A DNA stretch of 64,000 bases from Spirochaetia bacterium (GCA_965203905.1 CBDBDQ010000005.1:3552001-3616000); one strand, 5' to 3'; positions 1 through 64,000 are shown, numbered from the stretch's first letter. Made by a program: numbers and translations. The notes: generated by a model from the sequence alone, not told the origin.

Positions 1-7398: not shown

Positions 7399-9480
7399 CT
7401 ACGCGTGGGGCGGGTGCCGATGCTCGACAAGTAGGTCGTCGAGGAACTCGGAGGCCGGTTCCACGCCGGTGACCAGGAGATGATCGCGGGCGCGCGTGCA
7501 TGCGACGTAGAGCAGGTGGCGCTCGGTGGTGTAGACCTCGTCGAGCTCGGCCTGATCGCCGACGCGCTCGATTCTCGCTTGCGACGGCAGCACTTCGTCA
7601 TCACACGCGGCGACGACTACGGCCCGAAACTCCAGGCCCTTGGCGAGGTGCATCGTGCCGACTGCGACGTTGCCCGAAACGCCGCCCGCGTGCTGCGCCA
7701 GATCGACCGCCGAATACTCTGCGGCTTCAACGGAGGCGATGGCTCTGTCCAGTTGGCCCTTCGATCGGACGAACACGCCCATCTCGTGCGGGGTGTACCC
7801 TTCCTCTCCGCGTGATCTCAGCCACTCGGCAATTGCGGCTGTCTCTTCATCGGGCGAGGGCGAGATCCGAATGGTTGGCTCGGCTCCGTTGAATACGGAG
7901 ACGGTGCCAGTTCGCCGGTCGGTGTTGCCGTCCACGTCCGAGGTCTCGGGCGGGAGTAGCCGGTCTGCCTGCCGCCGGATCTGATGGGAGGTGCGGTAGT
8001 TGACCCGCAAGGTGTGCGAGCGCCCCCGGATGTCGATCCCCAAGGCGCGCCAGGAGAACGGGGTCTGGAAGATCCGCTGACCGAGGTCACCGGCAAAGAA
8101 CAGGGCATCGGGGCGCCCGGCGCCGAGCGCAGCCAGGAAGCGCAACTCGGCCACCCCGATGTCCTGAGCCTCGTCGACCACGCAGAACTCGAACGGTGGA
8201 CGATCCATCTTCGCGAGCTGACGCTCCAGACATCCGAACAAGCGCGGCTCGGTCAGGAGCGCATGCTCGTCAAGAGCGGCGGCCACCTTGGAGAAGATCG
8301 ACCAGAGGATCTCTCGCTGCCGTTCCGGCAGGCGAGTCCTGCGACCGAGCCGCGGCACGTCCCGGTACTGTTCCCAGCTTGCAAGCTGCCAGGCATCGAC
8401 CACTCGGCTCCACTCGGTCCAGAGGAAGCGCAAGCTGAACCGGACGTCTCCAACCTTGGCGGCGGCTTGGCGCAACAGCTCGCGCACGCGATCCGGGGTT
8501 GCCAGATCGGGGCGGCCGAAATGTGCCTGGTAGAGGCGCCGCCCGATGTCGGCCATTGCGTGCACCTCCAGCCGCTCGCCGATCTTCGGCTCGTTGGCGA
8601 TGAGTCGCACCACTCGCGCCCGCAACGCATCCGCGAGTGCCGGGGAGAACGTGGTCAGCAGCACGCGCGCGTCCGGATGGGAACGGGCCAGATGCACCGC
8701 TCGGTGCAGCGCCACGATGGTCTTGCCGGTTCCGGCGGATCCTGACACCCGGGCCGGGCCGCGGTAGCTCCGCTCCACTACCTGCCGCTGAGCGGGATGC
8801 AGAAAGACCGTCCACTTCTCCCATGGATACTCAAGCGCCCGTCGCAACTCCTCCTGGTTGGACATGACTCGAAAACGGCGTTGAGCATCGGGATGGGCAA
8901 ATGGATCTCCATCCGTGGCTCCGGGGTCAGGCCGCACCGGTGTGCTCCCGGTAGCAAGCTCCAGCAGCACCTCGGCGGCCTCTGCGGGAAGATGATCCGC
9001 CAGGGCCAGGAGCGCGTCCTCGTCGGCTACCTGCCTGACGTCATCCAGCCACTCGCCGGGCACTCCGTACGCCAACAACTGACTGTCCGCGACGCCGGCG
9101 AACAGGGCGCGTTCGGCAGCGACGTAACGCGGGATCTCGACCTTGCGCACCACTTCGCGGACTTCGACGAGTTGCGCCGCACCGGTGTGGGGATGCTGTT
9201 CGAGGCGCCGGCGTTCCGCCCAGCGATACGCATCGTCGTGCTCTCCGACGTAACAGAGCAGGAGATTGGCCGCCGTCTTGTGCACGATCATGCGGACGCC
9301 GCGATTGACCCGAACCGACCAGAAATTCTTGTCCCTTGCCCGCTCCACCCGATGGAACTGCATCCCCGGCTGTGCCGGATTGAGTTGCAGATCGAATGCC
9401 GTCGTTTTGGCGGCGCGCTGCTCCTCGCCAGGCAGCTTCGCCAGGCTATCCGCAAACGTGTCGGCTATACGGAATTCCAC
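7399..9480 (-). CDS. SF1 UvrD-like helicase with N-terminal RelE-like domain
   Basis: GSAGTGKT, VDEAQD, NYRTS, TMHLAKGLEF, LLYVACTRAR; N-terminal FWSVRVNRGVRMIVHK...YVGEHDDAY. Confidence 0.9.
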   Translation of the reverse strand: MEFRIADTFADSLAKLPGEEQRAAKTTAFDLQLNPAQPGMQFHRVERARDKNFWSVRVNRGVRMIVHKTAANLLLCYVGEHDDAYRWAERRRLEQHPHTGAAQLVEVREVVRKVEIPRYVAAERALFAGVADSQLLAYGVPGEWLDDVRQVADEDALLALADHLPAEAAEVLLELATGSTPVRPDPGATDGDPFAHPDAQRRFRVMSNQEELRRALEYPWEKWTVFLHPAQRQVVERSYRGPARVSGSAGTGKTIVALHRAVHLARSHPDARVLLTTFSPALADALRARVVRLIANEPKIGERLEVHAMADIGRRLYQAHFGRPDLATPDRVRELLRQAAAKVGDVRFSLRFLWTEWSRVVDAWQLASWEQYRDVPRLGRRTRLPERQREILWSIFSKVAAALDEHALLTEPRLFGCLERQLAKMDRPPFEFCVVDEAQDIGVAELRFLAALGAGRPDALFFAGDLGQRIFQTPFSWRALGIDIRGRSHTLRVNYRTSHQIRRQADRLLPPETSDVDGNTDRRTGTVSVFNGAEPTIRISPSPDEETAAIAEWLRSRGEEGYTPHEMGVFVRSKGQLDRAIASVEAAEYSAVDLAQHAGGVSGNVAVGTMHLAKGLEFRAVVVAACDDEVLPSQARIERVGDQAELDEVYTTERHLLYVACTRARDHLLVTGVEPASEFLDDLLVEHRHPPHA

Positions 9481-9540
9481 GTCAGCCCTGGTTGTGCCTT
9501 GAAGGGGAAGCTGCGTCGAGAACGGGATCCCGATGTCATT

Positions 9541-12042
9541 TCAGAAATCTGCTGCGACGGTGGTTGCGACTCGATTCGCCACCTCCGCATAGAGATCGAC
9601 ATCGACTTCCGGTGCCCTGATGCTGACAACTAGGGAGTACCGGGCGGCCCGGTCGTAGCGTTCGAGACGCGTACGGGTCTTCCACCATCCCAGCGCAGGA
9701 TAGGCGGCGATACATGCGCGGCTAGCGAGATCAGCGGCGGTTCCACGCCAGATGTCGCTATGGAGGGAACCGCGATGGCGCGCCTGCTTGCCTATCAACC
9801 AATGAGGATCCTCGCCGCTTTGACTGGTTCCCTGCTCTTCGTCGCGCGCGGCGGAGTTTATCCTGGCCCTGAACTCGTCGACGGACTCGTAGGGGCGTTT
9901 GACATCGAAACGGAGACCGTGGGACTCGTAACGGTAGCGGGAACGCCCTCGTTGCGACGGGTTCGGCTCGATGAAGTAGGAGAGTGTGACACGCATCTCC
10001 ACCTCCGTGTCGCCGAGTGATTCCAATGTATCCTGCGGCCAAGGGAGATTATGTAGGTGCATATCGCGGAGCGTGGCTTGTTTGCCTGTCTCTCGCTTGA
10101 AGGGATGCAGGATTTCTTGAACCACCATCGTCAGCGAATTCGCGACGCTCCACAGAGCCCGGTCAAGGTTCGGCACGCCATACCCGCAGCGCCGGACCAG
10201 ACGCCTGTAGTCAGCCTTCTTCGGTTGTGTATTGGTGGGTAAATAGGCACTCCTCATGGCATCAGTCCACTCCGTCGAATGAACGACCAGAGCGCGAATC
10301 GTCTCGGGCCAGAGCGCCGGATATGCGGTCATCAATTGGGCTGACAGGCGTGCAGCCAACGCTGCGGCTGCACTGGTCGCATTTGAAGTAGTAAGCAGGT
10401 TCACCGTCGGGCGATGATGTGTGGTCAGAAGGCTCAGGCTGGGAAGGGAAACCGCGCTCAAACTGTCCTTAGCTGCATTGCCGCCTTCAAGGACTATGTC
10501 CGGCTTCAGCGGCCATTGTGGCGGCCACGTCAGCGAAGTCGTGCTGAACGGGCTCAGACCTCCTCTCGGTGCGATCGACTCATAATCGTCACAGTCGGGG
10601 TCGGTAATCCGTACTCGCTCCGTGTACGCTCCGACGGTCAGCGCGTTCCATGCCTGTGCGGGGTCATGAACGCCGTCAGAATCGTTGCTGTGCGGGTAGC
10701 GAGACCAAGCGTTGGGATCGTCGACGTTACCAGCCGATATGACGAGCAGGCGTGGGTCAGCGCCGTCACCATAGCTATCTGCGGCGAGAGCGTCGACGGC
10801 CGCTGACCAAGCCGACGGACGGCCTCGGTCACGGTCATCACGTGCGGTGACCGCCATTACAAAGACCCGCAACCTATTCGGTGCGGTAACTTCAGGCCGC
10901 GTAACCGCCTGCACCGTGAGATACCCATGGTGTTGTGGATCGGTTCCCCCGCTGCGTCCCTGTGGCAGAAGCTTGACCGACTCTAGCCGGTGGCTCACGT
11001 CCACGTGGGAGCTGCCTGCGAGAAGGTTGGTCAAGTCTCCGGCGAGGGCCAAACCCGCCATCTCCGTACCGTGCCCATTGCTATCTCCAACGCCCCACGC
11101 CGGTTCGACAGTGTGTAGATCGTTCGCAGCAAGCGCGTTCCTGAGCATCGGATGGCCTCGAGTCACGCCGGTATCCAGGATGCACACGTGCGCTATCTCC
11201 GCGGCGTCTTCGGCGAAGGAAGTTCGGGCAAGTAGATCGTCAATCCATTCGTACTGTTCTTCCTGCGGAAGCGAATCGAAGAACTCGGCCGTTTCCTTGG
11301 CACGCCGCAGCTCCGCAACACTGTTCAACGTGAGCATGGACCGTTCCATCTGTTCGACGGATGCCAATACATGCAGTACCGTGCGCTCAGGAAAGCTCAA
11401 CTCACCCGGTGCCACGCGCATGTCCTGCGCTTCCGCAAGATTGCGGAATGTGCCGACGGTTTCGTTTCTGTCCCGCCGAATGGGCAGCCAGACTTCCCAC
11501 CATATTGGTCTTTCCCGTTCCGACGGGAAAGCATCCAGGTCCGTCCATAGCGCTCGAAGGCTTGCGGCACGAATCTCCCGAATTGCGTTGATCAGCCGCT
11601 TGTGGTCAAGAGATCGCCCGATGCGGTCCTGTTTTTCCGCCAAGTAGTCTTCGACAAGGCCTTGGAAGTGAGTGAGCTTCCCATCGGGAACGAATACCGT
11701 GGCGTAGGTTCGACCTTGGTGGTGGCGGACATTCAACAACTCGATGCCGGAGCGGTCCCGTGCCAGGCTCTCGAATGCAAGCTCGATGTCAGGGAAGCTC
11801 TCAAACTCGATCCGAAGTCCGAATCCCTCTTCGAGCCCTGCGTCCTGTTGCGCTACGCGAGCCGCCTCGGCCTCGGACTGAAGCTCCCCAAGCTGCCGCA
11901 TCAAGCCTGCCCCATGCCTCTGGCGGTCGCGCGCCGGGATGGTAGGCCGGCCGCCTCCTTCCTGCGGAGAGCGATATGGCTCAACCTCGGTGACGCCCTC
12001 CAGGATAAAGTGCCGACTTCTCTCCTCCGTCCCGTTTGCCAT
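9541..12042 (-). CDS. S8 subtilase of the Y4bN/IetS-like type
   Basis: Catalytic motifs ILDTG, GHGTEMAG, VISAGN, KPDIV, NATSAAA; no signal peptide; 9 bp downstream of the AAA gene. Confidence 0.9.
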   Translation of the reverse strand: MANGTEERSRHFILEGVTEVEPYRSPQEGGGRPTIPARDRQRHGAGLMRQLGELQSEAEAARVAQQDAGLEEGFGLRIEFESFPDIELAFESLARDRSGIELLNVRHHQGRTYATVFVPDGKLTHFQGLVEDYLAEKQDRIGRSLDHKRLINAIREIRAASLRALWTDLDAFPSERERPIWWEVWLPIRRDRNETVGTFRNLAEAQDMRVAPGELSFPERTVLHVLASVEQMERSMLTLNSVAELRRAKETAEFFDSLPQEEQYEWIDDLLARTSFAEDAAEIAHVCILDTGVTRGHPMLRNALAANDLHTVEPAWGVGDSNGHGTEMAGLALAGDLTNLLAGSSHVDVSHRLESVKLLPQGRSGGTDPQHHGYLTVQAVTRPEVTAPNRLRVFVMAVTARDDRDRGRPSAWSAAVDALAADSYGDGADPRLLVISAGNVDDPNAWSRYPHSNDSDGVHDPAQAWNALTVGAYTERVRITDPDCDDYESIAPRGGLSPFSTTSLTWPPQWPLKPDIVLEGGNAAKDSLSAVSLPSLSLLTTHHRPTVNLLTTSNATSAAAALAARLSAQLMTAYPALWPETIRALVVHSTEWTDAMRSAYLPTNTQPKKADYRRLVRRCGYGVPNLDRALWSVANSLTMVVQEILHPFKRETGKQATLRDMHLHNLPWPQDTLESLGDTEVEMRVTLSYFIEPNPSQRGRSRYRYESHGLRFDVKRPYESVDEFRARINSAARDEEQGTSQSGEDPHWLIGKQARHRGSLHSDIWRGTAADLASRACIAAYPALGWWKTRTRLERYDRAARYSLVVSIRAPEVDVDLYAEVANRVATTVAADF

Positions 12043-12051
12043 GGATTGTGC

Positions 12052-13041
12052 TCAGGTGGTCAGGCGGGTGGCGATGCTGCGGCGTTCTTCGAGCATCGCG
12101 GTGATCTTTGCTTCTCCGACGAGCCCCGACTTGGAGTTGATCAGCGCATCCTTCAAGGCTTCGTCAGCGGCGCGCGAGATGTCGGCGTGACTCAGCCCTG
12201 TCGCGGTGGCAGCCAGCCGACTCCATGAGACACTCGTGACTACGGTTCGGGCCAGGCGCGTCTTCAGCAGCTCTGCGATCTGAGCCTCATCGGGCATGTC
12301 GTAGTGGAGTACGTCGTCGAACCGTCGAAAGAGCGCGGGATCGAGAATCTCGAAGTGATTGGTTGCGGCGATCACAAGGCTGTAGGAGCGTTCCTGTTCG
12401 ATCATCTGGAGAAAGCTGTTCAGCACTCGGCGGATCTCGCCCACATCGTTGGTGAGGCCACGTTGCGAGCCGATGGCGTCGAACTCGTCGAAGAAGTACA
12501 CGCCTCGCATGCGGCTCGTGGAGTCGAACACCTGTCGAAGCCGTGCGGCGGTCTCTCCCATGTATTTGGTGATCAGCCCGTCCAGGCGTACCTGCAGCAG
12601 CGCGAGCCCGAGTTCGGCTGCCAGCACTGACGCGGTCATCGTCTTGCCGGTGCCCGGGGGACCGACCAGGAGGAGCTTGCTCCGGGGGACGAGGCCCTGC
12701 TCGATGATGCGCCCGGCATGGCGCTGCTCGCGGATCACGCGCTCTATCTGCTGCGCAAGGGGATTGCTCAGGATCATTTGACGGAGGCGGGCTTTCGGGT
12801 ACGAAGTCTCCAGGAGGCTTGCTGAAGCTCCGTGCGGTCGGTCTGCCGACACGTGTCCGAGCGGCCGTGGGGGACGTCCATTCTTGGCCTCGTCTACCAG
12901 AGCCCGCAACTCGACGGCGAGCTTGCCATGCCCGAGCTTGGCCTCATGCGCCGCCACCTGCATGGCGACCGAGAGGAATCGCTCGTCGTCGCCCTTGATG
13001 TGCGACCTGAGCAGCGCCTTGATCTGTTCAGCGCTGGCCAT
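12052..13041 (-). CDS. AAA+ ATPase (IetA-like partner of the S8 protease)
   Basis: GPPGTGKT, FFDEFDAIG, AATNH...LDPALFRRFD. Confidence 0.92.
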   Translation of the reverse strand: MASAEQIKALLRSHIKGDDERFLSVAMQVAAHEAKLGHGKLAVELRALVDEAKNGRPPRPLGHVSADRPHGASASLLETSYPKARLRQMILSNPLAQQIERVIREQRHAGRIIEQGLVPRSKLLLVGPPGTGKTMTASVLAAELGLALLQVRLDGLITKYMGETAARLRQVFDSTSRMRGVYFFDEFDAIGSQRGLTNDVGEIRRVLNSFLQMIEQERSYSLVIAATNHFEILDPALFRRFDDVLHYDMPDEAQIAELLKTRLARTVVTSVSWSRLAATATGLSHADISRAADEALKDALINSKSGLVGEAKITAMLEERRSIATRLTT

Positions 13042-13071
13042 AGGGCATTTTGTACTGTTGCGCCGCTATGC

Positions 13072-16020
13072 TCAAACGCGGAACACCTTCATTACCTCGT
13101 CGCCGAGGTGGTTGATGACCTTGACGGCGATGCGGCCGGAGGCCGGGCGGTCGAAGGGGCGGGAGGTGGCGCTGTGCAGGGTCTCCCACGCGTCACGGTG
13201 GATCTCGGCCTTGAGGGTGGTCTTGAGCGCTTTGTAGGGGTCGCTGGCGCCGAGGAAGTAGGCGTGGCGGACGAAGAAGCTCTCCTCGTTGTAGTCGGTG
13301 TCGACGAACCAGCAGGCGATGCCGTCGGGACCGTCGCTGCGGATTTCGCCGGTATTGGGATGGAACACGTCCACCCCGTTGACCTTGACCTGGATCTGGC
13401 CCGGCTTAGCCCCGTTGTCCTGGACCGGGATGATCTCGATGTCGGGCTCGCCGAAGATCACGAACAAGTTGCCCTTGCCGGTGTTCTTCAGGTCGCCGGC
13501 CATGTGCAGGTCGGCGTTCATACGCGCCTTGAGGACCGGGATGCGGCCGAGCTTGCTGAACTCGGACGCGTGCGCCTCGTAGCTGAACGCGCAGGCGACC
13601 AGGACGTCGAAGTCGGCATCAGCGGCTTCGCGGGCGGCAGCGACCAGATCGGGGCGGGTAACGGTGCCGAACTCGGGGCCGATGAAGATGCCCGCGCGGC
13701 GCTCGATCCCGGTGTCCGCATCACCTTCGATGTAGCGTCCTTCGGCGCCGATCAGATCGCCCGGCCAAGGGCTGAGGACGTTGAAGGAGATTCGATCCTC
13801 GCGGTGCGCCTGCTGCACGCCGGAGGTCTTCAGGTGCTCCAGGATCATGGTCGCGAAGTCCTGCTGCTCGCCGTAGCCGGTCTTGTTCTCGGCAAGATGG
13901 TCGATCAGCTTGTCATTCTCGTCGACGCCGAGTGTGCGGTGGGGCGCAAGGCTCTCCACCGTGAACGGGCCGGCGACGCGGACGACTCCACGATCCTCGT
14001 ACGGCTTGTCGTACAGGTACTCGAAGTCCGCCTTGGCGGCGATGGAGGCATCGATCTCCTCCTGTCGCGCAATGCGCGCTTCCCACCAGCGGCGGTGCAG
14101 TTCGGTCGGTGCAGCTTCCCACGGGTCGTGCGGCTCGTCGGGGACCTCCTCAGGCGTGTAGGTGCGGCCGAGAACGTTATTCAGTTCCAGCAGAGCCGTC
14201 CTTTTCTCCGCGTCGGAGTGGGCGGACTGGAGTTGCCTCCACGCGGCTGCAGCCGTCTCAGGCCACGGGTCCCCAGCCTCCCGAGGGATCTCCCACTCCT
14301 CCCACGCACGGCCCAATACATCGTTCAGTTCCTCCTGCAGCGGCTCCAGTGTGTCCTGCCACCGTTCCCATATCACGTCGATCTCGACGTTGTTAGCGAT
14401 CGACTTCAGGGTGATGTGCGGCACCCGCTCGTATACGAAACCCTGCCGGACGTCGTCGCCTGTGGGGCTGTCGGACGGCACGGTCTGGGTGAGCTCCGCT
14501 TCCTTCTGCCGTCCCGCCGGGCTGTCGGCGAGCAGGTAGTAGGGATAGCGCGCCGCCATGATGCGGGAACGAGCCAGTGCCAGCGCTACGCGGGACGTGT
14601 CGATGGTGATCCAGCGCCGTCCCCATTGTTCGGCTACATACGCGGTGGTACCAGAGCCGCAGGTCGGGTCCAGCACCAAGTCGCCGGGGTCGGTGGTCAT
14701 CAGGATGCAACGTTGGACAACCGAACGGTTCGTCTGGACAACATAAACGTTTGGATCAGCGAAACCAGACGTAATAGTATCAACCCAGAGATTCGAGTGA
14801 GGGAATATGCGAAAGTCATCCAAGAATCGAACATATCGGAGCGTACTTCCAATAAAGATCATGCGCTTCGCGTGTGCGATACGCCTCAGTCCGTCCGCAT
14901 CTGTTTTGAAAGTACCCTTGTTCACATAAAATGACTTCCCTTCGAATGTGAAGTCGCGAACGTCATCGCCCTGTGCCGGTCTTTGGCTGGTAATGTTGTC
15001 ATGAGCAAATACTTTCAACGAATCTTGTTTGATGCTCGACGCCTCCCAATCTACTAATGTTGCACGCGTACCTGACGCATCCTCACCAAAATTGTATTGG
15101 GTAGCGCCAGTGCCTCTGGGCTGCTTAATCTGGAATTGCGGTCGATATTTTGGTGTTGTTGATTTACTGAACCAAAGCAGCAGATCGAAAACTCCCGAAA
15201 GTGCTTCTGACGACGTGGAGGAGGTCTTCTGAAATACAATCTCTGAAACGAAGTTATCCTTTCCGAAGACTTCGTCCAACAGAGCGCGGACCAAATGGAC
15301 ATTCTCATCGCCGATCTGAACGAAGATGCTGCCGCTCTCCGTGAGCAGGTCTCGGGCCACCGTCAACCGGTCGCGCAGGTACGTGAGATACGAGTGGATG
15401 CCGTCACGCCATGTGTCGCGGAAGGCCTTGACCTGCTCGGGCTCGCGCGTGATGTGCTCGGCTTTGCCGTCCCTCACGTCGCGGCTCGTGGTGGACCACT
15501 GGAAGTTGGAGTTGAACTTGATGCCGTAGGGCGGGTCGATGTAGATGCATTGTACCTTGCCGCGCAGCCCTTCGCGTTCGGCGAGCGAGGCCATCACCTG
15601 CAGGCTGTCGCCGAGGATCATGCGGTTGGACCAGTTGGCGTCGTGGCGGTAGAACTCCGTTCGGGCGTTGTCGTCCGGCAGCCCGTTGAAGTCCGAGAAC
15701 AGGTCGAGCTGGTCGTCAGCCGCTTGCTCTCCTTCCTTGCTGCGGCGTAGCAGGTCGTCGATCAGCACCTTCGGATGGACCTTCTCCTGGATGAACAGCG
15801 GCGGCGCCTGCACCACGAGGTCGGACCAGTCCTGTTCGTCCTTGCCGCGCCACACGAGCTGCGGGTCGAGGTCTCGGTTACGGCGCCCATACGCCACCCG
15901 GATGGGGCTCTGATCGGCCTTCTCCATCACCGACTGATACTCCGCCGTGGGAATGTTCCTGCGCGACGCCTCGTCGTGCGTAATGGTATCGACGGTCTTG
16001 GTCTTTCTTCGTTTCGCCAT
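13072..16020 (-). CDS. mod: Type III restriction-modification methyltransferase subunit (beta class)
   Basis: YIDPPYG before LDPTCGSGTT; variable lower-GC target-recognition segment at ~14740-15300. Confidence 0.92.
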   Translation of the reverse strand: MAKRRKTKTVDTITHDEASRRNIPTAEYQSVMEKADQSPIRVAYGRRNRDLDPQLVWRGKDEQDWSDLVVQAPPLFIQEKVHPKVLIDDLLRRSKEGEQAADDQLDLFSDFNGLPDDNARTEFYRHDANWSNRMILGDSLQVMASLAEREGLRGKVQCIYIDPPYGIKFNSNFQWSTTSRDVRDGKAEHITREPEQVKAFRDTWRDGIHSYLTYLRDRLTVARDLLTESGSIFVQIGDENVHLVRALLDEVFGKDNFVSEIVFQKTSSTSSEALSGVFDLLLWFSKSTTPKYRPQFQIKQPRGTGATQYNFGEDASGTRATLVDWEASSIKQDSLKVFAHDNITSQRPAQGDDVRDFTFEGKSFYVNKGTFKTDADGLRRIAHAKRMIFIGSTLRYVRFLDDFRIFPHSNLWVDTITSGFADPNVYVVQTNRSVVQRCILMTTDPGDLVLDPTCGSGTTAYVAEQWGRRWITIDTSRVALALARSRIMAARYPYYLLADSPAGRQKEAELTQTVPSDSPTGDDVRQGFVYERVPHITLKSIANNVEIDVIWERWQDTLEPLQEELNDVLGRAWEEWEIPREAGDPWPETAAAAWRQLQSAHSDAEKRTALLELNNVLGRTYTPEEVPDEPHDPWEAAPTELHRRWWEARIARQEEIDASIAAKADFEYLYDKPYEDRGVVRVAGPFTVESLAPHRTLGVDENDKLIDHLAENKTGYGEQQDFATMILEHLKTSGVQQAHREDRISFNVLSPWPGDLIGAEGRYIEGDADTGIERRAGIFIGPEFGTVTRPDLVAAAREAADADFDVLVACAFSYEAHASEFSKLGRIPVLKARMNADLHMAGDLKNTGKGNLFVIFGEPDIEIIPVQDNGAKPGQIQVKVNGVDVFHPNTGEIRSDGPDGIACWFVDTDYNEESFFVRHAYFLGASDPYKALKTTLKAEIHRDAWETLHSATSRPFDRPASGRIAVKVINHLGDEVMKVFRV

Positions 16021-16196
16021 CTACGGCAATTCCTCGTTGGGTACGGCGAGCGGGACTCTCAACGCCGGTAGCCACGGAGCGGTGGTTTCACGGATGAAGG
16101 TGCACATGACGCTGTCGACCATGCTCACGGAGCCAGAGCCGAAGCGGTCTCCCGTACGAAATTGGTGCCCGCCAATCATGAGTCGCGTGAGTGGTA

Positions 16197-17438
16197 TCAC
16201 GCATGGGCAAGCTCCTGTTCGACATCGTGCGGTTGTTTGTTCCGGTGGGTGCGCTCGAACAGATCGAGCTGGCGCGGAGCGGACCGCTGCGGGTCGGGGC
16301 GGAGCTGATCCATTCGTAACAGTTCGCCGGCGGTGAACAGGTGATCGCGGAGCGCGGAGCGGCCGGCCTCGTCGAGGGGGCCGATCCTGGTTTCGGCGTG
16401 CTCGGACCGGACGGCGAGGATCGCGCTCTCAGGTATCGTATCGTTGTCGAGCAGATCCGCACTGTGGCTCGTGACCACGACCTGAGCCAACTGACTGGCG
16501 TCAGTGAGGCTGTCGAAGAGGACTCCGGAGGCAGCCGGGTGAAGGGCGCTCTCCGGTTCTTCGATGCCGACCAGGTGGCGGCGGCGCATCGGATCACCCT
16601 TGCTCTGAAACAGCGCTACCAGGACACCCAGTGCGCGCAAAGTGCCGTCCGACATGTTGCCTGCGAGGAACTGCGATGGTTGCCTGGCGCCCCGTACATC
16701 CTGATGGAAATCGAGGGTCAGCTTGCTGCCGATCGTTCGTGCCGCAACACCGGTGACCCCGGGAGTCATTGCAGCGAGGTACTCTTCCACTACCGTCCTT
16801 CGGTCTCCGTGGAGGTTGGACAGAACGCTCGCCAGGTTGCTGCCGTCCCGTTTCAGGAGCTCGCCCGGGTCAGGTGCCTGCAGATCGCGGATTGCGTCCG
16901 GATTCAGGTTGTAGAAGCCCATTCCGGAAAGTGCGTCATAGAGTGAGCGGAACACGTCGAATCCAGACATGTTCACGAGGTAGAGGCGGTCGCTGGCGCA
17001 GGCCGGAGGATTGGGTATGGTGCTGGCCTCGACTTTGCCGTTTGCTACTTTGTACGAGCCGTGGCCGCCCTCGCCCACGAGGAAGCACTCTTCCTGCTGG
17101 ACGCTGTAGCGGCCGCCGGGCTTCGCCGCAACCCGAAACGCATACCAACCCTCCGCCCGAGGGAGCTGAAGATCAAGGCGAATGCCGAAGTGGTTCGGAT
17201 GGCCGCCGGAGCGTCTCCGTACCTCCTGGATGCCGCCGCGGTCGCGCAGCGCGTGATCGAGCGAGAAGCGTAGCGCCTCGGCCACGAAGCGTAAGGCATC
17301 GAGGAAGTTGCTCTTGCCGCAACCATTCGGACCTACGAGAAACGACAGGGGCGCGGGATACACGTCACAGGCGGCGATGCTCTTGTAGTTCCGCAGGGCG
17401 ATCCTGGTCACCAGCCGCGGGTCGGTGTGTCCGCTCAT
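16197..17438 (-). CDS. ABC/SMC-type ATPase (AAA_21-like)
   Basis: GPNGCGKS, MSDGT, IEEPE, VVTSHS. Confidence 0.9.
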   Translation of the reverse strand: MSGHTDPRLVTRIALRNYKSIAACDVYPAPLSFLVGPNGCGKSNFLDALRFVAEALRFSLDHALRDRGGIQEVRRRSGGHPNHFGIRLDLQLPRAEGWYAFRVAAKPGGRYSVQQEECFLVGEGGHGSYKVANGKVEASTIPNPPACASDRLYLVNMSGFDVFRSLYDALSGMGFYNLNPDAIRDLQAPDPGELLKRDGSNLASVLSNLHGDRRTVVEEYLAAMTPGVTGVAARTIGSKLTLDFHQDVRGARQPSQFLAGNMSDGTLRALGVLVALFQSKGDPMRRRHLVGIEEPESALHPAASGVLFDSLTDASQLAQVVVTSHSADLLDNDTIPESAILAVRSEHAETRIGPLDEAGRSALRDHLFTAGELLRMDQLRPDPQRSAPRQLDLFERTHRNKQPHDVEQELAHA

Positions 17439-17598
17439 GTCTCCTGCAGGGACTCTTCAGTCCGTTCGCCTTCTGGTACGACAATCATCTGACCTGCAAT
17501 GACTGCCCCAACGGTTCGTCCCAGTGGTCTCTCATGGTGCCTCTCACCTCGGCGTCCTTGCACCAATACGGTACCGATGTGGAGCACGTAGTGACCAC

Positions 17599-17775
17599 CT
17601 ACTGGCCAACGGGCGTGCCTTGCGGGCGTTTCGGCGGCCGCGAAACGACTCGTCGTTCGCCTAGCCGCTGCTTCTCTTGCAGATCCCGACAGATCGCGTC
17701 CAGGTCATGATCGAACTTCCTGGCGTATGCATTGCGTATCTCTCGGATCTCCTTGACTATGGGATCTTCCAGCAC
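17599..17775 (-). CDS. Small protein (58 aa) typically downstream of this PIN family; now in frame with the frameshifted PIN remnant
   Basis: RBS GAGG then GTG; EDPIVKEIREIRNAYARKFDHDLDAICRDL. Confidence 0.6.
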   Translation of the reverse strand: MLEDPIVKEIREIRNAYARKFDHDLDAICRDLQEKQRLGERRVVSRPPKRPQGTPVGQ

Positions 17776-17780
17776 AAACC

Positions 17781-18249
17781 TCATTCCTCCATTAATCCGA
17801 GTGGCGTACAGAGCCCCTTGGTACCCCGAGAACGCGCAGATGGCCTGAATTTGGTCGTGCAGTGCCGCGTTGGCGATGTGCCGACAATTCCAAGTCAACA
17901 GGTAGTCAATCCCATTGACGGTAGCTACCGCGATATGCAGCGCGTCGATTCCAGCTCTGTCGGGCAGGGGAGAATCAGCAAGCGACGATTTGGACAAGTT
18001 CCGTACGTCATCACTGATTGCGAGTACAGGAATATCCCCGATTGCCGAGAGCCGTCGTTGCGCTGCCCCGGGGTCACGTGACGATGCCTTTTCAACGACC
18101 GCTTGCGAAACGAACAGGTCGTACTTAATTCGTTGCTCGTCCCACCACATTCGTGTGACTTAATGGTGGGCTGCCATCATGAGTTGCAAACTTCTCCAAG
18201 CAGTCGAGTAGCTGATCACAGTCGTCTCGAGATACACACTCTGCCGCAC
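17781..18249 (-). pseudogene. vapC: PIN/VapC-family toxin pseudogene
   Basis: GTG start, RQSVYLETTVISY; in-frame TAA at codon 30 (18160-18162); DALHIAVA...DYLLTWNCRHIANA; the native ending LCTPLGLMEE* lies in another frame. Confidence 0.8.
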
Positions 18250-18590
18250 CGGTTCCTCGCTACGTCCGATCACTCAACAATCGAAAACGAAGCCGTCGTG
18301 ACTTGGTTCGACCCACCCGCGACGAGCCGAGGAAAAATCCTGGCGAAAACATACTTGTCTAACCAACCTAACCCTATCTTGTTACTGTAATCGACGGAGT
18401 TCATGTTGATTCTCTGCCATCTCCTGACGAACTAGAGTCTCTCGGGAATCAAGATCGGCCTCCCCTGAACGATCAGATTCGCTTGCAGAGCGGTTAGGAA
18501 ACATGGGGAAATCTGTTGGACTTCGTCTGATCGGTGGAGGGGAGGTGCAAGTGCGCGTAACAGAAGCCGGTGCCGGTGTCCAGTTGGCAT

Positions 18591-18962
18591 CTAACTAACC
18601 CCACCAATCACCGAATTCAAATCATGGAACCAGGTTAAGCCACAATTCGTGCAGTATTGTGAGATGAACAGTCTGTAGCCTCTACCGTCCACAAGGAGTG
18701 AGGTCTCGCCGTCCCTCTCAACAGTGCCCGAGGAATACGTGCCTACCATGATCCTGGAATCGACTTCCAGGTTGCGGTTGTCTGCCTTACAACATGGTCC
18801 CATGGGGAACATATTGAAATGTGCTTTGACAAGTCGTATTGTCTTGTCCGTCATCGTTCCGTCCGGGTTGTATAATTCGGTCGGCAGTGGGATCGTTACT
18901 CCCAGCGGTTGAAGTGATCTATCCATTTGAAGGAATATAACATGTATATTCCTACCTGTCAA
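18591..18962 (-). CDS. Hypothetical protein, 123 aa, probable zinc ribbon
   Basis: GPCCK...YCTNCGLTWFH; RBS-like GGTGGGG. Confidence 0.6.
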   Translation of the reverse strand: MTGRNIHVIFLQMDRSLQPLGVTIPLPTELYNPDGTMTDKTIRLVKAHFNMFPMGPCCKADNRNLEVDSRIMVGTYSSGTVERDGETSLLVDGRGYRLFISQYCTNCGLTWFHDLNSVIGGVS

Positions 18963-19125
18963 TCCCCACCATCACAACGGGCACTCAAGGGGGTGTGCTG
19001 TCAATGTCTAACGACGTACGGTTGGAAGCCAAATTCCGAGACCAATAGATCAGAATTGAGAACCTGAAGAATCGCCGATTGACACGAAGGTTCGAAACAG
19101 GGTACGGTACCGGCTGGAGGGAGAT

Positions 19126-19983
19126 ATGGAAGAATTCAAATACGATGTTGTGTTGTCGTTTGCCGGTGAGCAGCGAGCGTACGTTAGGGAGGTTGCGGAC
19201 GAACTCAAGAGGATAGGCTTGGCAGTTTTCAACGCTGATGACGAACGTACGGAATTGTGGGGAAAGGACTTGCCGTCCTATCTGTGGCAAGTATTTGATA
19301 GGGATGGTCGCTATTGCGTCTTGTTTGTTTCTGCGGAGTCGGTGGAAAAACAGTTCCCAAAACACGAACGTCGCAGCGCGCTGACGAGAGCTTTGAGGGA
19401 AAAATCAGAATATGTTCTGCCCGCTCGTTTTGACGACATCGAAATCCCACAGCTAACAAACGTACACTACATTGACTTAAGAGATATGAGCCCGGTCGAG
19501 TTCGCCGGTATAATTGCGGAGAAGGTGTCATCGGATGAAGGTGTGCCGTCACAGTCGTCTGAGCGTAGTGAGGCGGAGGATATGGCGTACTACAAGCTGC
19601 TGGCATCTGTAGAATCGCTCAAAGGAGAGTCCTTATCCGTGCAGAATCGTATGCTCATTATACAAGACAACCTGGGGGTCGTACGTCGTGTTGTGGACGA
19701 GATAGTGCTGGATCACAAGGACAAGCACATTTTTCGTCACGACCTTGAGAAGAAGGTCGTTCTTGATCAGGATGATGACGGTCATAAACTTAGGTGTATG
19801 TTGGATAGGAACACTGTGCAGGATAGTACGTTGACCATTGAAGCTCTTGCAGAGGAACTAAGGACCTGTTTTCTCGATTGGAGAAGAGTTGAGCTTGCTT
19901 TGGCGGATGCCACGCGAAAGGTAGAAGAAGAAAAGTCAAAGAGAGGTATTTGGAATTTCCGAATCGAAACCAAGCCTCTGTGA
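19126..19983 (+). CDS. Toll/interleukin-1 receptor (TIR) domain protein with C-terminal coiled-coil region
   Basis: KYDVVLSFAGEQRAYVREVA, ELWGKDL, YCVLFVS, KHERRSAL (candidate catalytic Glu), EYVLPARFDD, YIDLR; RBS GGAGG. Confidence 0.9.
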   Translation: MEEFKYDVVLSFAGEQRAYVREVADELKRIGLAVFNADDERTELWGKDLPSYLWQVFDRDGRYCVLFVSAESVEKQFPKHERRSALTRALREKSEYVLPARFDDIEIPQLTNVHYIDLRDMSPVEFAGIIAEKVSSDEGVPSQSSERSEAEDMAYYKLLASVESLKGESLSVQNRMLIIQDNLGVVRRVVDEIVLDHKDKHIFRHDLEKKVVLDQDDDGHKLRCMLDRNTVQDSTLTIEALAEELRTCFLDWRRVELALADATRKVEEEKSKRGIWNFRIETKPL

Positions 19984-20417
19984 GTGCAGGACACCTTAAA
20001 GGTGTAAGACGATCAGGACAAGGAGGGCCATAATAAACGTTCAGAAAGTTTGAAAACCCGATTATTTTATCGACGCGATGATTTGAGGTTCAAGGTGTGG
20101 GTCCACTTGACAACTCAATCGTCGTGCCTCTTGTAAGAACCGCTCCGCGAAAGAAGACAATTGTGCTCGGTGGAGTAAGTATGACGTGAAGTACTTGAAG
20201 GATGACGAAGTTGGAGAAAAAACCTGGGAGAAGGCGCGAGTCGCTGCCCTTCCGAGAAGGGAATTGAAACGGCTTCAATGTGCATGGGCTTGTCAGCTTC
20301 GCCGGAATCGGGTGAAAAGGTTGTTAATGAGTCCATAGCGCGTTATGACCTGGTTGTGTAGGCTTGTCAATCACCGGTTCAAAAAAGAAACCACGTAACT
20401 CCGTGCTTGGAATGGGG

Positions 20418-23400
20418 TTAGTTAGGTATGTTATTGCCAAAATCCTCCCGCAGCGTATACACGTCGGTGAACTCCGCGAACCGCCAGCGCCCGTACGTTT
20501 CCAGTCCGTTGACGCCAGGCACCCACTGGGTCTCCATGGTTGCCTTCTTTTCCTTGGCGTCCTCGCGGCGGTAGCCCTTGATCTCGACCACGAGGTGGAG
20601 CAGATCGTCCTCGCCCCGCCCATCGTCGACAAGCACGATGAAGTCGGGGAGGTAGGTGCGCGCCTCGGAGCCGTACCGGTAGGGAACCTCCAGCCCCAGG
20701 GCGTGGTTCTTGACGTAGGCGTGGACCTGCGGCTGCGACTCGACGAAGCGGCAGAATTCCGCCTCCCAGTTGCTGTCGCAGACCACCCAGTTCACGTGGC
20801 AGCGGAGCGGGTGAGTCTGCCAGCGGGTCGGCTTCGAGGTGGTGAAGTTGACGTGGATCGTCGAGCCCGTCGGGTTGTAGGGGTCAAGCACCGCCGTCAC
20901 TGCGCGATCTCTCAGATGGCGCGCCACGATGCCACGGGTGATGCGGGTGCAGGCCTGATCAGCCAGCTCCTGGTACATGAGCTGGGCGGGGTAGGTGCCA
21001 CCCTTGCAGACCAGGTGGTCGTCCAGCCAGCGACGCGTGACCCGCTTGAGCTGGCCGAACAGGTGCAGCTTCGGCTCCTGATCCGGATCCCGCCAGTGTT
21101 TCTCCAGCAACGTCTTGGTCAAGTGGTAGACCAGCGTCGATGGGCGTAGATCCCGGCGGTGGATCAGGTTCAGGTCGACGCCTTCACCAATGATCCCGGC
21201 GTTGTGAGTGATGGAAGGACCGACGATCTCCGGGGTGAGCACGAGCGTCGAGTCGTCGTCGAACTTCGCGTCCACGTGCTCCTCGGGCAGCTCTACGCGG
21301 TAGCCCTGGACGCGCGGAAACCGGATCTCGCAGGCGTCTCGATCCGGGGTAATCGCCCGGACCGCTACCGTCTTGCGCGGCTTCTGTGGCTTGGCGACGA
21401 CCGGCTGGGCGGTGAAGTCGAACGGGATGCCGAGCACGTCGGCATACTCGACGTTGAACCGCTCCTTTTCGTTGAGATCGTAGGACTGGCGGCGCAGGGC
21501 GCGACCGACCACCTGTTCGCACAGGAGCTGGGTGCCGAACGCGCGCACCCCGAGAATGTGCGTGACGGTGCGCGCATCCCAGCCCTCGGTGAGCATCGAC
21601 ACCGATACCACGCAGCGCGTGGAGCCCCCGAGCCGGCCTGCAACACCCACGGTGTTCATCACTTCGCGCAGCAGATCCTGGTCGGAGAGGTTCTCCGCCT
21701 GCCGAAGGTCGCCGGTGCGCGTAACGATCTCCTTGCGGAAGCGCTCGATCTCGTCGGTCGCGGCGACCCGGAAGTCCTTGCCGAGCGCTTCACCGGAGTC
21801 GAGTTGCTCGCTGTCGATCAGCAGGGTGTGCGGTCTGCCGAGCGGGTTGCCGAAGTCGTCGAAGTTGCGGAACAGCTCTAGCCGCCCGTTCTCGAACGAC
21901 GAGGAGCCGTCCTCATGTTGGCGCTGGAACCCCGATATGTAGTCGTAGACCAGCTTCGAGGTCGCCGTGTTGTTGCACACCACGATGAAGCAGGGCGGAA
22001 CATCGATGTCGGCCTCGCGCCACTGGTCGAACACCTTCGCGTAGTGGCCGTAGAGCGCTTCGAGCGCGGTCTGCAGCTCCACGGGAATGCTCAGCGGGTC
22101 GAGCACCGCGGACTTGGCGCGGCCCTTGCGGGGCATCCGCTTGCCGATGTGCTCCCACAGGTTGCGGAACTTGGGCATGTCGGCGCCGGGGATGTTGTCG
22201 GCCACCGGCACCCGCGGCAGCTTGACGATGCCGCACTCGATCGCGTCCATCAGCGAGAAGTCGCTCATCGTCCACGGAAACAGCGTGCCCTCCGCGTAGC
22301 CCGAGCCGCGCAGGAAGAACGGCGTGGCGGAGAGATCGATCACCCGGCTCAGGCCCAGCCTGCGCTGCACCACCTCCAGCCCGGATATCCACACCCGCGC
22401 GGCTTCGCTGTTCTTCTTCGCCTCCTGGCGGTCGTCTCCGGTGAGCTTGCCCTCGTCGCTCTCCTGCTCCGGTTTCTCGCGGTAGCAGTGATGGGCCTCG
22501 TCGTTGAACGCCATGATGCGCTTCATGCCCATCAGGCCGGGCATCACCCGCTGCAGCATCTGCCCCTCGGTCTCCAGCGTCTGCAGCTCCGGGCCGCGGC
22601 CCTGCAGCAGCGCGCGCCCGCCTTTCGAGATGTCCTGCGTCTCCCGCCGCATGAAGGCGTGGTAGTTGGTGATGACGATGTTGGCACGGTTCAGGTCGCC
22701 GAGCATGTCGCGCGGCACCAGCTCGCGGCTCTGGTAGTAGCTGTCGGGGTCGTTGGGCTGCAGCACGCGCAGCCGGTCGCGGATGGTCAGGCCGGGGGTC
22801 ACCACCAGGAAGCCGCGCGTGAAGCGGCGGCTGTTCGGATGGCGCACCGCGTTGATCGTCTGCCAGGCGATCAGCATCGCCATCACGGTGGTCTTGCCGG
22901 CGCCGGTGGCGAGCTTGAGCGCCAGGCGGGTGAGGCCGGGATTGGCCTCCTGGTTCGCCGCCTCCAGGTGCTGCAGGAACTGCCGGCCTTCCCGTCCGGC
23001 ACCGGGGGCGGCAACCTCGGTCAGCCAGATCACGGTCTCCACCGCCTCGACCTGACAGAAGAACGGACGCAGGTCGCTGAACTGGTGGTGCCGCCAGTGG
23101 TGGAGCAGTCGAGCGGTTTCCGGCGTGACCCGCCACTGGCCACGGGGCAGCCTGCGCCACTCGTTCACGCTGTTGCGTACGCTCTCGATCATCCGCATCA
23201 GTTCGTACTGCTGCCCATCCTCGTCCGGCGTCCTGCCGGCATCGTCGAGACCCAGCTCGCTCTGTTTCGCGGTCTGCTTGCGAGCCGCGGGGATCGGGGT
23301 GATGAACGACACGGTACGACGGCGGTCGATGATGTGGTTGGTGGGCTGCCGGTTCTCGTCCAGCTCCCAGTGCCGCGCCGGGTACTCGTACGGCGAGTTC

Positions 23401-23432
23401 AGAATCGGCTGTTCGAAAAACCGCTCGTCCAC
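20418..23432 (-). CDS. res: Type III restriction endonuclease/helicase subunit; last six residues come from the inserted cassette
   Basis: ATGAGKT, DEAHH, LSATP, MLTEGWD, QVVGRALRR; C-terminal YLPDFIV...VVEIKG nuclease motif. Confidence 0.92.
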   Translation of the reverse strand: MDERFFEQPILNSPYEYPARHWELDENRQPTNHIIDRRRTVSFITPIPAARKQTAKQSELGLDDAGRTPDEDGQQYELMRMIESVRNSVNEWRRLPRGQWRVTPETARLLHHWRHHQFSDLRPFFCQVEAVETVIWLTEVAAPGAGREGRQFLQHLEAANQEANPGLTRLALKLATGAGKTTVMAMLIAWQTINAVRHPNSRRFTRGFLVVTPGLTIRDRLRVLQPNDPDSYYQSRELVPRDMLGDLNRANIVITNYHAFMRRETQDISKGGRALLQGRGPELQTLETEGQMLQRVMPGLMGMKRIMAFNDEAHHCYREKPEQESDEGKLTGDDRQEAKKNSEAARVWISGLEVVQRRLGLSRVIDLSATPFFLRGSGYAEGTLFPWTMSDFSLMDAIECGIVKLPRVPVADNIPGADMPKFRNLWEHIGKRMPRKGRAKSAVLDPLSIPVELQTALEALYGHYAKVFDQWREADIDVPPCFIVVCNNTATSKLVYDYISGFQRQHEDGSSSFENGRLELFRNFDDFGNPLGRPHTLLIDSEQLDSGEALGKDFRVAATDEIERFRKEIVTRTGDLRQAENLSDQDLLREVMNTVGVAGRLGGSTRCVVSVSMLTEGWDARTVTHILGVRAFGTQLLCEQVVGRALRRQSYDLNEKERFNVEYADVLGIPFDFTAQPVVAKPQKPRKTVAVRAITPDRDACEIRFPRVQGYRVELPEEHVDAKFDDDSTLVLTPEIVGPSITHNAGIIGEGVDLNLIHRRDLRPSTLVYHLTKTLLEKHWRDPDQEPKLHLFGQLKRVTRRWLDDHLVCKGGTYPAQLMYQELADQACTRITRGIVARHLRDRAVTAVLDPYNPTGSTIHVNFTTSKPTRWQTHPLRCHVNWVVCDSNWEAEFCRFVESQPQVHAYVKNHALGLEVPYRYGSEARTYLPDFIVLVDDGRGEDDLLHLVVEIKGYRREDAKEKKATMETQWVPGVNGLETYGRWRFAEFTDVYTLREDFGNNIPN

Positions 23433-23667
23433 GGCGGCATACTACCGCATTCGAATGGCCGGTGTGGGAGGCTCGGCCTCCGGCGCGGTTGGAGGTCGAC
23501 TTGCTACCCGACCGGTTCTACGCCGCGATTCCTATCGCAACTTCCGGCGCCTGCCAGTCGTACGTAATCTGGGATGCGTCAGCGCGCGTTGACGCCATCC
23601 GGAGGGCAGCAGCAGCATCTGCGGGGTGATGCTGTTGCCGATGTTGATATACCTTACGTTGGTTGAC

Positions 23668-24831
23668 ATGAAGGCCCCGCAGCAACGGTTGTTCACTCCC
23701 GGCACGGGAGCAACGCCTCGGGCCCTCACCGGGCGCGAGCGCGAGCAGGCGGTGTTGACGCGGTGCCTGGCGGACCTGCTCGGCGGCTCGTCGCCACCGC
23801 ATGACGTCGTCCTGACCGGGCCGCGCGGCACCGGAAAGACGGTGCTGCTCAACTGGTTCGAGCGTGTCTGCCGCGACGACGGACGGAACGTCGACGTTGT
23901 GAAACTGACCCCCGCCGACATTCCGACCCGCGATGCGCTGATCGAGGTTCTGGCGCCGCCGCCCGGGATGGCCAAGCTGCTGCTGCGGAAACTTGGCGTG
24001 GCGGCGGTCGGCTCGGTCGAATGGGCACCGCCGTCCGGGGGCATGCGGAACCTTCGGGCCGAATTGACCGCCCGGTGCCGCAGGAAGCCGTTGGCGGTGC
24101 TGCTCGACGAGGCGCACACGCTCGACCTGGGGGTGGGCAGAACGCTGCTCAACGCCAGTCAGCAGGTGCGTGCCGACGCGCCGTTCCTGCTGGTACTGGC
24201 CGGCACACCGGGGTTGGCGGGGCACCTCGGCGCCATGAACGTGTCCTTCTGGAGCCGGCTCGACGAAGGCCGCCTGGGTATCGGCCTGCTCAGCGACGCG
24301 GCTGCTCGTGCCGCTCTGGTAGATCCGCTCGCGGCCCACGGTGTAAGCATCGACGCCGACATCCTCAGCGCGGTCATCGAAGACAGCCAGCGCTATCCGT
24401 ACTTCATCCAGCTTTGGGGCGAGGCCCTGTGGCAACAGCGTCTGGTCACCGGCGCGACCCGGCTGAATGCCGCCGACGCGGCCGCGGCTCGGACCGACGT
24501 GGCCGCTCGGGTCATCGACTACTACGAGGATCGGTATCTGGAATTGGACCAATCGGGCTGGCTCGCCGTTGCCGAGCGGGTGGCCTCCCGCTTTCGGTCC
24601 CTGCCGACGCTGACCTACGAGGAGTTGAAGGCCGCGATCGCCGCCGGACTCGCTGCGAACGCGGACCCCGCGCAGGTGCACGCAGCACTGAACGCCCTGC
24701 AGCGCCTGGGGTTCGTCTGGCGACCGCCCGGACAGCTCCCACCGGTTCGCTACGAGCCCGGCATTCCCTCGTTCATGGCACACGTGCTCGACCACGCCGC
24801 ACCGGCCTTGAGCGACTCCGCATCATCGTGA
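23668..24831 (+). CDS. P-loop ATPase (AAA_16/STAND-like) with C-terminal winged helix
   Basis: FTPGTG...LTGRERE, GPRGTGKT, LLDEAH, YPYFIQLWG. Confidence 0.85.
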   Translation: MKAPQQRLFTPGTGATPRALTGREREQAVLTRCLADLLGGSSPPHDVVLTGPRGTGKTVLLNWFERVCRDDGRNVDVVKLTPADIPTRDALIEVLAPPPGMAKLLLRKLGVAAVGSVEWAPPSGGMRNLRAELTARCRRKPLAVLLDEAHTLDLGVGRTLLNASQQVRADAPFLLVLAGTPGLAGHLGAMNVSFWSRLDEGRLGIGLLSDAAARAALVDPLAAHGVSIDADILSAVIEDSQRYPYFIQLWGEALWQQRLVTGATRLNAADAAAARTDVAARVIDYYEDRYLELDQSGWLAVAERVASRFRSLPTLTYEELKAAIAAGLAANADPAQVHAALNALQRLGFVWRPPGQLPPVRYEPGIPSFMAHVLDHAAPALSDSASS

Positions 24832-25069
24832 AGGTCCGGGGCTGGACATCATCCATGTCTACGACGATGCGGCTCGGAAGCCGGTCTCGCCAGCGCCAGA
24901 ACACGAGGTTAACATCCACGGGACGCGCACCGGCAGCGAAGCTCCGCACCAGCATCCCGACGAAACCGGACTCGATCAACCGATCCGCCAATGCCTGCGA
25001 CGCCGGGACGGCGCCACCGTACATCACCGTTCTCCAGGCCGGGCAGTGTAGATCCGTCGGTGACATCAT
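24828..25069 (-). pseudogene. RES-domain toxin, C-terminal half only
   Basis: PASQALADRLIESGFVGMLVRSFA...NLVFWRW; the N-terminal half carrying the Arg and Glu motifs is absent directly after the antitoxin stop. Confidence 0.7.
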
Positions 25070-25082
25070 GGTCTGCGCAACG

Positions 25083-25436
25083 TCAGGCGTAACCTCCGGC
25101 GACGATCTGGTCGAGGTAGGCGTGGACGTAAGCCGCCTTGCCGCGACGTACCAGTTGGTCCGGAGTCATGCAATTCAAACCCGGCAGCGGCTCCGAGCGG
25201 AACCAGGCGTATGCCACGAGGGTGGCGCAACCGGTATGCGCCTGCACCCTGCGCAGAATCTCGACCATTTCGCGCAACCTTGTCTGGGTCTTTGGCGCCC
25301 GCACCCGCGCCGATCGCGAAAACGCGTCCTGGCCAAGCCCCAGGGTGCTCGCGATTTCCGTCTTGGTAGTCCGCAGAGCACCGGCGATCAACGTTGGCGA
25401 GAACACCTGATCCTGGACGAATTCCTGCAGCTCCAT
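25083..25436 (-). CDS. Xre/MbcA/ParS-type antitoxin
   Basis: TKTEIASTLGL (HTH), AYAWFRSEPLPGLNCMTPDQLV...YLDQIVAGGYA. Confidence 0.85.
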   Translation of the reverse strand: MELQEFVQDQVFSPTLIAGALRTTKTEIASTLGLGQDAFSRSARVRAPKTQTRLREMVEILRRVQAHTGCATLVAYAWFRSEPLPGLNCMTPDQLVRRGKAAYVHAYLDQIVAGGYA

Positions 25437-25439
25437 GAC

Positions 25440-25863
25440 ACTAACGGCCGCGGATCGGCCATGCTCCAGCGCGCCAGCGCCTGGCGCAATGCTTTGCCCG
25501 GCCCCACCCAATCCAGCAGCCCGGGCCAGAGGTCCTCGAGCATGTCATCGCCCAGCGTCAGGCTGGCCTGGAACCCCAGCTCGGCAAGCACGGTGCGCAT
25601 GCCCTCGGCCACGTTCTCACGCATCGCCTGGCCATCCTCGACGGTGGCGTACACACAGCGGAAGTCGCCGGCCTCTCCACCGTTCAGCAGGTTGCGCAAC
25701 GCCAGCAGCGCAGATGTCTTGCCGGTCTGCCGCGGTGCGTGCAGCACGAAGTACTTCTCGTCGCGGATCAGGGCAGCACATCCTTAAGGTCGGGCCGCGA
25801 CAGCGGCGCGATCTGGTAGTGTCGTTCCGCACGCACCGGGCCGGCGGTGTTGAACTTGCGCAC
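25440..25863 (-). pseudogene. N-terminal fragment of an AAA-like ATPase, frameshifted and truncated
   Basis: RKFNTAGPV, frameshift, then YFVLHAPRQTGKTS; breaks off at PRPLV just before Walker B. Confidence 0.75.
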
Positions 25864-25911
25864 GGTGGCCACTGTCGCAGGGTGTGGTGCGGTTGTCATC
25901 CGCGGCTGTCT

Positions 25912-27054
25912 TTACCCGGCGCCCGGCAGCCGAGCGAGCTGGATCTCATCCCTGTGGATCACGACACCGTCGTCGTCGACCAGCCACGATCGCCAGCCGT
26001 CCTTTTCCACGTAGGCCAACTGCGCCCGTGACCACGGGTCGGCCCATCCCGGTGCAGTGCCGACCACGACCTGGAGCGGCACGCCGCGCTGGAGAGACTG
26101 ACTCATGAGCTTGTGGAGCGTTACCTCATCGCGGTGCACCCATGGGGCTGGGAGGCGTTCGTCCAGAAATCCCCATCGTAACCGCACGGTGCCATGCAGA
26201 CTTCCGTATTGATAGATGGCGTAGAGCGACTTGGCGTCGGCTTCGAGCCGGCGCCGCAGCTTCGTCAGTTCGCCGCCGGCGAGGTACTCTCGCATCGTCT
26301 TCTCATCGCCGAACGGGCGCCTGATGCCGCACGAGCCCTGTACCAACAGACTCGTCGTGATCTTGAGCGTCCGTCCGCTCTTGCTGATCGTCTTTGTCTT
26401 CTGCGGAGGTCCCAACTCACCGAGGCGACGGTCTCCGGGCTCGAAGCGCAACGTCCGCAGCAGCGCGCGCACGTCGATGGCCGCAATGATGCCATAGGCA
26501 GCGAGCTTCTCGACCGCGTCCCCGATCTCGTCTCCCACGAAGGTGTGGAGAGCCCGCTCGGCGACGTCGACCAGCACCAGCGCCTGCGGCCGTCTGGCGG
26601 GAAACGCGTGGACCAGCACCCGTCGCATGCGGCCGAGTTCTTCGGCGTGGGTCGGAAGTGGTTCTGGCGCGCGGCGATCCACCGGCTGCGTTGCCGCCTC
26701 CGATGGTCGCAGGTCGAGCCTCCAGACCCACAGATCGGCCTCGGCGTCGCGAGGATCGAGCGCGTAGTAGTCGCCGTCACGGTAGATGGGAGCACGCGCC
26801 GGCTTGCACCGTTTCAGCGAAGCCAGAGCGTGCGCCGCCGGTGCCACGCCAGCCTCCGCGAAGCGCTCCGCGGCTTCCTGCAAGGTGACGGGTTCGCCTC
26901 GCTCCAGGAGGAACACGATCAGGAGGCGGTAGTAATTGGCCTCCGGGTGGTCCTTGGCTACCTCCAGCTTCGGAATCTCGATCCCGAGCGCGTCGCAGTA
27001 TGGATTCGACCTCTCGCTCCGAAACCGAACCCCGGTTGTCCGCTCCTCGTCCAT
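25912..27054 (-). CDS. Hypothetical protein, ~380 aa, possible N-terminal winged HTH
   Basis: Long ORF with normal composition; RBS GAGAGG; LLERGEPVTLQEAAERF. Confidence 0.7.
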   Translation of the reverse strand: MDEERTTGVRFRSERSNPYCDALGIEIPKLEVAKDHPEANYYRLLIVFLLERGEPVTLQEAAERFAEAGVAPAAHALASLKRCKPARAPIYRDGDYYALDPRDAEADLWVWRLDLRPSEAATQPVDRRAPEPLPTHAEELGRMRRVLVHAFPARRPQALVLVDVAERALHTFVGDEIGDAVEKLAAYGIIAAIDVRALLRTLRFEPGDRRLGELGPPQKTKTISKSGRTLKITTSLLVQGSCGIRRPFGDEKTMREYLAGGELTKLRRRLEADAKSLYAIYQYGSLHGTVRLRWGFLDERLPAPWVHRDEVTLHKLMSQSLQRGVPLQVVVGTAPGWADPWSRAQLAYVEKDGWRSWLVDDDGVVIHRDEIQLARLPGAG

Positions 27055-27284
27055 CCCGTCCTCTCGCCCGCCACGGAGTCTGTCGCAATCCGACACCCTC
27101 CAGGCCCTCAAAGTGGCCGTCGACATTCGGCAGGCAGAGCCCCGGCCACTCCCGCAATGACCCGTTCCCGTTGGTCGTGCTTGCCGTTACGTTGTACCGT
27201 TGCGCGAGTGTTGATCAACCAGCCCTTGCCGCAGGCGGAGATGCGGCGTTGGCGGGTCGACGGCACTCTCGGCGGAGGCGCGAG

Positions 27285-28295
27285 ATGACGAATGGGACGG
27301 ATGGCCTGTCCGCCAACACGACCGCGATCCTGCTGCTTACGGCTCCCCTGATCGTCGGCAACCGCGGGTCACGAGATCAGATCCTCACGGCCGGCGAGTA
27401 CCGGAAGCTGGCCCCCTGTCTGGCATCGCTCCAGTCCCAACCGGCCGACCTGCTGGAGCCCGGTGCCGGTCGGCTCGTGGCGCAGTGTGGCGAGGTGATC
27501 GACGAGGCTCGTCTGAGAGCATTGCTGGACCGGGGATTCCTGCTGAGCCAGGCGGTCGAACGATGGCAGACACGGGGGACCTGGGTGGTTAGCCGCGCCG
27601 ATGCCGCGTACCCGCCGTTGCTCAAGAAGCGTTTGAAGAACGATGCGCCGAGCGTGCTCTACGGGTGTGGACCGCAAGAGATCATGCATACCCGGAGCTT
27701 CGCGATCGTCGGTTCGCGAGACGTTACGGAACCACTCATCGACTACACGCGGGGAACTGCCGCGCTGGTCGCCGGCGCCGGATTGACCGTGGTTTCGGGT
27801 GGTGCAAGAGGTGTTGATCGGGCCGCCATGAACGGTGCTCTGGAGGCCGGAGGCCGCGTCGTGGGAGTGCTGTCGGGAGACCTGGAGAGGACGGCCATGA
27901 ACCGCGAGCATCGCAACCTGCTGCTGGAGGAACGGCTGGCACTGGTCTCCCCCTTCGACCCGAGCCAGAGATTCACGGTTGCGCAGGCGATGCAGCGCAA
28001 CCGGGTGATCTATGCCCTGGCGGAAGCGGGTTTGGTCGTGAACGCCGACTTCAACCGAGGGGGTACGTGGGCCGGAGCCGTCGAGCAGTTGAAAAAGTAC
28101 CCGGTGCCCATCTTCGTGCGTTCGAGCGGTGATCCTTCCAAGGGACTTGAAGCTCTGAAAGACCGTGGGGCATGCCCGTGGCCGGAACCGGAAGAGCCGG
28201 ATGCGATTGACCGGATTCTTCGGCAAGGCTCCGCACGGCACGAGCCCGCAACGGACCAGGTCGAGCTGATCTTCGACCCGGAAGCCGGAAGATAG
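27285..28295 (+). CDS. dprA: DprA/Smf-family DNA-processing protein
   Basis: YPPLLK, AIVGSR, VVSGGARGVD, AMQRNRVIYALA, GGTWAGA; RBS GGAGG. Confidence 0.9.
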   Translation: MTNGTDGLSANTTAILLLTAPLIVGNRGSRDQILTAGEYRKLAPCLASLQSQPADLLEPGAGRLVAQCGEVIDEARLRALLDRGFLLSQAVERWQTRGTWVVSRADAAYPPLLKKRLKNDAPSVLYGCGPQEIMHTRSFAIVGSRDVTEPLIDYTRGTAALVAGAGLTVVSGGARGVDRAAMNGALEAGGRVVGVLSGDLERTAMNREHRNLLLEERLALVSPFDPSQRFTVAQAMQRNRVIYALAEAGLVVNADFNRGGTWAGAVEQLKKYPVPIFVRSSGDPSKGLEALKDRGACPWPEPEEPDAIDRILRQGSARHEPATDQVELIFDPEAGR

Positions 28296-28345
28296 GTTCC
28301 TCCTCGTCGTCGACCGGGGCGGCGCCGGCCACGTGGGCCAAACGC

Positions 28346-30769
28346 CTATGGCCGGGCGGTTACGGCGACGGATTCGGCCAGGTCGCGAATCGCCTGGCGC
28401 GGGTTGTCGATCCGCCGTTCGTTGATGGTGACTTCGCCCCACCCCCGCACCTCCGGCGGCAGGCGTAACTCGGCACGATACCCCTCCGGCACCGTGGCGT
28501 CGAGGCGGAACGACTGCCGCTCCATGCTCCAGGCCACGCCCGCGTTGCCGCCCTCGGTCTTGACTGTCCCCTTGGCCCACCGCAGGCCGCAGGGATGGGG
28601 GGCTATCGTGATGGTCCCGGTCACCGCGTCGGGGATGCCGAGGCCGAGGAAGTCGCGCACCAGCCACACCCCGGCATGCGCGGCGAATCCCTGGCACACG
28701 CTGCCGGTGTCGGCCATGCCTTCCCACAGCGTGCCGGGGCCCTCGTCGATCATGCGCGAGTAGAGGTAGCGCAGCTCCCGCAGCAGGCGTTCGTGCTCGC
28801 CATGGGCGGCGAGGATCTCGAAGCGGATCGGCAGCGCCGCAAAGTGATCCGAACGCAGCACCTTGGGGTCGTCCACCAGGCGCTCCGGACACGGGCCGTG
28901 CTGTTCGAGCAGCGCCTTGAACAGCGCGGGATGCTCAGCGGGCGACGCGATACCGAGCCACGCCGCGTAGTACTGCGCCGCCTCCGACGTCAGCTTGCCG
29001 CGCGCCAGCGTGCCTCCTTCCGTGTGCTGGAGACTGTCGCTGAGGAACTGCGCCGGGCGCTCGGTACGGATGCCGGCGTACGCCTGCCGCAGCCTGGCGC
29101 GAATGCCAAGCGCCTTCGCGCGCAGCTCCGGGCGCCCGTAGAGTTCGTCGATGCACTCCAGCATGCGGGCGTAGAGGGCATTGGTCGGCATGGAGATCGG
29201 CTGACTGAAGTACTCGGGGAGCGGGGCGGTGGACCCGTCCACGAAGATCCGGCCCGGCAGCCGGTTCAGGACTCCGTCGGCGTCCTCATGGCGGGCGAGC
29301 TGCGCGGTGACTTCGGCGACCCGCGCCGCGTACCGGTCGACGAAGCCGCGATCGCCGGTGCGGTGGTAGAACTCGTGCAGGTGCAGGATCAGGAACATCG
29401 TCCAGTTGGGATGGTGGTTCCCTCGCCCCGCGGGATACACGGCCGGCGAGTAGCCGTCGAAGTGCTCGCCAACCGTGGGCGCGAGAAAGTTCTCCAGCAT
29501 CGCCCGCTCCACCCGGGTGTCGCCCAGCATCTGGCGCGCCGCCCGCGCGGTCCAGAACGAATCGCACAGCCAGCCTCCGCGCTCGCGCCCCGGTGTATCC
29601 AGGAACACGTCGAGGGTGTTGGCCCGCAGGGTGAGCCGGGCCGCGTCGTAGATCCGGTTGAGCGTGCCATCGCTGCACAGGAAGGTCCCGCCGACGAGGT
29701 CGGGGTACTGGTACCGGCGCAGGAACACGTCGTGCAGCGTGAACGCGCGCGCCCGCCGCACGATCACCCTGAGGTAGCGCACGCAGTACGGCTCGAAGGA
29801 CTCCAGGCGGGTGCGCCCCTGCGAGCAGTACAGGCGCACCACGCAGCGTGACGCGCACCCGTGCGGGTCGATGCTGCCGTCATCCCCGATCCGGTCGGCG
29901 TGCACCAGGTCCACCGTTCCGCCCGCGGGCAACGAGACCTCGACCCCCACGAATGCGCTGGACAGCTCGCCGAAATCGTAGGTCAGGGCAGTGCTGTCCT
30001 CCGAGGTCTCGACCTGCAGCTCGACGAATCCGCCATTCCCACCCCCGCTCGGGCGCGCCGTCCCGCGGAACGGAATCTCCCGTTCCCGCGCGCACTCCGC
30101 GGCGGGGTCTTCCGGGAGCTGCTGCCCGGATCGGCCGTGCGCACCGCCGACCGTGTTGGCCAGCGTGAGCAGCCGTGCCCCGCCTACCAAGCTGCCGTCG
30201 GCAAGCTCCACCGCGCGCTCCAGGAGCTGGCGGTCGTCGTCGACCTCCTCCACCGGGAGCCAGGGAGATTCCCCCGGTCCGCCGAGGGGGCCGGTCCTCC
30301 AGTCGAAGTATCCGGCATCAAGGTCGTAGATCTCCATGATGGAGCGCGCGTGTGAAAACGGCGGGGCGTCCGACCGCTTGTGCTGCAGTCGGATGCCGGA
30401 CCAGGATCGGTCGGTCGCGATCAGGACCTCTCCGTCCGCCTCCAGCTCGGCGAGCAGGAAGCTGGGCTCGCCGGTGACGTGGAGGGTCGGCTCGCAGTAG
30501 CCCGCGACTTCGATGGCGAGGCAGTTGCGTCCCGCCCCAAGCCGGCCCGAGAGGTCGACCGTGTCGATGCGCGCGAATCCGTGGGCCGCCCGCGCCGGGC
30601 CATGGAAGAGAAACTGCCCGTTGAGGTACGCGCGGTAGAAGGTGCATGCGGTCACCCGCAGCGCGGCCTTGTCGGGCACGGTGTCGAGCAGGAGATCCTT
30701 GCGGAATCCTGCCTGGCAGTTCTTCTCGGTCCGCAGCCCCTCGAGAAAGATCTTCTTGGCTGTTCGCAT
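28346..30769 (-). CDS. Alpha-L-rhamnosidase-like glycoside hydrolase (GH78-like)
   Basis: YDFGE, FLDTPGRERGGWLCD, GTLWE, SVCQGF, GLRWAKGTVKT. Confidence 0.8.
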   Translation of the reverse strand: MRTAKKIFLEGLRTEKNCQAGFRKDLLLDTVPDKAALRVTACTFYRAYLNGQFLFHGPARAAHGFARIDTVDLSGRLGAGRNCLAIEVAGYCEPTLHVTGEPSFLLAELEADGEVLIATDRSWSGIRLQHKRSDAPPFSHARSIMEIYDLDAGYFDWRTGPLGGPGESPWLPVEEVDDDRQLLERAVELADGSLVGGARLLTLANTVGGAHGRSGQQLPEDPAAECAREREIPFRGTARPSGGGNGGFVELQVETSEDSTALTYDFGELSSAFVGVEVSLPAGGTVDLVHADRIGDDGSIDPHGCASRCVVRLYCSQGRTRLESFEPYCVRYLRVIVRRARAFTLHDVFLRRYQYPDLVGGTFLCSDGTLNRIYDAARLTLRANTLDVFLDTPGRERGGWLCDSFWTARAARQMLGDTRVERAMLENFLAPTVGEHFDGYSPAVYPAGRGNHHPNWTMFLILHLHEFYHRTGDRGFVDRYAARVAEVTAQLARHEDADGVLNRLPGRIFVDGSTAPLPEYFSQPISMPTNALYARMLECIDELYGRPELRAKALGIRARLRQAYAGIRTERPAQFLSDSLQHTEGGTLARGKLTSEAAQYYAAWLGIASPAEHPALFKALLEQHGPCPERLVDDPKVLRSDHFAALPIRFEILAAHGEHERLLRELRYLYSRMIDEGPGTLWEGMADTGSVCQGFAAHAGVWLVRDFLGLGIPDAVTGTITIAPHPCGLRWAKGTVKTEGGNAGVAWSMERQSFRLDATVPEGYRAELRLPPEVRGWGEVTINERRIDNPRQAIRDLAESVAVTARP

Positions 30770-30931
30770 CTTCTGCCCGCGCTGCATCGACAATCCCCGG
30801 CGAGCATAACCCAACAGGACGCCACGCACAGACCACGCGTTCGATCTCGGGCACCCTCTCACCAGACTCGCGGCTTGCCATCCTCCGCTTCGGTGCCTAG
30901 GGTGCTCCCGGGCGCCGGCCAGGGGGTGGAG

Positions 30932-31804
30932 ATGGAGAAGCAAGCCCGCGACAGGATCGAGGATTACGAAAGGGACGGCTTCGTCGTCGTTCGCGGCCTC
31001 CTGCGGGATCGTGACCTGGAGCCGGTGCGCCGGGTGATCGCCGCCCAGGTCGACCGGGAGGCGCGCCGAAGGCGGGATGCGGGAGCGATTGCCGATCTGC
31101 ACAAGAACGCCCCATTCGAGCGCCGGCTCTACGAGGTCTACCGGGGCAGCAAGCGCGACGCGGGTCTCTGGAACCGCGAGGTGTTCAGCCGCGAGCTGTA
31201 CGACTTCGGAATGAATCCGGGCATCCTGGAATTGGCCGAGTCGATCCTGGGGCCGGAGATTCAGTTCAACGGCGACTACTGGGTGCGCTCGAAACTGCCG
31301 CACGAGTCACTCACGACCTACCCGTGGCACCAGGACAGCGGATACTACGGGGCCGCCACCGAGCAGCACCACATACTGTCGCTCTGGATTCCGCTGGTGG
31401 ACGTCGACGAGGTGAACGGCTGCCTGCAGATGATGCCCGGCAGTCACCGCTGGGGACTGCTCCCCACGATGAGCGACGGCGGCGGCCACCTGCAGCCGCG
31501 AGAGGACATCGAGGAACGCGGTCAGGGCGTGGCGGTCACCATGGCGGCGGGCGACGTTCTGGCCTTTCACAACCTCACGTTCCACCGCTCCACCATGAAC
31601 CGTTCCGATTCCATCCGCTGGAGCATCGATCTTCGCTACAGTGCCATCGGGGTGCCGCTGGAGTGGCTGTTCAGGGACTGCATCAATGGGTTCATCGCCC
31701 GCAGCAGGTCCGATCCGGGCCGGGTCGACTCCTGGGAGGATTGGCGCAACAAGCGCGCCGCTGCGACCGCGGCGGCACAGGTTCGCACCGCACCGGCGGT
31801 CTGA
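30932..31804 (+). CDS. Phytanoyl-CoA dioxygenase (PhyH) family protein
   Basis: YERDGF, PWHQD, WIPLVD...NGCL...PGSH, FHRS. Confidence 0.9.
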   Translation: MEKQARDRIEDYERDGFVVVRGLLRDRDLEPVRRVIAAQVDREARRRRDAGAIADLHKNAPFERRLYEVYRGSKRDAGLWNREVFSRELYDFGMNPGILELAESILGPEIQFNGDYWVRSKLPHESLTTYPWHQDSGYYGAATEQHHILSLWIPLVDVDEVNGCLQMMPGSHRWGLLPTMSDGGGHLQPREDIEERGQGVAVTMAAGDVLAFHNLTFHRSTMNRSDSIRWSIDLRYSAIGVPLEWLFRDCINGFIARSRSDPGRVDSWEDWRNKRAAATAAAQVRTAPAV

Positions 31805-31814
31805 TTCACGCACG

Positions 31815-34800
31815 ATGCGCCCGTACAGAATACGCATCGTCTGGGGCTACTGGATGCCCTATGCCCCGTATCCGTTTCAGCACGCCACCTACAATTGGGA
31901 CGGCGCGGTAACGGCGCAGCGCGGTACCATCAACCGCTGCTGGCTCATCACCTTCAACGGTCACTACGGCGACGTCGCCGAGACCCTCGTTCCGCTCGCA
32001 AAGGCTGAGTGGAACTGGCAGGCGCCGGACAGTCAGAACCGTCTCGGCGGCATCCTGGTCGAGGTATCCGGCGCTGCCGACACTGTCGTTCGATTCTCCT
32101 CCAGGACTGCGGACCTGGAGTTCACGATCGGCGCCCTGTTGCAGACCAGGGTGATTTCCCGCCACATCGGGCAGCGCTACAGCAACGTCGACCTGACCGC
32201 CATGTTCGACGGCCACGATCCGCAGTTGGATCAGCCGCAGGACTCGCGGTTGCTCGCGGAGATCATCGGCCACCCCCGCAGGCTGATCCTGGCACGGGAC
32301 TTTCGCGGGCCGATCCAGCGCTGGTGCTGTACCGATTGGGCCTGGGCAGTGCCCGGCGGCAGCGTGGAAGTGGACGTGCCGCGGGAAAATCGGGCGGACA
32401 CCAGAGATGCCGATCGACGCTACCTGGCTGCGACTTTCATGTGTCTAGCGATTTCTTCGGCAAGAGACGAAACGATGGACGCCGTGATCGAGCGTGGGAG
32501 CGCGCACCATCTCGGCAGGGCGGGCAGTGCAGTGATTCCGTACCGCGTATCCCTCAACGGCGTCGAGGTGCACTCCGCCGAGAGACGATTCGGCCATCCC
32601 GCAAGAATCGGACTGGTGCAGGAGATACCCGTCGAGGTGCCGGAGACCGACCTCACCCGGGACGCCAACACGTTCACAGTGACGAACGGAAGCGACAGAC
32701 ACTACCTCCTGCTGGGGCGGGTCTACCTTGAGCAACGGCTGGAGAAACCTTTCGAGGTGACCGCGTGTCCACGCTGGGTGCTGCTGAACCAGGAATTCAG
32801 CGTCGAGCTCTCCTGCCGGGCGCAGTTGCCGGGGCTGGAGATAGAGAGTCCGCCGGGCGTGCAACTCGTGAAATCAGGGGCGCATCGGTTCAGCTTTGTT
32901 GCGCGCCAGCCGCTGGCAGACGTGGAGATTCGGTTTCGCTCGGGAGCGTTGCGATGTTGCGCCCGAATCGAGCAGGTTGTGGCGTGCGAACAGGAGCGGT
33001 ATCCCATGCTGGTGGGCCTCGACGACACCACCTTGCGGCCGGTGGACTCGGACTATCGTGAACGTATCATCCGTAATATTCATGACAGCCAGATCGCCGA
33101 CATGTACGTCGGCCGGGTCCTCGGCGACCGCGAACGAGCCCTCGCGATCGCCAGGTATTGCCGCGATTACGGGATCTCGTTTCAGGTCGCGGACTCATGC
33201 CCGTTCGATCTGGCCAGCGAGATCCGGCGCCAGGCAGGCTCCTACTTCAAGGGCTATTACTGGTCGGAGTGTGACGGCTACCTGTGGGGATACGCAGCCA
33301 AGCCGCAGTATCACCGCAACAGCGTGCAGGAAAGTGAGCGCACCATGCGGACGGCCTACGAAGACTGCGTGGCGTACTTTCGGCGCATGGTGGACGCGGT
33401 CAGGGAGGTCGATACCGCACTGGGACCGTTGGTCCTGCTGTCGTCGGTGGTGCACAGTCAGGCCTGCGCGGCGGGCATGGAAACCACGTTGTCGCAGTTC
33501 AACAAGAGCAACAACGTGCTGTTGATTGCCGACGCCAGAGGGACCGCGCGCACCTACGGCAAGCCGTTCTGGGGAACCTACCAGGCGGAAGGCGGCCACG
33601 TGAATCCGGCGGGCGCACAGCACCTGCGGATGTGGTGGCTGTCGCTGTACCTGGCCTTTGTCGCCGGTGCTTCGCAAGTAAACGACGAGGAACACCTCTA
33701 CCATACCTGGCACCAGCGCCTGTACGGGCCGAGCGACAAGGTCACCCTGCTGCGGCGCGACATCATGCGGCGCTTCAACCGCTACGCCAAGACCCGTCCG
33801 CGCAGGGGGGAACTCCAGGTGAAGCAGGCGTGCCTCATCGGACGGTACGCCTGCGATGTGAATGACGGGCTGTCCCGGACCGACGACCTTGCCGCTCTGG
33901 CACCGCTGGTATGGCGCAACTTCGGCGGCACCGGTGAACAGTGGCGACCAGCGACCCCGGAATACGGACTGCGCTATCTCGATGTTTTCTTCCCTGGCGT
34001 ATGGCTCCACACGCTGGAACAATCGCCGGAAGGCGTCAGGCGGTGGTACGGCGGCACGCCGCACGGTGAGATCGAATTGATCCCCATCGATGCTCCCGCA
34101 GAGGTGCTCTCGCAGTTCAAGCTGCTGCTGCTGCTCGGCTGGAACACGATGGATGCGGAACAGTACGGCAAGCTGAAGGCCTACGTTGCCAGCGGCGGTA
34201 CCCTGTTCATGAGCGTTCCCCATGCCACGAAGAACGAATCGAGGGCTTTCTTGAACAACAACATGGAGCCCTTGAATCTGGTTCTGGAGGGCGACTTCGG
34301 CGACCTGTTCGGCACCAGGATCAAGGGGCGCGGAGGACGCCTGGTGCGAATCATGGCCGAGAAAGATGTCGCTGGCAATCCGGTCGCAGAGGTATATCAG
34401 CAGTCGGACAAGTTCCGTTACCCCTCCAGCGGACCGCTGCATGCCCCGGTTGACCTTGCCGACGTGGAGCTGTGCGGGGCCGAAGTGCTGGCGCGCGAGG
34501 CAGATTCCGGCGAGCCGATCCTGGTGCGAAACAGAGTGCACAAGGGAACCGCCTATCTGTTGTGCACGTTCGACTTCCCGGGCAATTCCTGTCTTGTCCC
34601 CCTGATGACCCCACTGATAAGAAACCTGTCATCGTCGCTCGACTGGCCGGTGGAACTGGATGATCCCAGCGGCGACGTGTACTACACCGTGCGCGATGAA
34701 GGCGACGGCACGACGCACCTGCATCTGCTCAACACGGATTGGTCCACCGCCGGTAACGTGAAACGGTGCCGCCTGCGTCTGGGAGACGACTGGATTGAGG

Positions 34801-35108
34801 CCGCAGTGGTTGAGGGCCGCCTCAGTGAAATTGTCTGGTGCGGAAACCTGGTCCTGTTGGTCGAAGACGAGAAGTTCCATGTCGATGCTGTTTCCGTTGG
34901 TGAAGACGGTTTCGAGATAGGGCTGCATGGCTACGGACGAGCAACGCTCAATATGGCTCTGCTCGACGGACGGGAGATCGATTTACTCACCTTTGCCGGT
35001 ACCCAGGTCAATCCGGTTGCAGATGATTCGTGGGTGGTCGTGGAGCTTGTCTTCGGCAAGAAAAGCGTCAGAAGGCTCAGCGGCACGATCAGGATCCATG
35101 ATGCGTGA
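31815..35108 (+). CDS. Large hypothetical protein, ~1097 aa, possible glycoside hydrolase architecture
   Basis: Long ORF. WSECDG and NDEEH acidic motifs, and QYGKLKAYVASGGTLFM, are reminiscent of GH42-like barrel plus trimerisation domain (weak). Confidence 0.7.
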   Translation: MRPYRIRIVWGYWMPYAPYPFQHATYNWDGAVTAQRGTINRCWLITFNGHYGDVAETLVPLAKAEWNWQAPDSQNRLGGILVEVSGAADTVVRFSSRTADLEFTIGALLQTRVISRHIGQRYSNVDLTAMFDGHDPQLDQPQDSRLLAEIIGHPRRLILARDFRGPIQRWCCTDWAWAVPGGSVEVDVPRENRADTRDADRRYLAATFMCLAISSARDETMDAVIERGSAHHLGRAGSAVIPYRVSLNGVEVHSAERRFGHPARIGLVQEIPVEVPETDLTRDANTFTVTNGSDRHYLLLGRVYLEQRLEKPFEVTACPRWVLLNQEFSVELSCRAQLPGLEIESPPGVQLVKSGAHRFSFVARQPLADVEIRFRSGALRCCARIEQVVACEQERYPMLVGLDDTTLRPVDSDYRERIIRNIHDSQIADMYVGRVLGDRERALAIARYCRDYGISFQVADSCPFDLASEIRRQAGSYFKGYYWSECDGYLWGYAAKPQYHRNSVQESERTMRTAYEDCVAYFRRMVDAVREVDTALGPLVLLSSVVHSQACAAGMETTLSQFNKSNNVLLIADARGTARTYGKPFWGTYQAEGGHVNPAGAQHLRMWWLSLYLAFVAGASQVNDEEHLYHTWHQRLYGPSDKVTLLRRDIMRRFNRYAKTRPRRGELQVKQACLIGRYACDVNDGLSRTDDLAALAPLVWRNFGGTGEQWRPATPEYGLRYLDVFFPGVWLHTLEQSPEGVRRWYGGTPHGEIELIPIDAPAEVLSQFKLLLLLGWNTMDAEQYGKLKAYVASGGTLFMSVPHATKNESRAFLNNNMEPLNLVLEGDFGDLFGTRIKGRGGRLVRIMAEKDVAGNPVAEVYQQSDKFRYPSSGPLHAPVDLADVELCGAEVLAREADSGEPILVRNRVHKGTAYLLCTFDFPGNSCLVPLMTPLIRNLSSSLDWPVELDDPSGDVYYTVRDEGDGTTHLHLLNTDWSTAGNVKRCRLRLGDDWIEAAVVEGRLSEIVWCGNLVLLVEDEKFHVDAVSVGEDGFEIGLHGYGRATLNMALLDGREIDLLTFAGTQVNPVADDSWVVVELVFGKKSVRRLSGTIRIHDA

Positions 35109-35171
35109 CAGCACCATGGCACCGGTGTTGCGGCGGCCTGGAGGAACGGTAGCTGAAGGAGGAACGGAATC

Positions 35172-37607
35172 GTGCGGAGCTTGAGAATCGCCTACAACGA
35201 GCGGCAGGAGCCGCTGGAAGTGCTGCTGCGGACCATCGACCGGCCTGGAGAGTACTGGATGCAGGATCGGCTGCTGGCGCCGATGCCGCGCATCGAGGTG
35301 GAAGGGGCGCGCTCACTCTCCTTCCCGATCACCGAAGGGCAGGCGCGTTCGCTGGCCGCGGTGGCGGAGCCGGCGCCCTACGGCAGGGGTGAGCAGACGC
35401 TGGTGGACAGCTCCGTTCGTGCGTGCCGGCAGATCGATGCGGCGCAGGTGCGCATCACCGGCGGCGCGTGGTGGGATACGCTGGCGCAGGTGGTCGGACT
35501 GGCGGCAGCGGGACTCGGCTGCCCTCCCGAGCACACATCCGGCCAGTTGTACAAGCTGCTGGTGTACGAGCCGGGCGGATTCTTCGCCCCGCATCGGGAC
35601 ACCGAGAAGGTGGACGGCATGGTCGCCACGCTGGTGGTGTCGCTGCCGGTGGCGGGCACCGGCGGCGAGCTGGTCATCCGGCACCGCGAGCGACAGGCAG
35701 TCGTCGACCTGCGCACCGACGAGCCCTCCGAGCTCGCATTCGCCGCGTTCTACGCTGACTGCGTCCACGAAATACGCCCGGTTACCGCCGGCCACCGCAT
35801 CGTCCTCGTCTACCATCTGGTGGTGCGCGCCGCCGCCGCCGCGGTGTTGCGGGCCGCGCCCGACTTCGGCCAGCAGGAGGAACAGATCGCGGCCCAACTC
35901 AGGAACTGGGAAGCGACGTCGGCGGCGGGCGACAAGCTGGTCTGGCTGCTGGAGCATCAATACAGCGAAGCGGGCCTGTCGTTCGACGTGCTGAAGAACG
36001 CCGACGCGGCGCTCGGCGGTGTCCTCGCCCGGGCGGCGCGGCAGGCGAATCATGCGCTGTACGCGGCCATTCTCAGCATCTACGAGTCGGGTACCGTGGA
36101 CGATTCGGGCGACTTCCCGTCTTGGGACGACCCCGAGGACTACGACTGGGACGACGAGGACTGGGACGACGAGCAGATCGATTCCACTCGTGAGCTGTTC
36201 GGACTGGTCGCTCCCGACGGTTCGCGGCCCGACTACGGCGCGCTTCCGCTGCTGGAGGGCGAACTGCTTCCTTCCGGGGCGCTGGATGGAGCAGAGCCCG
36301 ACCACGAGGACAGCCGCGTGACGGGCAACGAAGGCGTCCAGCTCTCGCGCAGCTATCGCCGCGCGGTCCTCGTGCTGTGGCCGCGGGGAAGGACGCTGGG
36401 GACCTTGGCCCGCGGCGAAATCGAGCGCGCCATCGCCTGGTTCGCCGACGAACTGGCGCGGCAGGAGCACGATTCGGGCGCACGTCGCCACCTGTGCGGC
36501 CTCGCCGCTCAGCTCATCGACACCTGGCCGGCTCCGGACCCGGTGCGGTTCTATCGTCGCCATGACACCGACGGAGCGCAGCAGGGATTCCGGGAAGCGT
36601 TGCGCCTGCTGCGCCGCCTTGGGGACGAGGCCACGACCCGGCGCTTTCTGCGCGAGGTCGCCATCCCGCATTACAGCGGCGGCGCCAATGACGAACTGCT
36701 GGCGACGGCGAAGGTGGTCGCTCCCGCAACCCTGCAAGCCTGGCTGCCGAAGTTCACGGCGGTGAATCTTCCAAACTTCCCGGAGGGCGTTCTCGAACTA
36801 CTCTGGCGCCTGTGTCCGCACGCAGATTCGCCCGGCGAACCGGATCGGCGCCGGCGGCCCGCGCTGGCCGCCGCGGCGCGCGCCGCCTGCCGGGTGCTGC
36901 CGGCGGTGGTCGGCGAGGCGCCCGCCGACGAGCATTCCCTGGACTTCCACCCGGCGTCGTTGCGCGTCCGGCCGCTGAGCGCGCACGCGATCCGTGCCCT
37001 GCTGGGGTTCATCCGGTATTGCGCACCGGCCGCGGCGGCGGACGAGGTGGCCGCGCTGCTGGTACGGCGACCGGCCGCGGCGCCGCCGGACCGCGCCCTG
37101 CCGCAGGCGCTGGCGGAGCTGACGCAGCAGGGACGCATGACTGGCGACGCGGCCGAGCCCGCCGGGTTCGCGACCCTGTGGCGGCACGCGGCAGGTTTTC
37201 TGTTGCTACGCAGCGCGGTGCCGCCGGAGGAACCGCGCGACTGGGTGATCGAGACCCGGATCGCGTGTGACTGCGAGCTCTGCGCACGGCTGCAGGCGTT
37301 CTGCGCCGACCCGGCGGCCACCACGGTGCAGTTCAGAATGCGGCAGGACCTGCGCTCGCACGTCGAGTCGACCATCACCGGCCTGCAACTGGACATCGAC
37401 CGGAAGACCGAGCGCAAGGGCAGTCCGCACACCCTGATCTGCACCAAGAACCGCGCCACCTACGAGCGCCGTTGCGCGGAGTACGCCGCGGACATCGCCC
37501 ACATGCGGATGCTGGCGGACGCGGCCCCGCGCAGTGAAACAGACTCCGGCGCGGCGGAAGATCTGCAGCGGTTGCGCGCGGCGATTGCGCGATCCAGTAG
37601 TCGATGA
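35172..37607 (+). CDS. 2OG-Fe(II) oxygenase-domain protein with long C-terminal extension
   Basis: LYKLLVYEPGGFFAPHRDTEK, AFYADCVHEIRPVTAGHRIVLVY; C-terminal CDCELC. Confidence 0.88.
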   Translation: MRSLRIAYNERQEPLEVLLRTIDRPGEYWMQDRLLAPMPRIEVEGARSLSFPITEGQARSLAAVAEPAPYGRGEQTLVDSSVRACRQIDAAQVRITGGAWWDTLAQVVGLAAAGLGCPPEHTSGQLYKLLVYEPGGFFAPHRDTEKVDGMVATLVVSLPVAGTGGELVIRHRERQAVVDLRTDEPSELAFAAFYADCVHEIRPVTAGHRIVLVYHLVVRAAAAAVLRAAPDFGQQEEQIAAQLRNWEATSAAGDKLVWLLEHQYSEAGLSFDVLKNADAALGGVLARAARQANHALYAAILSIYESGTVDDSGDFPSWDDPEDYDWDDEDWDDEQIDSTRELFGLVAPDGSRPDYGALPLLEGELLPSGALDGAEPDHEDSRVTGNEGVQLSRSYRRAVLVLWPRGRTLGTLARGEIERAIAWFADELARQEHDSGARRHLCGLAAQLIDTWPAPDPVRFYRRHDTDGAQQGFREALRLLRRLGDEATTRRFLREVAIPHYSGGANDELLATAKVVAPATLQAWLPKFTAVNLPNFPEGVLELLWRLCPHADSPGEPDRRRRPALAAAARAACRVLPAVVGEAPADEHSLDFHPASLRVRPLSAHAIRALLGFIRYCAPAAAADEVAALLVRRPAAAPPDRALPQALAELTQQGRMTGDAAEPAGFATLWRHAAGFLLLRSAVPPEEPRDWVIETRIACDCELCARLQAFCADPAATTVQFRMRQDLRSHVESTITGLQLDIDRKTERKGSPHTLICTKNRATYERRCAEYAADIAHMRMLADAAPRSETDSGAAEDLQRLRAAIARSSSR

Positions 37608-37659
37608 TCTCGGCCAGGTCCCGAGCGGCATCTTCGGTCAACTGGACTTGGAAGGCCAT
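37597..37659 (-). pseudogene. RelE/ParE toxin N-terminal stub
   Basis: MAFQVQLTEDAARDLAEIIDY begins at the TGATG overlap with the antitoxin, then runs into the antisense end of the oxygenase gene. Confidence 0.7.
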
Positions 37660-37934
37660 CAGCCGGCCGGGCAACGCTCCCGAATCTGGGCCACGACATC
37701 GGCGGCGGGTCGCACCTGGCCGGCATCGATCTGCCGGTTTCCGAGTGCCAGCATCTTCAGCAGCGCAACTGTCTCCTGCATCTGCTCGTAGCTGTCGATG
37801 CTCTGCATCACCGCCTTGGCTTCGCCATTCTGGGTGATGATCAACGGCTCGGGTTGGGCCGCTATGGTACGCACGAGCTCTGCTGCGTGCGCCTTCAGGT
37901 AGCTGATCGGCTTGATCTGACGAGAGAGTCTCAT
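37659..37934 (-). CDS. Phd/YefM-family antitoxin
   Basis: IKPISYLKAHAAELV...PLIITQNGEAKAVMQ. Confidence 0.88.
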   Translation of the reverse strand: MRLSRQIKPISYLKAHAAELVRTIAAQPEPLIITQNGEAKAVMQSIDSYEQMQETVALLKMLALGNRQIDAGQVRPAADVVAQIRERCPAG

Positions 37935-38011
37935 GCAGCGTCCTCGGTAGACTGAATGTGGTCCATATTCAGGCAGGATTGTCACCGGCTGCGGCGCGAG
38001 CCTCGCGCCGG

Positions 38012-39232
38012 TCAGTCGACGAGGGCCTGGTAGATGAGGGGCTTGAGGCGGCGGCGGAGCACGCGGGGCGGGCTGGCGGGGATGGCGCCGGAGTGGGTGA
38101 GCTGCGCGAACAGGATGACGCTCAGCTCCTCGAGGGGGTCGACCCAGAAGTAGGTGCCGGCCAGGCCGCCCCAGGCGAACTGGCCGGGGGAGTCGATCAC
38201 GTTGGCCGCGGCGGGGTCGAGGGCGACCGAGAAGCCGAGGCCGAAGCCGACGCCGGCGAACGGGGTTTCGCTGAACACCGGCTGTCCCATGGCGGCCAGG
38301 TCGCGGTTGCCGGGCAGGTGGTTGCAGGTCATGTATTCGACCGTCTTGCGGCCGAGCAAGCGGACGCCGTCCAGCTCGCCCTTGCCCAGCAGCATGTCGG
38401 CGAAGCGCCGGTAGTCGTCGATGGTCGAGACCATGCCGCCGCCGCCGGAGAGCATGGCGGGCGGAGCGAGGTAGCGGCTGGTGGCCGGGTCGTCGGTGAG
38501 GCAGTAGGCGGGGGCGCCCGGCTCGGCGGTCTCGCACTCGTAACAGGCGGCGAACCGACCGGCTTGGTCCGCGGGCACGGTGAAGCCGCTGTCGCGCATC
38601 CCCAGCGGCCCGGTGACGTGCTCGGCGATGTACTCGTCCAGCGGCCTGCCCGAGAGCACCTGCACCAGGTAGCCGACCACGTCGGTGGACATGCCGTACT
38701 GCCAGCGCGTGCCCGGCGAGAACTGCAGCGGCAACTCGCCGAGCGTGGCGATCACCGTCTCCAGCGAATCGTCGGCGGCGATGCGGGCCCGGTACAGCGC
38801 GTCCACCGGGTGGCTGTGCATGAAGCCGTAGGTGAGACCGGAAGTATGGGTGAGCAGGTCCTTGACGATCACCGCTCGGTCCGGCTCGCGCGTCCGGTAG
38901 TCGTGCTCGTCGCCGTCCGCGAACACCTGCAGGCGCTCCCAGGAGGGGATGTAGCGGCTCACGGGATCGTCCAACTGGAACGCGCCCCGCTCGTAGAGCT
39001 GCATCAGGGCCACGCTCGCGATCGGCTTGGTCATAGAGTAGATACGCACGATGGCGTCGCGCTCGAAACGCCGCCCGCGTTCCACGTCCATCAGGCCGCC
39101 GGCGAGAAACAGCGCTTCCCGGCCGCGCTGGGAGATCAGCAGCAGGTAGCCCGGCAGCTCGCCGTCGTCGACGTAGCGGCGCAGGACCGGCTCGATCCGG
39201 GCGAGCCGCTGATCGGAGAGTCCGTAAGCCAC
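38012..39232 (-). CDS. Serine hydrolase, beta-lactamase-like family
   Basis: RIYSMTKP (SxxK), DLLTHTSG, PGTRWQYG, WGGLAGT. Confidence 0.9.
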   Translation of the reverse strand: MAYGLSDQRLARIEPVLRRYVDDGELPGYLLLISQRGREALFLAGGLMDVERGRRFERDAIVRIYSMTKPIASVALMQLYERGAFQLDDPVSRYIPSWERLQVFADGDEHDYRTREPDRAVIVKDLLTHTSGLTYGFMHSHPVDALYRARIAADDSLETVIATLGELPLQFSPGTRWQYGMSTDVVGYLVQVLSGRPLDEYIAEHVTGPLGMRDSGFTVPADQAGRFAACYECETAEPGAPAYCLTDDPATSRYLAPPAMLSGGGGMVSTIDDYRRFADMLLGKGELDGVRLLGRKTVEYMTCNHLPGNRDLAAMGQPVFSETPFAGVGFGLGFSVALDPAAANVIDSPGQFAWGGLAGTYFWVDPLEELSVILFAQLTHSGAIPASPPRVLRRRLKPLIYQALVD

Positions 39233-39237
39233 GGCGG

Positions 39238-41796
39238 TCAGTGGGGTAGGTAGGCGTCGTGGATCTGCTCGGCGGCGACTCCTTCGGCGATCCAGCGGTC
39301 GATTTGAATGTCGTCGTGGCCCAGCTCGTGCAGGATCTCGCGGGTGTGGCTGCCGATCTTGGGCATCGGGTTGGTGAGGCGTAGCGAGGTGCCGGCTAAG
39401 CGCGCGTACGTGGGCGCCGGGTTGTCGACCGGGCTGCCAGCCGGGTGGTCGAGCAGGCGAATCACCGAAATCGACTCCCCGTCGCTCCACGAAGCGCGTT
39501 CGGCGTCGGTCAGCTCGCGCAGGCCGGTGCGGCGCAGGTCCTCGATGCAGTGGACGCGGTGGCAGCCGAACCCGGCGCCGTTGAACGCCCGTTCCCAATG
39601 GGCCAGCGGCTGCTCCGCGATGGCGGCCTGCAGCGCGGCGATGCGCGCCGGCTCAGCGGAAGGCTCGACCGGCGCCGCGGCCAGCTCCGGAATCCCGCGC
39701 AGCCGCGGCAGGTCCTCCGGCAGGCCGGTCAGCATCAGCCAGCCGTCGGCGGCGCGGTAGAGGTGCTCCAGGGAGTGCGCGCCGGGCGACTCCTGTCCCT
39801 GAGGGCCGTCGTCGGGCCGCGCCTCGGCGGTAGCCCACGCGAACGGGGCCTGCACCAGTTGTCCGCCTTGGGCGAGAGAAGTGAAGACCAGGTCGCCGCC
39901 ACCTTCGCGCTTGCGCCGCAGCAGGGCCAGGGCGATGCCGTAGCTGCCCGAGTAGCCGGTCAGGTAGTCGATGCAGGAGGCGAAGCCGTGCAACTCCGGC
40001 GGCTCGCCGGGCCCGCCGTAACGGCTCATGATGCCGGTGGCCGCCTGCAGCACGGGGTCGAAGCCGGGCAGCTCGGTCCAGGGCCCGCGCCGCGGACCGT
40101 TGAAAGCGGTCAGGTTGAGGTAGACGATATCGGGGTTGATGCGCGCCACGCTGGCGTAGTCGATGCCGAGCCGCTCGGCGACGCCGGGACGGAAGTTGTG
40201 CACGATCACGTCGGCGCCGGCGGCCAGTTGCTCGAACAGGCGCCTGCCCGCCTCCCGCTTGAGGTCCAGGATCATGCTGCGTTTGCCCTGGCCTACCTCC
40301 ACGTGCAGCATGCACGCGGTGCTGGGGGTGAAGTAGGGATCGGGTGCATCGATCTTGATCACCTCGGCGCCGTACTCCGCCAGGGTGCGGGCGCTGCAGG
40401 GGCCGGCCAGCACGGTGGACAGGTCGAGCACCTTGAGCCCCGTGAGGATGGGCGCCGTTCGTGAGCCGGATTGTGCGCCATCACCGTTGGCACCGGGCCC
40501 GTTCGCGGCCGCGGCGGCGGCCGCGCGCTCGGCGCTGTCCGCCAGCAAAGCGGTGAGGTCGGCGGGCCGGGCCGGCCGCGGAAGGTGCCAGCGAGGGTCG
40601 GTGCGCCCCACCGAGGTCTGTACTCCGAGCTGGCGAATCGCGCCATGTACCGGGTCCTCCACCTCCACGGTGAGCGCGGCGGCGTCGGTTTCCGGCCGCT
40701 GCAACCACTCCTGCGTAGTGCGGTGGACGGTGAATGGTACCCCGTGCTCGCGCATGACCGGCGTCCACGCGTCGGCCGGCCGCTGCCGGAAGGCGTCCGC
40801 AATCCGGTCCCGGACCGCCAGCTTCCATTGCTTCGACAGGCCGTCGATGTCCTGCAGGTTGTTGGGCCGGGTGAGGTCGGCGTAGGGCGGCAGATCGACC
40901 ATGCCCTCGGCCAGCAGCCGGTCGTAGATGCCGAGCGCCTTGACGAGCTGCACCGAGTTGCGGCGGCTGTTGCCGGCGAGCAGGAACACCCAGACGCCGT
41001 CGCCCGCCTGGTAGCTTTCGAACATCGGCGGTTGCAAGGGGCGCAGCCGGTCGATCAGGCGGCGGCGCTCGGCCGCGTCGGCCTGGCACATCCGCTCGCG
41101 CAGCTCGTCGTTGGCCGGGTTGGGACGCTTGCCGTAGCGTGCCGGCGGATCCGCCACGCGTAGCAGGAAGGCGCCCATGGCCGACATCGCTGCGCCGGCC
41201 AGCGGCACCTCGATCACCTCGCCGCGGCCGCTCTCCTCGCGGGCGTAGAGCCCCAGGGTCACCGCCAGCGCGCCGTGGACGGCGCCGTAGGCGGACGCGA
41301 GCGGGATCGGCGTGTACTGCGGCGGCGCCTCCAGCTCGCGGCGGATCGCGTGCAGGTCGGTGAACAGGCCGGTGGCGGCGCCCAGCACCCCTTCGAAGGC
41401 GCGCAGCGACGCGCGTTCCTCGCCGGCGCCGAAGCCGGGCAACGACAGGTACACCAGCCGCGGGTTGGCCGCCGTCATGGCGGCCGGTCCCAGTCCCAGG
41501 CGCTGCATCACGCCGGGGCGGAAGTTCTCTATCACCACGTCCGCCCCGGCCACCAGTTGTAGGGCGGCGTCGCGGCCGGCGGCGCTCTTCAGGTCCAGCT
41601 CCAGCACCTGCTTGCCGCGGTTGAACACCGCGCCCGCGGGGGTGGCGCAGGAGGGGTGGCCGGGGCGATCCACCTTGATCACCTCGGCGCCCTGGTCCGC
41701 CAGCAGCATGCCGGCCAGCGGACCCGCGAGGTAGTGGCCAAAGTCTATGACCCGATAGCCCGCCAGCGGCGGGAGGTCCCCTGTCGATGCCGTCAC
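39238..41796 (-). CDS. Class III CoA-transferase (CaiB/BaiF), two fused domains
   Basis: Two copies of the motif set AGP...LA(D/E)(Q/Y)GAEVIK and (E/H)NFRPG. Confidence 0.9.
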   Translation of the reverse strand: MTASTGDLPPLAGYRVIDFGHYLAGPLAGMLLADQGAEVIKVDRPGHPSCATPAGAVFNRGKQVLELDLKSAAGRDAALQLVAGADVVIENFRPGVMQRLGLGPAAMTAANPRLVYLSLPGFGAGEERASLRAFEGVLGAATGLFTDLHAIRRELEAPPQYTPIPLASAYGAVHGALAVTLGLYAREESGRGEVIEVPLAGAAMSAMGAFLLRVADPPARYGKRPNPANDELRERMCQADAAERRRLIDRLRPLQPPMFESYQAGDGVWVFLLAGNSRRNSVQLVKALGIYDRLLAEGMVDLPPYADLTRPNNLQDIDGLSKQWKLAVRDRIADAFRQRPADAWTPVMREHGVPFTVHRTTQEWLQRPETDAAALTVEVEDPVHGAIRQLGVQTSVGRTDPRWHLPRPARPADLTALLADSAERAAAAAAANGPGANGDGAQSGSRTAPILTGLKVLDLSTVLAGPCSARTLAEYGAEVIKIDAPDPYFTPSTACMLHVEVGQGKRSMILDLKREAGRRLFEQLAAGADVIVHNFRPGVAERLGIDYASVARINPDIVYLNLTAFNGPRRGPWTELPGFDPVLQAATGIMSRYGGPGEPPELHGFASCIDYLTGYSGSYGIALALLRRKREGGGDLVFTSLAQGGQLVQAPFAWATAEARPDDGPQGQESPGAHSLEHLYRAADGWLMLTGLPEDLPRLRGIPELAAAPVEPSAEPARIAALQAAIAEQPLAHWERAFNGAGFGCHRVHCIEDLRRTGLRELTDAERASWSDGESISVIRLLDHPAGSPVDNPAPTYARLAGTSLRLTNPMPKIGSHTREILHELGHDDIQIDRWIAEGVAAEQIHDAYLPH

Positions 41797-42369
41797 GGCT
41801 CCGGAGCATAGCCAGACGCGGCGCAGGTGTCGAGGTTGCCCTCGTGGTGCGAGCGGCGCGCCGGCCACCAGCGCGGGCCGCCGGCCTGCTCGCGGAGCGA
41901 CGAATCCACACGAAGTGAGTGCGGTGCCGATCCTGTTGCTCCACGACGTGCTGCTGGAGGCTGACCAGGGAGCGCCGGCCGGCGGGATAGGCTATGGTCG
42001 CGCCACCATGGAAGAACGGGGTGACGAGTGCGCCCGAGACTGCGGCCGGGTTCGTCTCGATGGCGGTGTTGGCGCAACTTACCGACACGATCTTCGGCCG
42101 ACGGATCGCGGCGGCGATGCAGCAGGCAACCCGCGCCCCGCTGTCCGCCGACGACAAGAAATCCGCAGAAAGTTGCAGAAAACACTTGACGCCTTCTGAT
42201 GCGCTCATGGCGGCCTTCTACGGGCCGTTCCGCCGCTTCCGACTCTCCAGAAAACACTTCGCGCCCGCTGGCTCGATAGCGCCCCGCTACGCCCGTCCTG
42301 AGCCATCTCCGAAACCCGTCCGAGACCTGGAAGTTCGTGGCATTTTCAATCCAGTGGTATATTTACGCC

Positions 42370-43770
42370 ATGCCGAACGTGACCGAAGCAGCCTCCGAAG
42401 AGCTCTTGTCCACCGTCACCGTGCTCACTGATCAGGTGCTGCTGGAGCGGACCAAAATGCTCGCCCGCCACGAGCAGGCGCTCCAGCTCTGCGTCCTCGA
42501 CCACCTGCGCGAGATCGAGGCGCGGCGCCTGTACCTGCGCCTCGGCTACTCCAGCCTGTTCGACTACGCCGTGCGCGAGTTGCGCTATACCGAGGCAGCC
42601 GCGTGGCGCCGTATCAAGGCCATGCGCCTGTGCCGCGAGACCCGCGGCGTCCGCGAGTGGCTGCAGGACGGCTCACTCAACCTCAGCAACGCCGCCCTGT
42701 TGCAGAACTGTTTCGAGCGCTGGGACCGCAATGGAGGCGGACCGACCGCTGCCGGATCGCCGGGAGCCGAAGCCAACGTCGCGCCGCGTGCCGGCTCAGC
42801 TCCATCCGCGCCGGCGGGCGAGGCGGAGGGTTCGCCATCGCCGGTGCTGGATGCACACGCCCGGCAGCGGCTGGTGGAGCAGGCGGTGGGCAAGAGCACA
42901 CGCCAGGTGCAACAGATGTTGGCAGACGTGGATCCCGAGGCAGTGGCGCCCGCCGAGCGGCTGCGTGCGCTGGGGGACGGGCGCTGGGAGCTGAAGACAG
43001 TGATCGACGCCGAGTGCCAGCGTGGACTGCAGCAGTTGCGGGAGCTGTTGTCCCACGTCGATCCGCACCTGACGGTCGGGCAACTCGTGGGGCGGCTGGT
43101 GCGGGAGGGACTGGACCGCTACGACCCGAGCCGCCCCCCGCGCCGGAAGCGGAAGTCCGATTCTGCGGGTGTCGAGGGTTCGTCGGGGACAGCGGCGCCG
43201 GAGACGGCAGAGCGCGTCGTGGCTGTGGCGGCGAACCCGCGTCGATCCGGGAGGTCCGCGAAGCAGACGGCACACGGCACGGCGGCTGACTTGCCGGGAG
43301 ACTCGGGCTCCAGGGCAGCTTCGCCCAAGAGAGGACTCGGGCGGGCGCTGGGCAGCCGTACTTCGGCGCCGAAGCGCGTTGCGCGGTGTGCGGATCGCGG
43401 CAGCAACGCCGGCGCCGCGGCGGCGACAGAGCCGACTTCGGCGCCGAAGCCGCGCATGACAGCCGGAAGATGCGCTGGGTCAGCGAAGCGTACTTCGACG
43501 CGGAAGCCGCGTGTCGCGTCCGGGAGATCGATTCCGGCTGCGGTCAAACGAGAGGTTTGGCGACGCGATCAGGGCTGCTGCACCTACGTCGACCGGCACA
43601 CCGGGCGGCGCTGCGGCTCACGGTTCTTCCTGGAGCTGGATCACATCGTTCCCGTCGCGGTGGGCGGCGGTGCGGAGCCGGGGAACTTGGCATTGCGCTG
43701 TGCGGCTCACCACCGTTATCGGCACAGTCGTCCGGGACAGCGCTCCGCAGCGCGAGACTCGGTGACGTGA
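42370..43770 (+). CDS. HNH endonuclease with DUF222-like N-terminus and repetitive linker
   Basis: IPAAVKREVWRRDQGCCTY...CGS...LELDHIVPVAVGG...NLALRCAAHH; LGYSSLFDY; TSAPK-like linker repeats. Confidence 0.85.
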   Translation: MPNVTEAASEELLSTVTVLTDQVLLERTKMLARHEQALQLCVLDHLREIEARRLYLRLGYSSLFDYAVRELRYTEAAAWRRIKAMRLCRETRGVREWLQDGSLNLSNAALLQNCFERWDRNGGGPTAAGSPGAEANVAPRAGSAPSAPAGEAEGSPSPVLDAHARQRLVEQAVGKSTRQVQQMLADVDPEAVAPAERLRALGDGRWELKTVIDAECQRGLQQLRELLSHVDPHLTVGQLVGRLVREGLDRYDPSRPPRRKRKSDSAGVEGSSGTAAPETAERVVAVAANPRRSGRSAKQTAHGTAADLPGDSGSRAASPKRGLGRALGSRTSAPKRVARCADRGSNAGAAAATEPTSAPKPRMTAGRCAGSAKRTSTRKPRVASGRSIPAAVKREVWRRDQGCCTYVDRHTGRRCGSRFFLELDHIVPVAVGGGAEPGNLALRCAAHHRYRHSRPGQRSAARDSVT

Positions 43771-43971
43771 GCGCCGCGGCGGCAAGCTCCGCGGGGTGAT
43801 CAGATCGCCGGTCTGCGGCGGCGGCGTACGGGTGCGGAGCCGAGGACTACGCGCGACTTCGATGTCGTCGTCCGCGGCGAGCTGGTTCCGGATCTGGCCT
43901 TCACCCGTCGTGTGGGGCGTCGGTAGCGCTGGCCGGGCCTCATCCGCGGCCGCCCGTTCGTGTGGCTTCTT

Positions 43972-44125
43972 CGCGCGGCACCGCGCGGCACCGCGCGGCA
44001 CCGCGCGGGCGGTCGGCGCGGGTGGTCGGCGCGGGCACCGAGGCGGGCGCCCGGCGCGGGCACCGGGGCGGGCACGGGCGCGGGCGGTCGGGGCGGGCAC
44101 CGGGGCGGGCGGCCGGCGCGCCGCC
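43972..44125. repeat. GC-rich tandem repeats
   Basis: (CGCGCGGCAC) x3.7 at 43972-44008, followed by degenerate GCGGGCACCG units. Confidence 0.75.
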
Positions 44126-44170
44126 GCAGGTTTACAGTGCAAGGCGCTTGGGGTACCGTCGCGCTCGATT

Positions 44171-45862
44171 ATGGCAACTATGACTGGCGCTCGTTACGTC
44201 GCCGAGATGGCCCACGGCTATGGCATCACCCACGTGTTCTTCATGCCGTTCATCGGCCCGCGTGCGCTGATGGAGATGGAGAAGCTGGGCATGCTTCGCG
44301 TTCAGACCCACGGCGAGAAGGCCGCCGCGTACATGGCGGACGCCTACGCCCGCGTCAAACGCGGCCCCAGCCTGTGCATGGCGCAGTCGGTGGGCGCGGT
44401 GAACCTCGCGGCCGGGCTGCAGGACGCGTTCCTGGCCTGCTCGCCGGTGATCGCGCTGACGGGGCGCGAGCTGGCGATCAGCCAGCAGCGCCACGCCTAC
44501 CAGGAGGTGGACCACGTCAGGCCGTTCACCACGGTAGCCAAGTACAGTGCCCTCGTCCGCAGCCCGGACCTGCTGCCGATCTACCTGCGCCAGGCGTTCC
44601 GCGCCGCCACCACCGGCACCCCGGGGCCGGCGCACCTCGACCTGGACGGGCTTGCCGGCCAGGCGGTGTTCGACAAGGAGGCCGACCTGGAGGTGATCGT
44701 CGAGGAGCCGTTCACCCGGGTGCCGGCGTTCCGCCCCGAGGCGGACGCCGACCAGGTCGCGCAGGCCCTCAGCCGCCTCGCCCGCGCACAGCGGCCGGTG
44801 ATCGTGGCCGGCGGCGGCGTCACCGCCTCGGATGCCCGCGCCGAGCTGATCGCGTTTGCCGAGAAGCTGTCGCTTCCGGTGGCCACCGCGCTGAACGCCA
44901 AGGCGATGTTCCCGGCCGATCACCCGCTGGCGGTGGGCATGCCGGGGAACTACTCCCGCGAGTGCGCCAACCGCATCCTGTGCGAAGCGGACCTGGTGTT
45001 CTTCATCGGCAGCCACGCCGGCGGCCAGGTCACCCACGGCTACCGGATTCCCCCGCAGGGCACGCCGGTGATGCAGCTCGACATCAACGGCGAGGAGCTG
45101 GGCCGCAACTACGCCCTCGACGTCGGCCTGCAGGGCGACGTGCGCAATACGCTGCGCCGCATGCTCGCTGCTGCCGATGCCGGCGGTGGTGCCGCCCCCG
45201 ACCGGTCCGCGTGGGTTGCCCGCGTGCAGGAGCTGGTCGCGGCGTGGAAGGAAGACGTACGCGGCGTGTGGGAGTCTGATATCGAGCCGATGCGGCCGGA
45301 GCGGCTGTGCGGCGAGCTGTCTGACTACCTGCCCGACGACGTGATCCTGGTGTCCGACACCGGCCATTCCGGGGTGTGGACCGGCACCATGCTCGACCTG
45401 ACTCATCCCGGCCAGAGTTTCATCCGCTGCGCGGGCTCACTCGGCTGGGGATTGCCGGCGGCGATGGGCGCCAAGTGCGCCGCCCCCGACCGCCCGGTGC
45501 TGTGCTTCACCGGCGACGGCGGCATCTGGTATCACATCGCCGAGCTGGAGACCGCCCTCAAGTACAACCTGAACACGGTGACCGTGGTCAACAACAACCA
45601 CTCCCTGAACCAGGAGAAGGGCGGCAACGAGGTGGTCTACGGCGGCCAGACACCAGGCTCGGACGAGTTGTGGATCTTCCCGGATGCCGACTTCGCCGCC
45701 ATCGCCCGCTCGATGGGCTGTTTCGGGATCACCGTGAACCGCATCGGCGAATTGCGCGACGCCCTCGACCAGGCGTTCGCCTCCGGGCAACCGGCGGTGG
45801 TGGACGTCAAGACCCACCTGGACGGCATCGCCCCCGGGGCCTGGCTCCCCGGCGGGGGTTAG
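44171..45862 (+). CDS. Thiamine pyrophosphate enzyme, acetolactate synthase large subunit-like
   Basis: HGEKAAAYMADAYAR, GSLGWGLPAAMGA, TGDGG...NN. Confidence 0.92.
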   Translation: MATMTGARYVAEMAHGYGITHVFFMPFIGPRALMEMEKLGMLRVQTHGEKAAAYMADAYARVKRGPSLCMAQSVGAVNLAAGLQDAFLACSPVIALTGRELAISQQRHAYQEVDHVRPFTTVAKYSALVRSPDLLPIYLRQAFRAATTGTPGPAHLDLDGLAGQAVFDKEADLEVIVEEPFTRVPAFRPEADADQVAQALSRLARAQRPVIVAGGGVTASDARAELIAFAEKLSLPVATALNAKAMFPADHPLAVGMPGNYSRECANRILCEADLVFFIGSHAGGQVTHGYRIPPQGTPVMQLDINGEELGRNYALDVGLQGDVRNTLRRMLAAADAGGGAAPDRSAWVARVQELVAAWKEDVRGVWESDIEPMRPERLCGELSDYLPDDVILVSDTGHSGVWTGTMLDLTHPGQSFIRCAGSLGWGLPAAMGAKCAAPDRPVLCFTGDGGIWYHIAELETALKYNLNTVTVVNNNHSLNQEKGGNEVVYGGQTPGSDELWIFPDADFAAIARSMGCFGITVNRIGELRDALDQAFASGQPAVVDVKTHLDGIAPGAWLPGGG

Positions 45863-45871
45863 ACCGGCCCT

Positions 45872-46546
45872 TCAGCGGGGTTCTCTGGGATCCTCCGCGG
45901 GCGGCGGATCAGCCGGAGATGGTGGGTCGGTGGCAGACGGTGGATCGGTCCCGGACGGTGGATCGGTCTCGGACGGAGGATCGGGGGGTGGCAGGGGCCC
46001 GTGCGGGCCCTGAAGCCGGGGCCGGTCCGCGGGCTCGGACGGGTCCGCCTGCTGCGCGGATTCTTCCTCCTGCTGCGGTCCCTGGTCGTCGAACGCGATG
46101 TCGCAGAACTTCGCCAGCTTGACGGCGGAGTCCCTGACCTCCCGCAACGAGGCCCCCTTCACCATGTCCAGCCCGTAGGAATTGCCGTCAAGGTCCACCA
46201 CCGACAGGATTGCGGCGGCGCGGCTGACGGCACGCACCATCCGCGGCCGCTCGTGGTGGGCGGGACCGACCTCGCGCAGCACCACCCGCTGCAGCCGGTC
46301 GAGGGGCAGCTTCTTGCGCGTGTGGAGGAACAGCAGGCCGACGTTCTTCTCGAACAGGTTGGTGTCCTTGTCGAACACCCAGCGCTCCAGGTACAGCGCC
46401 CCGAACACGCTGAGCGCGAGGAAGATGATCACCACCACGTTGGGCTGGCGCATGCTGACGATCAGGAACACCGCAATGGCGGCAAACACCACCCGGAAGC
46501 CGATCGAGGTGGAGTAGACCAGGCGCCGCTCCGACACCTGCCGCAT
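45872..46546 (-). CDS. Two-TM membrane protein with Pro-rich tail (18-bp DPPSxT repeats)
   Basis: Hydrophobic segments VVFAAIAVFLIV and VVVIIFLALSVFGALY; repeats at ~45900-45990. Confidence 0.75.
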   Translation of the reverse strand: MRQVSERRLVYSTSIGFRVVFAAIAVFLIVSMRQPNVVVIIFLALSVFGALYLERWVFDKDTNLFEKNVGLLFLHTRKKLPLDRLQRVVLREVGPAHHERPRMVRAVSRAAAILSVVDLDGNSYGLDMVKGASLREVRDSAVKLAKFCDIAFDDQGPQQEEESAQQADPSEPADRPRLQGPHGPLPPPDPPSETDPPSGTDPPSATDPPSPADPPPAEDPREPR

Positions 46547-46563
46547 AACTGGATTGAACAACC

Positions 46564-47670
46564 TCAACTCCTCGCGGCGGATCGCGTCGCACCGGCGCTC
46601 CCGCCGAGCTGCAGCCAGCTCAGCGTGTCGGGCACCAGTTGCCGCCATTGCGCCGTGATCGCAGCGCTTTCCTCGGCGCCGAGCTTCCCCGCGCGCACGT
46701 CGTCGTAGGAGTAGGGAACGCCGTGCTGCACGCGATGGGTCAGCGCCCGGTCCCACAGCGTGCTCCACAGGTAGGGGTTGCGCAGCTCGCTCTCCGGGGC
46801 GCTGCGGCTGCGCGCCACGAAGCCGGGCAGGAACGGCCGCCCGCTGGTTTCCCCGACCGGCAGGTAGCGGAAGTTGAACGCCCACCGGTAGTCGTCGGCA
46901 CTGGTGTTGTGGGTGGCGCTGTGCAGCAGCTTGTTGTCCAGGAACAGGACATCGCCGGGACTCATGGGAACGGTGATGGCGTCGTCGTCGAAGCCCTCGG
47001 GAAACGGCTCCTTGTACACCCCCGAGGTGTGGCTGCCGGGTATCACCATCAGGCAGCCGTTTTCCGCGTTGGTCTCGGTGAGCGGTATCCAGGCGTTGAC
47101 GATGTGGCTGTCATGCGAGTCGCGCAACCCCGATATGGCATCCATGTGCCAGTCGGTCTTGCCGATCTGGAAGTGGTAGAACTTCTCCAGCGCCGGGTTG
47201 TCCTGTCCGGCAGCCTTGGCGACCGCCTCCACCTCCTGCAGGTGGCGCTGCGCCAGCTTCACGTTGACGTGGTAGATGGGCGAGGCGAGGATCTCCGGGC
47301 CGATCAGCGACTCCAGCACGTCGAGCAGCCGCGGGTGGCGCATGGCGGCGAACAGCTCCGGCGTCTGCGCGGTCGGCAGGTCGCGGCGCCACTGGAAATT
47401 CTCCAGATAGATGTTGAGCACCGGATCGAGGTGATGCATCGCCGCGCCGCCGCTGGCTCCCAGCATGATCGCGAAGCGACGTGCCAGGGGCAGCCGGGCG
47501 TAGCCGTCGACGGGCGTGGGATGGTTCTCGGTCAGATAGACGTACGCGAGAGCGTCGATCAACCTGCTGTAGGACTCCCTGAGATATCGGATGTCGCGCT
47601 GCGGGTCGAGCAGCCCGCGGAGCAGCAGGTAGCCGTCGGTTGCGTAGCTGGATGCGTGATTGTCGGACAT
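46564..47670 (-). CDS. PhyH family dioxygenase
   Basis: YATDGY, DWHMD, WIPLTE...NGCL...PGSH, LHSA. Confidence 0.88.
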   Translation of the reverse strand: MSDNHASSYATDGYLLLRGLLDPQRDIRYLRESYSRLIDALAYVYLTENHPTPVDGYARLPLARRFAIMLGASGGAAMHHLDPVLNIYLENFQWRRDLPTAQTPELFAAMRHPRLLDVLESLIGPEILASPIYHVNVKLAQRHLQEVEAVAKAAGQDNPALEKFYHFQIGKTDWHMDAISGLRDSHDSHIVNAWIPLTETNAENGCLMVIPGSHTSGVYKEPFPEGFDDDAITVPMSPGDVLFLDNKLLHSATHNTSADDYRWAFNFRYLPVGETSGRPFLPGFVARSRSAPESELRNPYLWSTLWDRALTHRVQHGVPYSYDDVRAGKLGAEESAAITAQWRQLVPDTLSWLQLGGSAGATRSAARS

Positions 47671-47779
47671 CGGACCCCCTGAGCGCATACGATGCTGTGA
47701 CGGCGCCTGCTGGTCAACCGTCCACGCCGCTGCCGCCGTGTGGACGCCGGACCGTGTGGTGACTACCCTGGGCTCACTC

Positions 47780-49534
47780 ATGCACGACTTGGCAATCCGC
47801 AACGGCCGCATCATCGACGGCAGCGGCAGCCCGGAGTTCGCGGGCGACATCGGCATCGACGGCGATACCATCACCGCGGTTGGCGGCGACGTAGGGACGG
47901 CGCGGCGCGACATCGAGGCCGGCGGCAAGCTGGTGGTACCGGGCTGGATCGACATCCACACCCACTTCGACGCCCAGGTGTCGTGGGATCCTTACCTCAC
48001 GCCCTCGTGCTGGAACGGGGTGACCACGGTGGTGATGGGCAACTGCGGGGTCGGCTTCGCCCCGGTGCGGCCCAAGGATCGCGACTGGCTGATGGACCTG
48101 ATGGACGCGGTGGAGGACATTCCCGCCGTCGCCATGTCCGCGGGCATGACCTGGAGCTGGGAGACGTTTCCCGAGTACCTGGACGCGATCGACGGCCAGC
48201 CGCGCATCATGGACGCGCTTACCCAGGTGCCGCACTGCGCCCTGCGCACCTACGTCATGGGGGAGCGCGGCGCCGAGGACATCCAGCCGACCGCCGACGA
48301 GCTGGCCACGATGCAGCGGCTGGTGCGGGAAGCGGTGCAGGCCGGCGCCTTCGGCACCTCGTCCAACCGCCTGCTGGCCCATCGTACGCGCGAGGGGGAA
48401 CTGATCCCCGGCACCCTGGCGCGCTACCCGGAGCTGGAGGCGATCGCCAACGGCATGAGCGAGGCGGGCGGCGGCGTGTTCCAGTTCGTGGGCCGCTTCG
48501 AGCGCGAATGGCTGTTCTCGATCGCCAGGACCAAGGGGATCACCGTGACCCAGCTCGCGAGTGAGGGCCTGGAGGAGCGCCTCGACGGGCTGCAGGAGCG
48601 GGTCACAGCGGAGGGGCTGCGCATCTTCCCGCAGGTGCGCGGCCGCGGCACGATGATCCTGCTCAATCTGGAGGGGTCGCTGCATCCGTGGGTGCTGAAC
48701 CTCGCCTATCGTGAGCTGGTCGGGGACCTGCCGCTGCCGGAGAAGCTGCGCCGCATGCGCGATCCCGCGGTGCGCGCCCGCATCCTGGCCAGCGAGTGGG
48801 ACCTCAGCAGGGACGCCCGGCGCAACCGCGCGGACGATGCCGATCACCCGTTCCTGGCCGATGCCACCCCCGGCAGCCTGCTGCCCGGCCTGCTGGAACT
48901 GATGCTCAGCGAGCCGGAGGCGGTGTTCATTTTGGGCGACCCGCCCGACTACGAGCCGGAGGAGTCCGCCAGCGTCGCCGCCTACGCGCGCCGCCGCGGC
49001 ATCGGCAACGCGGAGGCCTTCTACGATCTGCTGACCGAGGGCGACGGCGACACCCTGCTGATCTACTACCTGGACGGCTACGCGCGGCGCAACTTCGACT
49101 ACATGGCCGACCTGATGCGCCATCCGCTGACGCGCAACGGGCTCAGCGACGCCGGCGCCCACGTCGGCGCCGTGAGCGACGCCCACATGCCGAGCTGGAA
49201 CCTGGCCTTCTGGGGCCGTGACCGCAGCCGTGGCGCCACCGTCCCGCTGGAGACGATCGTCTACAAGCAGACGCGAGGCAACGCCGAGGTGTACGGCCTG
49301 CACGACCGCGGCCTGCTGCGGCCCGGACTGCGCGCCGACCTGAACGTGATCGACTACGACCGGCTGGCGTCGCCGGCCCCGTACGTGGTGTACGACCTGC
49401 CGGAGAACGCGCGCCGCTTCATGCAGCGCCCGCAAGGCTACTGCGCCACCCTCTGCGCCGGTCAGGTGGTGCTGGAAGAGGACGAGGTGACCGGCGCGCT
49501 GCCCGGCCGGCTGGTGCGCCGCAGGCGGCAGTAG
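47780..49534 (+). CDS. N-acyl-D-amino-acid deacylase-family amidohydrolase
   Basis: PGWIDIHTHFD, GNCGVGFAP, LSDAGAH, GLRADLNVID. Confidence 0.92.
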   Translation: MHDLAIRNGRIIDGSGSPEFAGDIGIDGDTITAVGGDVGTARRDIEAGGKLVVPGWIDIHTHFDAQVSWDPYLTPSCWNGVTTVVMGNCGVGFAPVRPKDRDWLMDLMDAVEDIPAVAMSAGMTWSWETFPEYLDAIDGQPRIMDALTQVPHCALRTYVMGERGAEDIQPTADELATMQRLVREAVQAGAFGTSSNRLLAHRTREGELIPGTLARYPELEAIANGMSEAGGGVFQFVGRFEREWLFSIARTKGITVTQLASEGLEERLDGLQERVTAEGLRIFPQVRGRGTMILLNLEGSLHPWVLNLAYRELVGDLPLPEKLRRMRDPAVRARILASEWDLSRDARRNRADDADHPFLADATPGSLLPGLLELMLSEPEAVFILGDPPDYEPEESASVAAYARRRGIGNAEAFYDLLTEGDGDTLLIYYLDGYARRNFDYMADLMRHPLTRNGLSDAGAHVGAVSDAHMPSWNLAFWGRDRSRGATVPLETIVYKQTRGNAEVYGLHDRGLLRPGLRADLNVIDYDRLASPAPYVVYDLPENARRFMQRPQGYCATLCAGQVVLEEDEVTGALPGRLVRRRRQ

Positions 49535-49540
49535 CAGCCC

Positions 49541-50782
49541 TTGGCGCAACACCGGCTGCATTCGAGCGGCGCCGCTCTCGGTGCGACGCCGGGTTTCGCC
49601 ACGGCAGGACGGCGCCGGATCGACGCGGCGGAGCGGCGCGCGCGTCTGGCGATGCGCCATCATCTGGCGTCGCCGGGCGCTGCGGTGGAGACGGTGGCGG
49701 CGAGCCTGGTGGGGCTCCACTCCAGCGATCCGGCGACGGTCTATCTGGCGGCCCGCGCGCGGGTAGCCGGGTTCCAGGTCGGACACCTGGAGAAGGCGCT
49801 CTATGAAGCACGCTCGCTGGTGCGGGTACTGGGCATGCGGCGCACCATGTTCGTGGTGCCGCCCGACCTGGCGGCGGTGGTCGACGCCGCCTGCACCCGC
49901 GCCCTGGCGCCGGCCGAACGGCGCCGGATGGAGCGGCTGCTGAGCGAGCAGGGCATCGCCGCAGACGCGGCCGGCTGGCTGGCGGACGTGGAGCGGCGTA
50001 CCCTGGACGCCCTCGTCGCGCGCGGCCAGGCCACCGCCGCCGAGCTGACCGGGGAGGTGCCGGAGCTGGCGTGCAAGCTCAGCTTCGGAGCCGGGCGCAA
50101 GTGGGCCGGCACGGTGGGCGTCTCCACCCGGGTCCTGTTCCTGCTGGCCACCGAGGGCCGCATCGTGCGCGCCCGGCCGCGGGGATCGTGGCTCTCCAGC
50201 CAGTACCGGTGGGCGCCCGCGGCGGCGTGGCTGGAGGGCGGTCTCGGCACCCTCGAGCCCGAGGCCGCCCGTGCCGAGCTGCTGCGCCGCTGGCTGGCGG
50301 CGTTCGGGCCCGGCACCATGACCGACCTCACCTGGTGGACCGGCTGGAGCGCCCGCCAGGTGCGGGCAGCGTTGGCCGTGGTGGAAGCGGCGGAGGTGGA
50401 GCTGGACGAGGGTACCGGCTTCGTGGGCGCGGGTGACCTGGAGCCGGTGTCGGAGTGCGGCCCATGGGTGGCGTTGCTGCCGGCGCTGGACCCGACGGTG
50501 ATGGGGTGGAAGGAGCGCGCCTGGTACCTGGGCGACCACCAGGCGCAGTTGTTCGACCGCAATGGCAACGCCGGGCCGACCGTCTGGCTGGACGGCCGCA
50601 TCGTGGGAGGCTGGGCCCAGCGTCCCGACGCCAGCGTGGCGGTGGAGCTGTTGGAGGGCCTGCCGCCGGAGGCGCGGGAGCGGGTCTCCGCCGAGGCGGA
50701 GCGAGCGCAGGCGTGGCTCGGCGGAACCGTGGTCACCCCGCGCTTCCGCACGCCGCTGGAGCGGCGGCTGGCGGCCTCGTAG
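49541..50782 (+). CDS. HTH_42 / AlkZ-like DNA glycosylase family protein
   Basis: GLHSSDP, GMRRTMF, WLAAFGPGT, LLPALDP, VWLDGRIVGGW; start codon uncertain. Confidence 0.85.
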   Translation: MAQHRLHSSGAALGATPGFATAGRRRIDAAERRARLAMRHHLASPGAAVETVAASLVGLHSSDPATVYLAARARVAGFQVGHLEKALYEARSLVRVLGMRRTMFVVPPDLAAVVDAACTRALAPAERRRMERLLSEQGIAADAAGWLADVERRTLDALVARGQATAAELTGEVPELACKLSFGAGRKWAGTVGVSTRVLFLLATEGRIVRARPRGSWLSSQYRWAPAAAWLEGGLGTLEPEAARAELLRRWLAAFGPGTMTDLTWWTGWSARQVRAALAVVEAAEVELDEGTGFVGAGDLEPVSECGPWVALLPALDPTVMGWKERAWYLGDHQAQLFDRNGNAGPTVWLDGRIVGGWAQRPDASVAVELLEGLPPEARERVSAEAERAQAWLGGTVVTPRFRTPLERRLAAS

Positions 50783-50785
50783 GCC

Positions 50786-50824
50786 AAAGAAAAGCGGCGC
50801 TCGGGTCAGCCCCTTGCGCCGCTT
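50786..50824 (-). terminator. Intrinsic terminator after the YceI-family gene
   Basis: AAGCGGCGC (50792-50800) / GCGCCGCTT (50816-50824) with a T-rich tail on the minus strand, between convergent genes. Confidence 0.65.
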
Positions 50825-50851
50825 CGCGATGAGTCGCCGGGGAGCGGCGCG

Positions 50852-51439
50852 CTACATGCTCTCCATGATGAACTCGCCGTTCACCTCGATCTCGACCTCG
50901 TCGGCTACGACCAGCCCACCGGTGTCGAGCGTCCTGCTCCAGGACACGCCGTAGTCATGGCGGTCGATGGTGAGACTGCCGGCGAAGCCGACGACCGTGT
51001 TGCCCATGGCCATCACGGGACCGACGATCTCGATCGGCATCTCGACCTGATGGGTGACACCACGGATGGTCAGGTTGCCGTGCAGCACGTGCTCGCCGCC
51101 CATCGTGCTCAGCTTCGAGCTCTCGAAGGTGATCGTGGGATGGTTGGCGACGTCCAGGAAGTCGGAGCTGCGCAGATGATTGTCGCGCTGATCGTTGTTG
51201 GTGTCGATGCTGGCCGCCTGGATGGTAGCCATCACCGTGAACGTCGACATGTCATCGGGATCGACCTCAAGGGTGGCGTCGAAGTCGGTGAACGTACCGG
51301 TGGTCTTGGCGATCACCATGTGCTTGACGCGGAAGCCTACGTTGGTGTGGGGGTGGTCCACCTTGAACTTGGCGGCGAACAGGGGCTGGACTGCCAGCAT
51401 GGCGGCCAGCGCGACGAGAATCAGGAACTTGCGGGGCAT
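50852..51439 (-). CDS. yceI: YceI-family secreted lipid/polyisoprenoid-binding protein
   Basis: Signal peptide; VGFRVKHM, SIDTNNDQRDNHLRSSDF, GNLTIRGVT. Confidence 0.92.
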   Translation of the reverse strand: MPRKFLILVALAAMLAVQPLFAAKFKVDHPHTNVGFRVKHMVIAKTTGTFTDFDATLEVDPDDMSTFTVMATIQAASIDTNNDQRDNHLRSSDFLDVANHPTITFESSKLSTMGGEHVLHGNLTIRGVTHQVEMPIEIVGPVMAMGNTVVGFAGSLTIDRHDYGVSWSRTLDTGGLVVADEVEIEVNGEFIMESM

Positions 51440-51624
51440 AGGATGCTCCTTTGGTGAGGTTTTTGTACGAGCGCAGAGTAACCCAGGCGCCCGCTCCAAA
51501 TCAATGACGCGCCGCGGGAGCCGGTTCTTACCCCGTTTCGTACCGGCTTGCCGAGCAACGGCGAAGCGCGCACGGGTGACGCTGGTGCGCACCACTTTCA
51601 AGCCGCTGCGATCGGCTCCCGGCG

Positions 51625-52695
51625 CTACGCCTCAAGTGCCCTGGTACGCAGGGGTTGCAGGCCGAGGCCGGTGGCGAGCTCGTCGAGCTGCGACACCGTG
51701 CCCTCGTCCAGGGGCAACCCCTCGTGCCGCCGCACCGCGGCGGTGCGCAACTCCGGTTCACCGGGCAACAGGATCTCCTCGACGCCGGGTTTGCGGGCCG
51801 AGGACTTCAGCAGCGCGAAGTACTCCTGCTGCAACGCCTCCATGGCGGCACGGCCGCCCAGTGCCTCGGGGTCGGCGGCCCACAGGGTGAAGTTGTTGGA
51901 GAAACCGGCACGGCGGTCACGTGCGGCCCCGGCGTGGCCGCCGGCGAGCATCGCTCCGACCAGATCGACGATTACCGACATGCCGTAGCCCTTGTGGCCC
52001 ATGTCGGCGCCGAGCGGCAGCATGGAGCCGCCGTCGTAAAAGTCCTCGGGGCGGGTGGAAGGGTGCCCCTCGCGGTCCAGGATCTGGCCGGGAGGCAGTT
52101 CCTTGCCGGCGAAGCGCGCCACCCGCACCTTGCCCTCGGCGGTGACGCTGGTGGTGCAGTCGAGCACCACGGGGTCGCCGGCGGTAGGCACGGCCACCGC
52201 GATCGGGTTGGTGGACAGCATCGGCGTGGTGCCGCCCCAGGGCGCCACGATGCCGGCGCCGCGACCGCTGCAGAACACCTGGCCCACCAGCCCGGCGGCC
52301 GCCATCCGCAGGGCGTAGACGCCGGCGCGGCCGACGTGGTTGGCGTTGCGCACCCCCACCACCGCGGTGCCGCGGGCTTGCGCCTTGGCGATCGCCAGCT
52401 CGGTGGCCGCCAGCCCGGCGACCTGGCCGAACACCGCCGTGGCGTCGAGCACCGCCGTCGTGGCGGTGTCCCGAACCGTCTGCGGCGTGGCCTTGGGATC
52501 GATTCCGCCCTGCTCGATGGCGTCGGTGTACTGCAGCAGGCGATGCGCCCCGTGGGAATCATGACCGGCCAGGTTCGAGTCGATCAGGTGATCCGCTACC
52601 GCGGTGCAGTGACTCGGCGGCGCTCCGGCGGCGGCAAGCACTTCGCGGGCAAAGGCATGCAGGGTGTCGTAGGAAAAACGTGCTTCGTGTGCCAT
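51625..52695 (-). CDS. Ldh_2-family (malate/L-lactate/sulfolactate) oxidoreductase
   Basis: GHDSHG, NHVGRAG, STNPIA, GHKGYG, LLPGE. Confidence 0.92.
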   Translation of the reverse strand: MAHEARFSYDTLHAFAREVLAAAGAPPSHCTAVADHLIDSNLAGHDSHGAHRLLQYTDAIEQGGIDPKATPQTVRDTATTAVLDATAVFGQVAGLAATELAIAKAQARGTAVVGVRNANHVGRAGVYALRMAAAGLVGQVFCSGRGAGIVAPWGGTTPMLSTNPIAVAVPTAGDPVVLDCTTSVTAEGKVRVARFAGKELPPGQILDREGHPSTRPEDFYDGGSMLPLGADMGHKGYGMSVIVDLVGAMLAGGHAGAARDRRAGFSNNFTLWAADPEALGGRAAMEALQQEYFALLKSSARKPGVEEILLPGEPELRTAAVRRHEGLPLDEGTVSQLDELATGLGLQPLRTRALEA

Positions 52696-52816
52696 TGGTG
52701 GTCCGTCGCCGGATGGTAGCACGGATCCGCAACCAACGGTCGCGAACGGTAGCGGTCCGCGGAGCTGCCGGGTCTCTCCAGACCGGCGCACTGGACTGGT
52801 ATATGATCGCCGTCAC

Positions 52817-54787
52817 GTGGCGGCGAAGGGCGACGATAACCGTTCCGAACGTGGCTCTGCGTTCGACTCGTGGGAGCCGATCGCGGCCGACGACGAGGCG
52901 ATCCGGGCGGCGTTGGAGCACGCCAACGTACCCGCCCTGCTGGTCGCCCTCGCCCAGCACACCGGCGACCTCTCGCTGTTGCGGGGCGAGATCCGGCCGC
53001 GCTCCGTCTGGGGCGACGCACAGATGGGGCTCACCGAGGCGCAGCAGGAGCAGGTGCGGGCCCGCGCCTGCGAAATTCTCGCCGCCCGCCGCGACGGCAG
53101 CCTGCGCCCGGCGCCCGCGCCCGCCCCGGACCAGTTGCACGAGATGGCGAGCTTCCTCGTCGGGCAGGCGGTGGGCGCAGACTACGTCGAGTTCCTGGTG
53201 ACCGAGCTCGGCCTCGCCGGCCACGATCCCGGCACCGCCCGTGGGCTGCGCGAGCTGCCCGCCGAGCGGCGTGACGGGTTCCACGTGGCGGTGATCGGCG
53301 CCGGCATGTCCGGCATCCTGGCGGCGCATCGCCTGCAGCAGGCGGGAATCTCCTACACCGTGCTGGAGAAGAACGCCGCCGTGGGCGGCACCTGGCTCGA
53401 CAACACCTATCCCGGCTGCCGCGTCGACACGCCCAATCACGCCTATTCCTACTCCTTCGCGCCGCAGGACTGGCCGCAGTTCTTTTCCTCCCAGCCGGTG
53501 CTGCTGGACTACTTTGGAAAATGCGCCACCGAGTTCGGGATCCGCGACCGGATCCGCTTCGGCACCGAGGTGGAGCGCCTCCGCTTCGACGATGCCAGCC
53601 AGACCTGGACGGTCCACACCCGGGACCGGTCGGGCGAGCGGCGCCCGCCGCTGCGAGCCAACGCCGTGATCAGCGCCGTGGGCCAACTCAACCGTCCCCG
53701 GCTGCCGGACCTCCCGGGACGCGATACCTTCCGCGGCACGGCCTTTCACACCGCACGCTGGGACCACGCGGCACAGCTCGCCGGCAAGCGCGTGGCCGTG
53801 ATCGGCACCGGCGCCTCGGCGTTCCAGGCGGTGCCGGAGATCGCCCCGTCGGTGACGGAGCTGTTCCTGTTCCAGCGTACGCCGCCGTGGGTCAATCCGC
53901 GTCCCGAATACCAGCGCGAGGTTCCCGCCGGCAAGCACTGGCTGTTGCGCTGCGTCCCCCACTACGCGCAGTGGTTTCGCCTGCTGCAGTTCTGGCTCAC
54001 CGCCGAGGGCGCGCTGGCCTACGTGTACCGGGACGAGGGGTGGGACGAAGCGGGCAGCATCGGAGCCGCCAACCGCAAGCTGCGCCGCATGCTGGTCAGA
54101 CACGCCAGGAAGGCTCTGGGAGACGATCCGGAGCTGCTGGAGAAGTGCATCCCCGACTATCCCCCGGCCGGGAAGCGGATGCTGTACGACGACGGCACCT
54201 GGTTCCGGACCCTCAGGCGCTCCAACGTGCACCTGGTCACCGACCCGATCGCGCGTCTCTCCGAGACCGGCGTCGTCACCGCCGGAGACGGCGACGAGGA
54301 GAGCTACGACGTCGACGTGGTGATCTTCGCCACCGGCTTCCATACCACCGAGATGCTGCGCTCGATGAGCGTGACCGGCCGCGGCGGGGTGCGCCTGGAG
54401 GATGTCTGGCAGGACGATCCGCGCGCCTATCTCGGCATCACCGTACCGCGCTTCCCCAACCTGTTCTGCATGTACGGGCCGAACACCAACGTGGTGGTGA
54501 ACGCCAGCATCATCGTGTTCTCGGAGTGCGAGATCCACTACGTCATGGACTGCCTCCGGCACCTGCTGGCGTCGGAACGGCGCAGCATGGAGTGCCGGCA
54601 GGAGGTGCACGACGCCTACAACCGCCGCATCGACGCCGGCAACGCGCGCGCCGCCTGGGGGGCGCCGCGGGTGCGTAGCTGGTACCGGAACGCGCACGGG
54701 CGGGTGACCCAGAACTGGCCGTTCAGCGTGCTGGAGTTCTGGCAGCAGACCCGCTCCGCCGATCCGGCCGACTACCACTGGCGCTAG
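52817..54787 (+). CDS. Baeyer-Villiger monooxygenase, 4-hydroxyacetophenone monooxygenase-like
   Basis: GAGMSG, GGTWLDNTYPGCRVD, FRGTAFHTARWD, GTGASA, ATGF; N-terminal extension. Confidence 0.92.
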   Translation: MAAKGDDNRSERGSAFDSWEPIAADDEAIRAALEHANVPALLVALAQHTGDLSLLRGEIRPRSVWGDAQMGLTEAQQEQVRARACEILAARRDGSLRPAPAPAPDQLHEMASFLVGQAVGADYVEFLVTELGLAGHDPGTARGLRELPAERRDGFHVAVIGAGMSGILAAHRLQQAGISYTVLEKNAAVGGTWLDNTYPGCRVDTPNHAYSYSFAPQDWPQFFSSQPVLLDYFGKCATEFGIRDRIRFGTEVERLRFDDASQTWTVHTRDRSGERRPPLRANAVISAVGQLNRPRLPDLPGRDTFRGTAFHTARWDHAAQLAGKRVAVIGTGASAFQAVPEIAPSVTELFLFQRTPPWVNPRPEYQREVPAGKHWLLRCVPHYAQWFRLLQFWLTAEGALAYVYRDEGWDEAGSIGAANRKLRRMLVRHARKALGDDPELLEKCIPDYPPAGKRMLYDDGTWFRTLRRSNVHLVTDPIARLSETGVVTAGDGDEESYDVDVVIFATGFHTTEMLRSMSVTGRGGVRLEDVWQDDPRAYLGITVPRFPNLFCMYGPNTNVVVNASIIVFSECEIHYVMDCLRHLLASERRSMECRQEVHDAYNRRIDAGNARAAWGAPRVRSWYRNAHGRVTQNWPFSVLEFWQQTRSADPADYHWR

Positions 54788-54802
54788 CCGGAGCGCCCGT
54801 AC

Positions 54803-56587
54803 TCAGCCGGAGCCGGCCTCCGGGCGGGTGACGCGCAGCAGGACTCCCGGCTCCGGATCCGCCACCCGCGACACCGCGCCGTCCGGCCACACCACCTCCA
54901 GGTGGTCCAGGTCGCCGGCAACCGCGTCGCCGAGGCCGAAGTGGACCCGCGCCGGGTCACTGGACAGGTAGCCGCTGCTGGCCCGCATCTCGCGCAGCAG
55001 GGTGCCGGTGGCCGTGTGCAGGCGCAGCACGGCACCCACGGCGCGGTTGTTGGCCACGCCCTCCTGGCGCAACTCCACCTCCAGGGCACCGCCGCCGCAC
55101 AGCCGGTTCTCGAACAGCAGCGAGGGCGCGGCCAGGTTGTTCACCACCACGTCCAGGTCGCCGTCGTTGTCCAGGTCGCCGAAGCTCATGCCGCGTCCGC
55201 TCTGGGTCGCGTTCAGGCCCCACTCCGGCGCCGGCACGAAGCGGCCGTCGCCGGTGTTGCGCAGCGCCTGGTTCTCCTCCACCAACTCGTCGCCGGGCAG
55301 ATGTGAAAAAATCTCGGCGGCGATCATGCCGTTGACCACGTACAGGTCGAGGTAGCCGTCGTTGTCCAGATCGCCGAACTGCGCCGACCAGCTCCAGCCG
55401 GTGGCGTCCACCCCGACCGTCTCGGCAGTGTCGACGAACGGTTCCGCGCCGTCCGCGGCGGGGCGCGCGTGCAGCACGTTGGCCGTGATCTGGACGCCGT
55501 CGTTGGGCTGCAGGTGGGCGGTCTCGGCCCACAGCGGTCCCCAGGCGGCGTCGGTGTTCTCGTCGCGCCGGTACGGCTTCATGTCGGTGGCCAGCAGCTC
55601 GTTGCGGCCGTCGTTGTCGATGTCGCCCTCGGCGAAGCTCATGGTGTTGACCGGCGTGCGCGTGAAGGGCTGCGCCTCGGTCCAGCCTGCGGGCGTGTTG
55701 AGGTAGACCATGTCGGGGGGTGAGAAGTCGTTGCCGATCAGGATGTCGCGCCGGCCGTCGCCGTCGAGATCGCCGAGATGGATCGCCAGGGCGTGCGTGT
55801 TTCGTCCCAGCCGCTCGAACTCCAGCAGGCCGGTGCCGTCGTTGCGGTAGAAGAACACCCCGCCGCCCACCACCAGGCCGTCGCGGAGGGCGCCCAGCTC
55901 GGCATCGTAGGATGCGCCCACCAGGTCCAGGTCGCCGTCGGCGTCGAGATCCGCCCAGGCGATGGCGTAGGCCGGAAACCAGGCCTGGAAGCGCTCATCC
56001 TCCATGCGCACGAAGCTGGGGCGCCCGCCGGTCGCGTCCGCCTCGGCGCGCCACCAGGAGGGCAGGCCGCCGGAGTGGGTGAACACCAGGTCGAGCAGGC
56101 CGTCGCCGTCCACGTCCACGGCGTTGACCGCGCGCGTCAGCGGCACCGCCAGATCGGCGCGCCGGAAGAACAGGTCGCCCTCGTTCCAGACCAGGGAGCT
56201 GGGGTTGTGCAGGCCGGCCAGGACGATGTCGATGCGGCCGTCGTCGTCCAGGTCGGCCAGCGCCACCCCGGCGCCGTTGCTCTCGAAGAAGCTGATGAAC
56301 TCGTCGGGCCCGCGGGTGTAGTGGGGCAGCGGCTGCGCGTCGAAGCGGCCGGTGCACGGCCGTGGGTCGGCGGTCAGCGGCCTGCTGCTCACCGAGACGG
56401 CTACGTCCGCGGTCAGCGCCGGCGGCACAGCGCAGAGGGCGCCCAGCCAAGCCGCGGCCAGGAGCAGGGCCAAGCGCCGCGCGGAGCACCGCGGCACAGC
56501 GCAGAGGGCGCCCAGCCAGGCCGCGGCCGGGAGCAGGCCCAGAAGCCGTGACGAACGCCGCGGCGCCGCCGGCAGTGGCAGTCGCAT
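54803..56587 (-). CDS. CRTAC1-like FG-GAP repeat / ASPIC-UnbV protein
   Basis: Multiple DxDxDGxxD repeats; C-terminal ASSGYLSSDPARVHFGLG...VVWPDG. Confidence 0.9.
   Translation of the reverse strand: MRLPLPAAPRRSSRLLGLLPAAAWLGALCAVPRCSARRLALLLAAAWLGALCAVPPALTADVAVSVSSRPLTADPRPCTGRFDAQPLPHYTRGPDEFISFFESNGAGVALADLDDDGRIDIVLAGLHNPSSLVWNEGDLFFRRADLAVPLTRAVNAVDVDGDGLLDLVFTHSGGLPSWWRAEADATGGRPSFVRMEDERFQAWFPAYAIAWADLDADGDLDLVGASYDAELGALRDGLVVGGGVFFYRNDGTGLLEFERLGRNTHALAIHLGDLDGDGRRDILIGNDFSPPDMVYLNTPAGWTEAQPFTRTPVNTMSFAEGDIDNDGRNELLATDMKPYRRDENTDAAWGPLWAETAHLQPNDGVQITANVLHARPAADGAEPFVDTAETVGVDATGWSWSAQFGDLDNDGYLDLYVVNGMIAAEIFSHLPGDELVEENQALRNTGDGRFVPAPEWGLNATQSGRGMSFGDLDNDGDLDVVVNNLAAPSLLFENRLCGGGALEVELRQEGVANNRAVGAVLRLHTATGTLLREMRASSGYLSSDPARVHFGLGDAVAGDLDHLEVVWPDGAVSRVADPEPGVLLRVTRPEAGSG
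56422..56537. repeat. 47-bp direct repeat, 69-bp period, duplicating the signal-peptide segment
   Basis: GCGGCACAGCGCAGAGGGCGCCCAGCCA(A/G)GCCGCGGCC(A/G)GGAGCAGG at 56422 and 56491. Confidence 0.85.
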
Positions 56588-57534
56588 CAGCGCTGGGCGA
56601 GCCACTCCTCGGAGTCGGCCTGCTCGGCGCGGGCGAACGCGGTGCGGATCGCCTCCACCTGCGCCGCGGATAAGTGTCCCTTTTCCGCCGCGGCGATGTT
56701 GGCGGCGACGTGGGCCGGGTTGGTGGTGCCGACGATCGCCGTGTGCACTCCCGGCTGCGACAGGGTGAAGCGCAGTGCCAGCTCCGCCCATGCCGCCTCC
56801 GGTGCGCCGCCGTCGGGATAGCCCAGCTCGTCCAGCGTCAGCCCCATGCCGGCGAGGCGCTGGTGGTAGATGCTGGAGTAGTCGCGGTAGAAGCCGGGCT
56901 GCTGCTCCGGATGCTTCCAGGCGGCGTTGGCGATGGGACGCTTGGCCAGCACCCCGAGATTGCGCCGCCGCGCCTCCGCCAGCACGCCGTCGATGTTGTG
57001 CTGGTCGGCGATGCTGATCGAGGTCTCGATCACCGCCACGTCGGGCTGCTCGGCAGCGTAGGTGGCGTCCTCGTTGTCGCCGGAGTAGCCGAGGAAGCGG
57101 ATCTTGCCCGCGGCCCGCGCCCGCCGCAGCGCCTCCAATGCCTCGCCGCGCTGCAGGACGTCGAGCTCGCAGGAGTGCAGCAGCATCACGTCGATGCGGT
57201 CGGTGCGCAACCGGCGCAGGGAGCGGTCGATGCTGGCGGCGATCAGCTCCGGCGACCAGGCCTCGCCGGTGGCGTCGCCCACCTTGGGGCCGCACTTCGA
57301 CACCAGCGTGTACTCGTCGCGGCGGTCACCGATGGCGCGGCCGATCGCCTCCTCGGAGTCGCCGTAGCCGGCGGCGGTGTCCACCAGGGCGACGCCGAGG
57401 TCGAGCAGCGCGCGGAGCAGCGGATCGCTGGCGGAGGCGGGCTCTCCGAGCAGGCCGAACGGTGCGCCGCCGAAGCCGACCGGCGTGGCCGGCAGGTCGG
57501 TGGCACCCAGGGAAATGCGTTCCATGGGCCGCAT
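56587..57534 (-). CDS. Aldo/keto reductase
   Basis: DTAAGYGDSEEAIG, SKCG, SLRRLRTDRIDVMLLH, GKIRFLGYS. Confidence 0.92.
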   Translation of the reverse strand: MRPMERISLGATDLPATPVGFGGAPFGLLGEPASASDPLLRALLDLGVALVDTAAGYGDSEEAIGRAIGDRRDEYTLVSKCGPKVGDATGEAWSPELIAASIDRSLRRLRTDRIDVMLLHSCELDVLQRGEALEALRRARAAGKIRFLGYSGDNEDATYAAEQPDVAVIETSISIADQHNIDGVLAEARRRNLGVLAKRPIANAAWKHPEQQPGFYRDYSSIYHQRLAGMGLTLDELGYPDGGAPEAAWAELALRFTLSQPGVHTAIVGTTNPAHVAANIAAAEKGHLSAAQVEAIRTAFARAEQADSEEWLAQR

Positions 57535-57598
57535 GGTGGCGTGCCCGCCGGGTAGCTGTCCAGGTGCCCCGGCGACAGACCGTGGCATACACTGGGGC

Positions 57599-57760
57599 AT
57601 GCTGATCGACGCCCACAACCACCCCAACTGGCACGGCCACGACGCCGACCGCATCCTGGCCGACATGGAGCAGCACGGCATCGACCTGATGTGGCTGTTC
57701 GACACGCTGGAGGTGTACCGCTTCTGCGGCGAGCACAAGCTGCCGATCACCTTCCAGCGA
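57599..57760 (+). pseudogene. Amidohydrolase_2-family remnant
   Basis: MLIDAHNHPNW...ADMEQHGIDLMWL, apparent internal deletion, then YRFCGEHKLPITF; breaks off at the composition change. Confidence 0.65.
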
Positions 57761-57924
57761 CGTATGATCAAACGGCGCAAGTCAGACTCTGGTTTTCGAA
57801 CCGACTGCCTGGCAGCTTCAGGATGGCCTAGACGGCCGAGACCAGTCGTCTTGACTGTCTGCACAATGCTGCCTTAGAGTATCGCCATATCACGTTGCCT
57901 TAGCGCACTCCTAGGAGCTATGTC

Positions 57925-64000: not shown

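Follow-up and report, generated by a model that had tools for sequence, protein, structure and literature searches.

The window, as we call the whole 64,000-nucleotide stretch of Spirochaetia DNA analyzed here, includes a defense island with genes for a type III methyltransferase, an HEC-01A/MAD3-like ATPase, an S8 protease and AAA ATPase, and a UvrD-like helicase. In this island lies res, which encodes a restriction endonuclease of the NCBIfam BPTD_3080 family (1332 bits, with profile positions 1-969 of 970 matched by residues 6-1001) and contains the Pfam domains ResIII and RE_endonuc. The extreme 3' end of this otherwise intact gene is occupied by a cassette with two passenger genes, adjacent and divergent, one of which encodes a TIR-domain protein and the other a small, cysteine-rich protein (Table 1). 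The original prediction, made before any database was searched, had placed a TIR-domain gene in a restriction locus here, and both the gene and its setting hold up.

Table 1. Features of the cassette, its target gene, and the related elements
Feature	Position in window	Strand	Basis or details
Original 3' tail of res (19 codons and a stop), severed and displaced by the insertion	18274..18333	-	Frame reading
Target-site duplication, left copy, AAAATCCT	18334..18341	.	Direct reading
Whole cassette, without transposase	18342..20438	.	2097 bp, GC 0.487
Left terminal inverted repeat, GGCGAAAACATACTTGTCTAACC	18342..18364	+	18/23 identical to right end
Passenger gene 1, conserved 112-aa Cys-rich protein, invariant CC and CTNCG	18591..18929	-	6 homologues
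Promoter-like site TTGACA-17-TATATT, TG before -10, 11/12	18934..18962	-	Just upstream of passenger gene 1
Passenger gene 2, 285-aa TIR-domain protein	19126..19983	+	Pfam TIR_2, E 7.1e-15
Right terminal inverted repeat, reverse complement, GGCAATAACATACCTAACTAACC	20416..20438	-	18/23 identical to left end
res, restriction endonuclease, target gene, now 1004 aa	20418..23432	-	NCBIfam, Pfam
Target-site duplication, right copy, AAAATCCT	20439..20446	.	Direct reading
Other complete elements with such ends (n = 16)			L027, L035, L038, L039, L042, L061, L068, L081, L106, L116, L128, L134, L138, L123, L152, L153

What marks this segment as an insertion? On both sides stands AAAATCCT, an exact target-site duplication (8 of 8 bp), and immediately inside it are inverted ends: GGCGAAAACATAC begins at 18342, and positions 20426-20438, when reverse complemented, read GGCAATAACATAC. 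The duplication and the inverted ends, on which the original prediction had been built, are real, and the ends prove to extend to 23 nucleotides. The low GC reported for the interior is likewise borne out, at 0.487 against 0.606 in the 5 kb to the left and 0.664 in the 5 kb to the right. Because of this composition, and because G000 alone has the TIR protein among 92 genomes of the order and the small protein among 401 of the phylum, the cassette appears to be foreign in origin. A further inverted 8-mer, ACGGAGTT, had been singled out at 18394-18401 and 20397-20404. It is present, but shuffling the subterminal 100 nucleotides produced such an 8-mer in 515 of 5000 trials, which is chance level, and its copies lie at unequal distances from the two cassette ends. 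An end-like motif at positions 6018-6041 of the window does not start with GGC, has 2 core mismatches, and is treated as uncertain. Rfam yields 0 matches on the cassette at E <= 0.1.

The insertion has done little to its target. The last 19 codons of res have been exchanged for 6 codons from the cassette end, and the stop codon that now closes the frame lies within the right terminal inverted repeat. Excision of the cassette in silico gives a res product of 1017 aa. The predicted empty site also exists. The left flank can be followed for 771 bp (90.5% identical) in G005, from the same genus, where it continues via a single AGAATCCT, one copy of the target, into the right flank. That flank is contiguous for ~27 bp and is then broken by a deletion of 661 bp compared with the window; res in G005 is rearranged. 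The intact res gene of G001 has AAAATCCT once, at its end. It is the unoccupied site in G005, rather than statistics, that places the repeats beyond chance.

To which mobile elements do such ends belong? Altogether, 16 other complete elements (Table 1) have paired 23-nucleotide ends of the same type and an 8-bp duplication, perfect in 14 and 7/8 in 2. Their end consensus, drawn from 28 ends of 14 complete elements, is GGCAAtAAcATACTTGACTAACC, from which the left and right cassette ends each depart by 2 mismatches at strongly conserved positions. A transposase frame of 315-345 aa is intact in 13 of the 16, disrupted in 2 (L027 and L116), and absent from L123. Pfam finds both DDE_Tnp_IS1595 and Zn_ribbon_IS1595 in 6/6 transposases tested, NCBIfam labels 3/3 tested as "IS1595 family transposase," and the remaining 7 were recognized by tblastn at 47-80% identity. 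Intact cognate elements include one of 3156 bp in G007, of the same genus, with the target-site duplication TTTTTTTG, and one of 4731 bp in G020, of the same family. The G007 element is L152, in which the transposase lies at 7636-8673. Beyond complete elements, the end pattern occurs without mismatch at three further places in the cassette's own genome (C3:39123, C5:4758225, and C5:4758026), in 3 of a further 23 genomes from the family, in 10 genome_contigs stretches, and in 45 metagenome_contigs stretches; a backwards control pattern has 0 matches in 24 genomes. The attribution to IS1595 made in the original prediction is thus confirmed at the family level, above named subgroups such as ISPna2 and ISNwi1, at which the group with GGCAAtAAcATACTTGACTAACC ends is placed, and both further copies of the ends and a cognate transposase bounded by them, which that attribution implied, are in hand.

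These elements also bear on whether IS1595 had any part in the event. The repeats might have arisen by chance, or the segment might have arrived as an integron cassette or through a site-specific recombinase or homologous recombination; the sole point in favor of such a route is that the cassette has no transposase gene. Sixteen elements, however, are bounded by the same ends, all with an 8-bp duplication of their own, and 15 carry an IS1595 transposase gene. With the empty control search and exactly one target copy at the unoccupied site as well, this explanation is scarcely credible.

The lack of a recognizable transposase, already noted from the sequence, withstands a closer search. Among 5 cassette ORFs tested, Pfam finds no transposase domain, only TIR_2, and 6 cognate transposases, used as tblastn queries, reveal no remnant in any frame (best E 0.13). 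With neither a transposase ORF nor a remnant of one, the cassette is an IS1595 derivative and not an insertion sequence proper. Positions 18342-20438 are very probably a mobile insertion cassette, a nonautonomous derivative of the passenger-carrying IS1595 group.

How, then, would it have moved? A DDE transposase of the group probably bound both inverted ends, each of 23 bp, and placed the cassette at AAAATCCT, duplicating 8 bp. Because the cassette encodes no transposase, the enzyme would have come in trans, from a cognate element then in the cell, or from a gene since lost. One form of the latter is that an autonomous, passenger-carrying IS1595 element was inserted and its transposase gene was later deleted in place, so that the cassette never moved without one. 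All but one of the 16 other complete elements have a transposase gene, intact or disrupted, which is in keeping with such a course, as are the visible decay of the IS1595 transposase genes in the cassette's own genome and an insertion old enough to be common to strains about 3-5% diverged. Yet no trace of the gene is left in any frame, a conserved gene, preceded by a promoter-like site of its own, fills the space beside the left end, and L123 is a second clean transposase-less element (1596 bp, with alpha/beta-hydrolase cargo) whose end matches the left end of the cassette at 22 of 23 positions. Two more low-GC, transposase-less stretches with such ends, on C3 and at C5:4758k, lie in the cassette's own genome and count against deletion in place as well, which we regard as possible but doubtful. 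We infer mobilization in trans rather than a resident transposase gene that was lost later.

The stretches on C3 and at C5:4758k were considered as copies of one cassette and rejected as such. Only 120, 38, and 43 bp are common, and they are therefore no proof that a transposase-less unit transposed. A search for the C3 stretch's left end found none, and the response-regulator gene that is interrupted has no left half alongside. No intact cognate transposase was found in the cassette's own genome, where IS1595 transposases persist as a C-terminal fragment at C3:87192-87455, with about 55% identity, and as three relics with frame shifts (30-40% identity). Since only these degraded forms are retained, the cassette is now stranded and is passed on vertically.

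The cassette is single-copy in its own genome, and no copies were found in 40 related genomes among the matches listed. In four runs examined, contigs from a second organism A sample (X6) span the right junction. The left one is spanned by contigs from organism B (X7, about 95-97% identical) and from one metagenome (X2), and none of these contigs showed a second insertion site. As the same site is occupied in related strains, the cassette has been inherited. With one copy at one site, its mobility is deduced from one event.

Of the two passengers, the TIR gene is the more readily interpreted. The TIR domain covers residues about 1-137, for which AlphaFold2 gives pLDDT values of 59-93 (residues 1-140); the C-terminal half, at <50, matches no known family, and of the 120 proteins listed as matches, no more than 4 others have this C-terminal domain. 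Close homologues of the whole protein are 83-98% identical to it. A single-sequence phmmer search against PDB sequences gives 0 matches. A profile of homologues is required, and it matches the AbTIR/BtTir chains 7uxr, 7uwg, and 8g83. Foldseek places AbTir 7uxu first (TM 0.79 on target, E 1.2e-6) and SPARTA TIR-APAZ next. Glu81 is invariant in 33 aligned sequences and is aligned with the Glu of W-x-x-x-E (WTEYE/WTNYE) in the AbTIR-type chains 7uxr and 7uwg, which we take to be the catalytic residue of NAD-cleaving TIR enzymes. Matches to named defense families are weak and confined to the TIR part: PDC-S66 (6e-8) and ThsB (4.2e-6) in PADLOC, and a retron TIR protein in NCBIfam, at 37 bits against a cutoff of 600. 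A pattern search of genome_contigs for relatives gave 114 matches, with 0 confirmed. The protein shares its fold with AbTir/BtTir, SPARTA TIR-APAZ, and ThsB of Thoeris, but unlike in SPARTA and Thoeris, no Argonaute or ThsA partner adjoins the gene. Thoeris pairs ThsB with a ThsA effector, in which SIR2 or a different NAD-degrading domain is joined to a SLOG sensor; here there is no ThsA-type neighbor, the ThsB match is partial, and a search of the whole genome with the SIR2_2 profile gave 0 matches. The protein is most likely a single-protein sensor-effector that would respond to phage infection by NAD+ depletion or a nucleotide signal. Its fold and Glu81 point to a putative NADase with a probable role in defense.

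The second passenger is more enigmatic. It has 6 homologues at 61-93% identity but no family in Pfam, NCBIfam, or PADLOC, and the Protein Atlas offers only unnamed clusters at 0.90, below recognition level; 262 pattern matches in metagenome_contigs yielded 0 confirmed relatives. Two observations place the start of the gene at ATG 18929: it is where the homologues begin, and an upstream TTG belongs to the -35 hexamer of the promoter-like site, itself a consensus match only (3 such sites in the region versus 1.6 expected). Close homologues of both passengers (98% for the TIR protein and 93% for the small one) lie on metagenome contigs of equal length, 8605 bp, but none of either was found in 139 loci fetched by their ends, and no second site for the cargo is at hand. 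Could the two form an addiction module that stabilizes the cassette, in which a TIR NADase toxin is restrained by the Cys-rich protein? Their adjacency and their homologues on contigs of equal length agree with this, as do PIN-domain genes, typical toxin modules, in two further members of the group, where a partner gene lies upstream of each. However, the small protein, here a hypothetical neutralizer, matches no antitoxin family. Toxin-antitoxin pairs are usually operonic, and a divergent arrangement is unusual for them, so the orientation of the two genes also counts against a selfish module, which we consider unlikely.

How does the cassette compare with systems already described? The IS1595 family, whose definition includes an 8-bp target duplication (PMC8101967), has passenger-carrying members termed "transporter IS" (Siguier, Gagnevin and Chandler 2009, cited in PMC3129680 and PMC8101967). 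With these it shares the 8-bp duplication, short inverted repeats starting with GG, and passengers between the ends. Cognates in the group encode a single transposase protein with Zn_ribbon_IS1595 and DDE_Tnp_IS1595 domains, whereas the cassette encodes no transposase at all. In this respect it resembles mobile insertion cassettes, among them MIC231, an IS231 derivative from Bacillus cereus, and the qnrD/qnrS2 cassettes (PMC3129680), in which, as here, IS-type inverted ends and a target duplication enclose passengers without a transposase. Mobile insertion cassettes are presumed to be moved in trans by a cognate transposase, but the host of this one retains none in its own genome; intact cognates are in G007 and G020. 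MIC231 derives from an IS4/IS231 parent, whereas this cassette derives from an IS1595 parent, and its cargo is a TIR-domain gene and a small Cys-rich protein. No such cassette with TIR or defense cargo was found among the papers listed in literature searches, PMC6563490 included, which is not proof that none has been published.

The principle that insertion sequences carry passengers, and that cassettes can do so without a transposase, is already established, and the value of this locus lies in a worked example and a testable system rather than in a new mechanism. With breakpoints resolved to the base, it is a clean case of a TIR gene in the smallest possible vehicle, two 23-bp ends, that landed in, but did not destroy, a restriction-modification locus. 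The movement of small defense genes between distant bacteria is usually put down to phages, plasmids, integrons, and large islands. One insertion site and the domain content of the cargo suggest that this cassette, too, may spread defense genes, as was originally proposed.

An IS1595 group with constant cargo has also been defined, and intact members are at hand. Passenger DNA is present in all 16 other complete elements, and none is a bare insertion sequence. The recognizable passengers are mostly conflict-type genes: PIN in 2 elements, DUF3800 in 3, HNH with VRR-NUC, a methyltransferase-HNH, and a trypsin-like protease, besides the TIR gene here. Not all are defense-like, given the alpha/beta hydrolase and several passengers of unrecognized type. 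It is a tentative thought, and one less probable than its contrary, that the group with GGCAAtAAcATACTTGACTAACC ends is an obligate cargo carrier which, with its transposase-less derivatives, would serve as a minimal vehicle of ~2-4 kb, moving immune modules of one or two genes between phyla (Acidobacteriota and the lineage of the window) and into defense islands.

The cassette is a real insertion of 2,097 bp. The 8-bp duplication and inverted ends proposed at 18334-20446 from the sequence alone matched base for base when 18100-20700 was read again (see the table), the inverted ends being 23 nt long and identical at 18 of 23 positions. The low GC claimed for the interior was also borne out, with 0.487 inside the cassette versus 0.606 and 0.664 in the flanking 5 kb on each side. 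One part of the original prediction fell away. A further inverted 8-mer, ACGGAGTT, is spaced unequally from the two ends, and a comparable inverted 8-mer arose in 515 of 5,000 shuffles; as this is chance level, it is given no weight as a meaningful subterminal repeat.

Coordinates of the cassette, its genes and the neighbouring features (window positions)
Feature	Position	Strand	Remarks
tRNA-Pro(tgg)	5621-5708	minus	ARAGORN; unusually long, 88 nt
tRNA-Arg(ccg)	5714-5784	minus	ARAGORN
UvrD-like helicase	7399-9480		adjoins S8 protease/AAA ATPase
S8 subtilase protease (833 aa), then AAA ATPase (329 aa)	9541-13041	minus	
Type III methyltransferase	13072-16020		
ATPase	16197-17438		HEC-01A match, 6e-156
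Variable segment	17441-18333		between res and HEC-01A-like ATPase
183-aa ORF	17599-18150	minus	in variable segment; no family
Target-site duplication, left copy	18334-18341		AAAATCCT; read from sequence 18100-20700
Left inverted end	from 18342		GGCGAAAACATAC...; directly inside duplication
Small protein gene	18591-18929	minus	112 residues
TIR protein gene	19126-19983		285 residues; Pfam TIR_2, E 7.1e-15
Right inverted end	ends 20438		GGCAATAACATAC... on opposite strand; directly inside duplication
Target-site duplication, right copy	20439-20446		AAAATCCT; read from sequence 18100-20700
res (target gene)	20418-23432	minus	NCBIfam BPTD_3080-family restriction endonuclease, 1332 bits

What does the site look like without the cassette? 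In G005, a genome of the same genus, the left flank matches over 771 bp at 90.5% identity, stops exactly at the cassette's left boundary and overlaps a 27-bp right-flank match by 6 bp. The order there is left flank, a single AGAATCCT, right flank, which is the unoccupied site that the original prediction had proposed to look for, with the caveat that G005 res carries a 661-bp deletion beginning about 27 bp past it. In the related genome G001, res is intact and AAAATCCT occurs once at the corresponding place. When 40 related genomes were searched with the DNA of window 17000-22000, the matches listed included none to the cassette interior. As for the target, res aligns with positions 1-969 of the 970-position BPTD_3080 profile on its residues 6-1001 and contains the Pfam domains ResIII and RE_endonuc. 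Excision of the cassette in silico, together with one copy of the repeat, lengthens the res frame from 1,004 to 1,017 residues; the insertion therefore swapped only the last 19 res codons for 6 cassette-end codons, and those 19 lie past the conserved region.

Contigs from public sequencing runs also contain the cassette, and wherever a junction is crossed, the site is the same. The right junction is bridged in a second sample of organism A, and the left junction in organism B (about 95 to 97% identical, interior and flanks) and in one metagenome. The insertion is thus not fresh; it has been passed on for some time. In a variant contig of that metagenome, 17637 is joined straight to 18373, so that the outermost 31 bp at the cassette's left end, the left copy of the duplication and the greater part of the 183-aa ORF are gone. 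Another contig from this run spans the left junction intact. The segment between res and the ATPase gene is variable among relatives, being present in G005 at 91% identity and absent in G001 and in G007, another genome of the genus, where the gap between the two genes is 67-68 bp.

To which family do the ends belong? Besides the cassette, 16 complete elements with such ends were found (three loci that repeat two of the counted elements, L108, L115, and L127, were left out), with duplications matching at 8/8 positions in 14 and 7/8 in 2. The transposase frame is intact (315-345 residues) in 13, disrupted in 2 (L027 and L116), and missing from 1 (L123). Pfam recognized DDE_Tnp_IS1595 and Zn_ribbon_IS1595 in all six transposases submitted, NCBIfam called three of three an “IS1595 family transposase,” and the remaining seven were recognized by tblastn at 47 to 80% identity to the Pfam-confirmed six. 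The search for an IS1595 transposase bounded by these ends was thus successful, and the intact elements include two that a family-wide protein search with one cognate transposase query had revealed: a 3,156-bp element in G007 (L152 5548-8703; duplication TTTTTTTG) and a 4,731-bp element in G020, a genome of the same family (L153 4008-8738; duplication CAAGCTTA). G018, one of the family genomes in which the 23-letter end pattern matched (see below), has a complete 2,455-bp element (duplication GATCAATC) with a frame-shifted transposase; its two fragments resemble an IS1595 transposase in the N-terminal and C-terminal parts, respectively. The 8-bp duplication and transposase domains of this group agree with the IS1595 family as PMC8101967 defines it, by a duplication of 8 bp and one transposase that has a zinc finger at the N terminus and a DDE domain at the C terminus. 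The end consensus, GGCAAtAAcATACTTGACTAACC, was built from 28 ends of 14 elements and similarity ceases at nucleotide 23; each cassette end differs from it at two strongly conserved positions. The cassette ends belong to an IS1595 group.

Other copies of the ends, also sought at the suggestion of the original prediction, are present in the window's own genome (G000), family genomes, and the genome_contigs and metagenome_contigs collections. A loose pattern found three further perfect matches in G000 (C3:39123, C5:4758225, and C5:4758026). The 23-letter IUPAC pattern, allowing at most 2 mismatches, matched 4 of 24 family genomes, G000 counted, and its backwards control none. The exact pattern hit 10 genome_contigs stretches, mostly Acidobacteriota by record title, and 45 metagenome_contigs stretches; its 17-letter core hit 65. 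GG stands at the right distance upstream in 28 of 67 core matches across all loci scanned (L034-L099, including the exact-pattern genome_contigs loci and the window's own L044).

The cassette itself has no recognizable transposase, as had been claimed: six cognate transposase queries gave a best tblastn E value of 0.13. Nor does G000 carry a fitting one. The nearest relative there is a C-terminal fragment (C3:87192-87455, about 55% identity), three other IS1595-type genes are frame-shifted and 30 to 40% identical, and the loose-pattern genome scan placed no ends of this type beside G000's IS1595-type genes. With no transposase in the cassette and none fitting in the genome, the structure therefore matches a mobile insertion cassette, described in PMC3129680 as an insertion sequence-related object that lacks its own transposase and can be activated by a cognate one. 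The cassette was presumably moved by a transposase supplied in trans; that it once had its own and lost it after insertion is rather unlikely.

Transposase-less forms of the group recur. L123, on a metagenome contig, is a 1,596-bp element with ends alike at 22 of 23 positions, a 7/8 duplication and an alpha/beta-hydrolase gene; one end also agrees with the left end of the cassette at 22 of 23 positions. Two further low-GC, transposase-less stretches of G000 stop at such ends, both incomplete at the opposite side, and share only 120, 38, and 43 bp. The first (L002 ~8900-10125 = G000:C3:37900-39125; GC about 0.47) has a perfect end, GGCGATAACATACCTAACTAACC, exactly at which it interrupts a paralogue of a multicopy response-regulator gene; the opposite end and the other half of that gene are both missing. 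Its ORFs are small and without a Pfam family, one beginning hydrophobic and signal-peptide-like. The second (L003 ~6300-8226 = G000:C5:4756300-4758226; GC about 0.49) bears a pair of like-oriented ends of this type, GGTGACAATATAC... and GGTAACAATATAC..., 199 bp apart, and is cut off on its other side beside a minus-strand ORF resembling, by eye, an IS3-type helix-turn-helix transposase orfA.

What does the cassette carry? Its two genes are divergent. A profile built from 33 homologues of the TIR protein hits the AbTIR-type chains 7uxr, 7uwg, and 8g83 (E 4e-7 to 3e-6). The predicted structure of the protein is confident over residues 1-137, for which the closest structural match is AbTir (7uxu, TM 0.79 on target), followed by the SPARTA TIR-APAZ protein; the C-terminal half is poorly modeled (pLDDT <50). 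Glu81, which we take to be the catalytic residue, is invariant and aligns with the W-x-x-x-E glutamate of these AbTIR-type chains. The protein would cleave NAD+ and probably defends against phage. Among the best 120 of 565 matches, four other proteins have at least 96% query coverage (83 to 98% identity), and the rest have the TIR half in common, fused to other domains. Named defense systems match weakly (PDC-S66, 6e-8; ThsB, 4e-6), the neighbors of the cassette include no ThsA-like gene, and G000 has no SIR2_2 domain. Among 92 genomes of the order, G000 alone has the protein. Four more TIR_2 matches in G000, two in tandem, are positionally unrelated to the cassette (G000:C5:4181520-4182350 and C5:2163038-2166010). 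For the small protein, six homologues (61 to 93% identity) share an invariant CC and CTNCG; Pfam, NCBIfam, and PADLOC assign it to no family, and in a sample of 401 genomes of the phylum it was found in G000 alone. The TTG that opens a longer frame for it coincides with the −35 hexamer in a promoter-like sequence close to consensus (11/12).

The surroundings, with the type III methyltransferase, the HEC-01A-like ATPase, the S8/AAA pair and the UvrD-like helicase, are a defense island; that pair, the helicase and the restriction-modification genes make up about 16 kb of defense-type genes. GC falls to 0.47-0.52 at 14600-15400, within the type III methyltransferase gene, where a swapped target-recognition domain would fit. 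Window 4380-6041, adjoining the two tRNA genes, has low GC (0.44-0.53), small family-less ORFs and a degenerate end-like motif at 6018-6041, and might be an island that integrated next to the tRNA genes.

The complete relatives, at 1,596 to 4,731 bp, are every one larger than a bare insertion sequence. Their passengers include Trypsin_2 with a 377-residue protein without Pfam match (L035), PIN with an upstream partner (L042 and L061), DUF3800 (L106, L128, and L116, the last also with HNH and VRR_NUC), and the alpha/beta hydrolase of L123; several match no family. The G007 passenger, a fusion of an N6_N4 DNA methyltransferase with an HNH nuclease that is divided between two overlapping frames, could represent a restriction-modification-like module that is mobile, and the passengers of G020 include a complete DDE_Tnp_ISAZ013 transposase (E 4.5e-146), a nested ISAZ013-type insertion sequence. 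Such passengers would suit a group of elements carrying accessory genes, many of them of conflict type. Both passenger-bearing insertion sequences and cassettes without transposase are already in print; a literature search for defense or TIR cargo in insertion sequences found no such cassette described, which is not proof of absence. The main interpretation stands: the cassette derives from a passenger-carrying IS1595 group, lacks a transposase, and transposed, with a TIR gene aboard, into a restriction-modification locus.
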